Position numbers and translations under genes: made by a program. Shown here one piece after another: positions 1-64,000 of a stretch of DNA of 64,000 nt; the first letter of the stretch is position 1, and each line of letters opens with the position of its first letter. Origin of the DNA: Candidatus Latescibacterota bacterium (GTDB lineage Bacteria > JAAXHH01); NCBI GenBank assembly GCA_022821085.1, contig JAJEEG010000003.1, forward strand, positions 17,563 through 81,562, read 5' to 3'. The notes under the pieces were generated by a model. The model was not told where the DNA came from. It ran no database searches and worked only from the letters and a program-made list of their open reading frames with translations.

Positions 1-185
1 GGATCATACCCGCGCTCGAAAGTGCCCACGCCATCGCCCATATCGCCCGGATTGCCCCGGAAATGGATCGGGAGGAGGTCATCGTCGCCGGGCTGTCGGG
101 CCGCGGGGACAAGGACGTCGAGCAGGTGGACGGGTTACTGGCCGGAAACGATGAGCGCGGCGAAGGCGGAGGAGGCGCTGAATGA
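1..185 (+). CDS. trpB: Tryptophan synthase beta chain, C-terminal part (truncated by window edge)
   Basis: Frame from nt 3 reads [12 protein letters not shown]...LSGRGDKDV (TrpB signature); its TGA overlaps the trpA ATG (ATGA). Confidence 0.95.
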
Positions 186-988
186 ACCGGATCGAAGAGA
201 CTTTCGCGTCGCTGAAGTCCGCGGGCCGCAAGGCGCTGATTCCCTACGTCATGGCGGGGGACCCGGACCTGGAAACGACGGCCGCGCTGGTCATTGAACT
301 GGATCGCCGTGGGGCCGACCTGGTGGAACTGGGCGTGCCCTTTTCCGACCCCATCGCCGACGGCCCCACGATCCAGCGCGCCGCGCTGCGGGCCCTGAAT
401 CAGGGAACGACCCTGCGGGCCATCGTCGACACGGTAGCCTCGATCAGAAAGCAGTCCACCATACCCATCGTCTTGATGACCTACTACAACCCGGTGCTCG
501 CCTACGGGATCGGGGACCTCTGCCGGGACGCCGCCCGCGCGGGCGTGGACGGCCTGATCGTGCCCGACCTGCCGCCGGAAGAAGGGACCGAACTGTCCGA
601 CGCCTGCCGGAGGCATGGCCTCACCGTGGTCTTCCTGGTGGCGCCCACGAGCACAGCGGCGCGGATCGAACTGGTGAGCCGGCATACCACGGGATTCGTC
701 TACTGCGTCTCCCTGACCGGCGTAACCGGTGCGCGGGGAAAACTGGCGGACGGGGTGGACGCATTCATGGCGCAGGTGCGGTCCCACACGGACCGGCCCC
801 TCGGACTGGGCTTCGGCATCTCGTCGCCGGAACAGGCCGGTGAGGCCGCGTGCCTGGCCGACGGGGTCATCGTGGGTAGCGCCATCATCAACGTGATGGA
901 GGCGCACGCCGGCGAGTCGGACATGCTCCGGTCCGTGGGCGAATACGCCGCGTCGCTGCGCCGCGGCATCGACAAGGGCCGACGGTGA
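182..988 (+). CDS. trpA: Tryptophan synthase alpha chain
   Basis: [34 protein letters not shown] motifs. Confidence 0.97.
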
Positions 989-1187
989 AGGCTTCGTCCG
1001 GCGAAGGACCGGCACTGGCATTATCAGGTGGTCTGACGGGATCTTGACATGGCATCTTTTTCAGGCATCGGAGGAGCGGTCAGTGGGCGTCCAGGAGACC
1101 GGACCGGTCTTCGCGGCGCCCACCTGTTTTACCCCGTTCCCGGTCTTCGCCGGGAAAAAACGGGTACGCACCAACCTGGGAGGAGTT

Positions 1188-1553
1188 ATGGTCCGAGGGA
1201 TTCGCGGCGCTATAACCGTTGAATCGAATACAGCGGAAGCTATTCGAAGCGCTGTTCATCGGCTGCTTTCAACGATCGTGGACCGAAACGGCATCGAACT
1301 GGAACGGATCGCCAGCGTGGTTTTCTCCGTGACGAAGGACATCGACGCGGAGTCTCCGGCCTTTGGCGCGCGGCAGATGGGGTGGACCTCGATCCCCCTG
1401 TTCTGCACGCAGGAGATGGAGGTCCCGGAGGGACTCGCCCGGTGCGTACGGGTACTGATTCATCTAAACACGGATAAATCGCAGGATGAAATCCGGCATG
1501 TGTACCTGGACGGCGCCGTCGTGCTCCGGCCGGACATCGCCGAGGGAGGATGA
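1188..1553 (+). CDS. aroH: Chorismate mutase, AroH class
   Basis: VRGIRGAITV...HVYLDGAVVLRPD; GGAGG SD before ATG 1188. Confidence 0.93.
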   Translation: MVRGIRGAITVESNTAEAIRSAVHRLLSTIVDRNGIELERIASVVFSVTKDIDAESPAFGARQMGWTSIPLFCTQEMEVPEGLARCVRVLIHLNTDKSQDEIRHVYLDGAVVLRPDIAEGG

Positions 1554-1554
1554 A

Positions 1555-2571
1555 ATGGTGGTTGTTATGAAACTCGGGGCTTCAAAGGAACAGAAGGAGC
1601 ACGTCCGGGAGACGATCCGGGCTTTCGGCTGCAAGCCACGGGATATCCAGGGCGACGAGATGTCCATCATCTGCGTGATCGGCAATACGCTCAGCCTCGT
1701 TCCCGAACAGTTCGAGATCCTGGAGGGGGTGGACCGCGTTCAGCGCATCCAGCGGCCCTACAAGCTGGTAAGCCGGGAGGTGCAGCCGCACAAGACCCGT
1801 TTCCAGGTAGGCGACGTGACGATCGGCGGCGACGGCATCGCCATCATCGCCGGTCCCTGCTCTGTCGAATCCTATGACCAGTTCCTGGAGGCGGCCCACC
1901 ACGCACGGGCCGCGGGGGCCCACATTATACGCGGCGGGGCGTTCAAGCCCAGGACCTCGCCCTACAGCTTCCAGGGGCTCGGTGAGGAGGGCCTGAAGAT
2001 CATGGCCCGGGTCAGCGAGGAAACGGGCCTGCCGACCATCTCGGAGGTGATGGAGCCCGAGATGGAGCCCATGGTCTCCGAGTACGTGGACATGCTGCAG
2101 ATCGGCGCGCGGAACATGCAGAACTATCCGCTGCTGAACGTAGCGGGGCGCAGCAACAAGCCCGTCATGCTCAAGCGGGGCATGTCCGCCACGCTCGAGG
2201 AGATGCTGCTGGCGGCCGAGTACATCCTGGCGGCGGGGAACCACCATGTCGTCCTGTGCGAAAGGGGTATCCGGACCTTCGAGACCTGGACCCGGAACAC
2301 ACTCGACATCTCCGCCGTGCCCGTGCTGCAGAAATACACCCATCTGCCCGTGTTCATCGACCCGAGCCACGGGACCGGCAACGCCGATTTCGTGGGACCG
2401 GCCGCCCGGGCGGCCGTGGCGGTGGGCGCCGACGGACTCATGATCGAGATGCATCCGACGCCGGAGCGCGCGCTGTCCGACGGGGACCAGTCCCTGACTC
2501 CGGAAGCGCTGACCTCCCTGATCCCGGAACTGAAGGCGGTCGCGACGGCCGTCAACCGTACCATCGGCTGA
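1555..2571 (+). CDS. aroF: DAHP synthase, type I-beta with N-terminal regulatory domain
   Basis: IAGPCSVES, GGAFKPRTSPYSFQG, QIGARNMQN, LCERGIRTFE, DPSHG. Confidence 0.96.
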   Translation: MVVVMKLGASKEQKEHVRETIRAFGCKPRDIQGDEMSIICVIGNTLSLVPEQFEILEGVDRVQRIQRPYKLVSREVQPHKTRFQVGDVTIGGDGIAIIAGPCSVESYDQFLEAAHHARAAGAHIIRGGAFKPRTSPYSFQGLGEEGLKIMARVSEETGLPTISEVMEPEMEPMVSEYVDMLQIGARNMQNYPLLNVAGRSNKPVMLKRGMSATLEEMLLAAEYILAAGNHHVVLCERGIRTFETWTRNTLDISAVPVLQKYTHLPVFIDPSHGTGNADFVGPAARAAVAVGADGLMIEMHPTPERALSDGDQSLTPEALTSLIPELKAVATAVNRTIG

Positions 2572-2579
2572 GCTGGCCT

Positions 2580-3443
2580 ATGCGCATCACCATTATCGGG
2601 GTGGGCCTGCTGGGCGGGTCCTTCGGCATGGCGGTCCGGAAGGCGGGCGCGGCGGAACGCGTAGCGGGCGTCGACCTGGACCGGGCCGTACTGGACCGGG
2701 CCCTGGACCGCGGCGCCATCGACGCGGGGTACCTGGATATGGCCGAAGGGGTGGAAGGGGCCGACCTGGTCGTCCTCGCCACACCCGTGCGGTCCATCCT
2801 GGAAATGCTGCCCGGCCTTGCACCGATGCTAGGTGAGGAGACCATCCTCCTGGACCTGGGCAGCACGAAAGAGGCCATCGTTTCCGCCGTCGCCGGCCAG
2901 GCCGGCATCAGGCGGTACGTCGGCGGGCATCCCATGGCGGGAACCGAGCACACCGGCATCGATCACGCCGATGACGGGCTGTTTCAGGACGCGACGTTCG
3001 CCCTGGTACCGCCGACCGCGGCAGATGAAGGCGCGCTCGACCTGCTCATGGACCTGGTCCGCCGGATCGGGGCGCGTCCCGTCCTCATTCCCGCCGACCG
3101 CCACGACCGGATCGTCTCCGTCACCAGCCACCTGCCCTACCTGCTGTCCGTGGTGCTGGCGCTTGCCGCGGAGAAGACGGCGCGCGAGGATAAACGCCTG
3201 GGCGAGTTCGCCGCGTCGGGATTCCGGGACACGACCCGCCTGGCCGCGTCCACCGTGCGGGTGATGGCCGACATCTGCCTGACCAACGGTCAGCCCCTGT
3301 TGCGTGGCATCGAGGACGCCAGGCGGTTGCTCGACGACCTGGCGGCGCTGATCGAGGAAGGGCGCGAATCGGAACTGGTGAAGACGCTGACGAAGGCGAA
3401 GGAAAGCAGGGCCGCGTTGCTGGGTGAAAGGAGGACCGATTGA
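2580..3443 (+). CDS. tyrA: Prephenate dehydrogenase
   Basis: GVGLLGGS Rossmann motif, DLGSTK, GGHPMAGTE, SHLP, GFRDTTR. Confidence 0.94.
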   Translation: MRITIIGVGLLGGSFGMAVRKAGAAERVAGVDLDRAVLDRALDRGAIDAGYLDMAEGVEGADLVVLATPVRSILEMLPGLAPMLGEETILLDLGSTKEAIVSAVAGQAGIRRYVGGHPMAGTEHTGIDHADDGLFQDATFALVPPTAADEGALDLLMDLVRRIGARPVLIPADRHDRIVSVTSHLPYLLSVVLALAAEKTAREDKRLGEFAASGFRDTTRLAASTVRVMADICLTNGQPLLRGIEDARRLLDDLAALIEEGRESELVKTLTKAKESRAALLGERRTD

Positions 3444-4282
3444 AGAAGTACAGGACCGGCTTCCAGGGCGAGCTGGGAGCCTTCAGCGAGATGGCCGTGC
3501 TCGCCTATTTCGGAGACGGGGCCGAACCGGTTCCCCACGGATGGTTCGACGACGTGTTCCGCGCCGTGGACGAGGGCAGCTGCGACTACGGAATGCTGCC
3601 CATCGAGAACACCCTGGCGGGCAGCATCCACGTCAACTACGACCTGATGCAGGAGCACGACCTGCAGATCGTGGGCGAGATCGTGCTCCGCATCGTCCAC
3701 AACCTGATGGCGAAACCGGGCGTCCGGCCGGAGGAACTCCGCCGGGTCCAGTCCCATCCCAAGGCGCTCGAACAGTGCGTCCGGTTCTTCCGGGAGCACC
3801 CATCGATGCAAGCCGAAACCGTGTACGATACCGGCGGCGCGGCCAAGATGCTCGGTGAAGGGGAAGAGCGGGACGTGGGCGTGATCGCGAGCACGCGGGC
3901 CGCGGATCGGTACGGGCTCGAGATCCTGGAGCGCGGGATCGAAGACAACCCTCAGAACTATACGCGGTTCCTGGTCCTGGGCAGGGAGTCCGAACCACCG
4001 GAGGGTGAACGCCTGAAGACCTCCATCGTGTTCTCGGTCCCCCACGAACCCGGCATGCTGTTCAAGGCCATGAGCGTCTTCGCGCTGCGGGACATCTCCA
4101 TCAACAAGATCGAATCGCGTCCCCTGGTCGGCTCCCCCTGGGAGTACCTGTTCTACCTGGATTTCGAGGGGCACGCCGAGAGCCTGCTCTGCAGCCGTGC
4201 GCTCAACCACCTCCGGGAGATCGCGGCCGACTTCAAGCTGCTGGGTTCCTACGCCGAAGGCCGTATCGTGGACCGGGTCTGA
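3440..4282 (+). CDS. pheA: Prephenate dehydratase with ACT domain
   Basis: FQGELGAFSE, PIENTLAGS, NYTRF, KIESRP. Confidence 0.95.
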   Translation: MKKYRTGFQGELGAFSEMAVLAYFGDGAEPVPHGWFDDVFRAVDEGSCDYGMLPIENTLAGSIHVNYDLMQEHDLQIVGEIVLRIVHNLMAKPGVRPEELRRVQSHPKALEQCVRFFREHPSMQAETVYDTGGAAKMLGEGEERDVGVIASTRAADRYGLEILERGIEDNPQNYTRFLVLGRESEPPEGERLKTSIVFSVPHEPGMLFKAMSVFALRDISINKIESRPLVGSPWEYLFYLDFEGHAESLLCSRALNHLREIAADFKLLGSYAEGRIVDRV

Positions 4283-4292
4283 ACGGAACGCA

Positions 4293-4354
4293 TTAACCCC
4301 GGCCGGACGTCCCGGCGCGTCGTGTCAACCCCGGCCGGACGTCCCCGGCGCGTC
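4293..4354. repeat. Tandem duplication (~30 bp x2) of the rqcH 3' end including its stop codon
   Basis: ttaaccccggccggacgtcccggcgcgtc / tcaaccccggccggacgtccccggcgcgtc. Confidence 0.9.
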
Positions 4355-6124
4355 GGCTTGCCGGAGTGCCAGCCCGGGTTCGACGAAGAGCGTTTTTTCG
4401 CGGGTGAAAACGACCTGTCCGGGACTGCCGTTTCTCATCTTCCGGACGTAACGGCGTTCCGTGTAGTCTACCGGCACCGTGGTGGATCCCCGGCCTTTGC
4501 TGTACCAGGCCGCCAGGCAGGCCGCTTCGTACAGGGTCTTCCTGCTCGGCATCTGGGTCTTGTCCTCCCGCCGCAGGATCACGTGGGAACCGCCCAGGTT
4601 CCGTGCGTGCAGCCAGATGTCGTCCGGCGCCGCCGATTTCGTCAGCGCTTCGTTCTCCCGGCTGTTGCGGCCCACGAGCAGCAGGTGTCCGCTGGAGGTC
4701 AGGTACCTCCTTGGGTGGATGTCCTGTGCGGCCTTTTTGCGCGGCCGTTTCGAAGCCCCGGTTTTCGAAGCCCCGGTTTCGCGGGGTGCCTTGACCAGGC
4801 CCAGCCTGATGCAGGACCGGTGGGCTTCCTCCAGCCTTTCTTCGTCGGCGCCGCATCCCAGCTTAGCCTGGATCCCCGTGACTTCTTCCAGGCGTTTCCG
4901 GGCACGGGCGATGCGTCGGGCCACTTCATTCCGGCCGTCCCGGGCCTTGCGGGCCTGCCGGAAGTACCACCGGGCGTTCTCCGCCGGCGACAGATTGGGC
5001 TTCATGGGTATGACGACTTCCTCCCGGCCACTGCTGAAGTAGTCTTCGACCACGGCTTCCGCCGACCCCGCTTTCAGCCGGGCCAGGTGAGAGGTGATCA
5101 GTTCGCCGTACCGGCGGTATTCTTCTTCCTGCTCCACGTGAACCAGATCCTTTCCCAGGTTCTCCGTCAGGCGTTCCAGGCGCCGGATCTCATCGCGCAA
5201 GGCCCGCTGCACCTTCTGCAGCCGCTGCATGAACGCTTCTTCAGCCATTCGTTCTTCATAGAAACGTTCCGCGGCGACGCTGACGGATTCGTGGTGTTCT
5301 ACCTGCGCAGCGGGCAGGGAATAGATCGGGACCGCGGAAAGGACGCGGGCCCGGCCGTCCCCCGATCTTCCGATGCAGGGTGTCCAGTCCCGGGCCCTGA
5401 CGATCTGTACAAGCTCTTCCAGGCTCTGCCAGGTCCGGACGACGCGGTCCTCCGCATCCGTGTCCGCGAAACGCTCCGCGTCCGACAGGTCCGCCCGGGC
5501 CAGGATCTCCACGGCCATATCTTTGGACAGGCCCGCGAACGTGGCGGTCAAATGACGCGCCAGTTCCCCGGGGGTCTCCAGCGTTTCCAGGCGATCCGCC
5601 TCGGCCAGCAGTTCGCGCGTGGCTTCGCCGAGCGGCGTTTTATTCATCGGCGGAGGGAACGCGTAGGGCTCGCCGGGGGCCAGCGTCCTCTCCGTGCCCC
5701 GGATGCGCCTGAGGGTCTCCAGGATGACCTGGTCCGGCTCGGAAATGAAGACCATGACGCCCCGGTTGCCGATGAGTTCGGCGATCAGGCGATACCGGCC
5801 GGAACCCGGCGAAGACCGGCCCTGGCAATGGAGTTGCGCCACCCGTTCGAAGGGCGCCGCGTCGACCTTCTCCAGCACGCCGGGAACGAGATGGTCCCGC
5901 AGCGCGGCGAGCATCGCGGATGACACAGAGCCCTTCCTCGCGGCATCCGACAGGTGGACCCGGGAGAAACCCGGCTGCACGGAAAGCGACAGCACGCGCC
6001 GGCCCGTGCTCGTCTTCAGCACGAGGCCGATTTCCATGGGTGCGTACTGTTCGACCGCCACAATACGCTTCCCCTCCAACTCCCCGCATTCGTCTTTCAC
6101 GGCCTGCAACACCAGGGCATCCAT
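4325..6124 (-). CDS. rqcH: Ribosome quality-control protein Rqc2/RqcH (NFACT/FbpA family)
   Basis: N-terminal MDALVL, LIAELIG, coiled coil, SPAENARWYF, NFACT-R VGRNSRENEAL..WLHARNLGGSHV; start inferred at ATG 6124. Confidence 0.9.
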   Translation of the reverse strand: MDALVLQAVKDECGELEGKRIVAVEQYAPMEIGLVLKTSTGRRVLSLSVQPGFSRVHLSDAARKGSVSSAMLAALRDHLVPGVLEKVDAAPFERVAQLHCQGRSSPGSGRYRLIAELIGNRGVMVFISEPDQVILETLRRIRGTERTLAPGEPYAFPPPMNKTPLGEATRELLAEADRLETLETPGELARHLTATFAGLSKDMAVEILARADLSDAERFADTDAEDRVVRTWQSLEELVQIVRARDWTPCIGRSGDGRARVLSAVPIYSLPAAQVEHHESVSVAAERFYEERMAEEAFMQRLQKVQRALRDEIRRLERLTENLGKDLVHVEQEEEYRRYGELITSHLARLKAGSAEAVVEDYFSSGREEVVIPMKPNLSPAENARWYFRQARKARDGRNEVARRIARARKRLEEVTGIQAKLGCGADEERLEEAHRSCIRLGLVKAPRETGASKTGASKRPRKKAAQDIHPRRYLTSSGHLLLVGRNSRENEALTKSAAPDDIWLHARNLGGSHVILRREDKTQMPSRKTLYEAACLAAWYSKGRGSTTVPVDYTERRYVRKMRNGSPGQVVFTREKTLFVEPGLALRQADAPGTSGRG

Positions 6125-6262
6125 GTCTGCTCTATCCTGATTCCGGTTTCTGTGCGATCTGGATACGACGACGTTCCGCGTCGTCTCGGTACCGTCGCGG
6201 AACGACTTTTTCATAATATAACGGGACCTGCCGCGTCAAGGGTCATGAATCTTCTTTTCGGT

Positions 6263-6350
6263 GTGCCCGGGGCGTGCGGGGGGCGTGCCCGGGGCGTGCG
6301 GGGGGCGTGCCCTGAGCGTGCCCTGAGCGTGCTGTGGGCGTGCCGGAAAC
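6263..6350. repeat. 11-bp tandem repeat (GTGC-N5-GC-like) x8 between divergent rqcH and yicC
   Basis: gtgcccggggc/gtgcggggggc/gtgcccggggc/gtgcggggggc/gtgccctgagc/gtgccctgagc/gtgctgtgggc/gtgccggaaac. Confidence 0.9.
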
Positions 6351-6386
6351 GGGAAGGAACACCGCCGGACGGCCGCCAATATGTTA

Positions 6387-6415
6387 TTGACAAATCGCCG
6401 TTTAGCGTGTATTTT
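6387..6415 (+). promoter_or_regulatory. Putative sigma70 promoter for the yicC operon
   Basis: TTGACA-17nt-TATTTT. Confidence 0.65.
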
Positions 6416-6461
6416 CATGTTTCTTGGAAACAGGCCGTAACCGGGGATTCAGGGGCTTTGA

Positions 6462-7340
6462 ATGATATGCAGCATGACTGGATACGGCGCCGGGGAATCC
6501 GACCTCGCCGGCGTCCGCACCGTCGTCGAACTGCGTTCGGTTAACGGCCGGTTCTGCGACATCGCGGTACGGCTGCCGAAGTCGCTGGGTTCGCTGGAGG
6601 GCCGCGTGCGCGCGTACGTGCAGGACCAGGTGACGCGGGGCAACGTTTCGGTGTCCGTCCGGTGCGACGACGGCGATGCCGGCGCCCACGGTATACGGAT
6701 CGACGCGGAGGCGGGAAGGAAGTACTGCGACGCGCTGAGGCAGCTCAAGGACGAGCTCGGCGTATCGGGCGAGGTCTCCCTCGAAATGGTCGCCGCCTAC
6801 CCGGGCCTGGTGACGCCGGAGGCCGACGAAGTCGACCCGGCCGAGCGCTGGAAGGGTATCGAGGCCGCCCTCGAGCGTGCGCTCGTCGCCTTCAAGGACA
6901 TGAAGCGAAACGAGGGGAAGGCGCTCGAAACCGACCTGCGCGGCAGGATCCAGGCCATTCAGGCTTTGCTGCGGTCGGTCGAGGACCGGGCGCCGGAACG
7001 GGTGGCCGAGTTCCGGGAACGCCTGCGCCACCGGATCGACGGCCTGCTCGAAGACGGACCGGTCGACCCGCAGCGCGTGGCCATGGAGATCACCCTGTTT
7101 GCGGAGCGCAGCGACGTGACCGAGGAATGCGTCCGCATGAACGCCCATTGCGGCGCCTTCCTGGAAGCGCTGGGGGACGACGGGAGTCCGGGCAGGCGCC
7201 TTAACTTCCTCATCCAGGAAATGAACCGGGAGATCAATACCATAGGCTCCAAGGGCAACGATACGGAAATCAGCCATTCCGTCATCCAGGCCAAGGAAGA
7301 GCTGGAGAAGGTCCGTGAACAGGTGCAGAACATTGAGTAA
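6462..7340 (+). CDS. yicC: YicC/YloC family endoribonuclease
   Basis: SMTGYG, ELRSVNGRF, GRRLNFLIQEMNREINTIGSK, REQVQNIE. Confidence 0.95.
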   Translation: MICSMTGYGAGESDLAGVRTVVELRSVNGRFCDIAVRLPKSLGSLEGRVRAYVQDQVTRGNVSVSVRCDDGDAGAHGIRIDAEAGRKYCDALRQLKDELGVSGEVSLEMVAAYPGLVTPEADEVDPAERWKGIEAALERALVAFKDMKRNEGKALETDLRGRIQAIQALLRSVEDRAPERVAEFRERLRHRIDGLLEDGPVDPQRVAMEITLFAERSDVTEECVRMNAHCGAFLEALGDDGSPGRRLNFLIQEMNREINTIGSKGNDTEISHSVIQAKEELEKVREQVQNIE

Positions 7341-7368
7341 TTCCGTCGCGCCCGGCCGCACGGAGTCA

Positions 7369-7956
7369 ATGGGGTTCTGCCTGGTCCTCTCCGCGCCGTC
7401 GGGTACGGGTAAGACCACGATCGGCGAATTGCTTACGACCGGAGACCCGACCATTGTCCGGTCCGTATCCATGACGACCCGGAAGATGCGGTCGAACGAG
7501 CGGGACGGGATCGATTACCAGTTTGTCAGCGCGGAGGAATTCAAGGAGAAGATTCGCCAGGGCGCCTTTCTCGAATGGGCGGAGGTTTACGACGGCGTGC
7601 TGTACGGCACCCCCAGGGACGCCGTCGAGCAAATCATCCGGTCCGGGGGCGTGGCCCTGCTGGTCATCGACGTCCAGGGCGGAGGGGCCGTCAAGGCCAT
7701 ATTTCCGGAAGCCGTTCTGGTCTTCCTGATACCGCCTTCCCTGGACTGCCTGACGCGGCGGTTGAAACAGCGCGGCCTGGAAACGGACGAACAGATCCGC
7801 AAGCGGCTGGACAAGGCGCGCACCGAGATGAAATACCTGCCCGCGTATGACTACGGGGTCGACAATGAAGAAGGCGAGCAGCAGTCAACCGTTGACGCCA
7901 TTCGGGGGATCATAGCCGCCGAACGGCGTCGCATCAGCCGATGGGAGCAGCCATGA
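7369..7956 (+). CDS. gmk: Guanylate kinase
   Basis: SAPSGTGKTT, SMTTR..R..E.DG.DY, YGT, IDVQG; alternative TTG start at 7333. Confidence 0.95.
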   Translation: MGFCLVLSAPSGTGKTTIGELLTTGDPTIVRSVSMTTRKMRSNERDGIDYQFVSAEEFKEKIRQGAFLEWAEVYDGVLYGTPRDAVEQIIRSGGVALLVIDVQGGGAVKAIFPEAVLVFLIPPSLDCLTRRLKQRGLETDEQIRKRLDKARTEMKYLPAYDYGVDNEEGEQQSTVDAIRGIIAAERRRISRWEQP

Positions 7957-8195
7957 ACGCCACCAAATCGACACAGTACATTTCCCAGGAGCGCATGAGG
8001 GACGTCGCCGACAACATCTACGAGGCTGTCATGGTTACGGCCATGGAGGCGCGGCGAATCAACCTCCACAACAAGATGCTGGGCACGCAGGACGACCGCG
8101 CCGAGAAAGTGACGACCCAGGCGCTGGATCGGTTGCTCGGCGACGAGTTGAACTACGACTACCAGCCGGCCGCGGAAGACGAGGCCGTGGAGTAA
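7953..8195 (+). CDS. rpoZ: RNA polymerase omega subunit
   Basis: NIYEAVMVTAMEARRIN...KVTTQAL; gmk-rpoZ-coaBC synteny. Confidence 0.82.
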   Translation: MNATKSTQYISQERMRDVADNIYEAVMVTAMEARRINLHNKMLGTQDDRAEKVTTQALDRLLGDELNYDYQPAAEDEAVE

Positions 8196-8226
8196 GGCAG
8201 CGGTTTTCGATGTCCAGGAGCTTTCG

Positions 8227-9444
8227 ATGTCCAGGTTGAAAGGACGCCGGATCGTACTCGGCGTGACGGGGAGCATATCGGCCTACAAGGCGGCCGAAGT
8301 GGTCCGCGGACTCGTCCGGGAACAGGCGGACGTCCGGGTGGTGATGACCCGTGAAGCCGGCGCCTTCGTCGGCGCCGTAACGTTCAGCGCACTGACCGGG
8401 CATCCCGTGGCCGTCGAGCAGTTTCCCGACACCGGGATGGCCGGTGAAGAACACGTCGACCTCGCGGCATGGGCCGATACGGTGGCCATCGCGCCCGCCA
8501 CGGCCAATATCATCGGCAAGATGGCGAACGGGCTGGGGGACGACCTGCTCTCAACCGTAATGCTGGCCTGCGAAGCGCCCTGCTGCCTGGCGCCGGCCAT
8601 GAATTTCCGCATGTGGAGAAACGAGGCCGTCCAGTCGAATCTCGATCGCCTCAGGAGCCGGGGCGTTCACGTCATCGATCCGGAATTCGGCCTGCTGGCC
8701 AACGGCGAAGAGGGAGACGGGAGGCTGGCGGCGCCGGAGCAGATCGTGGAAGCGGTCGCCATCCTTGCCGATCCCGATCATGACCTGGCGGGATGCAATG
8801 TGCTGGTGAGCGCCGGCCCCACGGCGGAGGACATCGATCCCGTCCGGTGCGTTACGAACCGCTCCAGCGGAAAGATGGGCTACGCCCTCGCAAGGGCCGC
8901 GGCGCGGCGCGGCGCGTCGGTCACGCTCGTGGCGGGTCCAACGAGCCTCCAGGATCCATACGGGGTCGCCGTGGAACATGTCCGGACCGCCGGTGAGATG
9001 CGCGATGCCGTTCTGGCCAACCGCGAAGGCCAGCATGCCGTGATTATGGCGGCGGCCGTGGCGGACTACCGGCCGGGCACCCAGGCCCCCCGGAAGATGA
9101 AGAAGACGCAGGAAAGTCTTACGCTGGAAATGACGCGGACCGCCGATATCCTCGCGGAAGTGGCCGCCGACCGGCCGCCCGTGCTGATCGGTTTTGCCGC
9201 GGAGACCCATGACGGTCTGGACAACGCGCGCCGGAAGCTGGCGGACAAGGACCTGGACCTGGTGGTCTACAACGACGTCACCGCCGATGGCGCCGGGTTC
9301 GAGACGGATACGAACATCGTCACCCTGATACGCCGTGACGGCCGCGAGGAATCCCTGCCCCTGCAATCCAAGTCCGACGTGGCGGACCGCGTCATGGACG
9401 AAGTCGCCGCCCTTCTGAGAAACCGGGAAGTCGTTCCCGCATGA
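8227..9444 (+). CDS. coaBC: Bifunctional PPC decarboxylase / PPC synthetase
   Basis: GVTGSISAYK, APATAN, APAMN, AGPT.E.IDPVR, NRSSGKMG, GFAAET. Confidence 0.97.
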   Translation: MSRLKGRRIVLGVTGSISAYKAAEVVRGLVREQADVRVVMTREAGAFVGAVTFSALTGHPVAVEQFPDTGMAGEEHVDLAAWADTVAIAPATANIIGKMANGLGDDLLSTVMLACEAPCCLAPAMNFRMWRNEAVQSNLDRLRSRGVHVIDPEFGLLANGEEGDGRLAAPEQIVEAVAILADPDHDLAGCNVLVSAGPTAEDIDPVRCVTNRSSGKMGYALARAAARRGASVTLVAGPTSLQDPYGVAVEHVRTAGEMRDAVLANREGQHAVIMAAAVADYRPGTQAPRKMKKTQESLTLEMTRTADILAEVAADRPPVLIGFAAETHDGLDNARRKLADKDLDLVVYNDVTADGAGFETDTNIVTLIRRDGREESLPLQSKSDVADRVMDEVAALLRNREVVPA

Positions 9445-10339
9445 ACACGCAAGCGTCGCTGTCCGACCTGATACGACAGACCGTCGAGGCCGTGAGGCAG
9501 GAAGAAGAGCAGGGAATCGAATCGCTCTACCTGCCGGCTGGCCTGGACGGGGCGCTTCCGTTGCCGGAGCGGACGCGGTCAGCACGGTCCGGACGGCCCG
9601 CCCAACCTGCCGGAGCCGGCCGACCTGCCGGGTACGCCCAACCTGCCGGAGCCGGTCGACCTGCCGGGGCCAGGCGAGCGGATCAAGCGAACCAGCCGAA
9701 CCAGCCGGTCCAGTCGGTCCAGTCGGCCCAGTCGGCCCAGTCGGCCCAGGTAACGTCTCTCGAGGCCCTGTATGCGAAATACCATCGCTGCACGGCCTGC
9801 GCGCTGGGATTCACGCGAAAGCATTTTGTATTCGGTACCGGGAACGAGCACGCCGACGTGATGTTCGTGGGCGAAGCGCCTGGTGCCCAGGAAGACGAAC
9901 AGGGCCAGCCCTTCGTCGGGCAGGCGGGTAAACTGCTGACCCGCATCCTGAACGCCATCGATTTCACCCGGGACGAGGTGTACATCACCAACATCCTGAA
10001 ATGCCGGCCGCCGAACAACCGCGACCCGATGCCCGAGGAGGTCGATGCGTGCGACGCCATCCTGAAGGAGCAGATCCGCCTCGTCCGGCCACGGCTGATC
10101 TGCGCCCTCGGACGCGTCGCAGCCCAGGCCCTGCTCAAAGAGAACAGTTCGATTCGAGCGCTGCGGGGCAGGTTCCACGACTATCACGGCATCAAACTGC
10201 TGGTGACGTACCACCCCTCGGGCCTGCTGCGCAATGCGGCCTACAAGCGGCCGACCTGGGAGGACGTGCAGATGCTGCGGAAGGAATACGACCGCATCGT
10301 GCAGTCCGATGTGCAGGCGACCCCGGGAGCTGAGGTCTC

Positions 10340-10343
<4 letters not shown>
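9441..10343 (+). CDS. Uracil-DNA glycosylase family 4 with repetitive N-terminal linker
   Basis: CxxC, GEAPG, PFVG.AG, KCRPP.NRDP, TYHPS. Confidence 0.93.
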
Positions 10344-11701
<1,358 letters not shown>

Positions 11702-11754
11702 ACCACGTTGGCCCGGGCTGACCGTTCTTCCCGCGTTATGTTCTCTACCCGCTC

Positions 11755-12501
11755 ATGATCGAAATCGTACACCTGAGAAAAGCCTTCGGTAAACCTGTGC
11801 TGACGGACGTCAACCTGACCATCGAGTCCGGGGAGACCATGGTCATCATCGGCCGGAGCGGATGCGGCAAGAGCGTGCTGCTCAAGCACATCACGGGGCT
11901 GCTGCATCCGGACGGCGGAACGCTGCTGGTGGACGGCAGGGACGTGACCAGGCTGTACGGGACGGCGCTGGACGAAATCCGGAAACGGTTCGGGTTCCTG
12001 TTCCAGGGCGGCGCCCTCTTCGATTCCATGACCGTGGGCGAGAACGTGGGGATCGGCCTGAAAGTACACACCGACCGGACCGAGGCGGAGATCAACGAAC
12101 GGGTCCGGACCTGCCTCCAGATGGTCGGCCTGTCCGACGTGGAGGAACAGAAGCCGGCGGAGCTTTCGGGCGGCATGCGCAAGAGAGTGGGACTCGCCAG
12201 GGCGATCGCCATGAATCCGGAGTACATTCTATACGACGAGCCCACCACGGGCCTGGACCCCATCATGGCGGACATCATCAACGACCTGATCCTGGACATG
12301 AACCAGCGGCTGTCGGTGACGGCGATCGCGGTGACCCACGATATGATCAGCGCGTACAAGATCGCGGACCGCATCGCCATGCTCCACGACGGGGTGATTC
12401 ACATGGTGGGGACCCCGGACGAGATCCGGAACTGCGACGACGCGCTGGTGCAGCAGTTCATCCTGGGCCGCGGTGAAGGCCCCATCAAATCGCTGGAATA
12501 G
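11755..12501 (+). CDS. ABC ATP-binding protein, MlaF/Mkl type
   Basis: GRSGCGKS, FQGGALFDS, LSGGMRKR, YDEPTTGLDP. Confidence 0.9.
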   Translation: MIEIVHLRKAFGKPVLTDVNLTIESGETMVIIGRSGCGKSVLLKHITGLLHPDGGTLLVDGRDVTRLYGTALDEIRKRFGFLFQGGALFDSMTVGENVGIGLKVHTDRTEAEINERVRTCLQMVGLSDVEEQKPAELSGGMRKRVGLARAIAMNPEYILYDEPTTGLDPIMADIINDLILDMNQRLSVTAIAVTHDMISAYKIADRIAMLHDGVIHMVGTPDEIRNCDDALVQQFILGRGEGPIKSLE

Positions 12502-12540
12502 TCATGGATCAATCGACAGGAGGATCGCGGGTCTCGCGGT

Positions 12541-13698
12541 ATGGCATCGCTGTCCTTTGACCTGCTCGCCCGGGACCCGGCTTCCAACGCACGGGCGGGC
12601 CGCATGAAGACCCCCCACGGCGAAATACGCACGCCGGTGTTCATGCCCGTGGGGACCCAGGCGACGGTGAAGACGCTGACGCCGGCGGAACTCGAAACCG
12701 CCGGCGCGCAGATCATACTCGGCAACACCTACCACCTGTTTCTCCGGCCCGGGCACGCATTGATCAGGGAAATGGGCGGGCTGCACGGGTTCATGAACTG
12801 GCAGCGGCCCCTGTTGACGGACAGCGGGGGCTACCAGGTGTTCAGTCTTTCGGACCTCAAGTCCATCGAGGAAGAGGGGGTGACCTTCCAATCGCACATC
12901 GACGGCTCGCGGCACCTGTTCACGCCGGAGTCCGTCATGGAGATCGAGACCGCCCTCGGCGCCGACATCATCGCGCCCCTCGACGAGTGTCCGCCCTATC
13001 CCTGCGACTACGGTTACGCGAAGGATTCCGCCGCGCTGACGCTGCGATGGGCCGAGCGGTCCCGGAAGCGTTTCGACGAACTGGAGGGAGAAAGGGCGCA
13101 TCCCCAGGCGCTGTTCGGCATCGTGCAGGGAAGCGTCTACGAAGACCTCCGGGTCGATTGCGCGCGGTCCTTGGTCGACCGGGGATTCGACGCCTACGCC
13201 ATCGGAGGGATGTCGATCGGGGAACCGAAGCCGGCCATGGCGGCCCTGATCGATGCCACTGTCGAGCACCTGCCGGAAGACCGGCCCCGTTACCTGATGG
13301 GCGCGGGGACGCCGGAAGACCTCGTCGACGCCGTGGGACGGGGCATCGACATGTTCGACTGCGTCATTCCCACCCGCGAGGGTCGGAACGGCGCGCTTTA
13401 CACGCGCTCCGGACGCATCAACATCTACAACGCCCGCTTCAGGGCCGACGCCGGACCGATCGACGCATCCTGTTCGTGTTATGCCTGCCGGACCTTCAGC
13501 CGTTCGTATATCCGGCACCTTTACCGCGCGGGAGAAATACTGGGTCCGAGAATGGGGACCCTGCACAACATCCACTTCTACGTCGGCCTGGTCTCCGAGA
13601 TGGGAGAATCCATCCTGGAAGGCCGTTTCGGCGCGTGGAGCAGGTCGTTTCTGACCGCGTATCGCAGTGAGACCGCAAGAAAGGAGCAACCCCCGTGA
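12541..13698 (+). CDS. tgt: tRNA-guanine transglycosylase
   Basis: TPVFMPVGT, NTYHL, TDSGGYQ, DMFDCV, CSCYAC zinc site. Confidence 0.97.
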   Translation: MASLSFDLLARDPASNARAGRMKTPHGEIRTPVFMPVGTQATVKTLTPAELETAGAQIILGNTYHLFLRPGHALIREMGGLHGFMNWQRPLLTDSGGYQVFSLSDLKSIEEEGVTFQSHIDGSRHLFTPESVMEIETALGADIIAPLDECPPYPCDYGYAKDSAALTLRWAERSRKRFDELEGERAHPQALFGIVQGSVYEDLRVDCARSLVDRGFDAYAIGGMSIGEPKPAMAALIDATVEHLPEDRPRYLMGAGTPEDLVDAVGRGIDMFDCVIPTREGRNGALYTRSGRINIYNARFRADAGPIDASCSCYACRTFSRSYIRHLYRAGEILGPRMGTLHNIHFYVGLVSEMGESILEGRFGAWSRSFLTAYRSETARKEQPP

Positions 13699-14027
13699 TT
13701 CAAGATGCCTTTGCCATGGGGCCCGGCGGCGGAGACGCTTCCGGACCGGGTTTCCTGATCTCCATGATCCCCATCCTGTTGATGTTCGCCATCATCTACC
13801 TGTTGCTGATCCGTCCACAGCAGAAGCGCCAGCGGGAACACCAGGCCATGCTGGACGCCCTGCAGAACGGAGACAAGGTGGTGACGCAGGGCGGGATCAT
13901 CGGCGTCGTTACCGGACTGAAGGCGGACGTGGTCACGGTGCGCATCGCCGACGACGTCCGGATCGACCTGCAACGCAGCGCCATTTCCCGGCTGATCAGC
14001 AGCAAGAAGGGCGGCAAGGAAGAATAG
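13695..14027 (+). CDS. yajC: Preprotein translocase subunit YajC
   Basis: TM helix then IRPQQKR, GDKVVT.GG; follows tgt. Confidence 0.95.
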   Translation: MIQDAFAMGPGGGDASGPGFLISMIPILLMFAIIYLLLIRPQQKRQREHQAMLDALQNGDKVVTQGGIIGVVTGLKADVVTVRIADDVRIDLQRSAISRLISSKKGGKEE

Positions 14028-14036
14028 GCGGCAACC

Positions 14037-14591
14037 ATGGCGGTCAGACCCATACGCATATACGGCGACCCGGTACTCCGGGAGAAAACCCGCCCGGTTG
14101 GGGATACGACCGCGGCACTGCGTCTCCTGGCCGAGGACCTGGTCGACACCATGTTCGACGCGGAGGGCATCGGGCTTGCGGCTCCCCAGGTCGGCGAGCC
14201 CGTCCGCATGTACGTGGTGAACCTCGGCGCGATCGCTCCCGAACTCTTCCTGGACCGCCGTGGGCCGTCCCTGGATGGCGAACCGGAACACCTGGTGCTG
14301 GTGAACCCGCGCGTCGTAAAGCGGGAAGGCGCGCAGACCGGCGACGAGGGATGCCTGAGTTTTCCCGATCTGTACGAGAAGGTGACCCGGCCCGAGGTCG
14401 TGCGCATCGAGGCGACGGACCTGGAAGGGCGCCCCGTCGAGATCGAGGGCAGCGGACTGCTCGCGCGGGTCCTGGTCCACGAGTATGACCACCTGGAGGG
14501 CGTCCTGTTCATCGATCACCTTAGCAAGCTCCGCCAGCAGTTCCTCCGCGGCAAGCTGAGGAAGCTCAAGGAGAGCGGTCAGGCGGTCTGA
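14037..14591 (+). CDS. def: Peptide deformylase
   Basis: GIGLAAPQVG, EGCLS, HEYDHL. Confidence 0.97.
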   Translation: MAVRPIRIYGDPVLREKTRPVGDTTAALRLLAEDLVDTMFDAEGIGLAAPQVGEPVRMYVVNLGAIAPELFLDRRGPSLDGEPEHLVLVNPRVVKREGAQTGDEGCLSFPDLYEKVTRPEVVRIEATDLEGRPVEIEGSGLLARVLVHEYDHLEGVLFIDHLSKLRQQFLRGKLRKLKESGQAV

Positions 14592-14592
14592 T

Positions 14593-15534
14593 ATGCGCGT
14601 GGTCTACATGGGTACGCCCGCCTTCGCGGTGCCGAGCCTCGAGGCGCTGGTCGGCCGGGCGGAACACGAGGTGGCCGGCATTGTCACAGGCCCCGACCGG
14701 CCGAAGGGGCGGGGACTGAAGACCGCGCCTTCGCCGGTGAAGGAAACCGCCCTGCGGCACGGCATACCCATCTGGCAGCCGGAGAAGCTGCGCGACCCGG
14801 GTTTCCTGGACGCTCTTCGGTCCCTGGACGCCGGCCTGTTCGTGGTCGTGGCCTTCCGCATCCTGCCCGACGAACTGCTGGCGATCCCCCCGGGCGGCAC
14901 GATCAACCTCCATCCTTCCCTCCTGCCCCGGTACCGCGGCGCGGCGCCCATCCAGTGGGCGGTGATGAATGGGGACGAGGTTACGGGCGTCACCACGTTC
15001 CTGGTCGAAAGGCGGGTGGATACAGGCGACATCCTCTGCCAGGAGACCGTGCCGATCGGACCGGAGGAAACCGCCGGCGAACTGTACGACCGGCTGTCCC
15101 GCGCCGGCGCGGACCTGCTCCTGCGCACGGTGGATCTCCTGGCGGACGGCCGCGTAACGCCGCGGCCGCAGCGGGGCGAATCGACGCCCGCGCCCAGGAT
15201 CTCCCGGGAGGACGGCCGCATAGACTGGCGGCTGCCGGCCCGTGCCATCCACAACAGGGTACGGGGCCTGAACCCGGTGCCCATGGCCTTCACCACCTGG
15301 CGCGGCCAGCGCGTCCGGGTTATTTCGAGTCGGCCCGTCTGCCTGGAAGGGGAAGGGGGCGGACCGCCCGGAGAGATTGTCTCCGCCGACGAACGCCGGG
15401 GCGTCACCGTGCAGACCGGAGAAGGCGGGTTGAGACTGGACAAGGTGCAGCCCGAGGGCCGAAGCCGGATCGATGGCGCGGAATTCGTAAGAGGATACCG
15501 GCCCGCGGCGGGCGATCTTCTCGGCGGGTCCTGA
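14593..15534 (+). CDS. fmt: Methionyl-tRNA formyltransferase
   Basis: MGTPAFA, NLHPSLLPRYRGAAPI, DTG. Confidence 0.97.
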   Translation: MRVVYMGTPAFAVPSLEALVGRAEHEVAGIVTGPDRPKGRGLKTAPSPVKETALRHGIPIWQPEKLRDPGFLDALRSLDAGLFVVVAFRILPDELLAIPPGGTINLHPSLLPRYRGAAPIQWAVMNGDEVTGVTTFLVERRVDTGDILCQETVPIGPEETAGELYDRLSRAGADLLLRTVDLLADGRVTPRPQRGESTPAPRISREDGRIDWRLPARAIHNRVRGLNPVPMAFTTWRGQRVRVISSRPVCLEGEGGGPPGEIVSADERRGVTVQTGEGGLRLDKVQPEGRSRIDGAEFVRGYRPAAGDLLGGS

Positions 15535-15633
15535 CGCCCGCCGTCCGCGGTCGGGCACGGCCGGCGGGTTCAATCCCGGCACCCTCCGTCCTCCGGCGCG
15601 CGCGGCCGGCGGGTACTTCAAGGAACCCCCACC

Positions 15634-17016
15634 ATGGTCCAATCTCGCAGCGAATCAACGGCCGACGCCGGAGGGAACGCCCCTCCAGTGCGCGAGATCG
15701 CGTTGAAGGCACTGCATCGCGCGGAAACGCGGGACGTGCTGCCGCGGGACGCCCTCAATGCCCTTTTCCGGCGATACGGCTACACGGACCGGGACCGGGC
15801 CTTCGCGACCGAACTGGTGTACGGCACCGTCCGCTGGCGGCGCCGCCTGGACTGGACGCTCGGCCGACTGTTGCGCGGCAACCCGGAGTCGCTGACGCCG
15901 TGGATCCGCCTGATCCTACACCTGGGCCTGTACCAGTTGATGATGATGGACCAGGTCCCCGACGCCGCCGCCACCCATGAATCCGTGCAACTCGCCAAGC
16001 GGTACGGGCACGAGGGCACCGTCCGCCTGACCAACGCGGTCCTGAGGACGGCCATCCGGCAACGGGACCAGTTGTCGCGGCCGGCGCGCGGGGGAGGCCC
16101 CGTCGCGGACCTCGGCGTCACCCATTCCTATCCCGATTGGCTGGCGAAGCGGTGGATCGAGCGATACGGCGTGGAATCCGCCGCCGCCCTCATGGAGGCC
16201 GGGAACCGGCCGCCGCCCCTGTCCGTTCGGGTCAACACGGCGAGGTCCACGCCGCAAGACCTCGCCGCATCGCTGGCGCCGCACGGCATCCAGGTGGAAC
16301 CGGGGCGGTGGCTCGATGATTTCCTGATCATCCGGCACGCGGGCGACCTGCACACGCTGGCCGCCCACGAGGCGGGCCTGTTCCAGGTACAGGACGAAAG
16401 CGCGGGTCTCGCGGTGAGGCTTCTGGGCCCGCGGGCGGGCGAGTCGGTTGTCGATTTATGTTGCGCTCCGGGCGGAAAAACAACATATATTGCGCAAATT
16501 GTGGGCGCGGGCGGACGGGTGATCGCCTGCGATTCGTCACCGCATCGACTCCGCCGCGTGGAGGAACACCGGCAGCGAATGGGGTTGGGGCAGGTGCGTC
16601 TTGTCGTCATGGACGGCCGGTCGCCCGGCCTGGACTTCATGGCCGACCGGGTCCTGGTGGATGCCCCCTGTTCCGGGCTCGGCACCATCGCGCGCCGGCC
16701 GGATCTGCGGTGGCGGAGAACGGCGGAGGACATCGGCCGGCTCCGCGCCGAGCAACTGGCGTTGCTGGAGAAAGGCGCCGGCATGGTGAAGCCGGGCGGC
16801 GTCCTGGTGTACAGCACGTGCACCATCGAGCCGGAAGAGAACGAGGACGTCGTGGCCGCGTTTTGCGGCAGGCATCCCGGTTTCAGGCCGGACAGCCCCG
16901 GCGACTGGACGGCGGAACTGGCCGCGGTCACGGACGGCGCGGGCCGGATCGCCACACTGCCGCCGGTACACGGGGTAGACGGGAGTTTCGCGGCGCGGCT
17001 GAGAAAAACCGGCTGA
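15634..17016 (+). CDS. rsmB: 16S rRNA m5C967 methyltransferase
   Basis: NusB-like N-terminus, QVQDE, DLCCAPGGKT, DAPCSG, YSTCT. Confidence 0.94.
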   Translation: MVQSRSESTADAGGNAPPVREIALKALHRAETRDVLPRDALNALFRRYGYTDRDRAFATELVYGTVRWRRRLDWTLGRLLRGNPESLTPWIRLILHLGLYQLMMMDQVPDAAATHESVQLAKRYGHEGTVRLTNAVLRTAIRQRDQLSRPARGGGPVADLGVTHSYPDWLAKRWIERYGVESAAALMEAGNRPPPLSVRVNTARSTPQDLAASLAPHGIQVEPGRWLDDFLIIRHAGDLHTLAAHEAGLFQVQDESAGLAVRLLGPRAGESVVDLCCAPGGKTTYIAQIVGAGGRVIACDSSPHRLRRVEEHRQRMGLGQVRLVVMDGRSPGLDFMADRVLVDAPCSGLGTIARRPDLRWRRTAEDIGRLRAEQLALLEKGAGMVKPGGVLVYSTCTIEPEENEDVVAAFCGRHPGFRPDSPGDWTAELAAVTDGAGRIATLPPVHGVDGSFAARLRKTG

Positions 17017-17094
17017 TCGCATAGGGCGGCCGGCCTGAGCAGAGCCGCTGATCGCACTGGCGGCCGGCCTGAGCAGAGCCGCTGACCGCACTGG
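17012..17094. repeat. 34-35 bp tandem repeat (~2.4 copies) starting at the rsmB stop codon
   Basis: gctgatcgca...ggcggccggcctgagcagagcc repeated. Confidence 0.85.
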
Positions 17095-17102
17095 AGCGTA
17101 TC

Positions 17103-18437
17103 GTGTTTGAAGAATTGACCGGGCGAATGGAAGGCATCGTCCGGAATCTCCGCGGCCAGGGCAAGCTGACGGAAAAGAATATCGACGAGAGCCTCCGGCA
17201 GGTGCGCCGCGCCCTGCTGGAAGCCGATGTGAATTTCAAGGTCGCCCGGACCTTCATCGACACGGTCAAGGTAAAGGCCCTGGGGCAGGGGGTGCTCAGG
17301 AACCTCTCCCCGGGTCAGCAGATGGTGGGGATCGTCCACCAGGAACTGATCTCCCTGATGGGCGAGGAAGCCGTCGAGGTCGCCATCGCGGAATCGCCCC
17401 CGACCATCGTCATGCTGGCCGGCCTGCAGGGGTCCGGCAAGACGACGGCCACGGGGAAGCTGGCCCACCACTTCCTGGGTGCGGGCCACCGGCCCATACT
17501 GGCCGCGGCGGACGTCTACCGGCCCGCGGCGGTGAAGCAGCTGCAGGTGCTTGGCGAACAGTTGGAGGTGCCGGTCGTGGCCCTCGGGGACAGCCGGTCT
17601 CCCCTGGCCATCTGCAAGGTCGCCGTGGACCGCGCGGGCCGGGAGGACCGGGACGTCGTCATCCTGGACACGGCGGGTCGCCTGCACGTCGATGAAGAGA
17701 TGATGGAGGAACTCCGCGGGATCCGCGGGGCGGTCCATCCCCACGAAATCCTGCTCGTGGTGGACGGCATGACGGGACAGGACGCGGTCAACGTGGCCGA
17801 GGCCTTCGACCAAGACCTCGACATCGACGGCTGTATCCTGACGAAGATGGACGGGGACGCCCGGGGCGGCGCGGCGCTGTCCATACGGCAGATCACCCGG
17901 AAGCCCATCAAGTTCGTGGGCGTCGGCGAGAAACTGGACGCCCTGGAGGTGTTCCATCCCGAACGGATGGCGTCCCGGATACTGGGGATGGGCGACGTGG
18001 TCTCCCTGGTCGAGCGCGCGCAGGCCGCCATCGACGTGGAGGAAGCGCGCAAGCTCGAGACGAAGCTGCGCAAGCAGACCTTCGATCTCGAGGATTTCCG
18101 GTCGCAGCTCCAGCAACTGGGGAAAATGGGTTCCATGCAGGAACTGGTCGAGATGATGCCCGGCGTCAACAAGAAGGCGTTGAAGGGCATGGATATGGAT
18201 GAAAGAGCGCTCGTGCGAATGGACGCCATTCTGAGTTCCATGACCAGACACGAAAGGGCGCGCCCCGTGGTGATCAACGGCAGCAGGCGCCGGCGAATCG
18301 CGCGCGGAAGCGGAACGAGCGTGCAGGAGGTGAACCAGTTACTGAAACAGTACAACATGATGCAGAAGATGATGAAGCAGTTGAACCGGCCGGGCGCCCT
18401 CGAGCAACTCGGCCAAAAGATGTTGCCGTTCAGGTAG
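17103..18437 (+). CDS. ffh: Signal recognition particle protein
   Basis: GLQGSGKTT, DTAGR, TKMDG, M-domain SRRRRIARGSG. Confidence 0.98.
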   Translation: MFEELTGRMEGIVRNLRGQGKLTEKNIDESLRQVRRALLEADVNFKVARTFIDTVKVKALGQGVLRNLSPGQQMVGIVHQELISLMGEEAVEVAIAESPPTIVMLAGLQGSGKTTATGKLAHHFLGAGHRPILAAADVYRPAAVKQLQVLGEQLEVPVVALGDSRSPLAICKVAVDRAGREDRDVVILDTAGRLHVDEEMMEELRGIRGAVHPHEILLVVDGMTGQDAVNVAEAFDQDLDIDGCILTKMDGDARGGAALSIRQITRKPIKFVGVGEKLDALEVFHPERMASRILGMGDVVSLVERAQAAIDVEEARKLETKLRKQTFDLEDFRSQLQQLGKMGSMQELVEMMPGVNKKALKGMDMDERALVRMDAILSSMTRHERARPVVINGSRRRRIARGSGTSVQEVNQLLKQYNMMQKMMKQLNRPGALEQLGQKMLPFR

Positions 18438-18452
18438 CTAAAGGAGCGAAAC

Positions 18453-18737
18453 ATGGCAGTGGCCATTCGGCTTCGCCGCACGGGAGCCAAGAAAAGACCC
18501 TTTTACCGGATCGTCGTAGCGGACGACAGAACCCGTCTGGGCGGGAAGTATATCGAAAGCCTGGGTTACTACAACCCCATTTCGCCGGAACAGCTGGAGA
18601 TGGACGTGGACAAGGCTGTAGACTGGCTCAGGCGCGGCGCCCAGCCGAGCGATACGGTGCGATCGCTTCTGGTGAAGAGCGGCGCGATACAGAAGTGGCG
18701 CGGCGAGAACGAGGAGACGGCCGAAGCGGCCGAGTGA
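18453..18737 (+). CDS. rpsP: 30S ribosomal protein S16
   Basis: [20 protein letters not shown]. Confidence 0.97.
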
Positions 18738-18823
18738 CCTGACGCGGATCGGCCGCGGGTACACCCGGGATGTCCGGGTGACCTGCGGCGGATCGGCCGC
18801 CGGTGCGCCGGGGCGGGGTGTAA

Positions 18824-19336
18824 GTGAGCGAAGACCGGGTTAATATCGGATTCATCCGCAAACCCCACGGCCTCAAGGGTTACGTCCGCGTGGAAGGATT
18901 GTCGGACGCTCCGGACCGGTTCGCGGACCTGGACCGGATCGGCGTGGAAATGAAGGACGGCCGGCGGGAGTCGCTGGAGATCGAACGCTGCGTCCGGGAC
19001 GGGAACGGCTGGAGGATGAAGTTCCGCGGGGTCGATCAGGCGGAGCACGCGGAACGGCTCCGCGGCGCATACATCCAGGTGCCCGAAGAAGCCGTCGCCC
19101 CGTTGCCCCGCGACGCGTACTATGTCTTCGAACTCGAAGGCTGCGCGGTCGTTTCCGACGAAGGAGAAGAGATCGGAATCCTTCGCGAGGTGATGTCCCT
19201 GCCCGCGAACGACGTGTTTGTCGTGGACACGCCAACCGGAGAAGCGATGATCCCGGCGGTCCGGGACATCGTGGTGGAACTCGATCCCGGGAAAGACAGG
19301 GTCGTCATACGGAAGATCCCGGGGTTGATCTCGTAG
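18824..19336 (+). CDS. rimM: Ribosome maturation factor RimM
   Basis: G.I.KPHGLKG, YY..EL.G, PRC barrel; operon context. Confidence 0.93.
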   Translation: MSEDRVNIGFIRKPHGLKGYVRVEGLSDAPDRFADLDRIGVEMKDGRRESLEIERCVRDGNGWRMKFRGVDQAEHAERLRGAYIQVPEEAVAPLPRDAYYVFELEGCAVVSDEGEEIGILREVMSLPANDVFVVDTPTGEAMIPAVRDIVVELDPGKDRVVIRKIPGLIS

Positions 19337-19347
19337 CGGAACAGACC

Positions 19348-20112
19348 ATGCGTATCGACATTCTTACGGCTTTCCCGGGCGTATTCGCGGGACCCTTCGG
19401 GGAGAGTATCGTGGGCCGGGCGTGCCGGCGGGACCTGGTGGACGTATTCGTCCACGACCTGCGGGCGTTTACGACGGACCGCCACAAGACCGTCGATGAC
19501 TACGCCTACGGCGGAAGCCCGGGCATGGTGCTCAAGGCGGAGCCCATTTTCAGGGGCGTAGGGCATATCCGGCGGCAGGCAGGCCAGGCAGACGCGACAT
19601 CCAGGACTGACCGCTCCCGTACCGTGTTGTTGTCGGCCGGGGGCAGGACCTTCGTGCAGGAAACGGCCAGGTCCTTCGCGGAACTGGACCAGCTGGTCCT
19701 CATCTGCGGGCATTACAAGGGTGTCGACGAACGGGTGGCCACGGGCCTGGGCGCCGAGGAGTATTCCGTGGGCGATTTCGTCGTCACCGGCGGCGAGATC
19801 CCGGCCATGATGATCGCGGACGCCGTGATCCGTCTCCTTCCCGGGGTCCTGGGCGAAATGGCCTCCGCGGTCACGGATTCACACTACGAAGGACTACTGG
19901 GCAACGCCGTGTACACGCGGCCGGAGCACTACCAGGAGTGGCGCGTGCCCGAGGTGCTGCTTTCCGGGCACCATGAGCGCATTGAACAATGGGAGAGGCA
20001 GGACGCCCTGAAGAAGACGTACCAGCATCGTCCCGACTTGCTGGAGACCGTGGAATTGACCGGAGAAGATCTGACCTATCTTAGAACCCTTCAACAGAAC
20101 GAGAACGGGTAG
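19348..20112 (+). CDS. trmD: tRNA (guanine-N1)-methyltransferase
   Basis: [32 protein letters not shown]. Confidence 0.97.
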
Positions 20113-20150
20113 CGTACCCGCGATCGTTCGAAAGGACGGAAGTTTCAGCC

Positions 20151-20495
20151 ATGAACGCATTAGACACGATCACCCAGGACCAGTTGCGGACCGACCTCCC
20201 GGAATTCCGCGCCGGAGACACCATTCGGATGGAGGTCAAGGTCCGCGAAGGCGACAAGGAACGCGTACAGCTCTTCCAGGGCGTTGTCATCCAGCGGTCC
20301 GGCCACGGCATCGGCGAGACCGTCACGGTCCGCAAGATTTCGCAGGGGATAGGCGTCGAGCGCATCTTCCCGCTGCATTCGCCGTCGGTTGGTAATATCC
20401 AGGTATTGCGCAAGGGCAAGGTACGGCAATCACGCATCTACTACCTGAGGAAGCTCAAGGGCAAGGCCGCCCGGATCGCCGAGCGGCGCAACTGA
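20151..20495 (+). CDS. rplS: 50S ribosomal protein L19
   Basis: [25 protein letters not shown]. Confidence 0.97.
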
Positions 20496-20497
20496 GC

Positions 20498-21142
20498 ATG
20501 TCGAAGGGCGACGCGGAGCAGCTAAGGCTCCGGGCCATGGCCCGCTTTGATCGATCCGTGCTCGTTCATGGCACGCGGCACGCGGCCGGTGTCGACGAAG
20601 CGGGGCGGGGCGCCCTGGCCGGCCCCGTGATCGCGGCCGCCGTCATGCTGCCGGACGATGCCGAGATTCCGGGTCTGGACGATTCGAAACGCCTCACGCC
20701 CGCCAGGCGGGATGCTCTCTACGAGAGGATCACGGCCATTGCCACGGCAATCGGCGTCGGCCGGTCCGACCCGGCCGCGATCGACGCTGTGAACATCCGC
20801 CGGGCGAATCTACTCGCCATGAAAGAAGCCGTGGAGGCCCTCTCGCCGCCGCCCGGCCATCTGCTCGTAGACGGGATCGACCCCATCGACTGGCAGGGTC
20901 CCCAGACCACCGTGGTGGGAGGCGACGCGCTCAGCTTCTCCATCGCGGCCGCGTCCGTCATCGCGAAGGTGACGCGGGACCGTATCATGATCGCGTGCGA
21001 CCCGGACTTTCCCGAATACGGCTTCGCCCGCCACAAGGGTTACGGCACGGCGGCGCACCTGGCCGCGCTCGAGGACCATGGTCCGTCAGCCGTGCATCGC
21101 CGCTCCTTCCTGCGGAAGAGATTCGATTTCTCCTCGGCCTGA
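20498..21142 (+). CDS. rnhB: Ribonuclease HII
   Basis: GVDEAGRG, DDSK, IAAASVIAKV.RD, HKGYGT. Confidence 0.95.
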   Translation: MSKGDAEQLRLRAMARFDRSVLVHGTRHAAGVDEAGRGALAGPVIAAAVMLPDDAEIPGLDDSKRLTPARRDALYERITAIATAIGVGRSDPAAIDAVNIRRANLLAMKEAVEALSPPPGHLLVDGIDPIDWQGPQTTVVGGDALSFSIAAASVIAKVTRDRIMIACDPDFPEYGFARHKGYGTAAHLAALEDHGPSAVHRRSFLRKRFDFSSA

Positions 21143-21229
21143 CCACCGGGCCGATTCGTATGTACGGCTGTTCATCCCGCGTTGATCCCGGGCATCCAAT
21201 TCATCCCTGGCATTCATCCAGAAGGCATC

Positions 21230-21604
21230 ATGACCGCATCGAAGCAAATCCTGGGTCTACGCGGCGAGTCCATCGCGGAAGCGTTCCTGTGCAGGAAGGG
21301 CCATGCCGTGCTGGCCAGGAATTACCGGGATGCTGTTTCACGGTGCGAAATCGACCTCATCACCCGGGACGGCGACGAACTCGTCTTTGTGGAGGTCAAG
21401 GCCGGAACCGGCCGCCGGTTCGGCGACCCGCAGTCCAGGGTGGACGCGAGGAAACAGCGCCAGATCGCCCGGGCCGCCCGCCGATTCCTGCAGGAACGTA
21501 GCTGGCACGAGACGCCGTGCCGTTTCGACGTCATCGGAATCGACCTATCGCGGAATCCGCCCGGGGTAACGCACCTGGAGCACGCATTCTGGAGTGCCGT
21601 CTGA
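21230..21604 (+). CDS. yraN: YraN/UPF0102 family endonuclease-like protein
   Basis: LG..GE, EIDLI, FVEVK, RFDVI. Confidence 0.9.
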   Translation: MTASKQILGLRGESIAEAFLCRKGHAVLARNYRDAVSRCEIDLITRDGDELVFVEVKAGTGRRFGDPQSRVDARKQRQIARAARRFLQERSWHETPCRFDVIGIDLSRNPPGVTHLEHAFWSAV

Positions 21605-21623
21605 TGGGTCGCGACCACCACGT

Positions 21624-21674
21624 GGCGAACCTGAAGCGGCGAACCTGAAGCGGCGGTCCTGAAGCAGCGGTCCT
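21624..21674. repeat. 14-bp tandem repeat ~3.6 copies
   Basis: ggcgaacctgaagc x2, ggcggtcctgaagc, agcggtcct. Confidence 0.85.
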
Positions 21675-21717
21675 CTCCCTGCGTGCGGTCGGGTCTCAAA
21701 AAGCCGGTTGGTCCGTT

Positions 21718-22893
21718 ATGCCGAAACTACGCAAATCACTGAAAATCCTCGCCGCGGCCGGTTTCCTGCTCTGGCTCGCCGATGGGTTCTTGCTCATGCG
21801 GTCCGAATCTCCTCGTTCCGCGCCGGCCCCGGATCCCGGGCTATCGCCGCGCTATTCGGGCGCCATTCACATCCATTCCACGTACTCCGACGGCGGCGGG
21901 ACGGTCGCGGATATCGTCCGGGCGGGGCAGAACGCGGGACCGGATTTCCTCGTCCTGACCGATCACGATACGATGCAACCCCTGCTCGACGGCCACCAGG
22001 GATACCATGACGGGTTGCTGCTGCTGGTGGGCGAAGAGGTCAATACCAGCGCGGGCCACCTGCTCGCCCTCGGTGTGGGCAGGGATGTGGATCAGGACGG
22101 TCCCCTGGGGCTGCCCGCGCTCGTCGAGGAAATCTCCGAATCGGGTGGCGTGTCCATCGCGGCGCATCCCACGGGCCGGCGTCCCTGGACCGACTGGACC
22201 GTCGAAGATATGGACGGCCTGGAATTGCTCAACGGGAACAGCGAATGGCGCGACGACGGCGTGCTTGAACTGTTGCGGGCCCTCGTGTTCCTGCCGTTCA
22301 TGCCCGACGGGGTATTCAACAGCCTCGTCGACCGTCCCGACGAGGCCATCCGCCTCTGGATGCATCGCGCGAGGCGTCAGCCAGTGACCGTGATCGGCAG
22401 CCTGGACGCCCACGAGCGCATACCGCTCTGGGGCGATCGCCACCTGTCCTTTCCTACCTATGAACGCCTGTTCGGATTGATCCGGACCTACGTGATCACC
22501 GGTACGGAACTGACTGGCGAAGTCGGGGTCGACGAGGAGATCCTGGTGAACGCGATCCACCGCGGCAGTTGCTACGTGGTGCTGGAAGGATACGAGCCGG
22601 CCTACGGTTTTTCCTTCGAGCTTACCATGGGGCCGGAGACTAAGTCCATGGGATCCAGTGTCGCGTTCCAGGACGGCGGACGGTTGCACGTGACCGCGCC
22701 GTCATCGGGCCCGGTGCGCATACGGTTATACAGAAACGGGGTCCCCCTGATCGAGACCGAAGGACATGAACTGTTCGTGGAGGTTCCGGGCCGGGGGGTC
22801 TATCACACCGAGGTCTACCAGCTTCGCAGCACCCTGCTGCGCGGCGAGCGTCAGCGGATCTGGATCATCTCGAACGCGATACGGGTGGAGTAG
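21718..22893 (+). CDS. PHP-domain (CehA/McbA-like) metallohydrolase with N-terminal membrane anchor
   Basis: HIHSTYSDG, TDH, AAHP, SLDAH; hydrophobic N-terminus. Confidence 0.8.
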   Translation: MPKLRKSLKILAAAGFLLWLADGFLLMRSESPRSAPAPDPGLSPRYSGAIHIHSTYSDGGGTVADIVRAGQNAGPDFLVLTDHDTMQPLLDGHQGYHDGLLLLVGEEVNTSAGHLLALGVGRDVDQDGPLGLPALVEEISESGGVSIAAHPTGRRPWTDWTVEDMDGLELLNGNSEWRDDGVLELLRALVFLPFMPDGVFNSLVDRPDEAIRLWMHRARRQPVTVIGSLDAHERIPLWGDRHLSFPTYERLFGLIRTYVITGTELTGEVGVDEEILVNAIHRGSCYVVLEGYEPAYGFSFELTMGPETKSMGSSVAFQDGGRLHVTAPSSGPVRIRLYRNGVPLIETEGHELFVEVPGRGVYHTEVYQLRSTLLRGERQRIWIISNAIRVE

Positions 22894-22899
22894 TCTCAG

Positions 22900-22946
22900 C
22901 CCGGCTCACGCTACCCGTCTCATGCTTCCCGGCTCACGCTTTCCGG
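22900..22946. repeat. 14-bp tandem repeat x3 between convergent genes
   Basis: cccggctcacgcta/cccgtctcatgctt/cccggctcacgctt. Confidence 0.75.
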
Positions 22947-22951
22947 CCCTT

Positions 22952-23959
22952 CTACCGTACCTCCGCCACTTTCCATTCCAAATCCCGTCCGGCATACATG
23001 GGGACTACGTCGCCGTACCGCTCGGGGATGGCCGCTCCGGTCTTCGCGAACACCACGGTTTTTGCGGGCGGATCGACATCGTAGATCCGCTTCGCGTTGT
23101 CCGAGACGAAGGCCTGCAGCCTGTCCAGCGCGCCATGTTCTTCGAAGAGCCCGACGAGCATCTGCAGGGCGATGGGGGCGGTGAAGACCCCCGCGGCGCA
23201 GCCGGCGCACTCCTTTTTGTCGACCGGGTGGGGCGCGGAATCGCTGCCGAAGACGAGTCCGGGGTGGGCGTCGAGGGCCAGCGCGAGGAGGGCGTCGCGG
23301 TCTTCCGGCCGCTTGGCGATGGGCTTGCAGAAGAGGTGGGGGTTGAGCAGGCCGCCCGCCACGTCGTCCAGGGTGATCAGCAGGTGCTGCAGGGTGACGG
23401 TGGCGGACAGGTTCTCGTGGCGGTCCAGCAGCGCGGCGGCCTCCCGGGTCGTGATGTGCTCCATGACGATGTGCAGCCGGGGAAAGCGCCTGGCCAGGTT
23501 TTCGTAGACGGGAAGGAACGCGCGCTCACGGTCCATGACGAAATCCGTCGATTCGCCGTGTACCATCAGCCGGATGCCCAGGTCCTGCATCAGGTCCAGG
23601 GTATCCTCAACGTCGCCAAGGTCGCCGACGCCCTGTTCGCTGTGGGTGGTGACGCCTTCCGGGTACAGCTTGACGCCGATGATACGGTCCTTCATCGAAG
23701 CCAGTTCGCTTTCGGTGTAGGGCCGCATGAACAGGGTCATGTAGGGTTCGAAGGCAAGGGGTTCCACGACCTCCCTGACTTCCCGATCGTATCTGTCCAG
23801 CCGGACCTGGTTGTCCACGGGAGGCACCAGGTTGGGCATGATAACGCCTCCGGCGAAGGTCTCCGCGCTCAGCGGCGCAACGCGCCTCAGCATGGCGCCT
23901 TCGCGGAAGTGGATGTGCATGTCCAGGGGGGAATGCAGGGAAAAGGTGGTGTTCGGCAT
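22952..23959 (-). CDS. pyrC: Dihydroorotase, type II (homodimeric)
   Basis: [39 protein letters not shown]. Confidence 0.94.
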
Positions 23960-23996
23960 GGGATGCGTGGGGATTCCGGAGTAACGCCTTCCGCGA

Positions 23997-24053
23997 TTAA
24001 GGACCGGGGTCGTAATCAGGATCCGGGGCCGTACATTAAGGGCCGGGGTCGTA
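23997..24053. repeat. Three diverged copies of the last 18 nt of the ygfZ-like gene, each ending in a stop triplet
   Basis: minus strand tacgaccccggcccttaa / tacggccccggatcctga / tacgaccccggtccttaa. Confidence 0.85.
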
Positions 24054-25130
24054 GAAGGGCAGGTCCGCGATTTCGGCGCGGGCCGGGCCGCCTTCGACCT
24101 CGACTTCAAACGGTCCTCCCGACGCCATGGATCTCCGCCGGACGAATCCCAGCGCGATGATCCCGTCGACCGCTCGTCCGCGGACCGCCGTGGTGATCCA
24201 CCCGGCGTCCTTCCCGTCCTTCCGGATCACGGCATTTCGCGCGGGCAGCGTTTTCCCTTCGATGGCCAGTCCCGACAGCAGGCGGTTGGGACGGCCCCGG
24301 TGTTCCATCATCACGACGGGCTCCTGCCCGATGTAGCAACCCTTGGTGAAACTGACGGCCCGGTCCTTCACCGCCTCGTTGGGAATGATCCGTTCGTCCA
24401 GTTCCACCGCGCAGCGGGGGATGCCCGCTTCCACGCGCAGGACCTCCAGGGTCTCGTATCCGATGGGTACGCAACTGACAACGTCGTCCTCGCCATCTCC
24501 CGCGCCGGCGAGTAACGTCTTCCAGATTTCGTCCGCGCTTTCGGCGGGGACGTAGATATCGTAATCCCGTTCGCCCGTACGATGCGTACGCGCCACGGTC
24601 GCGGGCACGCCGTTCCACTCGATCTCCACGTTTCCGCCGGGTGGCAGCGGTGGCAGGGGGCCGGCCAGGCCCGAGATGCAGTCGTCCGCACGCCTGCCGG
24701 ACACGCCAATCAAACCGTACCGATCGGTGACGTCCGTGATCTCGACGTCGTCCATGAGAGCGTACCTGTCGAGCGTATCCCGGAGTACGTCCGCCATGCC
24801 CGGTTCCACGTCAATGAGCAGGTCTTCCCCGCGGACGTGGACCGTCATGTCCGAGATGATCTTCCCCTGGGGCGTCAGCATGCAGGCATAGACGCCCTCT
24901 CCGGCGCCGAGCTGCTCCACGTCGTTGGTCACCACGCGGTGCAGGAAGCGCTGCCGGTCCGCGCCGGTCATGCGCAGCTTGCCGCGGCCGGAGAGGTCGC
25001 TCATGCCGGCGGCGGTCCGGACCGCGCGGTATTCGGCGGCCGCGTCCCCGTAGTGCAGCACGGCCGGCCGGCCCTGGAAGTCGCCGGCGACCGCGCCGAG
25101 ATCGTCGTGGCTGATGGCCGTTTCAAGCAT
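24036..25130 (-). CDS. YgfZ/GcvT-family folate-binding protein
   Basis: GcvT-like N-terminus, [17 protein letters not shown] signature. Confidence 0.88.
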
Positions 25131-25258
25131 CTGTAGCACCGGGTGTTCGATATGCGTTATCGAAGCGGGGCGAAATACCTTAAAAAACGCTATGTATCAT
25201 TGCGGGGGCACCCGGCTTCTGTCAATCTATATTTTGGGTGCGGCGGGGGCCTTTTGGG

Positions 25259-25287
25259 TTGACACCGCACGGGGTTTTCGTTATGGT
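25259..25287 (+). promoter_or_regulatory. Putative sigma70 promoter for glyQS
   Basis: TTGACA-17nt-TATGGT. Confidence 0.65.
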
Positions 25288-25364
25288 GAACGCGTTGTTC
25301 GCGGCGTGCCTGAAGCGCCGCGCTGCCTGCCATCTCCCCATTGTTCAAACCGGAAAGGACCGCG

Positions 25365-26963
25365 GTGGCCGCTGTCTCGCTGGAACAACTCGTCTCCCTC
25401 TGCAAGCGCCGCGGAATCATCTACCCGGGCTCGGAAATCTACGGCGGCCTGCAGGGCCTGTACGACTACGGCCCGGTGGGCGTCGAGTTGAAGAACAACA
25501 TCGTGGACTCCTGGTGGCGGCGCAACGTCTATGAGCGGGATGACATGGAGGGGCTCGACAGCGCCATCCTGATGAATCCGCTGACCTGGAAGTATTCGGG
25601 TCACGAGGAGACTTTCGTCGACCCCCTGGTGGACTGCCGCAAGTGCCAGGGTAGGTGGCGCGCCGACCAGATAGGGGACACGTGTCCCGCGTGCGGGTCC
25701 ACGGACCTGACCGAGCCGCGGCCCTTCAACCTGATGTTCAAGACGCAGGTGGGTCCGGTCTCGGAAGAAGGTGCTTTTGCCTACCTGCGCCCTGAGACGG
25801 CCCAGGGCATCTTCGTCAATTTCAACAACGTATTGACCACCACGGCGCGCAAGCTGCCTTTCGGTATCGCCCAGGTGGGCAAGGGGTTCCGCAACGAGAT
25901 CAATCCCCGCAACTTCCTGTTCCGTGTACGTGAGTTCGACATGCTGGAGATCGAGTTCTTCGTCCATCCCGGTACCGAGGACGAATGGCAGGACCGCTGG
26001 CTGGAGGACCGCCTCGCCTGGTGGGAACACATCGGCGTCAGCCGGGACAACATCCAGATCCTTGACGTGCCGGGGGAGGATCTCGCCCATTACTCGAAGA
26101 AGACCTATGACCTCATGTACCGGTATCCCACCCTCGGTTTTGAGGAACTGGAGGGTATCGCGAGCCGGACGGACTTCGACCTGGGCTGCCACACGCGGTA
26201 CCAGGAGCAGTACGACCTCACCGCGCAGGTCGCGGAAAACCCGTCCAGCACGACACGGCTCTCGTATTTCGATCCGCAGGCGAACCGCCACTTGATCCCC
26301 TTCGTGGTCGAGCCGTCGGCGGGGGTCGGCCGGTGCCTGCTGGCCGTGCTCAGCGAAGCCTACGACGAATCCATGGTCAAGGCGCCGCCGGAGGACAAGC
26401 TGGCCGGCGTCAAGGGCGGGCTGGACGCCTTCAACGCGTCGGTCGCGAAGCACAGCAAATTGCCGGACGAAACGCGGGATTCCCTGCTGGCCTTCGGGGA
26501 GGCTATCGCCGGCGATCTGCCCGAAAATATGCCGCGCATCGACGCGCTCCTGGCCATGCCGGGCGCGGAACGGATCAAGGAAGGCAAGACGCTGCGGAAC
26601 CTGTCGCAGAAGGTCATCGGCGACCACTACCGCACGGTATTGCGGCTCAGGCCCCACCTGGCCCCGGTCAAGGTGGCGATCTTCCCGCTGAAGCGGACCG
26701 ACGACCGGCTCGCCTCCGCGGCCCGGGACATCCGCACGTCGCTGCAGTCCGGGGGCAGGATACGCACGGTGTACGACGATACGGGCGCCATAGGCAAGCT
26801 CTACCGGCGCCAGGACGAAATCGGCACGCCGCTCTGCGTCACGGTCGACTTCCAGACCCTCGACGACCAGGCGGTTACGGTCCGCGACCGGGATACCATG
26901 GCACAGGACCGGGTGGCCATCGGTGAATTGGAAGATTACGTAGAAGAAAAGCTGGCATCCTGA
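25365..26963 (+). CDS. glyQS: Glycine--tRNA ligase, alpha2 (Thermus/eukaryote-like) type, with an insertion
   Basis: CKRRG, YDYGP.G, LRPETAQG, FRNEI.PR, EPSAG, IGK.YRRQDE.GTP; GTG start after GAAAGGA. Confidence 0.96.
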   Translation: MAAVSLEQLVSLCKRRGIIYPGSEIYGGLQGLYDYGPVGVELKNNIVDSWWRRNVYERDDMEGLDSAILMNPLTWKYSGHEETFVDPLVDCRKCQGRWRADQIGDTCPACGSTDLTEPRPFNLMFKTQVGPVSEEGAFAYLRPETAQGIFVNFNNVLTTTARKLPFGIAQVGKGFRNEINPRNFLFRVREFDMLEIEFFVHPGTEDEWQDRWLEDRLAWWEHIGVSRDNIQILDVPGEDLAHYSKKTYDLMYRYPTLGFEELEGIASRTDFDLGCHTRYQEQYDLTAQVAENPSSTTRLSYFDPQANRHLIPFVVEPSAGVGRCLLAVLSEAYDESMVKAPPEDKLAGVKGGLDAFNASVAKHSKLPDETRDSLLAFGEAIAGDLPENMPRIDALLAMPGAERIKEGKTLRNLSQKVIGDHYRTVLRLRPHLAPVKVAIFPLKRTDDRLASAARDIRTSLQSGGRIRTVYDDTGAIGKLYRRQDEIGTPLCVTVDFQTLDDQAVTVRDRDTMAQDRVAIGELEDYVEEKLAS

Positions 26964-26970
26964 GACGGAG

Positions 26971-27120
26971 CTGCCCCGGCGGAAAAAGGGTCGACCCGGC
27001 GGAAAAAGGGCCGCCCCGGCGGAAAAAGGGCCGCCCCGGCGGAAAAAGGGTCGACCCGGCGGAAAAAGGGCCGCCCCGGCGGAAAAAGGGCCGCCCCGGC
27101 AGAGAACGTGACCGCCCCGG
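26971..27120. repeat. 20-bp tandem repeat ~6.5 copies with 60-bp higher-order unit
   Basis: ggaaaaaggg alternating with tcgacccggc or ccgccccggc in an A-B-B-A-B-B order. Confidence 0.95.
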
Positions 27121-27149
27121 CGGCGCGAGAGACGGGAAAGGAGCAATAC

Positions 27150-28322
27150 ATGGCACGGAACGTAAACGTGGGCCTGGTAGGTTATTCGTTCATGGGCAAG
27201 GCGCACAGCCACGCCTTCAAGGACATGTCCTTCTTCTTCCCGGACGCGGACGGCGTGCCGATCATGAAGGCCATTTGCGGACGCAACGAGGAGAACGTGA
27301 AAGGCGCGGCCGCCGAGTTCGGCTGGGAAGGGTACGAGACCGACTGGAAGACGCTGATCGCCCGTGACGACATCGATCTCATCGACGTTTCGACACCGGG
27401 CGACAGCCACGCGGAGATCGCCATCGCCGCCGCCGAAGCGGGCAAGCACGTCTTTTGCGAGAAACCGCTGGCCAACAGTCTCGCGGAGGCTCGCGCCATG
27501 GCCGAAGCCGTGAACCGGGCGGGCGTGAAGAGCATGGTGGCCTACAACTATCGGAGGGTGCCCGCCGTCGCGCTGGCGAAGCGGCTCATCGAAGAAGGCC
27601 GGATCGGCCAGGTGTATCACTGGCGCGCCGTTTACCTGCAGGACTGGATCATGGACCCCGACTTCCCCCTGGTGTGGCGGCTGCAGAAGGAGAAGGCCGG
27701 CTCGGGTCCCCACGGCGACCTGAATGCCCACATTATCGACCTGGCCCGGTATCTCATCGGCGAGATCACCGAGGTGACCGGCATGCAGGAGACCTTCATC
27801 AAGGAACGTCCCATCGTGGAGGAGATCGATTCGGCCCTCGGCGCGAGCGCCGGCGGTTCCACGCGGAAGGGACCGGTGACCGTGGACGACACGACCCTGG
27901 CGCTGGCCCGGTTCGAGAACGGCGCCGTGGGTTCCTTCGAGGCCACGCGCTTCGCCGGCGGCAGGCGGAACGGAAACCGGTTCGAGATCAACGGCAGCAA
28001 GGGTTCCATCGCCTTCAACCTGGAGAAGATGAACGAGCTCCAGTACTACAACCGGGAAGACGAGGACCACGTGCAGGGCTTCCGCGAGATCATCGTGACC
28101 GAAGGCGCCCACCCCTACATGGACCGGTGGTGGCCGCCCGGTCACATCATCGGCTGGGAGCACACCTTCATTCACGAGGTGTACGATCTCATGCAGGCCA
28201 TCGCCGGCTCCGACGACAACCTGCATCCGGATTTCGACGAAGGGGTAAGGGACCAGGCCGTGCTGGAAGCCGTTTCGCTGTCGGCGGAGAACGGCAGCTG
28301 GGTCCGGATCGCCGACCTGTAG
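27150..28322 (+). CDS. Gfo/Idh/MocA oxidoreductase (levoglucosan dehydrogenase-like)
   Basis: VGLVGYSFMGKAH, GKHVFCEKP, YNYRR.P, WRL...AGSG..GD...H..D. Confidence 0.9.
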   Translation: MARNVNVGLVGYSFMGKAHSHAFKDMSFFFPDADGVPIMKAICGRNEENVKGAAAEFGWEGYETDWKTLIARDDIDLIDVSTPGDSHAEIAIAAAEAGKHVFCEKPLANSLAEARAMAEAVNRAGVKSMVAYNYRRVPAVALAKRLIEEGRIGQVYHWRAVYLQDWIMDPDFPLVWRLQKEKAGSGPHGDLNAHIIDLARYLIGEITEVTGMQETFIKERPIVEEIDSALGASAGGSTRKGPVTVDDTTLALARFENGAVGSFEATRFAGGRRNGNRFEINGSKGSIAFNLEKMNELQYYNREDEDHVQGFREIIVTEGAHPYMDRWWPPGHIIGWEHTFIHEVYDLMQAIAGSDDNLHPDFDEGVRDQAVLEAVSLSAENGSWVRIADL

Positions 28323-28402
28323 TCCGGCCCGCAGGCCGCAAACCAGTGAACGCGACACCGGCGCGGGGCACCCGCCGTCTACCGGCGTCCTCCGCGCCCT
28401 AC

Positions 28403-28467
28403 ATGCCGGCTGTGAATGCCGACTATGAATGCCGGCTGTGAATGCCGGCTGTGAATGCCGACTATGA
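28403..28467. repeat. 13-bp tandem repeat x5 just upstream of an RBS
   Basis: atgccggctgtga / atgccgactatga variants. Confidence 0.92.
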
Positions 28468-28488
28468 AACTGAAAGGAGCAGTCAATC

Positions 28489-29490
28489 ATGTCTCGTCCC
28501 GTAACGCTTTTTACCGGCCAGTGGGCGGACCTCACCCTCGACACGCTTGCCGGGAAGGCGGCGAGCTGGGGGTTCGACGGTCTCGAGCTGGCCTGCTGGG
28601 GTGACCACTTCGACGTGAATCAGGGCGCCGAAAGCAAGGCGTACTGCGAGGACCGCAGGGCGCTGCTGGACAAGCACGGCCTGCAGGTGTTTTCCATCAG
28701 CAACCATCTCGCCGGCCAGGCGGTCTGCGACCTGATCGATGCCCGCCACGAGGCGATCCTGCCGCCCCATGTCTGGGGGGACGGGGACCCGGAAGGCGTG
28801 CGCCGGCGCGCGGCCGAGGAAATGAAGCAGACCGCCCGGGCCGCCGCGAACATGGGCCTCGACGTGGCCAACGGGTTCACCGGCTCGTCGATCTGGCACC
28901 TGCTCTATTCCTTCCCGCCCGTGGACCCTTCGTCCATAGATGCGGGATATGAGGACTTCGCGGCCCGCTGGAATCCGATCCTGGACGTGTTCGACGAGGT
29001 GGGCGTGAAGTTCGGTCTTGAGGTGCATCCCACGGAGATCGCCTTCGACATCTCCTCGGCGCAGCGGGCGCTGGACGCCCTGGGCAATCGCGAGGCCTTC
29101 GGATTCAACTACGACCCCAGCCACTTCGGCTACCAGGGGGTGGACTACGTCGAGTTCATCCGGACCTTCAAGGACCGCATCTACCACGTGCACATGAAGG
29201 ACGTCTGGTGGTCGGAACGCCCGACCCGGGCCGGCGTCTTCGGCGGACACGTAAACTTCGGCCATTCAGACCGTTTCTGGGATTTCCGGTCCCTCGGCCG
29301 CGGCAGCATCGATTTCGAGGAGATCATCCGCGCGCTGAACGAGATCGGGTACCAGGGTCCCCTCTCCATCGAGTGGGAGGACAGCGGCATGGACCGCGAG
29401 CACGGCGCCGAGGAGGCCTGCGCCTTCACGAAGGGCGTCGACTTTCCGCCGTCCGACGTGGCCTTCGACGCCGCCTTCGCCGAAGAATGA
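28489..29490 (+). CDS. Sugar phosphate isomerase/epimerase (xylose-isomerase-like TIM barrel)
   Basis: [34 protein letters not shown]. Confidence 0.9.
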
Positions 29491-29521
29491 CCAATCGGCA
29501 CGCGGCGACCGGGAGGGCAGG

Positions 29522-31231
29522 ATGGGAGGACGGAACTACGTCCTGATCTGCGCCGCCGCGCTTGTCGCAGCGGCCTGCGGGTCACCGGACGACGGATCCG
29601 ACGACGGGACGCAGACCTCGCGCGTCAATTCGGTGGGGCGGGAACTGCCGGCAGACGCCGCCCCGCTCAGCGAGCAGTACATCCGGCTGAGCATGCTGGA
29701 ACCGTCCACCCTGGACGTGGGCATCTCCCTCTTCGACGCCCAGTTCAACGCCTTCCTCTTCGAATCCCTGCTGGTCTTCGACGAAGACATGGAGATCAGG
29801 GGCGCGGCCGCCGAGTCCTGGTCCGTGGCGGACGACCACGTGACCTGGACTTTCAGGATCCGAGCGGGCGCGAAGTGGAGCGACGGCCGGCCGGTGACCG
29901 CCCACGACTTCGAATGGTCCTTCCGCCGGTTGCTCGATCCCGCCCACGCCAATATCTTCGCCTACTTCTACTACCCGATCAAGGGCGCCCGGGCTTTCAA
30001 CACGGGCCAGACGAGCGACCCGTCGACCGTCGGCGTCCGGGCCGTGGACGACCGTACGCTGGTGATCGAGACCGAAGAACCGTGTTCGCACTTTCCCTAC
30101 ATCCTCACCTTCTTTACCTCCGTTCCGGCGCCCCGGTGGCAGGTGGAGAAATACGGGATCAGGTGGTCCGAGCCGGAGTACTGCGTATCCAATTCCACCT
30201 GGCGCCTCGCGTCGTGGGACAAGAACGTCCGCATGACCTACGCGCTGAATCCTCATTACAACGGACCGTGGAAGGGATATCTCGAGCGCATCGAGTTCAC
30301 CTTCATCCTGCCGGGCTGGCGGGGACTGCCGGCCTATGAGAACGGCGAGTTCGACCGGATCGGCGTCATGGGTCCCGATTACCATCACGCGCGCATGGAC
30401 CCCGTCCTGAGCCGCGAGTTGATCACCTATCCGAACTTCGGGACGTACTATACGATTTTCAAAACGCGCGAGCCGCCCTTCGACAACATCCGGCTGCGCC
30501 AGGCCCTGGCCCACGCCATCGACCGGGAATCCATCAGCAACGTCGTGCTCGGCGGCGCCGCCACGCCGGCCTACGGCATGCTGCCGAAGGGTTTCCCGGG
30601 GTACCAGGCGGACCGGATCCGCGCATACCAGGCCTTCGATCCGGAACGGGCCCGGGAGCGGCTGGCGCAGGCCGGCTATCCCGGCGGCAAGGGGCTTCCC
30701 CCGCTCGAACTCTGGGTGCGGGGCCAGCCGCCGACGCCCGACGAATGGAACGTGGTCGTCGCTATGCAGCAGATGTTCGAGGATCATCTGGATATCGAGG
30801 TGAACCTGCGGCAGCAGTCCACCAACGCCTTCAACGCCTTCATGCGCGACCACGAGATCCCGTGGGGTTTCCTGTGGTTCAACATGGACTACCCCGACCC
30901 CAGCGACATGATCGCCGTGCCCTGGCGCTCCCAGCCCGCGGGATCGGGCCGGCAGGACTGGATACACGAGGAGTTCGACCGACTGGTGGATGCCGCCGCG
31001 CGGGAATTCAACGAGGAGAAGCGCGTCGCCATGTACCAGGAAGCCGAGGAGATCCTGGCCGAGCAGGCCGCGGGCGTGTTCCTGCACAATATGGTCAACG
31101 CGACCCTGAGCAAGCCGTGGGTCCTGGGTATCGAGGAAAACCGGTACGGCGACCGGCGGTGGAGCGGTTTCGCGCCGGCTTTCTCCACCCTGTATATCGG
31201 TGAAAACGGGCGAGCATCAGGCCGGCGGTAG
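29522..31231 (+). CDS. ABC transporter substrate-binding lipoprotein, family 5 (OppA-like)
   Basis: Lipobox LVAAAC, KWSDG.PVTA.DF, RQAL..AIDR. Confidence 0.92.
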   Translation: MGGRNYVLICAAALVAAACGSPDDGSDDGTQTSRVNSVGRELPADAAPLSEQYIRLSMLEPSTLDVGISLFDAQFNAFLFESLLVFDEDMEIRGAAAESWSVADDHVTWTFRIRAGAKWSDGRPVTAHDFEWSFRRLLDPAHANIFAYFYYPIKGARAFNTGQTSDPSTVGVRAVDDRTLVIETEEPCSHFPYILTFFTSVPAPRWQVEKYGIRWSEPEYCVSNSTWRLASWDKNVRMTYALNPHYNGPWKGYLERIEFTFILPGWRGLPAYENGEFDRIGVMGPDYHHARMDPVLSRELITYPNFGTYYTIFKTREPPFDNIRLRQALAHAIDRESISNVVLGGAATPAYGMLPKGFPGYQADRIRAYQAFDPERARERLAQAGYPGGKGLPPLELWVRGQPPTPDEWNVVVAMQQMFEDHLDIEVNLRQQSTNAFNAFMRDHEIPWGFLWFNMDYPDPSDMIAVPWRSQPAGSGRQDWIHEEFDRLVDAAAREFNEEKRVAMYQEAEEILAEQAAGVFLHNMVNATLSKPWVLGIEENRYGDRRWSGFAPAFSTLYIGENGRASGRR

Positions 31232-31279
31232 GATTCGTGCTTTCGGTAGGGTTCGGGCTGTCGGTAGGGTTCAGCGCTA
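31226..31279. repeat. 18-bp tandem repeat x3 beginning at the SBP stop codon
   Basis: cggTAG at 31226, 31244 and 31262 (in frame). Confidence 0.8.
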
Positions 31280-31288
31280 CGGCACCGA

Positions 31289-32161
31289 TCAGGCAAAGGG
31301 GTCCAGGTCGAATCCCGTTTCCGGCCGGATCCGTTCTGTGCCTTCGGGCCAGTCCGAGGGCCAGTCCCATCCCGGGATCCGCAGGCTTTCCGCGCGAACC
31401 CGGTGCGCCGCGGCCCGCCGGTGCACGCCGTGCGGCGCCGTACTGACCTCGGAACTGTGGAGCATGGTGGGATAGTAGAAGGTGACGCTTCCTTCGCCCG
31501 CCGTGCAGTCGATGGCCTCATGCTCGTGGCTTGCGACATAGGCCTCGGGTCCGCCCTTCAGTTCAAGCGGTCCTTCGAGGTAGGAGCCGGGGAGGACCTT
31601 CATGGCGCCGTTCTCGATGGTCTGAGGGTCCACGTTGATGCGGACGATGATGGTCTTCTGGAAGTAGTCTTCCTTCCATTCGATGTCGGCCGGCCTGATG
31701 TGTATGTGGCCGAACTGGTTCCAGTGGCCGGAAAGATCGATGTCCCGGTCCCGGGGCGGGTCTACGATGAAGAAGGTGTCCTGGTGCCATCCGATCTCCG
31801 CGTCGCCGCCGGCCACCTTGTCGAACATGGTACCGATGCTCGCGTGTTTGACCGGCTCGCCCAGGGCGCGTTCGAGCACGCTGACGATGGCGGGATGCCG
31901 GGAGAACCGGAGTCCGCCTTCGCACACGGCGTAGAGTTCCCACAGCAGCCAGACCGTGTCCTTCGATTTCCCGAGGAGCTTGTCGGTCGGCCGCCCCTTG
32001 TATTCCTCTACGCGGCTCGCCTCCGCGATGGTCCGGTCCAGCAGTCCGCGGAACGTATTCATCTCTTCCGCGGAGAAAACGCCTTCGACGGTTACGATGC
32101 CCTTCGTCTTCAGCACATCTACCGCTTCCTGCAGATCCAGCGCGTTATTACCGTTATTCAT
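31289..32161 (-). CDS. PhyH-family Fe(II)/2-oxoglutarate dioxygenase
   Basis: WHQD, ENGAM..LPGS, distal LHSS and RR. Confidence 0.85.
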   Translation of the reverse strand: MNNGNNALDLQEAVDVLKTKGIVTVEGVFSAEEMNTFRGLLDRTIAEASRVEEYKGRPTDKLLGKSKDTVWLLWELYAVCEGGLRFSRHPAIVSVLERALGEPVKHASIGTMFDKVAGGDAEIGWHQDTFFIVDPPRDRDIDLSGHWNQFGHIHIRPADIEWKEDYFQKTIIVRINVDPQTIENGAMKVLPGSYLEGPLELKGGPEAYVASHEHEAIDCTAGEGSVTFYYPTMLHSSEVSTAPHGVHRRAAAHRVRAESLRIPGWDWPSDWPEGTERIRPETGFDLDPFA

Positions 32162-32180
32162 TAAGTCACTCCCCTGGCGA

Positions 32181-32285
32181 TCCGGACGGCTAACCCGCGC
32201 CGGGCCGCTAATCCGCTCCGGACGGCTAACCCGCGCCGGGCCGCTAATCCGCTCCGGATCGTTAATCCGCGCCGGACCGCTAACG
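32181..32285. repeat. 18-bp tandem repeat (36-bp super-unit) giving six in-frame stop codons on the minus strand
   Basis: cta/tta at 32190, 32208, 32226, 32244, 32262, 32280. Confidence 0.92.
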
Positions 32286-34079
32286 GTTCAGCCTGAGCGT
32301 TATGTCTTCCGTCTCCCAACCCAATCGTACTTCCAGGGTATCCGGATGGACCATGGACCGTTCGGCGGGAACGAACGGCAAGGCGTTGCCGTAATCGAAT
32401 TTCCCGTTTCCGTTTGCGTCGCGGTAGGCTTGAAGGATATACCGGCCCGGCAGCACGTTGTCAAACCGAAAATCCCCGGGACCGTCCAGTTGGGTCTCCG
32501 ATGAGGGCTCCGAGTCCCGCAACTGGTAAAGGGAGATTCCCACAGCTCCCGCCCCAGAGGGGTCTTCGTCCTCGAACCGTCCCGAAAGCGAACCGTAGCT
32601 TTCGGGATCGATGGTCGAGAAGGTGTACGCGAGCGTGTCGGGACGGTCGCCCGTGGCCTGCAGCGGCTGGTCGAACCTGTTACTGACCAGGCCGGCCAGT
32701 ACGAGAATCTCGTAGTCGGTACTCAGCTGCAGCAGGGAATCGGGTTGCATCGCGGCGACCGTGGCGTCGATCCAGCGGATATCCCCGCCTGATTCCTGGC
32801 CCGTGGAATCCCGAAGGACCACGGCCCCTTCCTCCAGGGTAACGGGTTCGCTGAACGAGAACCGGAGCTCGACGGATTGCGCGACGTCCCGCGAACGATT
32901 GTCCGGATGAACTTCCAGGAGCCTCGGCGCCGGCGGGTTCTCAATGGACGACCCGGTGAATTCGGCGGTATTCTCCGTCGTGTCCATCGGCTCGGACCAC
33001 GTGTTTTCCAGTCCGGTAACGGTCAGGCGATAGACCCGGTCACGGACCTGGGGCGCCGTGGTTAGCACGATGGTCGCCGGATCCGCCGGATCCTGGTACG
33101 CGGACGTGACCTCGAGGCTTTCGTCCGCTTCCACGCCGGCGATGGCATAAGCGCCCGTGTCCCGGACCATATCCTCGCGAGGCGCCTCGCTCAGGAAGAC
33201 GCTCACCTCGCGCCGGTGGGACACCCGGGCGGACATTACGTGCATGGCGGCGGTATCGTTCACGGCCATCCGGAACCACATGGGACCGTCCGACATGCCC
33301 TCCTCCGACATGCCCTCCTCCGACAGGACGACGTCCCGGGTGGGCACCCCGATGGGGTCCACGCCCGCGTCGTAGAGACGGTCTCTGCCCTGGTCCAGGA
33401 AGGCGAAGAGACGGTAACGGCCGGCCGAGAGATGGGTGAAAGTAAAGGTTCCGTCCCGGCCGGCCTGGGTCAGGTAGTCCGGGGTCGTACCGGCCGGGTT
33501 GGGGTCGGGCTTACCGGCGAGGTCGTAGGCCCAGACATAGGTGTTCCTGGCGGGCTGGCCGTCGTGGACCGTCAGGCCGTTGACCTCCCCCTCTTCGATG
33601 CTGGGGCCGGTCGACAGTGCGTATACAAAGGTTGAATCCATGCGGTTGCTCCGCATGTCCCTGATGCCGGTGCCCACCGTGATGATGTAGGTTCTGTCGG
33701 CCAGCAGTGGTTCCTCGAACCGGACCGTGATCTCGTTGCCTCGCCAGTTCGGTTCGGCTACGAATTCTACGATCGGCGCGATGTACAGGTTGCCTTCGAT
33801 GGAACGGGGCTGGATGCGTTCGCTGAAGGTCAGCGTCGGGGATACGTCCGGCGGCACGTGGGTCGAACCCGCCGGGGGATCGGTATCTACCACCCAGGGT
33901 GGAATACGGTCGCGCGGTCCGCCGGGCGGCATGCCTTCGCGGGCGCAGGCCACGGCGACCAGGCCGACTATGCAGGCCACGGTGAACAGGCAGGCCTTTC
34001 CGGCAAGGCCGACCTTGCCGACCAGGCCGGCCAGGCCGGCCGGAATCTTCAGCGCGGTGTGGTCCGGCGTCCCGTTCAT
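32280..34079 (-). CDS. Lipoprotein with bacterial Ig-like domains
   Basis: LVAVAC-A...P.GGP.D..PP, two Ig-like repeats (FSE), D.N.NG..D motif; start uncertain. Confidence 0.8.
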   Translation of the reverse strand: MNGTPDHTALKIPAGLAGLVGKVGLAGKACLFTVACIVGLVAVACAREGMPPGGPRDRIPPWVVDTDPPAGSTHVPPDVSPTLTFSERIQPRSIEGNLYIAPIVEFVAEPNWRGNEITVRFEEPLLADRTYIITVGTGIRDMRSNRMDSTFVYALSTGPSIEEGEVNGLTVHDGQPARNTYVWAYDLAGKPDPNPAGTTPDYLTQAGRDGTFTFTHLSAGRYRLFAFLDQGRDRLYDAGVDPIGVPTRDVVLSEEGMSEEGMSDGPMWFRMAVNDTAAMHVMSARVSHRREVSVFLSEAPREDMVRDTGAYAIAGVEADESLEVTSAYQDPADPATIVLTTAPQVRDRVYRLTVTGLENTWSEPMDTTENTAEFTGSSIENPPAPRLLEVHPDNRSRDVAQSVELRFSFSEPVTLEEGAVVLRDSTGQESGGDIRWIDATVAAMQPDSLLQLSTDYEILVLAGLVSNRFDQPLQATGDRPDTLAYTFSTIDPESYGSLSGRFEDEDPSGAGAVGISLYQLRDSEPSSETQLDGPGDFRFDNVLPGRYILQAYRDANGNGKFDYGNALPFVPAERSMVHPDTLEVRLGWETEDITLRLNR

Positions 34080-34082
34080 AGA

Positions 34083-34979
34083 TCAGGCGCGGGGATGCGC
34101 CTCATCGTACGTTTTCTTGAGGCGGTCGAGGGCGACGTGGGTATAGACCTGCGTGGTTGAAAGCCGTTCGTGGCCGAGCAGTTCCTTGACCGCCATCAGG
34201 TCCGCGCCGGCGTCGAGCAGGTGCGTGGCGGTCGTATGGCGGAGCATGTGGGGCGTCAATCCCTGCTGGCTGATCCGGAGACCGTATCTCCGCAGGATGT
34301 ACTGGACCCCGCGTCCCGTCAGCCTGCGGCCGTGTTGATTCAGCAGGAGCGCCGCCGTATCTTCCCGTCCCGTTTTGATCAGCATGGGGCGGACGTCCAT
34401 ATAGGCTGCCAGCGCGGCCAGCGCCGGCCCTCCCAGCGGCACGATGCGTTCCCTGTCTCCCTTCCCGATCACGCGGATCCGTTCCTCCGTCATTTCGATC
34501 GCGCCGACGTCGAGACCGACGAGCTCCGACAACCGCATGCCCGCGCCGTAAAGCAGTTCAAGGATGACCACGTCCCGCAGCCCGAGCAACCGGCCGCGGT
34601 CGGGCTGGCCGAGCAGGGCTTCCACCTGGCTCTTGTCCAGGAATCGGGGCAGGTGGCGGTCCCATTTCGGCGTGGTCAGGTAGACGCAGGGGTTGGAGGA
34701 AACGATCCCTTCCCGGCATAGGTAGTGGAAGAAGGACCGCACGGCCGCGAAACGGCGCGCGATGGTCCGCCTGCTGAAGCCTTCCCGGTGCAGGTGGTGA
34801 AGGAACGCCCGCACCACGGACTTGTCGACGGATTCCGGGTCCGGCGGATCGGCGCCGCCGTCTTCGGAGAGGAAAGACTGGAACTGGCCCAGGTCGCCGG
34901 CATAGGCCGACCGGGTATGCCGGGAGTAATTACGCTCGATCTCGAGATGATCGAGAAATTCGCTGACCAGTTTCTCCAT
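34083..34979 (-). CDS. xerC: Tyrosine recombinase XerC
   Basis: ERNYS.HT..AY..DL, GMR.SEL, GKG, PHMLRH, LGH, TQVYTH; follows topA. Confidence 0.9.
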   Translation of the reverse strand: MEKLVSEFLDHLEIERNYSRHTRSAYAGDLGQFQSFLSEDGGADPPDPESVDKSVVRAFLHHLHREGFSRRTIARRFAAVRSFFHYLCREGIVSSNPCVYLTTPKWDRHLPRFLDKSQVEALLGQPDRGRLLGLRDVVILELLYGAGMRLSELVGLDVGAIEMTEERIRVIGKGDRERIVPLGGPALAALAAYMDVRPMLIKTGREDTAALLLNQHGRRLTGRGVQYILRRYGLRISQQGLTPHMLRHTTATHLLDAGADLMAVKELLGHERLSTTQVYTHVALDRLKKTYDEAHPRA

Positions 34980-34984
34980 ATCGG

Positions 34985-37297
34985 TCAAGCCTCCTGGAGG
35001 GTCTGGCCGGCCTGGCCGGTCTGGCCGGCCTGACCCGCCAGGTCTGCCTGGCCGGAAGCATCGGGCTGCGACTCGGCGGCCCGGACGCGATGCTTGCACG
35101 ACGGGCACTGCAGCGCCTCACGGCCGGATCTTTCCTGTTTCTCGACCATGAGGGGATAGTCGCACCGGGGGCAGCGGCGGTCGACCGGCTTGTCCCACAC
35201 CACGAAACGGCATTTGGGGTAGTTGCTGCAACCGTAGAAGTTCCGGCCCTTCTGCGACCGGCGCGCCGTGAGGAACCCGTCGCAACCTTCTTCAGGACAG
35301 TCGACCCCGAGATTGACCGGACGCGTCTCCCTGCAACGGGGATATCCGCTGCACGCCAGGAACGGGCCGTACCGGCCGGTCTTCACGACCATTTTCTCGC
35401 CGCACTTCCCGCATACTTCGTCGGTATTCAGGTCGGCGTTCTCTTCGTCGTTCATCGGCCGGGTGTTCCGGCACGCGGGAAATCCCCCACATGCCATGAA
35501 CCGTCCGTTTCGGCCCCATCGGATGACCATGGCCTTGCCGCATTTCTCGCATTTCTCGTCCGTCTCCTCCGTCAGCGAGCTCTTCAACTCGGATCGCTGG
35601 GCGTTTACGGACTGCAGCCGCTCGTTGAAGGGCTGGTAGAAGTCTACCAGGGTGCCGGTCCAGTCCAGTTCTCCGGTTTCGATACGGTCCAGCGCGTCTT
35701 CCATCTTCGCGGTGAACGCCACGTCGAACAGGTCCGGGAAGGCCATGACCAGGATGCGGTTTACGGCCAGGCCGAGGTCCGTCGGCGTGAACCGGCCCGC
35801 TTTCATGGCCGCGTACTTGCGCATGCGCAGCGTGCTGATGATCTGGGCATAGGTACTCGGCCGGCCGATCTGCCGGACCTCGAGTTCCTTGACGAGACTC
35901 GCCTCGGTGTACCTGGGCGGGGGCTGGGTGAAATGCTGCCTGGGTTCGAGTTTCTCCAGGGCGAGTTTCTCGTCCTTCCGCAGCTCGGGCAGGGATTTCT
36001 CGTCGTCCTTGCCTTCCGCGTCCTCGTCGACCGGTTCTTCATAGGCCTTCAGGAATCCCGCGAAGGTCGGCACGGTGCCCGTGGCGCGGAACTGGTACTT
36101 GCCGGACCGGATGTCCACGGTGGTCACGTCGAAACGGGCCGGACGCATCTGGGACGCCACGAAGCGCAGCCAGATCAGTTCATACAGCCTGTACTGGTCC
36201 TTCGTCAGGAAGGGCTTCATCTTCTCCGGTGTGCGGTCCGCCGCCGTGGGCCGGATCGCCTCGTGGGCGTCCTGGGCGCCGGCCTTGGTCTTGAACCTGC
36301 GCGGCTTGGGGGGGACGTACTCGTCGCCGTAGACCCGGCCGATCAGGTCCCGAACGGCCGAGATCGCATCGTCCACGACCCGGGTCGAGTCGGTTCTCAT
36401 GTAGGTGATCAACCCGATGGCCCCCTCGTCGCCCAGTTCGATGCCTTCGTAAAGTTGCTGGGCGATCATCATGGTCTTCTGGGTAGTGAACCGGAGACGC
36501 CGGGCCGCGTCCTGCTGCAGGGTGCTGGTGATGAAGGGCGGATACGGGTTGCGCTGCGTGCGCTTCCGCGTGATGTCCTCGATTTCAAAGGCCTTTCCGC
36601 GCAGGTCCTCGATCAGCGCCCGGGCCGACTTCTCGTCGGGCAGGTTGAACTTCTCGCCGTCCACGCGGATCAGCTTGACCGGGAATACGGCGTCCCCCTC
36701 CGACCGGAGGTGGGCCGTAATCGACCAGTATTCCTCGACCTTGAACTTCTCGATTTCCGCTTCCCGTTCGCAGATCAGCCGCAGCGCCACCGACTGAACC
36801 CGTCCCGCGCTCAATCCGCCGGTGATCGTCTTCCAGAGGAAGGGACTGACCTGGTATCCGACGAGACGGTCCATGACGCGGCGCGCCTGCTGGGCATTGA
36901 CTTTCTGCATGTCGATCGACACGGGCTTGTCGATCGCCGTCCGCACCGCCCCGGGCGTGATCTCGTGGAAGAGCACCCGTCCCACTTCCTTCTTGCTGTT
37001 ACCCAGTTGGCTGGCCACGTGCCAGGCGATGGCCTCGCCCTCCCGGTCGGGGTCGGTCGCGAGGTAGATCTGATCGGCCGTCCGCGCCGCGCTGCGGAGA
37101 TCTTTCACGACCTTTTCCTTGCCCGGGATCGTCACGTATTCGGGCTGGAAACCGTTCTGGACGTCGACGCCCAGGCTCTTGGGCGGCAGGTCCCGGACAT
37201 GGCCCACGGACGCCATGATCTCGAAATCCTTGCCCAGGTACTTCTTGATCGTACGGGCCTTGGCCGGGGACTCCACGATAACGAGTGATTTGGACAT
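34985..37297 (-). CDS. topA: DNA topoisomerase I
   Basis: IVESPAKA, ATDPDREGE, SAGRVQS, ITYMRTDS, C-terminal zinc ribbons. Confidence 0.98.
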   Translation of the reverse strand: MSKSLVIVESPAKARTIKKYLGKDFEIMASVGHVRDLPPKSLGVDVQNGFQPEYVTIPGKEKVVKDLRSAARTADQIYLATDPDREGEAIAWHVASQLGNSKKEVGRVLFHEITPGAVRTAIDKPVSIDMQKVNAQQARRVMDRLVGYQVSPFLWKTITGGLSAGRVQSVALRLICEREAEIEKFKVEEYWSITAHLRSEGDAVFPVKLIRVDGEKFNLPDEKSARALIEDLRGKAFEIEDITRKRTQRNPYPPFITSTLQQDAARRLRFTTQKTMMIAQQLYEGIELGDEGAIGLITYMRTDSTRVVDDAISAVRDLIGRVYGDEYVPPKPRRFKTKAGAQDAHEAIRPTAADRTPEKMKPFLTKDQYRLYELIWLRFVASQMRPARFDVTTVDIRSGKYQFRATGTVPTFAGFLKAYEEPVDEDAEGKDDEKSLPELRKDEKLALEKLEPRQHFTQPPPRYTEASLVKELEVRQIGRPSTYAQIISTLRMRKYAAMKAGRFTPTDLGLAVNRILVMAFPDLFDVAFTAKMEDALDRIETGELDWTGTLVDFYQPFNERLQSVNAQRSELKSSLTEETDEKCEKCGKAMVIRWGRNGRFMACGGFPACRNTRPMNDEENADLNTDEVCGKCGEKMVVKTGRYGPFLACSGYPRCRETRPVNLGVDCPEEGCDGFLTARRSQKGRNFYGCSNYPKCRFVVWDKPVDRRCPRCDYPLMVEKQERSGREALQCPSCKHRVRAAESQPDASGQADLAGQAGQTGQAGQTLQEA

Positions 37298-37300
37298 ATT

Positions 37301-37342
37301 TGAAAGTAGTCGCGTGAAAGCAGTCGGGTGAAAGTAGTCGCG
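37301..37342. repeat. 14-bp tandem repeat x3 immediately upstream of the topA start
   Basis: tgaaagtagtcgcg/tgaaagcagtcggg/tgaaagtagtcgcg. Confidence 0.88.
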
Positions 37343-37366
37343 CTGGAGACGAAGGAAGGTCGGCCG

Positions 37367-37837
37367 TCAGTTTCCGATGATGCCCTCTTCGAGGTCGTCG
37401 GGCAGCCAGATCATGACCTGGCCGGATTCCGACTCGAGCAAGATCGGCGCGGCGATGGTTTTAATGTCATCCCGGGTGACGGAACGGGCGCCCGTCAGCA
37501 TGGCCCGTTCGATGATCAGTTCCGTCTGCGTATCGGTGATCAGGCCCAGTTCGCGAAGCTCCAGCAGGTAGCCGTACGCGTCCGGCTGGATCATCAGCTG
37601 TTCCACGGCGTGCAGAATCCGGTTGGGTTTAGGCTGAAGCGGCCTGGTCGGATCGACTACGACTTCCGCCTGCGCCTGGAGACGATCGAAGAGCCAGGCG
37701 AAGGCCGTGTTGACCTCCTGCTGGGTATAGCCGTGGCCGACCAGGGTCTGGGAGACGTCGGCGATGTCGTTGAAGCGGCCTTTTTCATCCTGCATGTGCT
37801 TCATGAGGAAAACGATGATTTCCATCACTTTTTCCAT
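37367..37837 (-). CDS. smg: Smg / DUF494 family protein
   Basis: L...GY...E...AF.WL, R.L...E, E.IIERAM; upstream of topA. Confidence 0.82.
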   Translation of the reverse strand: MEKVMEIIVFLMKHMQDEKGRFNDIADVSQTLVGHGYTQQEVNTAFAWLFDRLQAQAEVVVDPTRPLQPKPNRILHAVEQLMIQPDAYGYLLELRELGLITDTQTELIIERAMLTGARSVTRDDIKTIAAPILLESESGQVMIWLPDDLEEGIIGN

Positions 37838-37930
37838 GATTTTCTCCTGAAGGAATGCGAAGATGTGATTAGATCCGGGCCGAAGAACGACCCCTGGCCG
37901 TACACCGTACTTTTCGGTTTTCGCTGTCCA

Positions 37931-37959
37931 AATCTAAGCTTCCGGGGGGCCGCATGCAA
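37931..37959 (-). promoter_or_regulatory. Putative sigma70 promoter for smg-topA-xerC
   Basis: TTGCAT-17nt-TAGATT. Confidence 0.55.
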
Positions 37960-37984
37960 GTTTTTTTACCGGTCCCGGACGGCG

Positions 37985-39007
37985 TTACGCCGCTTCGAAC
38001 ACCTTGCCGATTTCATCCCTGTCGAAGACCGGGAGATCGGCGATTTCACCCTTGCTCCTGATCCGGATGCCGAATCCGGAAGGTTGTACGGACCCGATCT
38101 CGGCGACCGGGATGCCGGCTTCGTCAAGGTGGGCCGCCAGGGGCTCCGCACGGTCCGGGTCCACCACGATGAGCAGGGCGCCCGACGCGATGACGCCCAG
38201 GGGATCCAGGCCGTAAAACGCGCAGAGGGCCTCCGATTCCGGCAGCACCGGAATCCGTTCCTCCTCGATGAGCATGCCGACCCCGGAAGCGACCGCGATC
38301 TCCCGCAGTCCCGACGCGAGTCCGCCCTCCGTGGGATCGTGCATGGCGTGGACCCCGCCGGTTTCCATGGCAAGGCGGGCTTCCCTCACCACGCTGAGGC
38401 CGGGTTGCCTGAGGTAACGACGGCAGGTCTCGAGAAACTCGTCGGAGAATCGCGTCCGGACCTCGTCGCTTTTTTCCATGGCGATCAGCGCCGTCGCCTC
38501 GATGGCGATTCCCTTGGTCAGGAGAATCCGGTCGCCCACCCGGGCGCCGTCGCCCGAGACATAGCCGTCGGCCGTCGTTTCCCCCAGCATCTGCCCGATC
38601 AGCAGCGGCCGGTCCAGGCCGTGGGTGATTTCGGTGTGTCCCCCGCAGAGGGTGATGCCGAGTTCCCGGCAGGCGTCGGCCAGGCCGGAGAATATGCGGT
38701 CCACCAGGCCGGCGTCGGTTTTGGCTTCCGGAAGCAGTATGGTCGAGAGGAACCACCGGGGCGCCGCACCCATGGCGGCGACGTCGTTGGCATTGATATT
38801 GACGGCGTACCAGCCGATTTCCTCGGTGGCGAAGGTGATGGGGTCGGTTTTCGAGACGAGTACGCTGGAACCGAAGGAGATGACCGCCGCGTCCCGGCCG
38901 ATGCCCGGGCCCACGAGCAGTCTCGGGTCGGCGCCGGAAGCATAGCGGCGCAGGATGCGGTCCAGGTCTTCCGCGGGCAGCTTGCCGACCGGGTAATAGG
39001 GAGGCAT
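37985..39007 (-). CDS. AIR synthase / HypE / ThiL / SelD-fold ATP-binding protein
   Basis: GKLP, GPGIG.DAA, TDPIT, NAND, GGHTE, MHDPTEGG, SGAL. Confidence 0.85.
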   Translation of the reverse strand: MPPYYPVGKLPAEDLDRILRRYASGADPRLLVGPGIGRDAAVISFGSSVLVSKTDPITFATEEIGWYAVNINANDVAAMGAAPRWFLSTILLPEAKTDAGLVDRIFSGLADACRELGITLCGGHTEITHGLDRPLLIGQMLGETTADGYVSGDGARVGDRILLTKGIAIEATALIAMEKSDEVRTRFSDEFLETCRRYLRQPGLSVVREARLAMETGGVHAMHDPTEGGLASGLREIAVASGVGMLIEEERIPVLPESEALCAFYGLDPLGVIASGALLIVVDPDRAEPLAAHLDEAGIPVAEIGSVQPSGFGIRIRSKGEIADLPVFDRDEIGKVFEAA

Positions 39008-39053
39008 GTCTCGCTGATTGGCGTGGGTGCGTCGATGTCCGCGCGTCGGCGGT

Positions 39054-39356
39054 TTATTCCCGACGCTTCCGCTGGGCGCGCAAAGCTTCTTTCAGGATCT
39101 TGCCGGGCTTGAACTTGGCTTTCCGGCGGGCCGGGACCTCGATGGTGTAGCCGGTCCGCGGATTGCGGGCCGCCGGCTTGGGGCGGGTATTCCTGATCTC
39201 CAGCGCGCCGAATCCCCTGATCTCGATCCGGTTGCCTTCGACCAGGTTCTCCCGCATGATTTCGAAGAGCGCATCGATGACGGGGTAAATCTGCGTCTTT
39301 TTCAATCCCAGCGTCTCGCTGATTTCATTGACCAGTTCTCTGCGCGTTGTCGTCAT
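39054..39356 (-). CDS. HU/IHF family DNA-binding protein
   Basis: IEIRGFG, ARNPRTG, FKPGK.LK. Confidence 0.93.
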   Translation of the reverse strand: MTTTRRELVNEISETLGLKKTQIYPVIDALFEIMRENLVEGNRIEIRGFGALEIRNTRPKPAARNPRTGYTIEVPARRKAKFKPGKILKEALRAQRKRRE

Positions 39357-39373
39357 GAAGGTTCCTCGGTCCG

Positions 39374-40036
39374 TTACCCTTCGTTTCCGCCGGATGGATA
39401 GGGCCGGCCGTACATTCGGTGCAGCTTGTCCACGTTCTCCTGGTCGATGGAGTTGACCTGGCCGAGCATGCGCGCCACGAGGGCGATCTGTGCGCAGTGC
39501 TCCATGGTTTCCATCTTGTGATAGGCCGAAACGATGTCCGGCCCCAGGGTCAGCGCGCCGTGGTTTTCCAGCAGGACCGCGTCGTGGTTCCGTACGAATC
39601 CCCGGAGCGATTCGACCAGTTCCATGGTTCCCGGCGTCCCGTAGGGCGCGATGGGTACGAAACCCAGGGAGACGATCACCTCGGGCAGCAGGGCGTCGGG
39701 CAGATGCACACCGGCCACCGAGAAACCCGTCGCGGCCGGGGGATGGGCGTGGGCCACGGCGTGCACGTCCGGACGCTCCCGGTACACCATAAGGTGCATC
39801 TTCATCTCTGACGACGGCTCGTGCTTCCCCGAGATCACCGCGCCGTCGTAGTCGACGATCACGAATTTGTCCCGGTCCAGGAAACCCTTGCTCACCCCGG
39901 TCATCGTGATCAGCAAACGGTCCTCGGACAGTCGAACGCTTAAGTTCCCGTCGTTCGAGGCTACGTATCCCCGGTCATACATCCGCTTGCCGACGTGGAT
40001 TACGTCGGATACGACTTGCTCAAGTTGCAAAATCAC
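39374..40036 (-). CDS. Class II aldolase/adducin family protein
   Basis: DGNLSVR, SSE..MH, HAHP, LLENHG. Confidence 0.9.
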   Translation of the reverse strand: MILQLEQVVSDVIHVGKRMYDRGYVASNDGNLSVRLSEDRLLITMTGVSKGFLDRDKFVIVDYDGAVISGKHEPSSEMKMHLMVYRERPDVHAVAHAHPPAATGFSVAGVHLPDALLPEVIVSLGFVPIAPYGTPGTMELVESLRGFVRNHDAVLLENHGALTLGPDIVSAYHKMETMEHCAQIALVARMLGQVNSIDQENVDKLHRMYGRPYPSGGNEG

Positions 40037-40079
40037 GTTGTTCCGGTTGAAAGATTGCGGATTGCGGTGGTACGGTTCG

Positions 40080-40108
40080 AATATATCGGGCCCGCCGTCC
40101 CCTTACAA
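40080..40108 (-). promoter_or_regulatory. Putative sigma70 promoter for the aldolase-HU operon, with AT-rich upstream tract
   Basis: TTGTAA-17nt-TATATT. Confidence 0.5.
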
Positions 40109-40153
40109 GTATTATTATTTCCATAAGTTATAAGCAAGTTACAAGCCGGAGAT

Positions 40154-41587
40154 CTACAGGCCGGACTGCACGATTCGCGCCACGTCGGAGATGCGGTGCC
40201 GCGCCACGCCCCGCATATCGATCCGGACCCGGTCCCTGCCGCATTCGGCCAGCAGTGGCGGGGTTCCCTTCAACCACCGGGCCGCCAGGCCGCCGGGATC
40301 GCCGCCCGGCGGGCGTATGGATACGGCGTAACCGGACAACCCATCGGCGGGGAGGCGGTACGCCGTGAGATACGAACGGCTTTCGATCACGTCACACGCT
40401 CCGCGAAGCCGGCCGTCTTCCGCCAGGCGTTCGAACAGCAATCGGGCGCGGGCGCCTACCTCCTCCACAGACGCGGCCAGCGTGTGGGCCGCCGGATGGC
40501 ACGCGAGGTCGCAGGAGCCTTCGGCCAGTTCCGCCAGCCGCGCGTCGAATCCCGCTCTCACGTGATGGGAGGCCCGTGCCGCGGGCCAGGTGTCGTGCGA
40601 TTTCAGTCGCGCGATGATCTTTCGCGTCCCGATCAGCAGTCCGCAGGACGGGCCGCCGATCAGGCCGCCACCGGCCGCGATGGTCAGTGGCGTGCCGGAC
40701 CGCACGGCATCGGAAACCGAGCTCCTGGCCGCGAAGGGGGCGGAAGTGACCGGGCGCAACGTTGAATCGCCGGCCAGGCGAAGCACCGTGGCGCCGGACT
40801 CCGCTCCGGCCCGGACGATTTCCTCCAGCGCCGCTTCTTCGGTGAAACCTCGAAGGGCGCAGGTGGACGGACGCGCGGTGACGATCAGTGCGGTCCGGTC
40901 TCCCGCCGCACGCCGGTAGTCGGCCAGGCGCGTCTTGTTGGTTGCACCGGTCTCGACCATCGTGGCGCCGGCAAGCGCGCAGAGCGACAGCGGGTTCACG
41001 GGCCGATCCTCGTAAGGCGCGTCGATCAATCCCGCCTGGCTGCGGCCGATGACCACTTCCGCCCGTCCCGCGAGCGCGCGGACCGCCAGGAGGAAGGCGT
41101 CGGCGACGGACCGGCAGACCAGTACGTCTTCGGCGCCGGTCAATTCGCGCATGAGGCCGGCGGTTCGGCCGGACTCCTCGTAAGCCGCGAGGGTAAGGGC
41201 CAGCCCTGCGGCTCTCCCGGCGGCCGTTCCGGCGCAGGGGGCCCGCGCGAGCGGATGGAAGAGGATGCCGGAGGCGTTGATCAGCGCCCCGCTCGCCGAA
41301 TGGGCTTTATCCTCCAGGCGCGCGGCGGCCCTTTCGGCGAAGTGCTCCGGCGCGAATCCGTCCGCTTCCGAGAGTTCGCTGGCTTCCGCGTATCCGTCCG
41401 CTTCCTTCTCCGTGGGACGAAGCCGGATCCGGTCCCGTGCGTCGCGCAGCACCTTCCGGATCGCGGCGTCGATCTGCCCGTCCTCGAAACGTCCGCGCAG
41501 CGCCTCGATGCGGGATTCGCCTTGCACCAGGCGCACGGAAGGCAGGCGGGCAAACTGGCGCTGCAGCGCTTCCCGGTCGGCTTTCAT
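40154..41587 (-). CDS. SelA (selenocysteine synthase)-like protein lacking the catalytic PLP lysine
   Basis: SelA-like blocks LPSV, LINASG.L.H, TGAED, ETGATNKT..DY, GFT, GGP, IDMR; FSGDKLLGGP replaced by AAGGGLIGGP. Confidence 0.8.
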   Translation of the reverse strand: MKADREALQRQFARLPSVRLVQGESRIEALRGRFEDGQIDAAIRKVLRDARDRIRLRPTEKEADGYAEASELSEADGFAPEHFAERAAARLEDKAHSASGALINASGILFHPLARAPCAGTAAGRAAGLALTLAAYEESGRTAGLMRELTGAEDVLVCRSVADAFLLAVRALAGRAEVVIGRSQAGLIDAPYEDRPVNPLSLCALAGATMVETGATNKTRLADYRRAAGDRTALIVTARPSTCALRGFTEEAALEEIVRAGAESGATVLRLAGDSTLRPVTSAPFAARSSVSDAVRSGTPLTIAAGGGLIGGPSCGLLIGTRKIIARLKSHDTWPAARASHHVRAGFDARLAELAEGSCDLACHPAAHTLAASVEEVGARARLLFERLAEDGRLRGACDVIESRSYLTAYRLPADGLSGYAVSIRPPGGDPGGLAARWLKGTPPLLAECGRDRVRIDMRGVARHRISDVARIVQSGL

Positions 41588-42336
41588 CGGTCCCTGCCCT
41601 CCCGGTTCACCGCATCGAGTGCGGCTTCCGTGTATCGGCCGGTCAGGCGGTCGCCATCGGCGCGCAGCGTCCGGATTTCTCGCGCGAGCCGGTCCAGGTC
41701 GGCGGGACGGTCCACGTCGTGCCAGGCCGGGAGTTCATGGCATGAAAAACCATTTGCCCGGATGGCCGCCCGGGTCTGCCGCAATACGCGGCCGGTGCCC
41801 CAGTGTATCGATTCGAACAGTCGGTCGTACCGGCCGTCGACGTTTCTCCTGCCGCCCGGACCGCCCGGTCCACTCAGTCCGATCAGGTAATAACCTCCAT
41901 CGTCGGCGGGTCCGAGCACGACGTCGTACCGGTCCAGCGCTTCGAAAGCCTCTTCGATGTAATCCTGGGGGAGGAGCGGGCTGTCACCACCCAGCGCGAC
42001 GGTCTTTTCCCATCCGTCCTGCCGAAAGGCCGTGAAGGCGTTCGACAACCGTTCCCCGAGATGGCTGCCTCTCTGACAGAGCCAGTTCACGTCGGGATCG
42101 TCCGGACAGCCCGGACAGCCCAGGGCGGAAACGAGTTCCGCCCGTCCGTCGTCGGGCGTCCAGGCCACGAAGAGGGAAGCGACCGCGGTCCGCTGTGCCA
42201 GGTGCAGCGTGTCCAGGATGAAGGCGCGGTATAGCTCCGCGGCCTCGTCCATCGTTACTCGTGGCGTCAACCGGGTTTTCACGGTCCCGGGTCTCGGGGC
42301 TTTCATAAACAGGACGAGGGCGTTCGACATGGGCAT
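41584..42336 (-). CDS. TIGR04282/DUF2064 family glycosyltransferase-like protein
   Basis: KAP.PG.VKTRL, Q.G..LG.R, G.DSP, LGPA.DGGYYLIG, I.WG, DVD; start 42336 or 42330. Confidence 0.88.
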   Translation of the reverse strand: MPMSNALVLFMKAPRPGTVKTRLTPRVTMDEAAELYRAFILDTLHLAQRTAVASLFVAWTPDDGRAELVSALGCPGCPDDPDVNWLCQRGSHLGERLSNAFTAFRQDGWEKTVALGGDSPLLPQDYIEEAFEALDRYDVVLGPADDGGYYLIGLSGPGGPGGRRNVDGRYDRLFESIHWGTGRVLRQTRAAIRANGFSCHELPAWHDVDRPADLDRLAREIRTLRADGDRLTGRYTEAALDAVNREGRDR

Positions 42337-42409
42337 GTGCCGATCGGGAGGCTGTGGGGAAGGCCTGGTCCGCCCGGAAGGCGGCAAGGCGTTTCCCCGG
42401 GTCCCATGC

Positions 42410-42438
42410 ATACTACCGGCCGGCCGACGGCGTGTCAA
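42410..42438 (-). promoter_or_regulatory. Putative sigma70 promoter for the glycosyltransferase-selA-like pair
   Basis: TTGACA-17nt-TAGTAT. Confidence 0.65.
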
Positions 42439-42452
42439 TTAAAACGCTTATT

Positions 42453-42465
42453 TATCAACTATTTA
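42453..42465 (+). promoter_or_regulatory. Putative IHF binding site between divergent promoters
   Basis: TATCAActatTTA matches WATCAANNNNTTR in an AT-rich tract. Confidence 0.45.
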
Positions 42466-42597
42466 ACTCGTCTTCAATCCGCTCGGAATCAACAATAAGC
42501 CTTGACATGAAGGCCGGCTGATCTTTATTTTCGGCGTTTCCTACCGGCACGCCGGATCACCCGATTCGGCGGACCCAGGCGGAATCAAAGGCTTGCC

Positions 42598-42672
42598 GTG
42601 CGGACCGAAGCCGGCAAAGAGACGCTAAGCGACGGTGTGCGGACCGAAGCCCGGCAGAGAGGCGTTGTGCGA
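42598..42672. repeat. ~35-bp direct repeat x2 in the nrnA leader
   Basis: gtgcggaccgaagcc(c)ggca(a/g)agag(a/g)cg...gcga. Confidence 0.8.
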
Positions 42673-42697
42673 TGCCGCCGGGACGGATCCATGGAAG

Positions 42698-43675
42698 ATG
42701 GTTATGTGGGATGAAGTCAAGGCAGTCATCGCATCGAACCAGTCCTTCGTGATCTCCAGCCACGTCAATCCCGACGGGGATTCGATCGGGTCGGCACTGG
42801 GGGTCTGCGAATGCCTGAAAGCGCTGGGGAAGGACGTTGTCGTCGCCATGAACGACGCCATACCCGCCGCCTATACCTGGCTGGACCCCGAAGAGGAAAT
42901 CCTCGCGCCCGCTCAGGAGAATGAGATGGAGCGCCTCGCCGCCGCGGACGTGGTCGTAATCGTGGACGCCAACAGCTGGGACAGGCTGGGGCGGCTGCGA
43001 AAGCCGCTGGAGGAATCGGCGGCGGTCAAGATCGTGATCGACCACCATCCCTACGCTGAACTGATCACGCCTTTGTCTGTGATCGACACGAAGGCGTCCT
43101 CGACGGCTGAACTGGTTTACGACCTGATCGACTCGATCGGCGCGCCGCTCACGTCGAGGGCGGCGGACGCGCTGTACACGGGCATCCTGACCGATACCGT
43201 GTCGTTCCGCTTCGCCAGGAGCGCGCCGTGCGCCCATATCGTCGCGGCCAAACTCCTTTCCAAGGGCGTCGACCCGTCCCGGGTCTACGACCAGATCTAC
43301 AACCGGAACACCGGCGCCCGTACCCGGCTCATGGGCCGCGCGCTCTCCAATATACAGTTTACCGGTAGTGGCCGCGTCGCCTGGCTGACCGTTACCCGAT
43401 CCATGATAGCAGAAACCGGCGCCCGGTCCTCGGACACGAGCGGGTTCGTGGACGTGACCATGACCATCGCCGGTGTCGAAATCGGGATCATATTCGTGGA
43501 AGGCAGGGAAGGTACGGTACAGATCAGCTTGCGGTCCCGGCCGGAAATCGACGTCAACCAGGTCGCCGTGGCCCTGGGCGGCGGCGGCCACAAGAACGCC
43601 GCAGGCGTGACATTAAACGGTACGCTGGAAGAAGCCGTCCGGACCGTGACGGAAGCGGCAGTCGAAGCGTTGTAA
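42698..43675 (+). CDS. nrnA: DHH/DHHA1 nanoRNase / pAp phosphatase
   Basis: H.NPDGD..GS, IDHH, GILTDT..F, SLRSR, GGGGH..AAG. Confidence 0.92.
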   Translation: MVMWDEVKAVIASNQSFVISSHVNPDGDSIGSALGVCECLKALGKDVVVAMNDAIPAAYTWLDPEEEILAPAQENEMERLAAADVVVIVDANSWDRLGRLRKPLEESAAVKIVIDHHPYAELITPLSVIDTKASSTAELVYDLIDSIGAPLTSRAADALYTGILTDTVSFRFARSAPCAHIVAAKLLSKGVDPSRVYDQIYNRNTGARTRLMGRALSNIQFTGSGRVAWLTVTRSMIAETGARSSDTSGFVDVTMTIAGVEIGIIFVEGREGTVQISLRSRPEIDVNQVAVALGGGGHKNAAGVTLNGTLEEAVRTVTEAAVEAL

Positions 43676-43700
43676 TTCGTCGGCCGTCGCACCCCACCGC

Positions 43701-44525
43701 ATGATGCTCATTACGCGAAAAACCCGGTTCTCGGCGGCCCACCTGTGCCGCAACCCGGGATGGACGGAGGAGAGGAACCGGCGGGTTTACGGTTCCTGCG
43801 CCGTCGGCACAGTCCACGGTCACGACTACGAGGCCGAATTCACCTTCGGTGGGCCGGTCGATCCCCGGACCGGCGTGGTCCTGAACCTGACCGAGGTCAA
43901 GCAGCACCTGCGCGCCGTGATCGAACCGCTGGACCTGAGCCACCTGAATTACGACCACGGCGCCCTGGGAGGTCCGGCGCCGACCAGCGAAAGGCTCGTC
44001 CGGTACCTCTGGAACGCGCTGGAAAGCGGTACCGGGCCATGCGTACTCAAACGCGTCCTGCTGCGCGAGAGCCGCGCGAGAAACATCGCATACACCGGAG
44101 ACGACAGCATGGTCCACGTCACGAGAAGCGTCGAGTTCAACGCCGCCCACCGCCTGCACAGTATAAGGTTGAGCGACGAAGAAAACGTGCGTATATTCGG
44201 AAAGTGCAACAACCCCCACGGCCACGGACACAACTATGAGCTGGAGGTGACGGTCCGCGGCCCGGTGGACGAGAAGACCGGGACGGTCATCGACATGGGG
44301 CGTTTCGATGACGTCCTGCAGAAGGAAGTCGTGGATCGCTACGACCATCGGCACCTGAACCGGGACCTGGAGGAATTCAGGACGGTCAATCCGACTTCGG
44401 AGGAACTGCTCAGGGTGATCTGGAAGCGGCTCCTTCCATTCTTCGATACCCCTTCGCTCTACCGGATTCGCCTGGTGGAGACGTCCAAGAACGCTTTCGA
44501 TTACTATGGCGAGGAGGACCGGTGA
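43701..44525 (+). CDS. Tandem two-domain 6-pyruvoyl-tetrahydropterin synthase (PTPS/QueD family)
   Basis: Two repeats: FSAAH...GSC...HGHDY...PTSE and FNAAH...[13 protein letters not shown]...PTSE. Confidence 0.88.
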
Positions 44526-45082
44526 CCACGATGGACCCGATCGAGGGATTGACGAGGTCGCTGCTCGCGGAGATCGGCGAGGACCCGGACCGGGACGGTC
44601 TCAGGCGCACGCCCCTCCGCGTGGCGCAGTCCCTGCGGTTTCTGACCCAGGGTTATGAAAAAAGCATTGAATCCGTCATCAACGGCGCTATCTATGAAGA
44701 GGATTACGACGAGATGGTGCTGGTGAAGGACATCGAGTTCTTTTCGCTGTGCGAGCACCACCTGCTGCCCTTCTTCGGCCAGTGCCATATCGCATACATT
44801 CCCAACGGCAAAATCATCGGGCTGGGCAAGATCCCCCGCATCGTGGACGTCTTTTCACGGCGGCTCCAGTTGCAGGAACGCCTGACCTCCCAGATCGCCC
44901 AGACCCTGCAGGCCTGGCTCGATCCCCTGGGGGTGGCCGTTGTCATGGAAGCCGGCCACTTGTGCATGATGATGCGCGGCGTGGAGAAACAGCACTCCAA
45001 GGCGACGACGAGCGCCATGCTCGGCGTGTTCAGGGACGATCGCAGTACCCGGATGGAATTCCTCGACCTGACCCGGTCGTAG
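44522..45082 (+). CDS. folE: GTP cyclohydrolase I
   Basis: [36 protein letters not shown]. Confidence 0.96.
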
Positions 45083-45105
45083 CGTTGGGCGCATGGAGGC
45101 GACCG

Positions 45106-46551
45106 ATGAACAAAGACCAGCTCGTTGAACGGCTCGCGGCCGTGCTTGGCCGGGAGAACGTCATCGACGCGCCGGACCAGTTGATCGTCTACGAATGCGA
45201 CGGGCTGACCATCGACCGGAACGTCCCGCACGCGGTCGTCTACCCCACCACGACGGAGGACGTCGCCGCCGTGGTCCGGATTCTTCATGAAGCGCGGATC
45301 CCCTTCGTGGCGCGCGGCGCGGGCACCGGCCTGAGCGGCGGGAGCCTGCCGCCCGACGGCGGGGTCATGATCGCGCTGACCAAAATGAACCGCATCGTGG
45401 AGGTCGACTTCCGCAACCAGCGGGCGCTGGTGGAAGCCGGCGTGGTCAACCTGCACCTGTCGAAGGAGACCGGAAAGCAGGGCTATCATTTCGTGCCGGA
45501 TCCCTCGAGCCAGTACGCCTGTACCATCGGAGGAAACATCGCCGAGAACTCGGGCGGTCCGCACACCCTGAAGTACGGGGTCACGACCAACCACACCCTG
45601 GGCGTGGAAGTGGTTCTGCCGGACGGGCGGATCACCTGGTTCGGCGGCAAGGCGGAAGACGCCGTGGGTTACGACCTGCGCGGTCTCCTGATCGGATCCG
45701 AGGGCATGCTGGGCATCGTCACGCGGGCGTGGGTCAAGCTGACCCGCCTGCCCCAGGCCTGGCGGACGTTTCTGGTGGTGTTCGACCAGGTGGAAGACGC
45801 ATCGCGCGCCGTCGCCGGCGTCGTCGCCCGCGGGATCGTCCCGTCGGCCCTCGAGATGATCGACAGGGTCGCCATCGGCGCCATCGAGGCGGCCTACCAT
45901 TTCGGATTCCCCCTGGACGCCGAAGCCGTGCTGATCATCGAACTCGAGGGGCACGAGGCGGGCCTGGACACCCAGGCCGGAGCGGTGGCCGAGGTCTGCC
46001 GGGAGAATCGGGCCCGCGATATCCGCACCGCGGAGGACGACAAGGAACGGGCCCTGCTTTGGATGAGCCGCAAGCGGGCCTTCGGCGCCATGGGGCGGCT
46101 GAGTCCCAGCTACTACGTGCAGGACGGCGTGGTTCCGCGCACGAAGATCCCGGACATCATGCGGGTCATCCAGGAGACGGCCGGGAAGTACGAACTGCTG
46201 ATCGGAAACGTCTTCCACGCGGGAGACGGCAACATCCATCCCTGTATCGCGTACGACGACCGGGACGAGGAGCAGGCGCGGAAGACCGTGGAGGCCAGTA
46301 ACGAGATCCTGCGGGCCTGCGTCGACCTGGGCGGGTCCATCACCGGGGAACACGGTATCGGGTACGAAAAGGTCGACCTGATGCCCCTGATCTTCAATGA
46401 AACGGATATCGAGGCCATGGAGACGGTCAAGACGGTGTTCGACGAGGAAAACCTCAGCAATCCCGGCAAGATGTTTCCCACGAACCGCTCCTGCATCGGA
46501 TGCGGCACGGCGGAGCTGAAGTACACCAACCGGCAGGCGGCGCTGCTGTAG
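45106..46551 (+). CDS. glcD: FAD-linked 2-hydroxy-acid oxidase, GlcD-like
   Basis: RGAGTGLSGG, PDPSS, GGPH.LKYG, HAGDGN.H, GEHGIG. Confidence 0.9.
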   Translation: MNKDQLVERLAAVLGRENVIDAPDQLIVYECDGLTIDRNVPHAVVYPTTTEDVAAVVRILHEARIPFVARGAGTGLSGGSLPPDGGVMIALTKMNRIVEVDFRNQRALVEAGVVNLHLSKETGKQGYHFVPDPSSQYACTIGGNIAENSGGPHTLKYGVTTNHTLGVEVVLPDGRITWFGGKAEDAVGYDLRGLLIGSEGMLGIVTRAWVKLTRLPQAWRTFLVVFDQVEDASRAVAGVVARGIVPSALEMIDRVAIGAIEAAYHFGFPLDAEAVLIIELEGHEAGLDTQAGAVAEVCRENRARDIRTAEDDKERALLWMSRKRAFGAMGRLSPSYYVQDGVVPRTKIPDIMRVIQETAGKYELLIGNVFHAGDGNIHPCIAYDDRDEEQARKTVEASNEILRACVDLGGSITGEHGIGYEKVDLMPLIFNETDIEAMETVKTVFDEENLSNPGKMFPTNRSCIGCGTAELKYTNRQAALL

Positions 46552-46575
46552 ACGCGAAGGCAGACAGGTTCACCC

Positions 46576-47928
46576 ATGCCCGATGAGGTGCTGCACAGCA
46601 GGCTCGGATCCCTCGTGGACGGCTATGGCCCGGCGACCCCGGAAGCGCTGGCCTCCCATGCCGTGGAAGGCGTCGTGCCCTCGGCCGTCGTAGCCCCGGG
46701 GAGCGTGGAATCGCTCGCGGCCACCGTGCAGATGGCCTCCGAACTGGGTTACGCCGTCATTCCGCGGGGCGGCGGCACCAGGATGGACTTCGGCCTTCCG
46801 CCATCCCGCGCGGATATCGTGGTGTCCCTGGAACGCCTGAACCGGATCGTCGCGCACGAGCCCGCGGACCAGACGGCCACGGTGGAAGCCGGCATCACCA
46901 TGGCCGGACTGCAGGCCGGGCTGGGGAAACGAGGCCAGTATCTGCCGCTGGACCCGCCCCACGGCGACGCGGGGACCCTGGGCGGCGTGCTCGCCACTAA
47001 CGCCTCGGGCGTGCTCCGGACTTCTTTCGGCACGGCCCGGGACCTGGTCATCGGCGCCCGGGTGGTCCAGGCGGACGGCACCGTCGTCCGGTCCGGGGGG
47101 CAGGTCGTCAAGAACGTGGCGGGTTACGACCTGAACAAGATGTACATCGGTTCCCTCGGCACGCTCGGCATCCTGGCGGAAGTGAACCTGAAGCTGCAGC
47201 CCCTGCCGGCCGCGGGAAGGCTGCTCATCGGGACCATGGCGGGGATCGGGGAGGCGGCCGAATGCGCCTTCCGGATCATGGATTCGGAGGTCATGCCCTC
47301 CTTCCTGGAAGTGGCCAGTCCCGCAACCCGCGCTCTCCTCACCGGGGAGGCCGATCACGACTTCGCGGTCGTCGCGGGCATGATCGGTACGGATGAGACG
47401 GTGGACTGGCAGGCCGGGGAATGCGAGCGGCTGTTCCGGGATTCGGGAACGGACGCCGTCATCCACGTGGACGGAGACGGATACGACCGGGTGCTGGAAG
47501 CGCTGCGGGCTTATCCGGGAGGCGGCCTCCTGCCGCCGGGCATGGGCCCTGGCGTGACCTGCCGGGCCGGCGTCACGCCAGACGGAGTGGAAGCGCTCTT
47601 CCGCCTGGCGAACGAAGGCTGCCGGCGCCTGTCCATCGGCTGCGGCCTGCTCTCTCATTTCGCGAGCGGTCACGTGGCCTTCGTCTTCTACCGGGACGGG
47701 ACGTTCCGGGATTCGGATTACGATGGACTGGCGAGCCTGATCGAGGACCTGCGGAGCGCTTCGGAAGAACAGGGCGCCTTCGTGGTGGAACACGCCCCCG
47801 CGGCCCTGAAGGAACGGGTCGGCGTATGGGGTTCGACCCGCGGGAACCGGCACATCATGGAAATGCTCAAAAACCGGTTCGACCCGAAGGGCACGTTGAA
47901 TCCCGGCCGGTTCGTCGACGGCATCTGA
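46576..47928 (+). CDS. glcE: FAD-binding subunit, GlcE-like
   Basis: GGGT, LDPP, GG.VVKNVAGYDL.K, FDP...LNPGR. Confidence 0.88.
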   Translation: MPDEVLHSRLGSLVDGYGPATPEALASHAVEGVVPSAVVAPGSVESLAATVQMASELGYAVIPRGGGTRMDFGLPPSRADIVVSLERLNRIVAHEPADQTATVEAGITMAGLQAGLGKRGQYLPLDPPHGDAGTLGGVLATNASGVLRTSFGTARDLVIGARVVQADGTVVRSGGQVVKNVAGYDLNKMYIGSLGTLGILAEVNLKLQPLPAAGRLLIGTMAGIGEAAECAFRIMDSEVMPSFLEVASPATRALLTGEADHDFAVVAGMIGTDETVDWQAGECERLFRDSGTDAVIHVDGDGYDRVLEALRAYPGGGLLPPGMGPGVTCRAGVTPDGVEALFRLANEGCRRLSIGCGLLSHFASGHVAFVFYRDGTFRDSDYDGLASLIEDLRSASEEQGAFVVEHAPAALKERVGVWGSTRGNRHIMEMLKNRFDPKGTLNPGRFVDGI

Positions 47929-47997
47929 CGAGACACGCCGTCGCGGGAAACGCGGCCCCGGGATACGCGACCCCGGGAAACGCGGCCCCGGGACACG
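47929..47997. repeat. 15-bp tandem repeat ~4.5 copies after the glcE stop
   Basis: cgggaaacgcggccc / cgggatacgcgaccc variants. Confidence 0.82.
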
Positions 47998-48029
47998 ACA
48001 CCTGTCGGCTGACATAACGGAGGACCCAC

Positions 48030-49289
48030 ATGAAACTGCCCGCATTCAGGGAGATACGTCAGCGGTTCGAAGCGCCTTTCGTCGAGGACATCGCCGGAAC
48101 GGCCGAAGGGGAGGTCTCCCGCATGATCGAGGAGACGGGACTGCGCGCCGGGTCCACGGTGGCCGTCGCCACCGGCAGCCGGGGAATCGGGAACATCGCG
48201 ACCATCGTGAAGAGCGTCGTCGCCGCGCTGGCAAAGGCCGGCCTGAAACCCTTTGTCGTACCGGCCATGGGCAGCCACGGCGGGGCGACATCGGAAGGCC
48301 AGCGCCGGGTACTGGAGAACTACGGGATCCACGAGGCGGCGACCGGGTGTCCCATCCGCTCGGACATCGAGCCGGCGAGTCTCGGCGAGACCGCGGACGG
48401 GCTTCCGGTCTACCTGGACCGAAACGCCCTCGGCGCGGACCACATCGTGGTGGTCAACCGCGTGAAGCCCCACACGGACTTCAAGGGCTCGGTCGGCAGC
48501 GGCCTCATGAAGATGCTGGCCATTGGCCTGGGCAAGCAGAAAGGCGCCAGCTACTATCACGGCGCGGTCTTCGAATACGGGTTCGAACACATGATCTCGA
48601 CCGTGTCGCGGCACGTGCTCGAGCACGCGCCCGTGGCCTTCGGGCTGGCCATCATCGAGAACGCCTACGACCAGACCGCGCACCTCATCGGCGTCCCGGC
48701 AGGTGTCCTGCAGGAGGAAGAACGGCGGCTGTTCCAGGAGGCGCAGCGCCTCATGCCCCGCCTTCCGTCCGACGACATCGACATCCTGATCGTCGACGAG
48801 ATGGGCAAGAACATCAGCGGGACGGGGATGGACACGAACATCATCGGCCGGCGCATGCAGAACTTCGAGACCGAGCCCGCGATCCCGCGGATCCTGCGGA
48901 TCGTCGTCCGCGACCTCACGCCCGAGAGCGAGGGCAACGCGGTGGGCATCGGGCTGGCCGATTTCACCACCCGCCGCCTGGTGGACAAGATCAATCACCA
49001 ATACACCTACGTCAATTCCATCACGGGCATGAGTCCGCAGAAATCCCGCATCCCCGTGTTCCTCGACACGGACCGCGATGTCATCGAGGCCGCCTTCTCA
49101 ACCATCGGCATGAAACCGCCCGGCGAGGGACGCGCCGTCCGCATCCGGAACACGCTCTCCCTCGGGCGCGTCGCGGTTTCCGAGGCCCTGTCCGACGAAC
49201 TGGCCGGCCGGGAGGACATCGAAATCACGGACCGCCGCGGTCCGCTGGAGTTCGACGATCAGGGTACCCTGGCGGCCCTGCCCGGCTGA
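48030..49289 (+). CDS. Lactate-racemase (LarA)-like / DUF2088-DUF362 domain protein
   Basis: GSRGI, PAMGSHGGAT, NRVKPHT, KMLAIGLGKQ, GKNISGTGMD. Confidence 0.75.
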   Translation: MKLPAFREIRQRFEAPFVEDIAGTAEGEVSRMIEETGLRAGSTVAVATGSRGIGNIATIVKSVVAALAKAGLKPFVVPAMGSHGGATSEGQRRVLENYGIHEAATGCPIRSDIEPASLGETADGLPVYLDRNALGADHIVVVNRVKPHTDFKGSVGSGLMKMLAIGLGKQKGASYYHGAVFEYGFEHMISTVSRHVLEHAPVAFGLAIIENAYDQTAHLIGVPAGVLQEEERRLFQEAQRLMPRLPSDDIDILIVDEMGKNISGTGMDTNIIGRRMQNFETEPAIPRILRIVVRDLTPESEGNAVGIGLADFTTRRLVDKINHQYTYVNSITGMSPQKSRIPVFLDTDRDVIEAAFSTIGMKPPGEGRAVRIRNTLSLGRVAVSEALSDELAGREDIEITDRRGPLEFDDQGTLAALPG

Positions 49290-49369
49290 CGCGGCCCTTG
49301 CGGGTTGACACCGGTAACCATGGCCAAGCGGCCCTGCCCGGCCGACGCGGCGCCCCCTGCCCGCCTGTT

Positions 49370-49411
49370 TTTTGTTGACAAATTTACAATTTTATGTATT
49401 TTACTAAACTT
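49370..49411 (+). promoter_or_regulatory. AT-rich promoter region of the sigma factor gene
   Basis: TTGACA-16nt-TATTTT and overlapping TTTACA-16nt-TAAACT. Confidence 0.5.
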
Positions 49412-49541
49412 GCCGGTTTTACGGCAGCGTGTGCCGGACCGCCTGGGCCGCCCGGAACGTACGAACGGGCGGGGGAATCCGGTTAAGTGGGGACGGAAAC
49501 GGCCCCGATGTCAAACAGATAAACAGGAGTTGTCACAGCAC

Positions 49542-50402
49542 GTGAGTACTATAACGAAAACCCATTCGGCGGCGACGGAAGACCGGTCTCTCGACCTCTA
49601 CCTGCAGGAGATCGGCAACGTGCCGCTTCTGATGGCCGAAGAGGAAACCGAACTGGCCCGGTCGGTCAGGGCCGGCGACCAGAAGGCGCTGGAGAAGCTT
49701 ACGTCGTCCAATCTCCGGTTCGTGGTCAGCGTGGCCAAGCAGTACCAGAACCAGGGCCTTTCCCTGTCCGACCTGATCAACGAAGGCAATATCGGGCTGA
49801 TCAAGGCGGCCAAGCGGTTCGACGAGACCAAGGGCTTCAAGTTCATTTCCTACGCAGTCTGGTGGATCCGGCAGTCCATTCTACAGGCGCTCGCCGAGCA
49901 GTCCCGCATCGTGCGGCTTCCCCTGAGCCGGGTCGGCACGCTTCACAGGATCGGTCGGCTGTCCAGTGAGTTCGAGCAGGAGTTCGGACGCGAGCCCAGC
50001 ACCGAGGAGATTGCCGAGGAGCTGGACATGAATCCCGTCGACGTGAAGGACACGATGCGCATCGCGAGCCGTCACGTTTCGCTGGACGCGCCGCTCAAGG
50101 CGGGTGAAGACAACCGGTTGCTGGACCTCATCGAGGACGACGACCAGGATTCGCCGGACGAGGCGCTCATGGTGGATGCGCTCAAAGATGAGATCTTCAG
50201 GGCGCTCGGGTCCCTGACCAAGCGGGAAGCGGCCGTGATCGCGTTGTATTACGGCATAAACATGGAAAGATCCTATACCCTCGAGGAGATCGGGACGCGG
50301 TTCAGTCTCACGAGGGAGCGCGTGCGCCAGATCAAGGAAAAAGCGCTGCGCAGGCTTCGCCACGTCTCCAGGAGCCAGAAGCTCCGGGCCTATCTGAACT
50401 GA
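49542..50402 (+). CDS. Sigma-70 family factor (RpoD/RpoS-like, lacking region 1.1)
   Basis: [46 protein letters not shown]; GTG start after AGGAG. Confidence 0.94.
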
Positions 50403-50501
50403 TCGATCCCCATCTCCGGCGCGGCGGGATCCACCCCGGACACCCCGCCGCATATCCGCCCGCGGCAGCGACATACCCGCCGCCGGGACGCGGAGAACGG
50501 C

Positions 50502-51446
50502 ATGTTGCGACGCAAGTTCGTCTCATTCGTACATCTGCCGGCCAACGCCCGGGACGAAGCCCGGGAGTACGGCTTCTTTCCGGTCCTGGCCGGCCTCGCC
50601 GTCCTGATGCTGCTGATGCTGGCCGGATGGCATATCGGTGCGTCCTACCTGACGACCCTGCTGCACGACGGCGCCCTGACGGAACGGGAGCGGGAGAACA
50701 ACCGGTTGCGGGAGCAGTTGAGCGCCCTGCATGCGTTGGACGGTACGATCGAATCGCGGATTGAGAATCTGTCGGAACGGGCGGCGGATATCGACAAGAT
50801 CGTCCGCGGTCCCGACGCGCCCGGTCCGCTCGGTCCGCTTGGTTCGCTTGGTCCGCATGGACCGGCTGCCGGCGCCGACGATTCCCCGCCGGCCCAGGCA
50901 TCCATCGAGTGGACCGAATCGCCCGCCGCGGCCATCGGCAGGATCGGCGGCCGAATCGACCAGTTACTGGACGAAACCCGCGGAGAGCTGGCCAGCCTGC
51001 GGTCCGTCGAAGCGGCATCCAGGAACGACGAAGCCTACTGGCGCGGCATCCCCATCATCTCACCCGTGCAAGGTCCGGTTTCGAGACCTTTCGGTACGTC
51101 GAGGAACCTGCTGAGCGACGAGGTGCGGGTACACGGCGGGTTGGACATCGCCGCGAACAAGGACGAGCCGGTGCGGGCCACTGCATACGGCGTGGTGTCG
51201 CGGACCGGCGTGAACGCGAGCCTCGGCAGGTACGTGGACATCAACCATCAGAACGGGTACGTCACGCGTTACGGCCACCTCTCCCAGGTACTCGTCCAAA
51301 GGCGGCAACGGGTGGAACGTGGTGAGATCATCGGACTGGTCGGAATGACCGGAAAGACCAGCGGCTACCACATACATTACGAGGTCCACCACGAAGGCCG
51401 CATCCTCGATCCGTCGACCTGGTTCTTCCCGGAAAGGGGCCTGTGA
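50502..51446 (+). CDS. M23 family metallopeptidase (TM + coiled coil)
   Basis: HGGLD, YGHL, HIHYE. Confidence 0.9.
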   Translation: MLRRKFVSFVHLPANARDEAREYGFFPVLAGLAVLMLLMLAGWHIGASYLTTLLHDGALTERERENNRLREQLSALHALDGTIESRIENLSERAADIDKIVRGPDAPGPLGPLGSLGPHGPAAGADDSPPAQASIEWTESPAAAIGRIGGRIDQLLDETRGELASLRSVEAASRNDEAYWRGIPIISPVQGPVSRPFGTSRNLLSDEVRVHGGLDIAANKDEPVRATAYGVVSRTGVNASLGRYVDINHQNGYVTRYGHLSQVLVQRRQRVERGEIIGLVGMTGKTSGYHIHYEVHHEGRILDPSTWFFPERGL

Positions 51447-51606
51447 GCCGGCGTCCGGATGACGGAAAAACCTCAAAAAAAGTTTGACACGCGGCGCGGT
51501 ACGCTACATTTTACGTCACATATAGTCGCGATAAGTAGTTTAATCGCATAGACTAAGATTTGTTTGGCAACTATTTCGCCGGACAATAGTTTCGGGAATT
51601 GAAGTT

Positions 51607-52485
51607 TTGATTAAACGCCGAATGCCGACCGGGCTGCTGGTCTTGCACTTCGGGGATAGAACAGTTCGTATATCCGGACTGCCGATCGCCGTCATGCTGG
51701 GCACGCTGGTCATGGTAACGGGTGTCGTGTACGCCGGTGCGCGGTCATGGCTTGCCGAATACCGACACGGCAGCATGCACGAAGAGATCAGGATCCTGGA
51801 GCAGTCCAGCCAGTCGAACAAGGCCAGGCTGGAATCGCTCATCGCCTCGGAAGAGACCGCCCGGCTCATCGCGGGACTTCCAAGCATCCATCCGGATATC
51901 CGCCAGGTGGGTGTGGGTGGACCGGCCCCGTCGCCGGATCCGGGATTCGAGCCCGATTCGCCCTATTACCGGGCTACCAGGCTGCATTCCGAGATGGAGA
52001 CTTCCCGGCGCAGATCGAGTCTTTCGCTCAGGAGCATGGAGGACATCGAGCAGCAGATCCGCGAGGTCGACGACCGCTGGCAATTCGTTCCCTCGATTAC
52101 TCCGGCGACCGGCGTGATTACCAGCCGGTACGGCCTGCGGACCGACCCCTTCACCGGTCTCTACACCATGCACCACGGGATAGATATCGCCGCGGCCCCC
52201 GGGACCCCGGTCAAGTCACCGGCCGGTGGCGTCGTGGCCAGGACCGGCGTGGACCCCCGGTACGGCCTGTACCTCGACGTGGACCACCTGAACGGATACA
52301 AGACCCGCTTCGGTCATCTTTCCGCCATCCTGGTGAAGAAAGGCGCGGAACTTAAGCGCGGAGATATCATCGGCCGTGTGGGCATGACCGGGCGAACCAC
52401 GGGAAACCACCTGCACTACGAGGTCCATAAGGACCACAGGCGCGTTAATCCCATGCAGTACATCCGGTCGGAGAACGGCTGCTGA
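51607..52485 (+). CDS. M23 family metallopeptidase (TM + coiled coil), second paralog
   Basis: R.DPFTG, HHGID, FGHL, HLHYE; start uncertain (51607 or 51622). Confidence 0.9.
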   Translation: MIKRRMPTGLLVLHFGDRTVRISGLPIAVMLGTLVMVTGVVYAGARSWLAEYRHGSMHEEIRILEQSSQSNKARLESLIASEETARLIAGLPSIHPDIRQVGVGGPAPSPDPGFEPDSPYYRATRLHSEMETSRRRSSLSLRSMEDIEQQIREVDDRWQFVPSITPATGVITSRYGLRTDPFTGLYTMHHGIDIAAAPGTPVKSPAGGVVARTGVDPRYGLYLDVDHLNGYKTRFGHLSAILVKKGAELKRGDIIGRVGMTGRTTGNHLHYEVHKDHRRVNPMQYIRSENGC

Positions 52486-52510
52486 TCCATTACGACCGTT
52501 AAACAGCATC

Positions 52511-52550
52511 AGAGAGGCAGGGGCTTCGTATAATCCCTGCCTTTTTCATT
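52511..52550 (+). terminator. Intrinsic terminator after the M23 genes
   Basis: aggcaggg...ccctgcct hairpin followed by T-rich tract. Confidence 0.7.
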
Positions 52551-52673
52551 TCTGTGCCGCCTGTCCATGCCGCCGCGTCCTCCGGGCGTCTCCCCTGTCT
52601 CGTCGGCATTCCAGCCATACCCCGAATACGGCGTGATTACGGCCCGGACTTCCATCGAGTGAGGGTCCGTTCG

Positions 52674-53399
52674 ATGTTCAGACAGGATTACATCATGAGG
52701 ACGATCCGCGTTTTCATCGATGCGCTGATCCTGTTGATCCGGGCACGCCGCGACCAGGACTATCACCGGGCGCGTTCGATCATTGCCCAGACCTGGGAGG
52801 ACATCTTCGGCCTGTCGACGGCGTCCGTCATGGCGCTGTCGGAACGCACCCTGCTCTCCATGTTGATGAAACGGAGCGGCGGAGCCGTGGACACCGCCCT
52901 CATGGCCGCGCGCCTGTTCAAGGAGGACGGCACGCTGGCCGTGGCCGACGGGCAGGAGGAGGACGGCCGCCGCCTGTACCTGAAGGCCCTCCACTGCTAC
53001 CTGGAAATCGCCGTGGAGCCGTCCATCGGCACGGAGGACTTTCGCTGGATCAGCGAAGACATCAGTACCACCGGTCTCGTTACGGATCCCCACGAAGCGA
53101 TCGGCGAGCTGCTCGATCTTCTCGGGAACGAGCAACTGCCCGTGTCGACTTCGATGCTGCTGTTTGCCTACTACGAAAGGTACGGCCGGTACGCCCGCGC
53201 CGAGGACGTCCTGTTTCACGCCATGGACGATCACCCGGCCGAGTCCGAATTCGCCCGGCTTGGAATGGCGTTCTACGAACGGCTCGAATCCGCGGAGGAC
53301 GACCGCCTGGAACGGGGCGGACTGCCCCGCGACGAAGTGCGCGAAGGAAGGGCACAGCTGAGCCGTCGGATACGCCGCGCAGGGCATGTTTTTGATTGA
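52674..53399 (+). CDS. DUF6483-like helical protein
   Basis: MF.QDYIMR.I N-terminus; YYE..G.YA.AED.LF, FYERL, GLPR.EV.EG C-terminus. Confidence 0.7.
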   Translation: MFRQDYIMRTIRVFIDALILLIRARRDQDYHRARSIIAQTWEDIFGLSTASVMALSERTLLSMLMKRSGGAVDTALMAARLFKEDGTLAVADGQEEDGRRLYLKALHCYLEIAVEPSIGTEDFRWISEDISTTGLVTDPHEAIGELLDLLGNEQLPVSTSMLLFAYYERYGRYARAEDVLFHAMDDHPAESEFARLGMAFYERLESAEDDRLERGGLPRDEVREGRAQLSRRIRRAGHVFD

Positions 53400-53424
53400 C
53401 GGTATCATGCCGGACTTATAGATT
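53396..53424 (+). promoter_or_regulatory. Putative sigma70 promoter for miaB
   Basis: TTGACG-17nt-TAGATT. Confidence 0.55.
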
Positions 53425-53462
53425 AGCGGAATCTAAAAAAGCGCGAAAGTACACGGGGATTC

Positions 53463-54887
53463 ATGGTGGCGGTCAGCCTAGTCAGCTTGGACAGCATGGA
53501 CAGCACGGAAAGCACGGAACGCACGGCCAACGCAGTTCTCGAGCCGCCCGCGGCGTCCGCCGCGACACAGGCGCGGTCCCTGTACGTGGAGACCTACGGC
53601 TGCCAGATGAACAAGGCGGATTCCGAGCTGATCGTGGGGCTGCTCGCCCGCGAGGGCTATCGGGTCACCGACCGGGTCGACCGGGCGGACGTGATCCTGG
53701 TGAATACCTGCGCCATCCGCGAGAACGCGGAGCAGCGGGTACTCGGGCGCATGTCCGAACTGAACCGGTTCAAGACGGCCAACCCCGACCTGATCCTGGG
53801 ACTCTGCGGGTGCATGTCCCAGCACCTCGGCGACCGGATCATCGAGCGCGCGCCGTACATCGACCTGGTCGCGGGTCCCGACAGCTACCGGCGCCTGCCG
53901 GACATGCTCCGCGCGCTGGACGCGGGAAGCGAACCGGCCCTGAGCCTGACCTGGGACCGGGCGGAACACTATCTCGACATCGACCCCGTCCGGGAAGCCG
54001 GCGTAAACGGCTGGGTCACGATCATGCGCGGCTGCGACAAGATGTGCTCCTTCTGCATCGTGCCCTTCGTGCGCGGCCGGGAGCGCAGCACGCCCCACGG
54101 CGAAGTGGTCCGCCAGGTCGAGCGACTCGCGGCGGAAGGCTACCGGGAAGTGACCCTGCTCGGGCAGACGGTGAATAAGTACCGGGACGGCGAGGTGGAT
54201 TTCGCGGACCTGCTTTCCAGGACGGCGGAAGTCGACGGCATCGAGCGCATCCGGTTCACGTCGCCCCACCCGGCGCATTTTCCGGACCGGTTGATCGAGG
54301 CCATGGCGGCTTCCCCGAAGATCTGTCCCCACACGCACCTTCCGCTGCAGTCCGGCGCGCCTGAGACCCTGTCCCGCATGCGCAGGGACTATACCCCGGA
54401 AGTGTTTCTCGACGTCGTCCGGCGGCTCCGGGAGCGCATTCCCGGGATCGCTTTGACGACGGATATCATCGTGGGCTTCTGCGGGGAGACCGAGGAAGAG
54501 TTCGAGGCGACCCGCGAGATGATGCGGACCGTGCGGTTCGACAGCGCCTTCATGTTCAAGTATTCGCCCAGGCCCGGGACCGCTTCCCACAAACGCCTGG
54601 CCGACGACGTGCCGGAAGAAGTGAAGGGCCGGCGCCTGACGGACGTCATCGAGATGCAGAAGTCGATTTCCGAGACCCGGAACCGCGCGTACCGGGGAAA
54701 GACCGTAAACGTGCTCGTCGAGGGCCGGTCCAGGCGGGACGCCGACAAGCTCTTCGGCAAGACGGACGCCTTCAAGACGGTCGTTTTCCCGGAGCGGGAG
54801 GGCATCGAAACCAACATGATCGTGCCCGTGCGCGTGAGCGGTTCAACGCCATTTACGCTGTTCGGAGACGTCGTGGCGACGGCGTAG
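53463..54887 (+). CDS. miaB: tRNA-2-methylthio-N6-dimethylallyladenosine synthase
   Basis: TYGCQMN, NTCAIRE, CDKMCSFC radical SAM motif, TRAM domain; start uncertain. Confidence 0.95.
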   Translation: MVAVSLVSLDSMDSTESTERTANAVLEPPAASAATQARSLYVETYGCQMNKADSELIVGLLAREGYRVTDRVDRADVILVNTCAIRENAEQRVLGRMSELNRFKTANPDLILGLCGCMSQHLGDRIIERAPYIDLVAGPDSYRRLPDMLRALDAGSEPALSLTWDRAEHYLDIDPVREAGVNGWVTIMRGCDKMCSFCIVPFVRGRERSTPHGEVVRQVERLAAEGYREVTLLGQTVNKYRDGEVDFADLLSRTAEVDGIERIRFTSPHPAHFPDRLIEAMAASPKICPHTHLPLQSGAPETLSRMRRDYTPEVFLDVVRRLRERIPGIALTTDIIVGFCGETEEEFEATREMMRTVRFDSAFMFKYSPRPGTASHKRLADDVPEEVKGRRLTDVIEMQKSISETRNRAYRGKTVNVLVEGRSRRDADKLFGKTDAFKTVVFPEREGIETNMIVPVRVSGSTPFTLFGDVVATA

Positions 54888-54989
54888 CCCGGCTGGGTGA
54901 GCGCGCCGGCGACGCTTCCCCGGATTCCTGGCAATGCCCGGATTCCTGGCGCCGGCCGGCAGCAGATACGCACAGGGAGAGGCATTGAA

Positions 54990-55802
<813 letters not shown>

Positions 55803-55907
55803 GCACGGCCGGCTTTGCTGGTCAATGACGGCCGGCACCGGCCAATAGGCGGCCGTTGACCGCATGGACGGCCTATTGCGGGCGGCCGGGCAAAACCTGG
55901 AGGCTTA

Positions 55908-57035
55908 ATGGCGCGAACGGGAAGAGCGGCGATCCTGAGCGGGGAGAAGGGCACGTTTACCGTCGGCGAGGCGGTGGTCCCCGATCCCGGTCCGGGAGAG
56001 GTGCTCGTAAGGCAGTCCATGTGCGGCGTCTGCGGCACGGACGTGCACGTCTATCAAGGTCACGCGCGGCGCAAGGCCTTCCCGCTGGTACTCGGCCACG
56101 AGATCGTGGGCGTGATCGAGAAGCTGGGGTCCGGCGTCGACTCGGACGCCATGGATAAGCCGGTCAGGGAGGGCGATCTCATCGCCATTATCCCGGGGCA
56201 GCAGTGCGGGACCTGCTACTTCTGCGCGGTGGTCCGGGAGCCCGGGCTCTGTCCGAACGTGCTGGCCTACGGATTCCGGCCCTACGCCGACATCAAGCCC
56301 CACTTCCAGGGCGGATACGCCGAATACGTGCTGCTGAACATCCCCCGCAGCAAGTTTCTCAAGGTCCAGAGTCCGCCCGAGGTCGCGGTGCTGCTCGAAC
56401 CCTTCACCGTCGGCCTGCACTTCGCCGAAAAGGCCCAGATGAAGCTGGGATCCACCGCGGTCATCCAGGGCGCCGGCGCCATCGGCCTCTTCAGCCTGGC
56501 CGCGGCCATCGAGGCCGGCGCGCACCGCACCATCGTGGTCGGAGCGCCCGCGTCGCGCCTGGAACTGGCAAAGGCCTTCGGCGCCGACGTGACCATCAAC
56601 ATCGAGGAAGTGCCGGACGCGCAGGAACGCATCGAAGCGGTCAAGGCGGAGACGCCGGGCGGTTACGGCGCCGACGTGGTCTTCGAGTGCACGGGCGTGC
56701 CGCCGGCCATCCCGGAGGGCGTGGAAATGCTGCGGCGGGGCGGGACCTACGTGGAAGGCGGTCATTTCACCGACGCGGGCGACGTTTCCATGAACCCGTT
56801 CAACCATTTCGTGTTCCGCCACATCACCCTCGTCGGAGTCTGGGCCAGCACCATCACGCATTTCGTGCGCGGCCTGCCTATTCTCGAATCGGGCCGCTAT
56901 CCCTTCGAGGAAATGGTCTCCCACACCCTGCCGCTGAGCCGGGTCGGCGAGGCCATCGACGCGCTGTCGACCAACTACCGGCTCGACGGCGAAGAGGTCC
57001 GCAAGATCGCCATTTCGGGTGAAGTGGCCGGTTAG
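55908..57035 (+). CDS. Zinc-dependent alcohol/polyol dehydrogenase (MDR)
   Basis: CGTD.H, GHE, CxxCxxC...C, GAGAIG. Confidence 0.92.
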   Translation: MARTGRAAILSGEKGTFTVGEAVVPDPGPGEVLVRQSMCGVCGTDVHVYQGHARRKAFPLVLGHEIVGVIEKLGSGVDSDAMDKPVREGDLIAIIPGQQCGTCYFCAVVREPGLCPNVLAYGFRPYADIKPHFQGGYAEYVLLNIPRSKFLKVQSPPEVAVLLEPFTVGLHFAEKAQMKLGSTAVIQGAGAIGLFSLAAAIEAGAHRTIVVGAPASRLELAKAFGADVTINIEEVPDAQERIEAVKAETPGGYGADVVFECTGVPPAIPEGVEMLRRGGTYVEGGHFTDAGDVSMNPFNHFVFRHITLVGVWASTITHFVRGLPILESGRYPFEEMVSHTLPLSRVGEAIDALSTNYRLDGEEVRKIAISGEVAG

Positions 57036-57059
57036 AGGCGTAGTGTAAAGGAGCCCGCA

Positions 57060-57818
57060 TTGAAATTCAAACTGGGATTCAGCGGACTGCGGTGGCAGAC
57101 CCCGGACCTGGACGAGATCCTCGGGCAGCTCAGGGAAACCGGCTGGGACGGCTGGGAGATCAGGCAGTCGCTGGACTGGCTGGGATCGGCCAGCCGGGTT
57201 AGGGCCATTTCGGACCGCGCGGGCGTCCAGGTCGCCGTGGTCACCGGAACCGGCATTACGATCGACGGGGATCACGAGATGAAGGAGCGGAACAAGCGCC
57301 GCATCGACTTCGCCGCCGACGTGGAGGCGGACACCTTCATGTTCATGGGCGCCAACCGTCCGTACGGACGCTCATCGACGCCGGACGACATCCGGGCCCT
57401 GGCGGACCTGTCCGACGAGTTCGCCGACTACGCATCGCAGTACGACCTGGACGTGTGCTACCACATCCATACCAGCACCACGGTCGATTCCCGCGAAGAG
57501 TGGGAGCTGCTCATGCGCCTGATGAAGCGGGCGCAGCTCTGCATCGACGTCTCCCATTCGGCCTTCTGGCACTACGATCCCGCCCAGTCCATCCGGGACT
57601 TCGGGGATCGGCTGGTGTACGTGCACCTGCAGGATTACAAGGATTATCGCTTCGTCGAGCTCGGAGATGGCGGACTGCTGGACTTCGGCGCCGCCATGAA
57701 GTCGCTGGAGGAGATCGGTTACGACCGGTGGGTGACTGTGTGCCCCAGCCAGTCGGACCTGCCCGACCTCGAGAAGATGAAGCGGGAGCGCGCCTACCTG
57801 CGCAAACTGGGGTATTGA
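57060..57818 (+). CDS. Sugar phosphate isomerase/epimerase (IolE-like TIM barrel)
   Basis: GWDGWE, YHIH, D..H, HLQD, F.ELG.G; TTG start after AAGGAG. Confidence 0.8.
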   Translation: MKFKLGFSGLRWQTPDLDEILGQLRETGWDGWEIRQSLDWLGSASRVRAISDRAGVQVAVVTGTGITIDGDHEMKERNKRRIDFAADVEADTFMFMGANRPYGRSSTPDDIRALADLSDEFADYASQYDLDVCYHIHTSTTVDSREEWELLMRLMKRAQLCIDVSHSAFWHYDPAQSIRDFGDRLVYVHLQDYKDYRFVELGDGGLLDFGAAMKSLEEIGYDRWVTVCPSQSDLPDLEKMKRERAYLRKLGY

Positions 57819-57860
57819 CCGGCCTGGCCGCGCCTCAACCGGCCCGGTGGCCGGAAAGCG

Positions 57861-59207
57861 CTACTTCCCTCTGGACTTTTCCAACACGGCCAGCGCGATA
57901 TCCCCGACCCGCTCCGGGGTCTCGGCGATGACCCGGATCATGGGTTCCTTCCCCTCGTCCCCCAGGTCGTAGACGATATCCGGCACGAAGCCCTGCTCCT
58001 CGATGACCCGGGCCGTTCCCCATTCCAGCGAAGAACCCTCCCGCCTTTTTGATTCGAGCGGCTCCTCGTGCCGGTCGAAGGAGGCGACCGAAAGCCCCAG
58101 CCCCCGGCAGGCGCCCAGGATCGATTCATCGTACCGGATGTTCATCACGGACCGTTTGGACGGGTCCTTCCGCATGGCGGTGAGGATGATCCGCGCCACG
58201 TGCGACGACGCGCCGAACTCGGGCGGCGCCACGGAGCGGATATCGCGGCGCACGCGGATGAGCCGGCCCGGGAAGGCGGCCACATCGTCCGCAGACTGCG
58301 CGCTGGCCAGCCCCATGCCCAGGTTGCACTGCACTTCCGGGACGAGATCCCCCGCGTGAGCGCTTTCAAGACGCCGCGCCGCGGCCGCCAACTGGTCCAG
58401 TACCGATAGGCGATCGGCGCCGCGGTAGAGTTCGTGGAAGTGATGGACCGGTCCGTGCCCCCCGCCCAGGGGTACCGCGTGGCGCAGGGCCCCGGTGAGG
58501 TAGGCCTTCGCGGACTCCACGGCTTCGGACACTCCGGCGCCCCTGGCCATTCCGGCGGCGATCGCGGACGCGAAGGTGCACCCCGTCCCGTGGGTGCTCC
58601 GGGTCTCGATACGTTCGGCCTCGAAGATCCGAAACTCCGCTCCGTCGAATAACACGTCGACCGCCGGTCCCTCGAGGTGGCCGCCCTTGACGACCACGTG
58701 GCGCGGCCCCATCTCGTGGAGCTTTCGGGCGATAGTCTTCATGCCTTCCGTGTCCGACGCCTCGATGCCCGTCAGCGCCTTCGCCTCGTCCAGGTTCGGC
58801 GTGACGACGGCGGCGAGGGGAACGAGCCGATCGATCAGCGTGGAGACCGCCTCCGGTTCCAGCAGGGCGTCGCCGCTCTTGGCGAGCATCACCGGGTCCA
58901 CGACCAGGGGGATGTCGGTATACGGCCGCAGCGCGCCCGCCACGGCGGCGATGATCTCCGCGTTGGCGAGCATGCCCGTCTTGATGGCCCGGGCGCCGAT
59001 GTCCGAAAGGACGGATTCGATCTGCGCCGCCACCGCCTCGGGCGGCAGGTGGTGGACGGCCTGTACGCCGAGGGTGTTCTGGGCGGTCACGGAGGTTACG
59101 GCCGACATGCCGTACACGCCATTGGCCGAGAACGTCTTGAGGTCCGCCTGGATGCCGGCGCCGCCTCCGGAGTCGGAACCCGCGATGGTAAGTGCTACCG
59201 GGATCAT
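57861..59207 (-). CDS. thiD: HMP/HMP-P kinase ThiD fused to a ThiN-type thiamine-phosphate synthase domain
   Basis: [24 protein letters not shown]; C-terminal PEV..N, FPGR, FGASSH.AR, D.G..GKEPM. Confidence 0.92.
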
Positions 59208-59232
59208 GGGAGGTGATTCGGGTGGATGATCG

Positions 59233-60744
59233 TCAGGTCGTCTTGGGTTGGTTTTCGTAGAACTTCTTGATCAGGCGGTCCAGGTACGCGCCGGGGTTCT
59301 CGATCGCAGCCCTGGTGATCTTCAGTTCCCTGGCCTGGATCAGCTTCAGGCCGTGGACGTAGTCCTTGAACAGTTCCAGCCCCATTTCTTCGGTGGTCCG
59401 GCCCTGTTGCTCCGCCAGGTTTTCCAGCGCGGCGGCCGCGGCTTCGTCCAGCGTGAGCGTGATGTCGTGTTCCGCGTAATACACCTGCACCAGCTCGGCC
59501 GGTTCGGGCGGCGCTTCCGCGAGGATCCGCTCGAGTTCGCGTTCCGGGTACTCCACCACCTCGGCCGTCACGCCGAACTGTTTCACCGTGCTGGATGGGA
59601 GTTTCTTCTCGAACCGGATCAGGATCCGCTCCATCGCGCCGATGAGGCCGCGGGCGCCCGTACCCGACTGGTGGGCCTGTTCGGCGATCAGGCGCAGCGA
59701 CTTCTCGTCGAAGTCCACGTCGATGCCGTAGGCCTTGAAGTCCAGTTTCTTGGCGATGATGACCGGGCTGTTCGGGTTCCTCAGGATCTGGAACAGATCG
59801 TCGACGCTGAGCTTGTGCAGCACGGCGGTCACCGGCAGGCGCCCGATGAACTCCGACTCGAAACCGTACTTGATCAGGTCCTCCGCGGTCACGTGCGGCA
59901 GCCATTCGCCGTCATCGGGCTTTTCCGCGCCGTCGCCCTGCTCGAAGCCCATCGTCTGCACGCTCATGCGCTTCTTGATGATCTCTTCCAGGTTGGCAAA
60001 GGCCCCGCTGACGATGAAGAGGATGTTCCGCGTATTGATGCGTTTTCTTTCCACCTTGCCCGTCTTCTGGAACTGGAGTGCGTTCTCCATCTGGGACGTC
60101 AGGTCGTGGGGCGCCTGCAGGTCCACGTCCGTCTCCTCCATCAGCTTGAGGAGCGTGCGCTGCACCCCGGTCCGCGACACGTCGGGTCCCACGATGCTGC
60201 CCGACGAGGCGATCTTGTCGATCTCGTCGATGTAGATGATGCCGTATTCCGCCAGCTTGATGTTGCCGTCGGCCTCGTGGACCAGCGAGCGGACCAGCTC
60301 GTCCACGTCCCCGCCCACGTAGCCCGTCTCGCTGAAGCGCGTGGCATCGCCCTTGACGAAGGGCACGCCGATCCTGCTGGCGATGAGCTTGATGAGGTAG
60401 GTCTTTCCCACCCCGGTCGGGCCGATCAGGATGATGTTGTTCTTGATGTTCCCGACCGGTTCCTTCTCTTCCTGGAGCCGGATGCGGTTGAAATGGGTGC
60501 AGATCTTGGTGGCCAGGATCTCCTTGGCCTCGTCCTGGCGGATGACGTATTCGTTCAGGTAGGCTTCCAGCTCCTCCGGCTTCATGTCGAACCGGATCTC
60601 CGGCAGCGGGACTTCCTCCGCGGGCGGATCCGAAGGGACGCCTTCCTTCTCCGGCTGGGCGAACTGGACCTGCGCGCCGTACTTGGTCGAGAAGAACTCC
60701 TTGAGGTCCTTCTGAATGTCACCCATGTCGGGGGTCTTGGCCAT
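59233..60744 (-). CDS. ClpX-like AAA+ ATPase without zinc-binding domain, with extra C-terminal domain
   Basis: GPTGVGKT, GYVG pore loop, YIDEIDK, GVQR.LLK, MGF loop, EFIGRLP, TGARGL. Confidence 0.88.
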   Translation of the reverse strand: MAKTPDMGDIQKDLKEFFSTKYGAQVQFAQPEKEGVPSDPPAEEVPLPEIRFDMKPEELEAYLNEYVIRQDEAKEILATKICTHFNRIRLQEEKEPVGNIKNNIILIGPTGVGKTYLIKLIASRIGVPFVKGDATRFSETGYVGGDVDELVRSLVHEADGNIKLAEYGIIYIDEIDKIASSGSIVGPDVSRTGVQRTLLKLMEETDVDLQAPHDLTSQMENALQFQKTGKVERKRINTRNILFIVSGAFANLEEIIKKRMSVQTMGFEQGDGAEKPDDGEWLPHVTAEDLIKYGFESEFIGRLPVTAVLHKLSVDDLFQILRNPNSPVIIAKKLDFKAYGIDVDFDEKSLRLIAEQAHQSGTGARGLIGAMERILIRFEKKLPSSTVKQFGVTAEVVEYPERELERILAEAPPEPAELVQVYYAEHDITLTLDEAAAAALENLAEQQGRTTEEMGLELFKDYVHGLKLIQARELKITRAAIENPGAYLDRLIKKFYENQPKTT

Positions 60745-60840
60745 AGGGGATCGGTCCTTTTAGTGCGGTCCGCTTGGGTCTTGGGCGCCGTCGCCTGTTC
60801 ACGTGCACCATCCGCATCGGCGACGCGGTACAACCCCCGT

Positions 60841-60869
60841 AATATAGGTGATGAGGCGCAATCGGGCAA
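60841..60869 (-). promoter_or_regulatory. Putative sigma70 promoter for the clpX-like/thiDN operon
   Basis: TTGCCC-17nt-TATATT. Confidence 0.5.
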
Positions 60870-60931
60870 ACGCAATTGACGTGACGCGCCGCCGGAGCGG
60901 CCGGTTTTCCCGACGTGAAAGGCTTTCAACG

Positions 60932-61399
60932 CTACGGTTTCGCGGCGCGGCCGCCGAAGGCGCGCAGGGCCCAGTACCTGACGCGGCTCCACACCCGGCC
61001 CATCCCCTCGGACCGGAGCAGATCCCGGAAGTCGCTGTCGGCGGCTTTCCGGTAATCCCGGCTCAGCCGTCCCATGCGGATCGACTGGTAGGCGCAGTCA
61101 TGCATCAGGCTCGGGGCCATGGACGACCGGGTGTCGACCGCCGGGCCCGACGCACCGTCCCAGGAGTACCCGGGATACACCACGAGCCGGTTCCCGTCGA
61201 ACCGGTACATGGGCAACGGGCTGGCCTCCTGCTGCAGGCGGCTCTGCCTGTACACTGTAATGGACGGGTACGCATGAGCGAGCCGGTAGACGTACTCCTC
61301 CATCACCAGGTACTTGTACTCCCTTCGGAACATCCTGCGCCGGGCGTCGCTTTTCCTGAGTTCGACCCAGCGTCCCCGCTTCGTGACAGAACAACCCAT
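60932..61399 (-). CDS. DUF1353-like protein (family often phage-associated)
   Basis: GYSWDGASGP, SLMHDCAYQ, RKAAD..F, W.LR.FG; AGGAAGGAG SD before ATG 61399. Confidence 0.72.
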   Translation of the reverse strand: MGCSVTKRGRWVELRKSDARRRMFRREYKYLVMEEYVYRLAHAYPSITVYRQSRLQQEASPLPMYRFDGNRLVVYPGYSWDGASGPAVDTRSSMAPSLMHDCAYQSIRMGRLSRDYRKAADSDFRDLLRSEGMGRVWSRVRYWALRAFGGRAAKP

Positions 61400-61490
61400 G
61401 ATCCGCTCCTTCCTGATGATGTCGCACTGGCCGCTGTTGTTAGAGACTGCTCCAGCGGCTGCGCACTGTATTATGTCAGGCAGGGGCACG

Positions 61491-61531
61491 AAAAAACCCC
61501 GTGCCGACTGTTGATCAGAAGTAGCACGGGG
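61491..61531 (-). terminator. Intrinsic terminator upstream of the DUF1353-like gene
   Basis: ccccgtgc...gcacgggg stem followed by TTTTTT on the minus strand. Confidence 0.8.
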
Positions 61532-61634
61532 ACGCTTGAAGGTCCGCGGGGTGCGGGTCCGCTTAAGGGACGCGAGCGTATTCCGATTTGAATTTACAGA
61601 CTACTTACGCCCATGCGTGTACCATGAACGGATA
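61491..61634 (-). ncRNA. Candidate ~145-nt sRNA or attenuator leader
   Basis: Bounded by a near-consensus promoter and an intrinsic terminator; several hairpins; only tiny ORFs. Confidence 0.5.
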
Positions 61635-61640
61635 GATATT

Positions 61641-61669
61641 ACTATACATATGTTTGGGGTGTTTGTCAA
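61641..61669 (-). promoter_or_regulatory. Strong sigma70 promoter
   Basis: TTGACA-17nt-TATAGT (with TG directly before the -10 hexamer). Confidence 0.8.
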
Positions 61670-61720
61670 GCGGGGTTTTTGATGCAGCGGTCGGGGAAAT
61701 CCGACAAATGGGCGGGTAAT

Positions 61721-62647
61721 TCACAGCAATTTGACGGGGCTGGCACAGGTCCAGGGACCGGATGCCTTCCAATGTTTCGGGCAGGGACTACCGGACACAA
61801 GCGCCTCGACGACGGGCGACAGAAACTCATTGAGCGCGGCTGTAGTTTCCGCAAATAATGTGGGTACATGTTTCTGTTGAATCCGGTTGAGGAATGCCGA
61901 CCACTGGACCTGTTTGGCGTCTGCGAAAGTACCGGTGAACGCCTCCACCGTCTGGGACAACGCTGTGCCCCGCTGGTCGAAAGTGAGCCTGACGGCCTCG
62001 GTCAGCCTTGCTCCTTCGAAATCGAACTGTCGTGATAGCAGCCAGATATCATAGAAGTCTCTCATTCGGCTGTTTAACATACCCAGCTTGACCATGGCTT
62101 CGAGCTTCTCGGCAATAGTGCTCTCGCGGTTGTAGCCGATTAACCGTGGTGCCGGGAAATCCAACAACGCCGGTAGCTGCGCGACTTCCGGCCCGGGATA
62201 CACCACATCTCCAAAGCCGATATCGATCTGCATGTGGATTTGTGCCGTACCTAGCGTCCCCTTGAACCGAATCCTGATCCCTTCGCGTTCCGCACCTTCG
62301 GTAATGCGCTCGGTTCGGATGTAGGTCGGATCGAAGCGCAGACCGTCCTCTTGTACGTCTACGTTCAGAATGTCCCGGACCTGCGAGACAGCATCAGTTT
62401 CCTCGTGGTGTGTACTGCCAAGCAGATCGATATCCATAGTCGGACGAATCTCTGACGAACCCCACACCTGCAGCATCAGCGCGCCCTTAAGGATGAAGCG
62501 TTCGTTGTGTTCGGACAGGGACAACCTATAGAGAAACCGCTCCATGGCGAAATACTGCAGAAGCTCGCCAAAGGGCCGGTGGTCGCTTCTGGCTTTGTTG
62601 AGAAGGCGCTGCCGGACTGACGCGGCAACATCGCGGGCGGGTATCAC
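61721..62647 (-). CDS. abiEii: Type IV TA / abortive-infection nucleotidyltransferase toxin AbiEii
   Basis: ASVRQRLLN, ERFLYRL, ILKGA, RPTMDID, DIGFGD, AEK, NSRMRDFYD; GTG overlaps abiEi stop. Confidence 0.92.
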   Translation of the reverse strand: MIPARDVAASVRQRLLNKARSDHRPFGELLQYFAMERFLYRLSLSEHNERFILKGALMLQVWGSSEIRPTMDIDLLGSTHHEETDAVSQVRDILNVDVQEDGLRFDPTYIRTERITEGAEREGIRIRFKGTLGTAQIHMQIDIGFGDVVYPGPEVAQLPALLDFPAPRLIGYNRESTIAEKLEAMVKLGMLNSRMRDFYDIWLLSRQFDFEGARLTEAVRLTFDQRGTALSQTVEAFTGTFADAKQVQWSAFLNRIQQKHVPTLFAETTAALNEFLSPVVEALVSGSPCPKHWKASGPWTCASPVKLL

Positions 62648-63237
62648 AGGCTGGCCTCCAGGTAGGGCCACATCACCTTCTCAACCCGACACGCTCGTGC
62701 GTATCCCAGTAGCGCGCCCAGGTCAAGTCCGTTGCGCTCCCGGTGCAGCCGCAGTGCCTCCAGCACAATGTCCATACCGATCCGATTGCGGAACTTGAAA
62801 CAGTCCGCTACAGTCTTATCACGGTTATAGATCTTAACCTTCGCGCCGTCAATCCGGTGCGTTTCGATGCCAGCCGAGTAGCTTGCCTTCGAGAACCGGT
62901 GGGCTCGCACTGGAGGGTAGTCGAGCGACGGCAGCCGCGACGTTTGGGTTACTGCTACCGACACTTCATGTGGAATCTGGGTTGTAATGCCGTGGTAGGC
63001 CAGTGCCGAGACAAGACAAACTACGGCGTCGGGATAGCGCAGGCCCACCGTGACCAGATCCGGATCACTGAGTGGTGGTAGCTCTGCCAGCCGGTAGACG
63101 CCCCGGCTGACCAGTTCGACGATGCCACGGTCCCTCAGGGTATAGAGCGTGTAGGGCGTGATCCCATGGCGGACGGCTTCGCTCATTCGAAGCTGGCCGC
63201 CGAACGCGCGAAAGGTCGCTTCGGCGGTTTTCTGCAT
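62644..63237 (-). CDS. abiEi: Type IV TA antitoxin AbiEi (wHTH transcriptional regulator)
   Basis: RGVYRL, CLVSALAYHGITTQIP, KTVADCFKFRNRIG. Confidence 0.92.
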   Translation of the reverse strand: MQKTAEATFRAFGGQLRMSEAVRHGITPYTLYTLRDRGIVELVSRGVYRLAELPPLSDPDLVTVGLRYPDAVVCLVSALAYHGITTQIPHEVSVAVTQTSRLPSLDYPPVRAHRFSKASYSAGIETHRIDGAKVKIYNRDKTVADCFKFRNRIGMDIVLEALRLHRERNGLDLGALLGYARACRVEKVMWPYLEASL

Positions 63238-63260
63238 GGCAAGTCTCTTATAAAACGATA

Positions 63261-64000
63261 CTACTTATTTATAACTTGTAACAATATATCATAGGAATGC
63301 GAGTAAGACAAGTCAAAAACGGTTAAATAACAAAGGTTGGTCACGACCAGTGAAATCGACAACGTCTCCTCAACTACCTTATCGAGGCTGGAGAAGGTGG
63401 CGGAGGCCTCGCCCACGCGGGTTACGCGCCTGAGGTCGTCGTAGACGGTGAAGGTGATTTTCCGAGTGGCGCCCGTGCCGGCGGCTCGCTGTCGCGCGTC
63501 CTGCGAGAAGCGCATTCTCCCCAGGTCGTCGTACTTGTAGAGGGTGGCGCCATCGGCATCGGGATGATGCCTGCTGGTCATACGGCCCAGGGTGTCGTAA
63601 GCATAGCGCGAAGTGCCGCCTCCCGGCATGGTGCTGGAGGAAAGCCTGTCCAGGGCGTCATGGGCGTAGGACGTCGTGTTATTCCGGGTGGCGGCGCTGG
63701 CTCCAGGCGAGTCGGCAGTGGCGTATTGCATGCGTCCGTAGGCGTCATGGACGCTGGTGGTCAGGACGCCTTTTTTGTCGTCGACGGTCTGGTAGGAGCG
63801 GCCAGGGCCGGATACGGTTCCCCATCTGCCGTAGCGGGTGGAGATGGCATTGCTGGGAGTGTGTCCGGGAGGGATGAGCCGGGCGGTCCTCAGCAGGGGA
63901 TCGTCGTCGTATGTGGTTCTCGTAATCCTGCTGCCCGCTGCGGCATTCGTCAGGGCAGTGTAGCTGTAAGACGGCGTCGGTACACCGGACCAAGCAGCGT
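63261..64000 (-). pseudogene. RHS/YD-repeat protein, C-terminally truncated (5' part outside window)
   Basis: Open frame from the window edge with HDAYGR, HDALDR, YDTLGR, YDDLGR, YDDLRR repeats; RHS-like sequence ends ~63380 and runs into AT-rich promoter DNA. Confidence 0.75.
63288..63316 (-). promoter_or_regulatory. abiE operon promoter
   Basis: TTGACT-17nt-TATGAT in an AT-rich tract. Confidence 0.7.

Follow-up and report, generated by a model that had tools for sequence, protein, structure and literature searches.

A conserved SelA paralog without the catalytic lysine, encoded beside a TIGR04282 transferase in a phylum whose catalytic SelA is truncated

In the textbook account, bacteria make selenocysteine (Sec) with a single homodecameric enzyme, SelA, whose N-terminal domain selects tRNA-Sec while the reaction takes place on a neighbouring dimer. 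The PLP Schiff-base lysine of SelA is numbered K285 in A. aeolicus and K295 in E. coli. The accessible text of PMC4607533 describes the tRNA as held by one dimer and processed by the neighbouring one, so that binding and catalysis on different subunits are already the rule, and it assigns selenophosphate binding in A. aeolicus SelA to R86, R312 and R315, with R119 and D284 as helpers. The same portion of that source reports the N-terminal domain in all Sec-using organisms and connects its loss in Helicobacter and Frankia with loss of the Sec trait.

Here we compare these systems with a SelA paralog encoded in a 64,000-nt stretch of DNA (the window) from a Candidatus Latescibacterota bacterium. 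The paralog and its neighbours are arranged as follows.

40154-41587, minus strand: coding sequence of the full-length SelA paralog without the lysine (open reading frame, PF03841, TIGR00474, AlphaFold model)
40664-40666, minus strand: GGC codon of Gly308, at the PLP Schiff-base lysine position (alignments to 8uzw and 3w1h; codon read)
41417-41587, minus strand: N-terminal helical domain of the paralog (residues 1-57), homologous to the tRNA-Sec-binding domain of SelA (hhalign)
41584-42336, minus strand: coding sequence of a TIGR04282/DUF2064 transferase, 250 aa from the first ATG (TIGR04282, PF09837)
41584-41587, minus strand: ATGA overlap of the transferase TGA with the paralog ATG (41585-41587), read from the sequence
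42410-42438, minus strand: TTGACA-17-TAGTAT, a sigma-70-like promoter element preceding the pair (agrees with the consensus at 10 of 12 positions)
39374-40036, minus strand: class II aldolase family gene directly downstream of the paralog (PF00596, 164 bits)
37985-39007, minus strand: PurM-superfamily (AIR-synthase-like) gene, a conserved neighbour (PF00586, PF02769)
42635-43675, plus strand: DHH/DHHA1 phosphoesterase gene, divergent from the pair, a conserved neighbour (PF01368, PF02272)

The original prediction described an intact SelA-like reading frame with its family motifs, and the frame indeed runs for 477 aa with no interruption and contains every motif named (LPSV at residue 15, LINASG at 102, TGAED at 150, GATNKT at 214, GFT at 247 and AAGGGLIGGP at 304). 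The Pfam SelA model PF03841 placed the paralog in the superfamily (125.5 bits; threshold, 22.8), and the NCBIfam selA model TIGR00474 spanned it end to end (residues 13-474 with model positions 2-454 of 455) at 173.1 bits, under the equivalog cut-off of 267.9. The model of the DgaE/SelA-related ammonia lyases, TIGR01437, gave 19.9 bits against a cut-off of 385.3. The AlphaFold model (pLDDT 88.8) had 3w1h, 3wco and 8uzw as its top fold matches, with TM-scores of 0.82-0.85 when normalised by target length, and contains the fold-type I PLP fold and the SelA-specific C-terminal domain as predicted features. A protein-atlas search returned SelA-domain clusters only, among which Planctomycota was the commonest taxon, and orthologs with an intact reading frame were found in 32 of the 33 genomes of the phylum.

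Because AAGGGL falls under FSGDKL when the paralog is aligned with the SelA of E. coli (8uzw) and that of A. aeolicus (3w1h), Gly308 occupies the position of the PLP lysine, as the original prediction had read. Among 25 genomes, the orthologs carry Gly at this position in 24 and Glu in one, and Lys in none, against Lys in all 33 canonical SelA proteins compared. The motifs NNNA, ELVEIGG and DLGSG, which had also been listed as replaced, read RSVA, AGLIDAP and LAGDS. At the positions of K285, D284, S282 and R312 (A. aeolicus numbering) the paralog has G, G, A and P, respectively; the R119 stretch is deleted, the R86 equivalent is kept as R115, and the R315 equivalent is Arg in the window's paralog and Gln in 83% of paralogs, so the selenophosphate-binding arginines and their helpers are present only in part. 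The conserved DxGSG Asp and VH.SN His of SelA, which we take to be contacts of the PLP ring, read L and R. The paralog of one genome, G025, scored 350.7 bits on TIGR00474, above the equivalog cut-off, without the lysine. The alignments, the predicted model and the N-terminal profile comparison together bear out the claim that the fold was kept while the PLP site was lost, and from these sequence comparisons we tentatively read the paralog as a non-catalytic SelA (pseudo-SelA) that kept the SelA fold and N-terminal domain and may have lost its hold on PLP and selenophosphate.

The same changes could instead mark a remodelled pocket with a new, PLP-independent activity; the paralog, the transferase and the aldolase would then make up a small pathway. 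Within the genus, the paralog-specific residues R159, S160, C203, R239, D274, T276 and R278 are fixed near the old site, as are H342, R350, H364, H368, C398, Y410 and W438; the loop AGGGLIGGPxCG hardly varies among 47 sequences, and relatives of the transferase act on small phospho-acids. However, almost none of the genus-fixed residues stay fixed across the phylum (10 diverse paralogs), where the invariant columns are mostly those in common with canonical SelA and the paralog-specific invariants with a reactive side chain are only T276, T408 and C315. The motifs at the old site also vary between genera (GGG, GDG, GSG, ADG and SE), which resembles released constraint and not a new catalytic set, and we consider a new activity unlikely.

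Conservation of the locus indicated that the missing residues are not a sign of decay. No frameshift or stop occurred in the paralog in 32 genomes spanning three families, and its dN/dS was approximately 0.34 (dS 0.25, 45 close pairs), similar to that of the transferase (0.31). Since the loss of the lysine is both conserved and under purifying selection, the paralog is not decaying, and loss of catalytic residues under such selection is a feature of prozyme-type paralogs. The paralog does evolve faster than its neighbours (58-86% identity, against 79-98% for the aldolase and 94-100% for an IHF/HU-like protein), and its active-site motifs have drifted, as would be expected of a functionless relic of a duplicated selA; however, the open frames, the dN/dS, the conserved start/stop coupling and promoter, and the confidently predicted fold make such a relic extremely improbable, and the selection and conservation data already contradict it. 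The original prediction had set the gene apart from ordinary decay, and everything that it named as telling against this turned out otherwise: the lysine is absent from the orthologs, frameshifts are absent and dN/dS is not near 1, and the gene pair is conserved.

Contigs from coral and sponge metatranscriptomes match 40127-40626 (approximately 96% alike) and 40722-41171 (approximately 92% alike), and parts of the aldolase gene are matched as well. These contigs come from relatives and from libraries that can hold DNA, so they cannot show transcripts and are at most a hint that the paralog gene is expressed; the missing contigs over the transferase carry no information on expression.

The N-terminal domain of the paralog is homologous to that of canonical SelA, with an hhalign probability of 96.6% against canonical N-terminal domains and an HMM alignment that begins at model position 2. 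None of P16, V18, R44 and R51 varies among the paralogs, and their columns are the only N-terminal columns conserved at 90% or more in canonical SelA; dN/dS in the domain was 0.24 (close pairs). The Pfam profile PF12390 matched four of six paralog N-termini but not that of the window's own paralog. A PF12390 search of the genome gave no credible match, and the profile must be regarded as insensitive there because the window paralog's own domain escapes it. An HMM of the paralog N-terminal domain found no other frame across the genome (G000; next best, 10.4 bits), and the paralog is thus the only detectable carrier of a SelA N-terminal domain in this genome. As to a homodecamer, which was considered through ring-contact residue conservation alone, the paralog retains T192, D199 and Y200 (its T216, D223 and Y224) and does not retain R174 and T191.

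The gene upstream of the paralog encodes a member of the TIGR04282 family (170.8 bits; cut-off, 134), with 94 bits on PF09837 and with all 33 of the columns that are invariant among 39 family members. Its nearest solved structure is 3cgx, of unknown function, followed by CofC/FbiD-type guanylyltransferases. The family assignment of the original prediction therefore stood, although the name attached to it, a selenodomain-associated transferase, did not, because NCBIfam now calls TIGR04282 an 'arsenosugar biosynthesis glycosyltransferase'. Members of the family are usually associated in the genome with a radical-SAM partner, ArsS, whose model TIGR04167 reached at best 30.4 bits in this genome against a cut-off of 300.

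The predicted overlap of the paralog ATG with the transferase stop is real, and the pairing and order of the two genes are kept in 25 of 25 loci from five genera. The overlap is the same 4-nt ATGA in 21 of these loci, the other four having spacings of -17, -11, +2 and +96 nt, so that in 24 the two genes either overlap or stand no more than 2 nt apart. The pair also has the promoter element ascribed to it, and TTGAC[AT]-17-TAnnnT recurs at a comparable distance in all but one of the 25 loci, the 25th being one in which the transferase N-terminus could not be aligned; positions 37800-43000 contain three promoter-like sites, against 0.7 +/- 0.8 in shuffled sequence. The aldolase gene follows the paralog in 24 loci (in the other, L012, the contig ends before that point) and has a promoter-like site of its own at 40108-40080. 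The PurM-like gene fell under the cut-offs of the hypE, thiL and selD models, and a true ThiL is encoded elsewhere in the genome; the DHH gene scored 124.8 bits with the NrnA model, against a cut-off of 350. The membership of the aldolase, the PurM-like gene and the DHH/DHHA1 gene in a module with the pair is uncertain. A complex prediction for the paralog and the transferase returned no answer (score 0.00), which speaks neither for nor against binding.

Homologs of SelA without the lysine also occur in Planctomycetota (proteins P0146, P0158, P0185, P0205, P0216, P0229, P0247 and P0268; loci L099, L113, L130, L136, L145, L148 and others). Like the paralog, they are full length with an LPSV-type N-terminus, have G, R, Q or D in place of the Schiff-base lysine and have degraded motifs elsewhere in the active site; unlike it, they have no TIGR04282 neighbour, and their neighbourhoods contained no conserved partner of recognisable function. 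Such a protein is the only SelA homolog in nine of ten genomes checked, the tenth also having a full-length canonical SelA, and SelB was over its cut-off in none of five genomes, which indicates that SelA without the lysine can persist without a truncated partner and without Sec. The tRNA-Sec model RF01852 gave a borderline 41-52 bits in five Planctomycete genomes (threshold, 47), a range to be read beside the 5 of 14 control genomes that also pass.

Loci encoding proteins without the lysine were sought with degenerate DNA letters encoding G-[DG]-G-L-x-G-[GA]-P-x-C-G, a pattern that is blind to K to R, Q or E replacements. Among the 120 matches listed, six belonged to this phylum and 104 had no SelA-like tblastn hit (103 of these matched no query, and L103 gave a weak DHH match only); the number of outside lineages is a lower bound. 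In a FastTree phylogeny all proteins without the lysine join, and in an IQ-TREE phylogeny the Planctomycete proteins group with Planctomycete SelA and the paralog stands beside the phylum's own SelA; an AU test rejected neither of the two origin constraints (p 0.57 and 0.58). The pairing of transferase and paralog that had been put forward as a two-gene module is conserved, but its width may be wrong in either direction, since the Planctomycetota homologs have no such neighbour. In the literature searched we found no account of any of these features, the Planctomycetota homologs included, in keeping with the description of the module as new.

The original prediction raised the question of a separate canonical set of selA, selB, selC and selD. 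The genome contains a tRNA-Sec, selB (347 bits), selD (250 bits) and a second SelA with 485 bits on TIGR00474, but this catalytic SelA is truncated and not canonical. In all 31 genomes where it is assembled whole, the catalytic SelA is without the tRNA-Sec-binding N-terminal domain, scoring 474-506 bits and starting at model position 48-73; that of G007 lies in two pieces in one frame. Eight of ten reading frames, called from the aligned start, are 397-422 aa long, and the remaining two, of 452 and 491 aa, open at an earlier start codon. In G000 only 25 nt separate the start from the end of the upstream gene, too few to encode the missing domain. SGDK is kept in 23 of 23 truncated proteins. 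In the database, 76 clusters at least 56% identical to the truncated SelA are 312-444 aa long and none has PF12390, whereas the next 44 clusters are 442-502 aa long and 38 have it; by this sequence comparison the truncated form appears as a coherent clade. The truncated SelA, with its lysine and the rest of the active site but no N-terminal domain, therefore has the opposite defect to the paralog, and the two occur together in 31 of 33 genomes. For the co-occurrence count, the transferase gene of G045 is cut by the contig end exactly where the paralog would follow, and the G025 genome is 83% complete. The selA, selB and tRNA-Sec genes lie on another contig, and the paralog is not encoded near them.

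The Sec system is also in use: in at least four genes, an in-frame TGA stands where known (seleno)protein families have their redox Cys or Sec. These four were kept for their family matches from a genome-wide scan that yielded 294 candidates, mostly noise in this GC-rich sequence; a fifth candidate, L072 (SPTUGHC), matched no family and was set aside. None of the PF00384 molybdopterin enzymes in the genome has an in-frame TGA, so a Sec-containing formate dehydrogenase was not found among them.

The truncation of the catalytic SelA makes a different and simpler job available to the paralog that keeps the domain, and the two proteins may share one job. Our favoured reading, put forward with reserve, is that the truncated SelA gets its tRNA-Sec recognition from the paralog, which would act as its non-catalytic partner. 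The two would divide the labour of one enzyme: the N-terminal domain of the paralog would bind Ser-tRNA-Sec and the paralog would offer the acceptor end to the active site of the truncated SelA, either in a mixed pentamer-of-dimers ring or by hand-over between rings. We infer both that the paralog binds tRNA-Sec and that it makes contact with the truncated SelA. The observed basis is the loss of catalytic residues, the purifying selection, the complementary architecture, the co-occurrence and the Sec system in use. Co-occurrence with a catalytic copy without the N-terminal domain (31 of 33) corresponds to the prozyme pattern of a dead paralog beside a deficient one; by analogy with the literature on A. 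aeolicus SelA, the truncated SelA would be deficient on its own. Because all 33 genomes belong to one small phylum, the co-occurrence amounts to a single evolutionary event. Against shared labour, rate covariation between the paralog and the truncated SelA was at control level (0.00-0.31; controls mean 0.18, sd 0.21); the strong covariation of the paralog is with the transferase and with two neighbouring genes. Translation of the paralog is coupled to that of the transferase in a two-gene operon, its gene lies away from selA, selB and tRNA-Sec, Planctomycetota have their own homologs without the lysine, and the ring contacts R174 and T191 are not kept. Shared labour leaves the role of the transferase unexplained.

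The main rival, close to the idea of the original prediction, takes up that role: the paralog would be a non-catalytic scaffold or binding subunit of the co-translated transferase in a process separate from Sec-tRNA synthesis, possibly one that also involves the PurM-like enzyme and the DHH phosphoesterase. The target would be a tRNA or other RNA held by the N-terminal domain, or a small phosphorylated molecule, and the truncation of the catalytic SelA would be an unrelated event. The constant gene order, the close spacing, the recurring promoter-like element and the similar dN/dS of the two genes all favour this rival. So does rate covariation, at 0.68-0.79 between paralog and transferase, 0.65-0.82 between paralog and PurM-like protein and 0.51-0.69 between paralog and DHH protein; the six pairs among these four genes were the top six of 55 and stable to leaving out any one branch. 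(A first run with a thin background and no controls gave 0.59-0.79 for all three focal pairs and was replaced by these controlled runs.) The persistence of the Planctomycete homologs without SelB, and a transferase that keeps every family-invariant residue in a genome without ArsS, point the same way. However, at all 10 loci compared among the matches listed, those homologs have neither TIGR04282 nor aldolase nor DHH genes beside them, so the pairing is confined to one phylum in which gene order is generally conserved. The covarying genes also form one contiguous block within which the aldolase partly covaries (0.26-0.54), and a shared recombination history could produce such a signal. Nor does a separate process explain how this Sec-using phylum gets by with a SelA without the tRNA-recognition domain. 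We regard it as a genuine but somewhat doubtful possibility.

The tRNA and the transferase could also be joined in one route, with the dead SelA as a platform holding tRNA-Sec on which the transferase, as a CofC/MobA-like nucleotidyltransferase, activates the seryl hydroxyl of Ser-tRNA-Sec as a phospho- or nucleotidyl-ester, perhaps assisted by the covarying PurM-like ATP enzyme and DHH phosphoesterase, before the truncated SelA exchanges that group for selenium. This is a very improbable scheme; if true, it would be a bacterial counterpart, built from different parts, of the two-step PSTK/SepSecS route of archaea and eukaryotes.

Sec is thus used throughout a phylum whose catalytic SelA has no N-terminal domain and whose second, retained SelA possesses the domain but not the active site. 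Should the two forms cooperate as in the shared-labour reading, they would be a natural experiment in which recognition was split from catalysis in a ring enzyme, and a clear example in bacteria of complementary loss after duplication. Otherwise, the questions become how the truncated SelA tells tRNA-Sec from tRNA-Ser and what job a conserved dead SelA does when coupled to a transferase. In either case, the Sec trait will be mis-scored wherever annotation labels every SelA-family match 'SelA', as the G025 paralog illustrates.

Compared with SelA itself (TIGR00474; 3w1h, 3w1k and 8uzw), the paralog has the same whole-length fold, including the N-terminal helical domain, and the GxTNKT, DY, GF and GGP motifs and C-terminal D.R in common. 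It differs in being without the Schiff-base lysine, the DxGSG Asp and the VH.SN His, in the replaced R312 equivalent and deleted R119 stretch, and in a gene that adjoins a transferase gene and not selB. The transferase resembles other TIGR04282/DUF2064 proteins (3cgx) in score and family-invariant residues, but ArsS was not found in its genome and its gene is translationally coupled here to a dead SelA. Prozyme pairs such as trypanosomatid deoxyhypusine synthase, as presented in the available part of PMC3663545, offer a proposed likeness in that selection keeps a dead paralog beside an impaired catalytic one; here, what would be complemented is a substrate-recognition domain and not allosteric activation, and any hetero-oligomer of the pair is hypothetical. 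The SelA homologs without the N-terminal domain, namely HpSelA of Helicobacter pylori and H. acinonychis, those of some Frankia and the DgaE/MJ0158 lineage, are likewise SelA-family proteins that left Sec synthesis and persist under purifying selection, according to the accessible text of PMC4607533, which describes them as keeping the catalytic residues and losing the tRNA-binding domain in genomes without Sec. The paralog is their mirror image, with the domain kept and the catalytic residues lost, and the truncated catalytic SelA of this phylum, unlike those homologs, sits in Sec-using genomes.

The window carries an uninterrupted open reading frame for a SelA homolog without the catalytic lysine (the paralog), which is preceded by a gene of the TIGR04282/DUF2064 family (the transferase). 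The features of this region are as follows:

42635-43675, plus strand: DHH/DHHA1 gene, divergent
42438-42410, minus strand: promoter-like TTGACA-17-TAGTAT, upstream of the transferase-paralog pair
41584-42336, minus strand: TIGR04282/DUF2064 transferase (170.8 bits; cut-off, 134)
40154-41587, minus strand: Lys-less SelA paralog, 477 codons
40664-40666, minus strand: codon at the Schiff-base Lys position of the paralog, GGC (Gly308)
39374-40036, minus strand: aldolase gene

The selA equivalog model of NCBIfam, TIGR00474, aligned residues 13-474 of the paralog with model positions 2-454 of 455, confirming the original prediction of a SelA-like frame that is intact end to end; the score was 173.1 bits, under the 267.9 cut-off, and that of the Pfam SelA model was 125.5 bits. 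The FSGDKL motif of 8uzw (E. coli) and 3w1h (A. aeolicus) aligned with AAGGGL in the paralog, in agreement with the predicted replacement of the catalytic lysine by glycine. A comparison of 33 canonical SelA and 47 sequences of the paralog family gave 137 columns with a conservation of 90% or more among the canonical proteins; the paralog keeps 62 of these and has lost 75. The lost columns include the three motifs said to be replaced, NNN(A) (now RSV(A)), E.GG (L.DA) and the Asp of DxGSG (L271), together with a conserved His (R239), S-G-D-K (A-G-G-G) and both Arg following the GGP loop. PMC4607533, citing Itoh et al., lists K285, R86, R312, R315, R119, D284, S217 and S282 as functional residues of A. 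aeolicus SelA. Only R86 (R115) and S217 (S241) are kept in all paralogs; the equivalent of R315 is Arg338 in the window's paralog and Gln in 83% of paralogs. Because most of these functional residues are lost, the paralog cannot be a PLP-dependent Sec synthase.

The AlphaFold model of the paralog, built with 77 sequences, was confident (pLDDT, 88.8; pTM, 0.84), and the structures closest to it were SelA entries. Three ring-contact residues, T192, D199 and Y200, are kept as T216, D223 and Y224, and two others, R174 and T191, are replaced. Among 10 diverse paralogs, the invariant columns were mostly those common to canonical SelA. Many paralog-specific residues seem fixed inside a genus and are variable across the phylum, and the former Lys motif differs by genus (GGG, GDG, GSG, ADG or SE), which argues against a new enzyme. 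The pattern looks like the release of catalytic constraint on a retained scaffold, with no new catalytic set. Each observed detail of the original prediction was confirmed, and the proposal that the gene encodes a pseudoenzyme is supported by the loss of active-site residues, the modelled SelA fold and the selection described below.

The window's genome falls in a group ranked as a phylum by the genome collection; it comprises a single order with three families, six genera and 33 species genomes, whose NCBI labels are inconsistent ("Gemmatimonadetes bacterium" and "Candidatus Latescibacteria"). The paralog was present in 32 of the 33; in the remaining genome (G045), the contig end cuts the transferase ortholog exactly where the paralog is expected next. 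The Lys column of 25 extracted paralogs, one per genome, held Gly in 24, Glu in one and Lys in none, and Lys was likewise absent from all 46 database clusters (57-97% identity). The pairing with the transferase proved real and conserved within the phylum: the order transferase-paralog-aldolase with the divergent DHH gene was found at 25/25 loci from five genera, one contig (L012) stopping before the aldolase. The predicted overlap of the paralog start with the transferase stop (ATGA) was found, and the same 4-nt overlap occurs at 21 of the 25 loci (the other four: -17, -11, +2 and +96 nt); the promoter-like element attributed to the pair occurs at 24. Over 45 closely related pairs (dS, about 0.25), the dN/dS of the paralog was 0.34, that of the transferase 0.31, that of the aldolase 0.13 and that of an IHF/HU-like gene 0, values well apart from the dN/dS near 1 that ordinary decay would give. 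Within the paralog, the N-terminal domain had a dN/dS of 0.24, the linker 0.53, the core 0.31 and the C-terminal domain 0.36. The paralog evolves fast yet clearly under selection, with an N-terminal domain constrained no less than its core. A decaying gene is excluded by the uninterrupted frame, this dN/dS and the conservation of both the Lys loss and the gene order.

The least diverged paralog, that of genome G025 (contig C80 19922-21277, locus L029), keeps NN, the Asp of DxG and both Arg past the GGP loop; it scored 350.7 bits, over the selA equivalog cut-off, yet has Gly at the Lys position, and looks like an intermediate step in the loss of the active site. No truncated SelA, as defined below, was found in this genome (83% complete).

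As for the transferase, its family assignment stands, and the name "glycosyltransferase" is a mere label, since the nearest solved relatives by sequence are 3cgx (function unknown) and then the CofC/FbiD guanylyltransferases and KdsB. No functional study of DUF2064, TIGR04282 or PF09837 was apparent in the titles and abstracts of the matches listed. The window's genome (G000) contained no ArsS, the top TIGR04167 match reaching 30.4 bits where the cut-off is 300. A second TIGR04282-like gene of G000 (contig C7 13333-14181, L245 1833-2681; 111 bits, below the cut-off) lies directly upstream of murD. In G007, the transferase does not align to the window's protein over its N-terminal two thirds, although both Pfam domains are present in the corresponding database entry, P0324 (284 aa).

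A second SelA of G000, lying outside the window, scored 485 bits, with a TIGR00474 match that starts only at model position 70:

[quoted passage not shown]

An amidase-like gene stops 25 nt before its 422-aa frame, so no upstream part is missing. All 31 whole high-scoring SelA of the phylum (474-506 bits) start at model position 48-73. The frames were 397-422 aa in eight of 10 examined; those called in G010 and G022 were 452 and 491 aa, from an earlier start codon, and the SelA model still matched only from 54-59. In G007, an in-frame insertion leaves two model pieces inside one 581-aa frame. SGDK was kept in 23/23 truncated SelA examined. The 76 database clusters at least 56% identical to the truncated SelA were 312-444 aa long, none with PF12390, and the next 44 among the matches listed (at most 54% identity) were 442-502 aa, 38 with PF12390, a sharp break between the truncated clade and other SelA.

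The question raised by the original prediction, whether separate canonical sel genes exist, thus has a divided answer: selB, tRNA-Sec and selD (250 bits) are present in G000, and the other SelA lacks the N-terminal domain. The tRNA-Sec gene directly follows selB, and both are about 17 kb from the truncated SelA. The SelD domain (C1 767874-768836, L047/L075) is inside a 785-aa open frame and is probably fused to another domain. Four predicted selenoprotein genes of G000, on C1 and C5 (L070, L071, L073 and L074), read TGA in frame where known (seleno)protein families have their redox Cys or Sec. Two encode peroxidase-related AhpD-like proteins with C-x-x-U (TIGR01926; 138.5 and 116.9 bits), one a UGSC-family protein (PF24696; 140 bits) and one a SelT/W/H (Rdx) protein (TIGR02174; 65.1 bits). 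A fifth candidate (L072), a secreted thioredoxin-like protein with the motif SPTUGHC, matches no family. By this gene content, the Sec trait is in use in G000.

The domain absent from the truncated SelA is recognizable in the paralogs. A profile of six paralog N-termini matched canonical SelA N-termini with an hhalign probability of 96.6%, and four of the six matched PF12390 individually (best E-value, 1.2e-14); the N-terminus of the window's own paralog gave no PF12390 match. Just four N-terminal columns, P16, V18, R44 and R51, reach 90% conservation among canonical SelA, and each is invariant in the paralogs of the phylum. A search of all frames of G000 with an HMM of the domain revealed no other carrier (next best, 10.4 bits). 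In this Sec-using phylum, the domain is thus confined to the dead SelA and the active site to the domain-less SelA, for which the simplest reading is recognition in trans: the dead SelA would supply tRNA-Sec recognition to the truncated catalytic SelA. We tentatively regard this as the likeliest function of the paralog; however, every case of the two genes occurring together is from one small clade, and the cases amount to a single event.

It is nearly as likely as this shared job that the paralog serves a separate function around the transferase, and neither reading excludes the other. Rate covariation was computed for 11 proteins after the common component had been removed from branch lengths, estimated on one fixed topology that joins 17 genomes of the genus by 31 branches. 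Control pairs gave a mean of 0.18 (sd, 0.21; maximum, 0.63), and the linked positive control, QueD-like/FolE, gave 0.53. The paralog covaried with the transferase at 0.68-0.79, with a PurM-like gene at 0.65-0.82, above any other pair tested, and with the DHH gene at 0.51-0.69. These four form six pairs, which were the top six of 55 and were stable to leaving out any branch; this supports the paralog-transferase link. However, the four genes share one 5.7-kb block (37985-43675), within which the aldolase covaries in part (0.26-0.54), so that a shared recombination history is an alternative cause; the covariation could reflect either a functional module or a recombination block. The truncated SelA covaried with the paralog at control level (0.00-0.31), which counts against a shared job, although such a negative is weak evidence against contact between the two proteins.

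The PurM-superfamily gene (37985-39007, minus strand) matched hypE (112.9 bits), thiL (110.4) and selD (100.7), each well under the cut-off. Its nearest solved structure is HypE, and the protein is 88-98% identical within the genus; ThiL was rejected, the true ThiL (265 bits) being on contig C2. At 43701-45082 (plus strand) lies the pair that served as positive control, a tandem-domain 6-pyruvoyl-tetrahydropterin-synthase-like (QueD-like) gene and a GTP cyclohydrolase I-like gene, names read from the translations only; the former overlaps the start of the latter at 44522-44525.

Lys-less homologs also occur elsewhere. Among 151 compared proteins, the window's paralog and the 150 best representatives by the paralog profile, Lys was absent in 19. 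A pattern scan of species genomes, which gives lower bounds, detected at least 10 full-length Lys-less homologs in Planctomycetota (L099, L113, L130, L136, L145, L148, L084, L115, L155 and L193). None of the 10 loci had a TIGR04282, aldolase or DHH neighbour, and the Lys-less protein was the sole SelA homolog in nine of the 10 genomes; G054 had a full-length canonical SelA (542.6 bits) alongside it. SelB over the cut-off was found in none of the five genomes tested. Several of these homologs, with scores up to 308 bits, approach or exceed the cut-off of TIGR00474 and would therefore be annotated as SelA. FastTree joined them with the paralog; IQ-TREE placed them apart and grouped the paralog with the SelA lineage of the phylum itself; and the AU test rejected neither arrangement (p = 0.57 and 0.58). 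The Planctomycetota cases show that neither Sec nor a truncated partner is required for a dead SelA with the N-terminal domain to persist, which again counts against tRNA-Sec recognition for the truncated SelA.

Our full-text literature search revealed neither a description of a Lys-less SelA paralog, consistent with the claim that this gene is undescribed, nor any account of a lineage that uses Sec with a SelA lacking the domain. In A. aeolicus SelA, deletion of the N-terminal domain reportedly abolished tRNA binding (Itoh et al. 2013). In support of the proposed recognition in trans, a tRNA bound to one SelA dimer is processed at the active site of its neighbour, according to PMC4607533. The same paper places the N-terminal domain in all surveyed Sec-using organisms and associates its loss in Helicobacter and Frankia with loss of the Sec trait.
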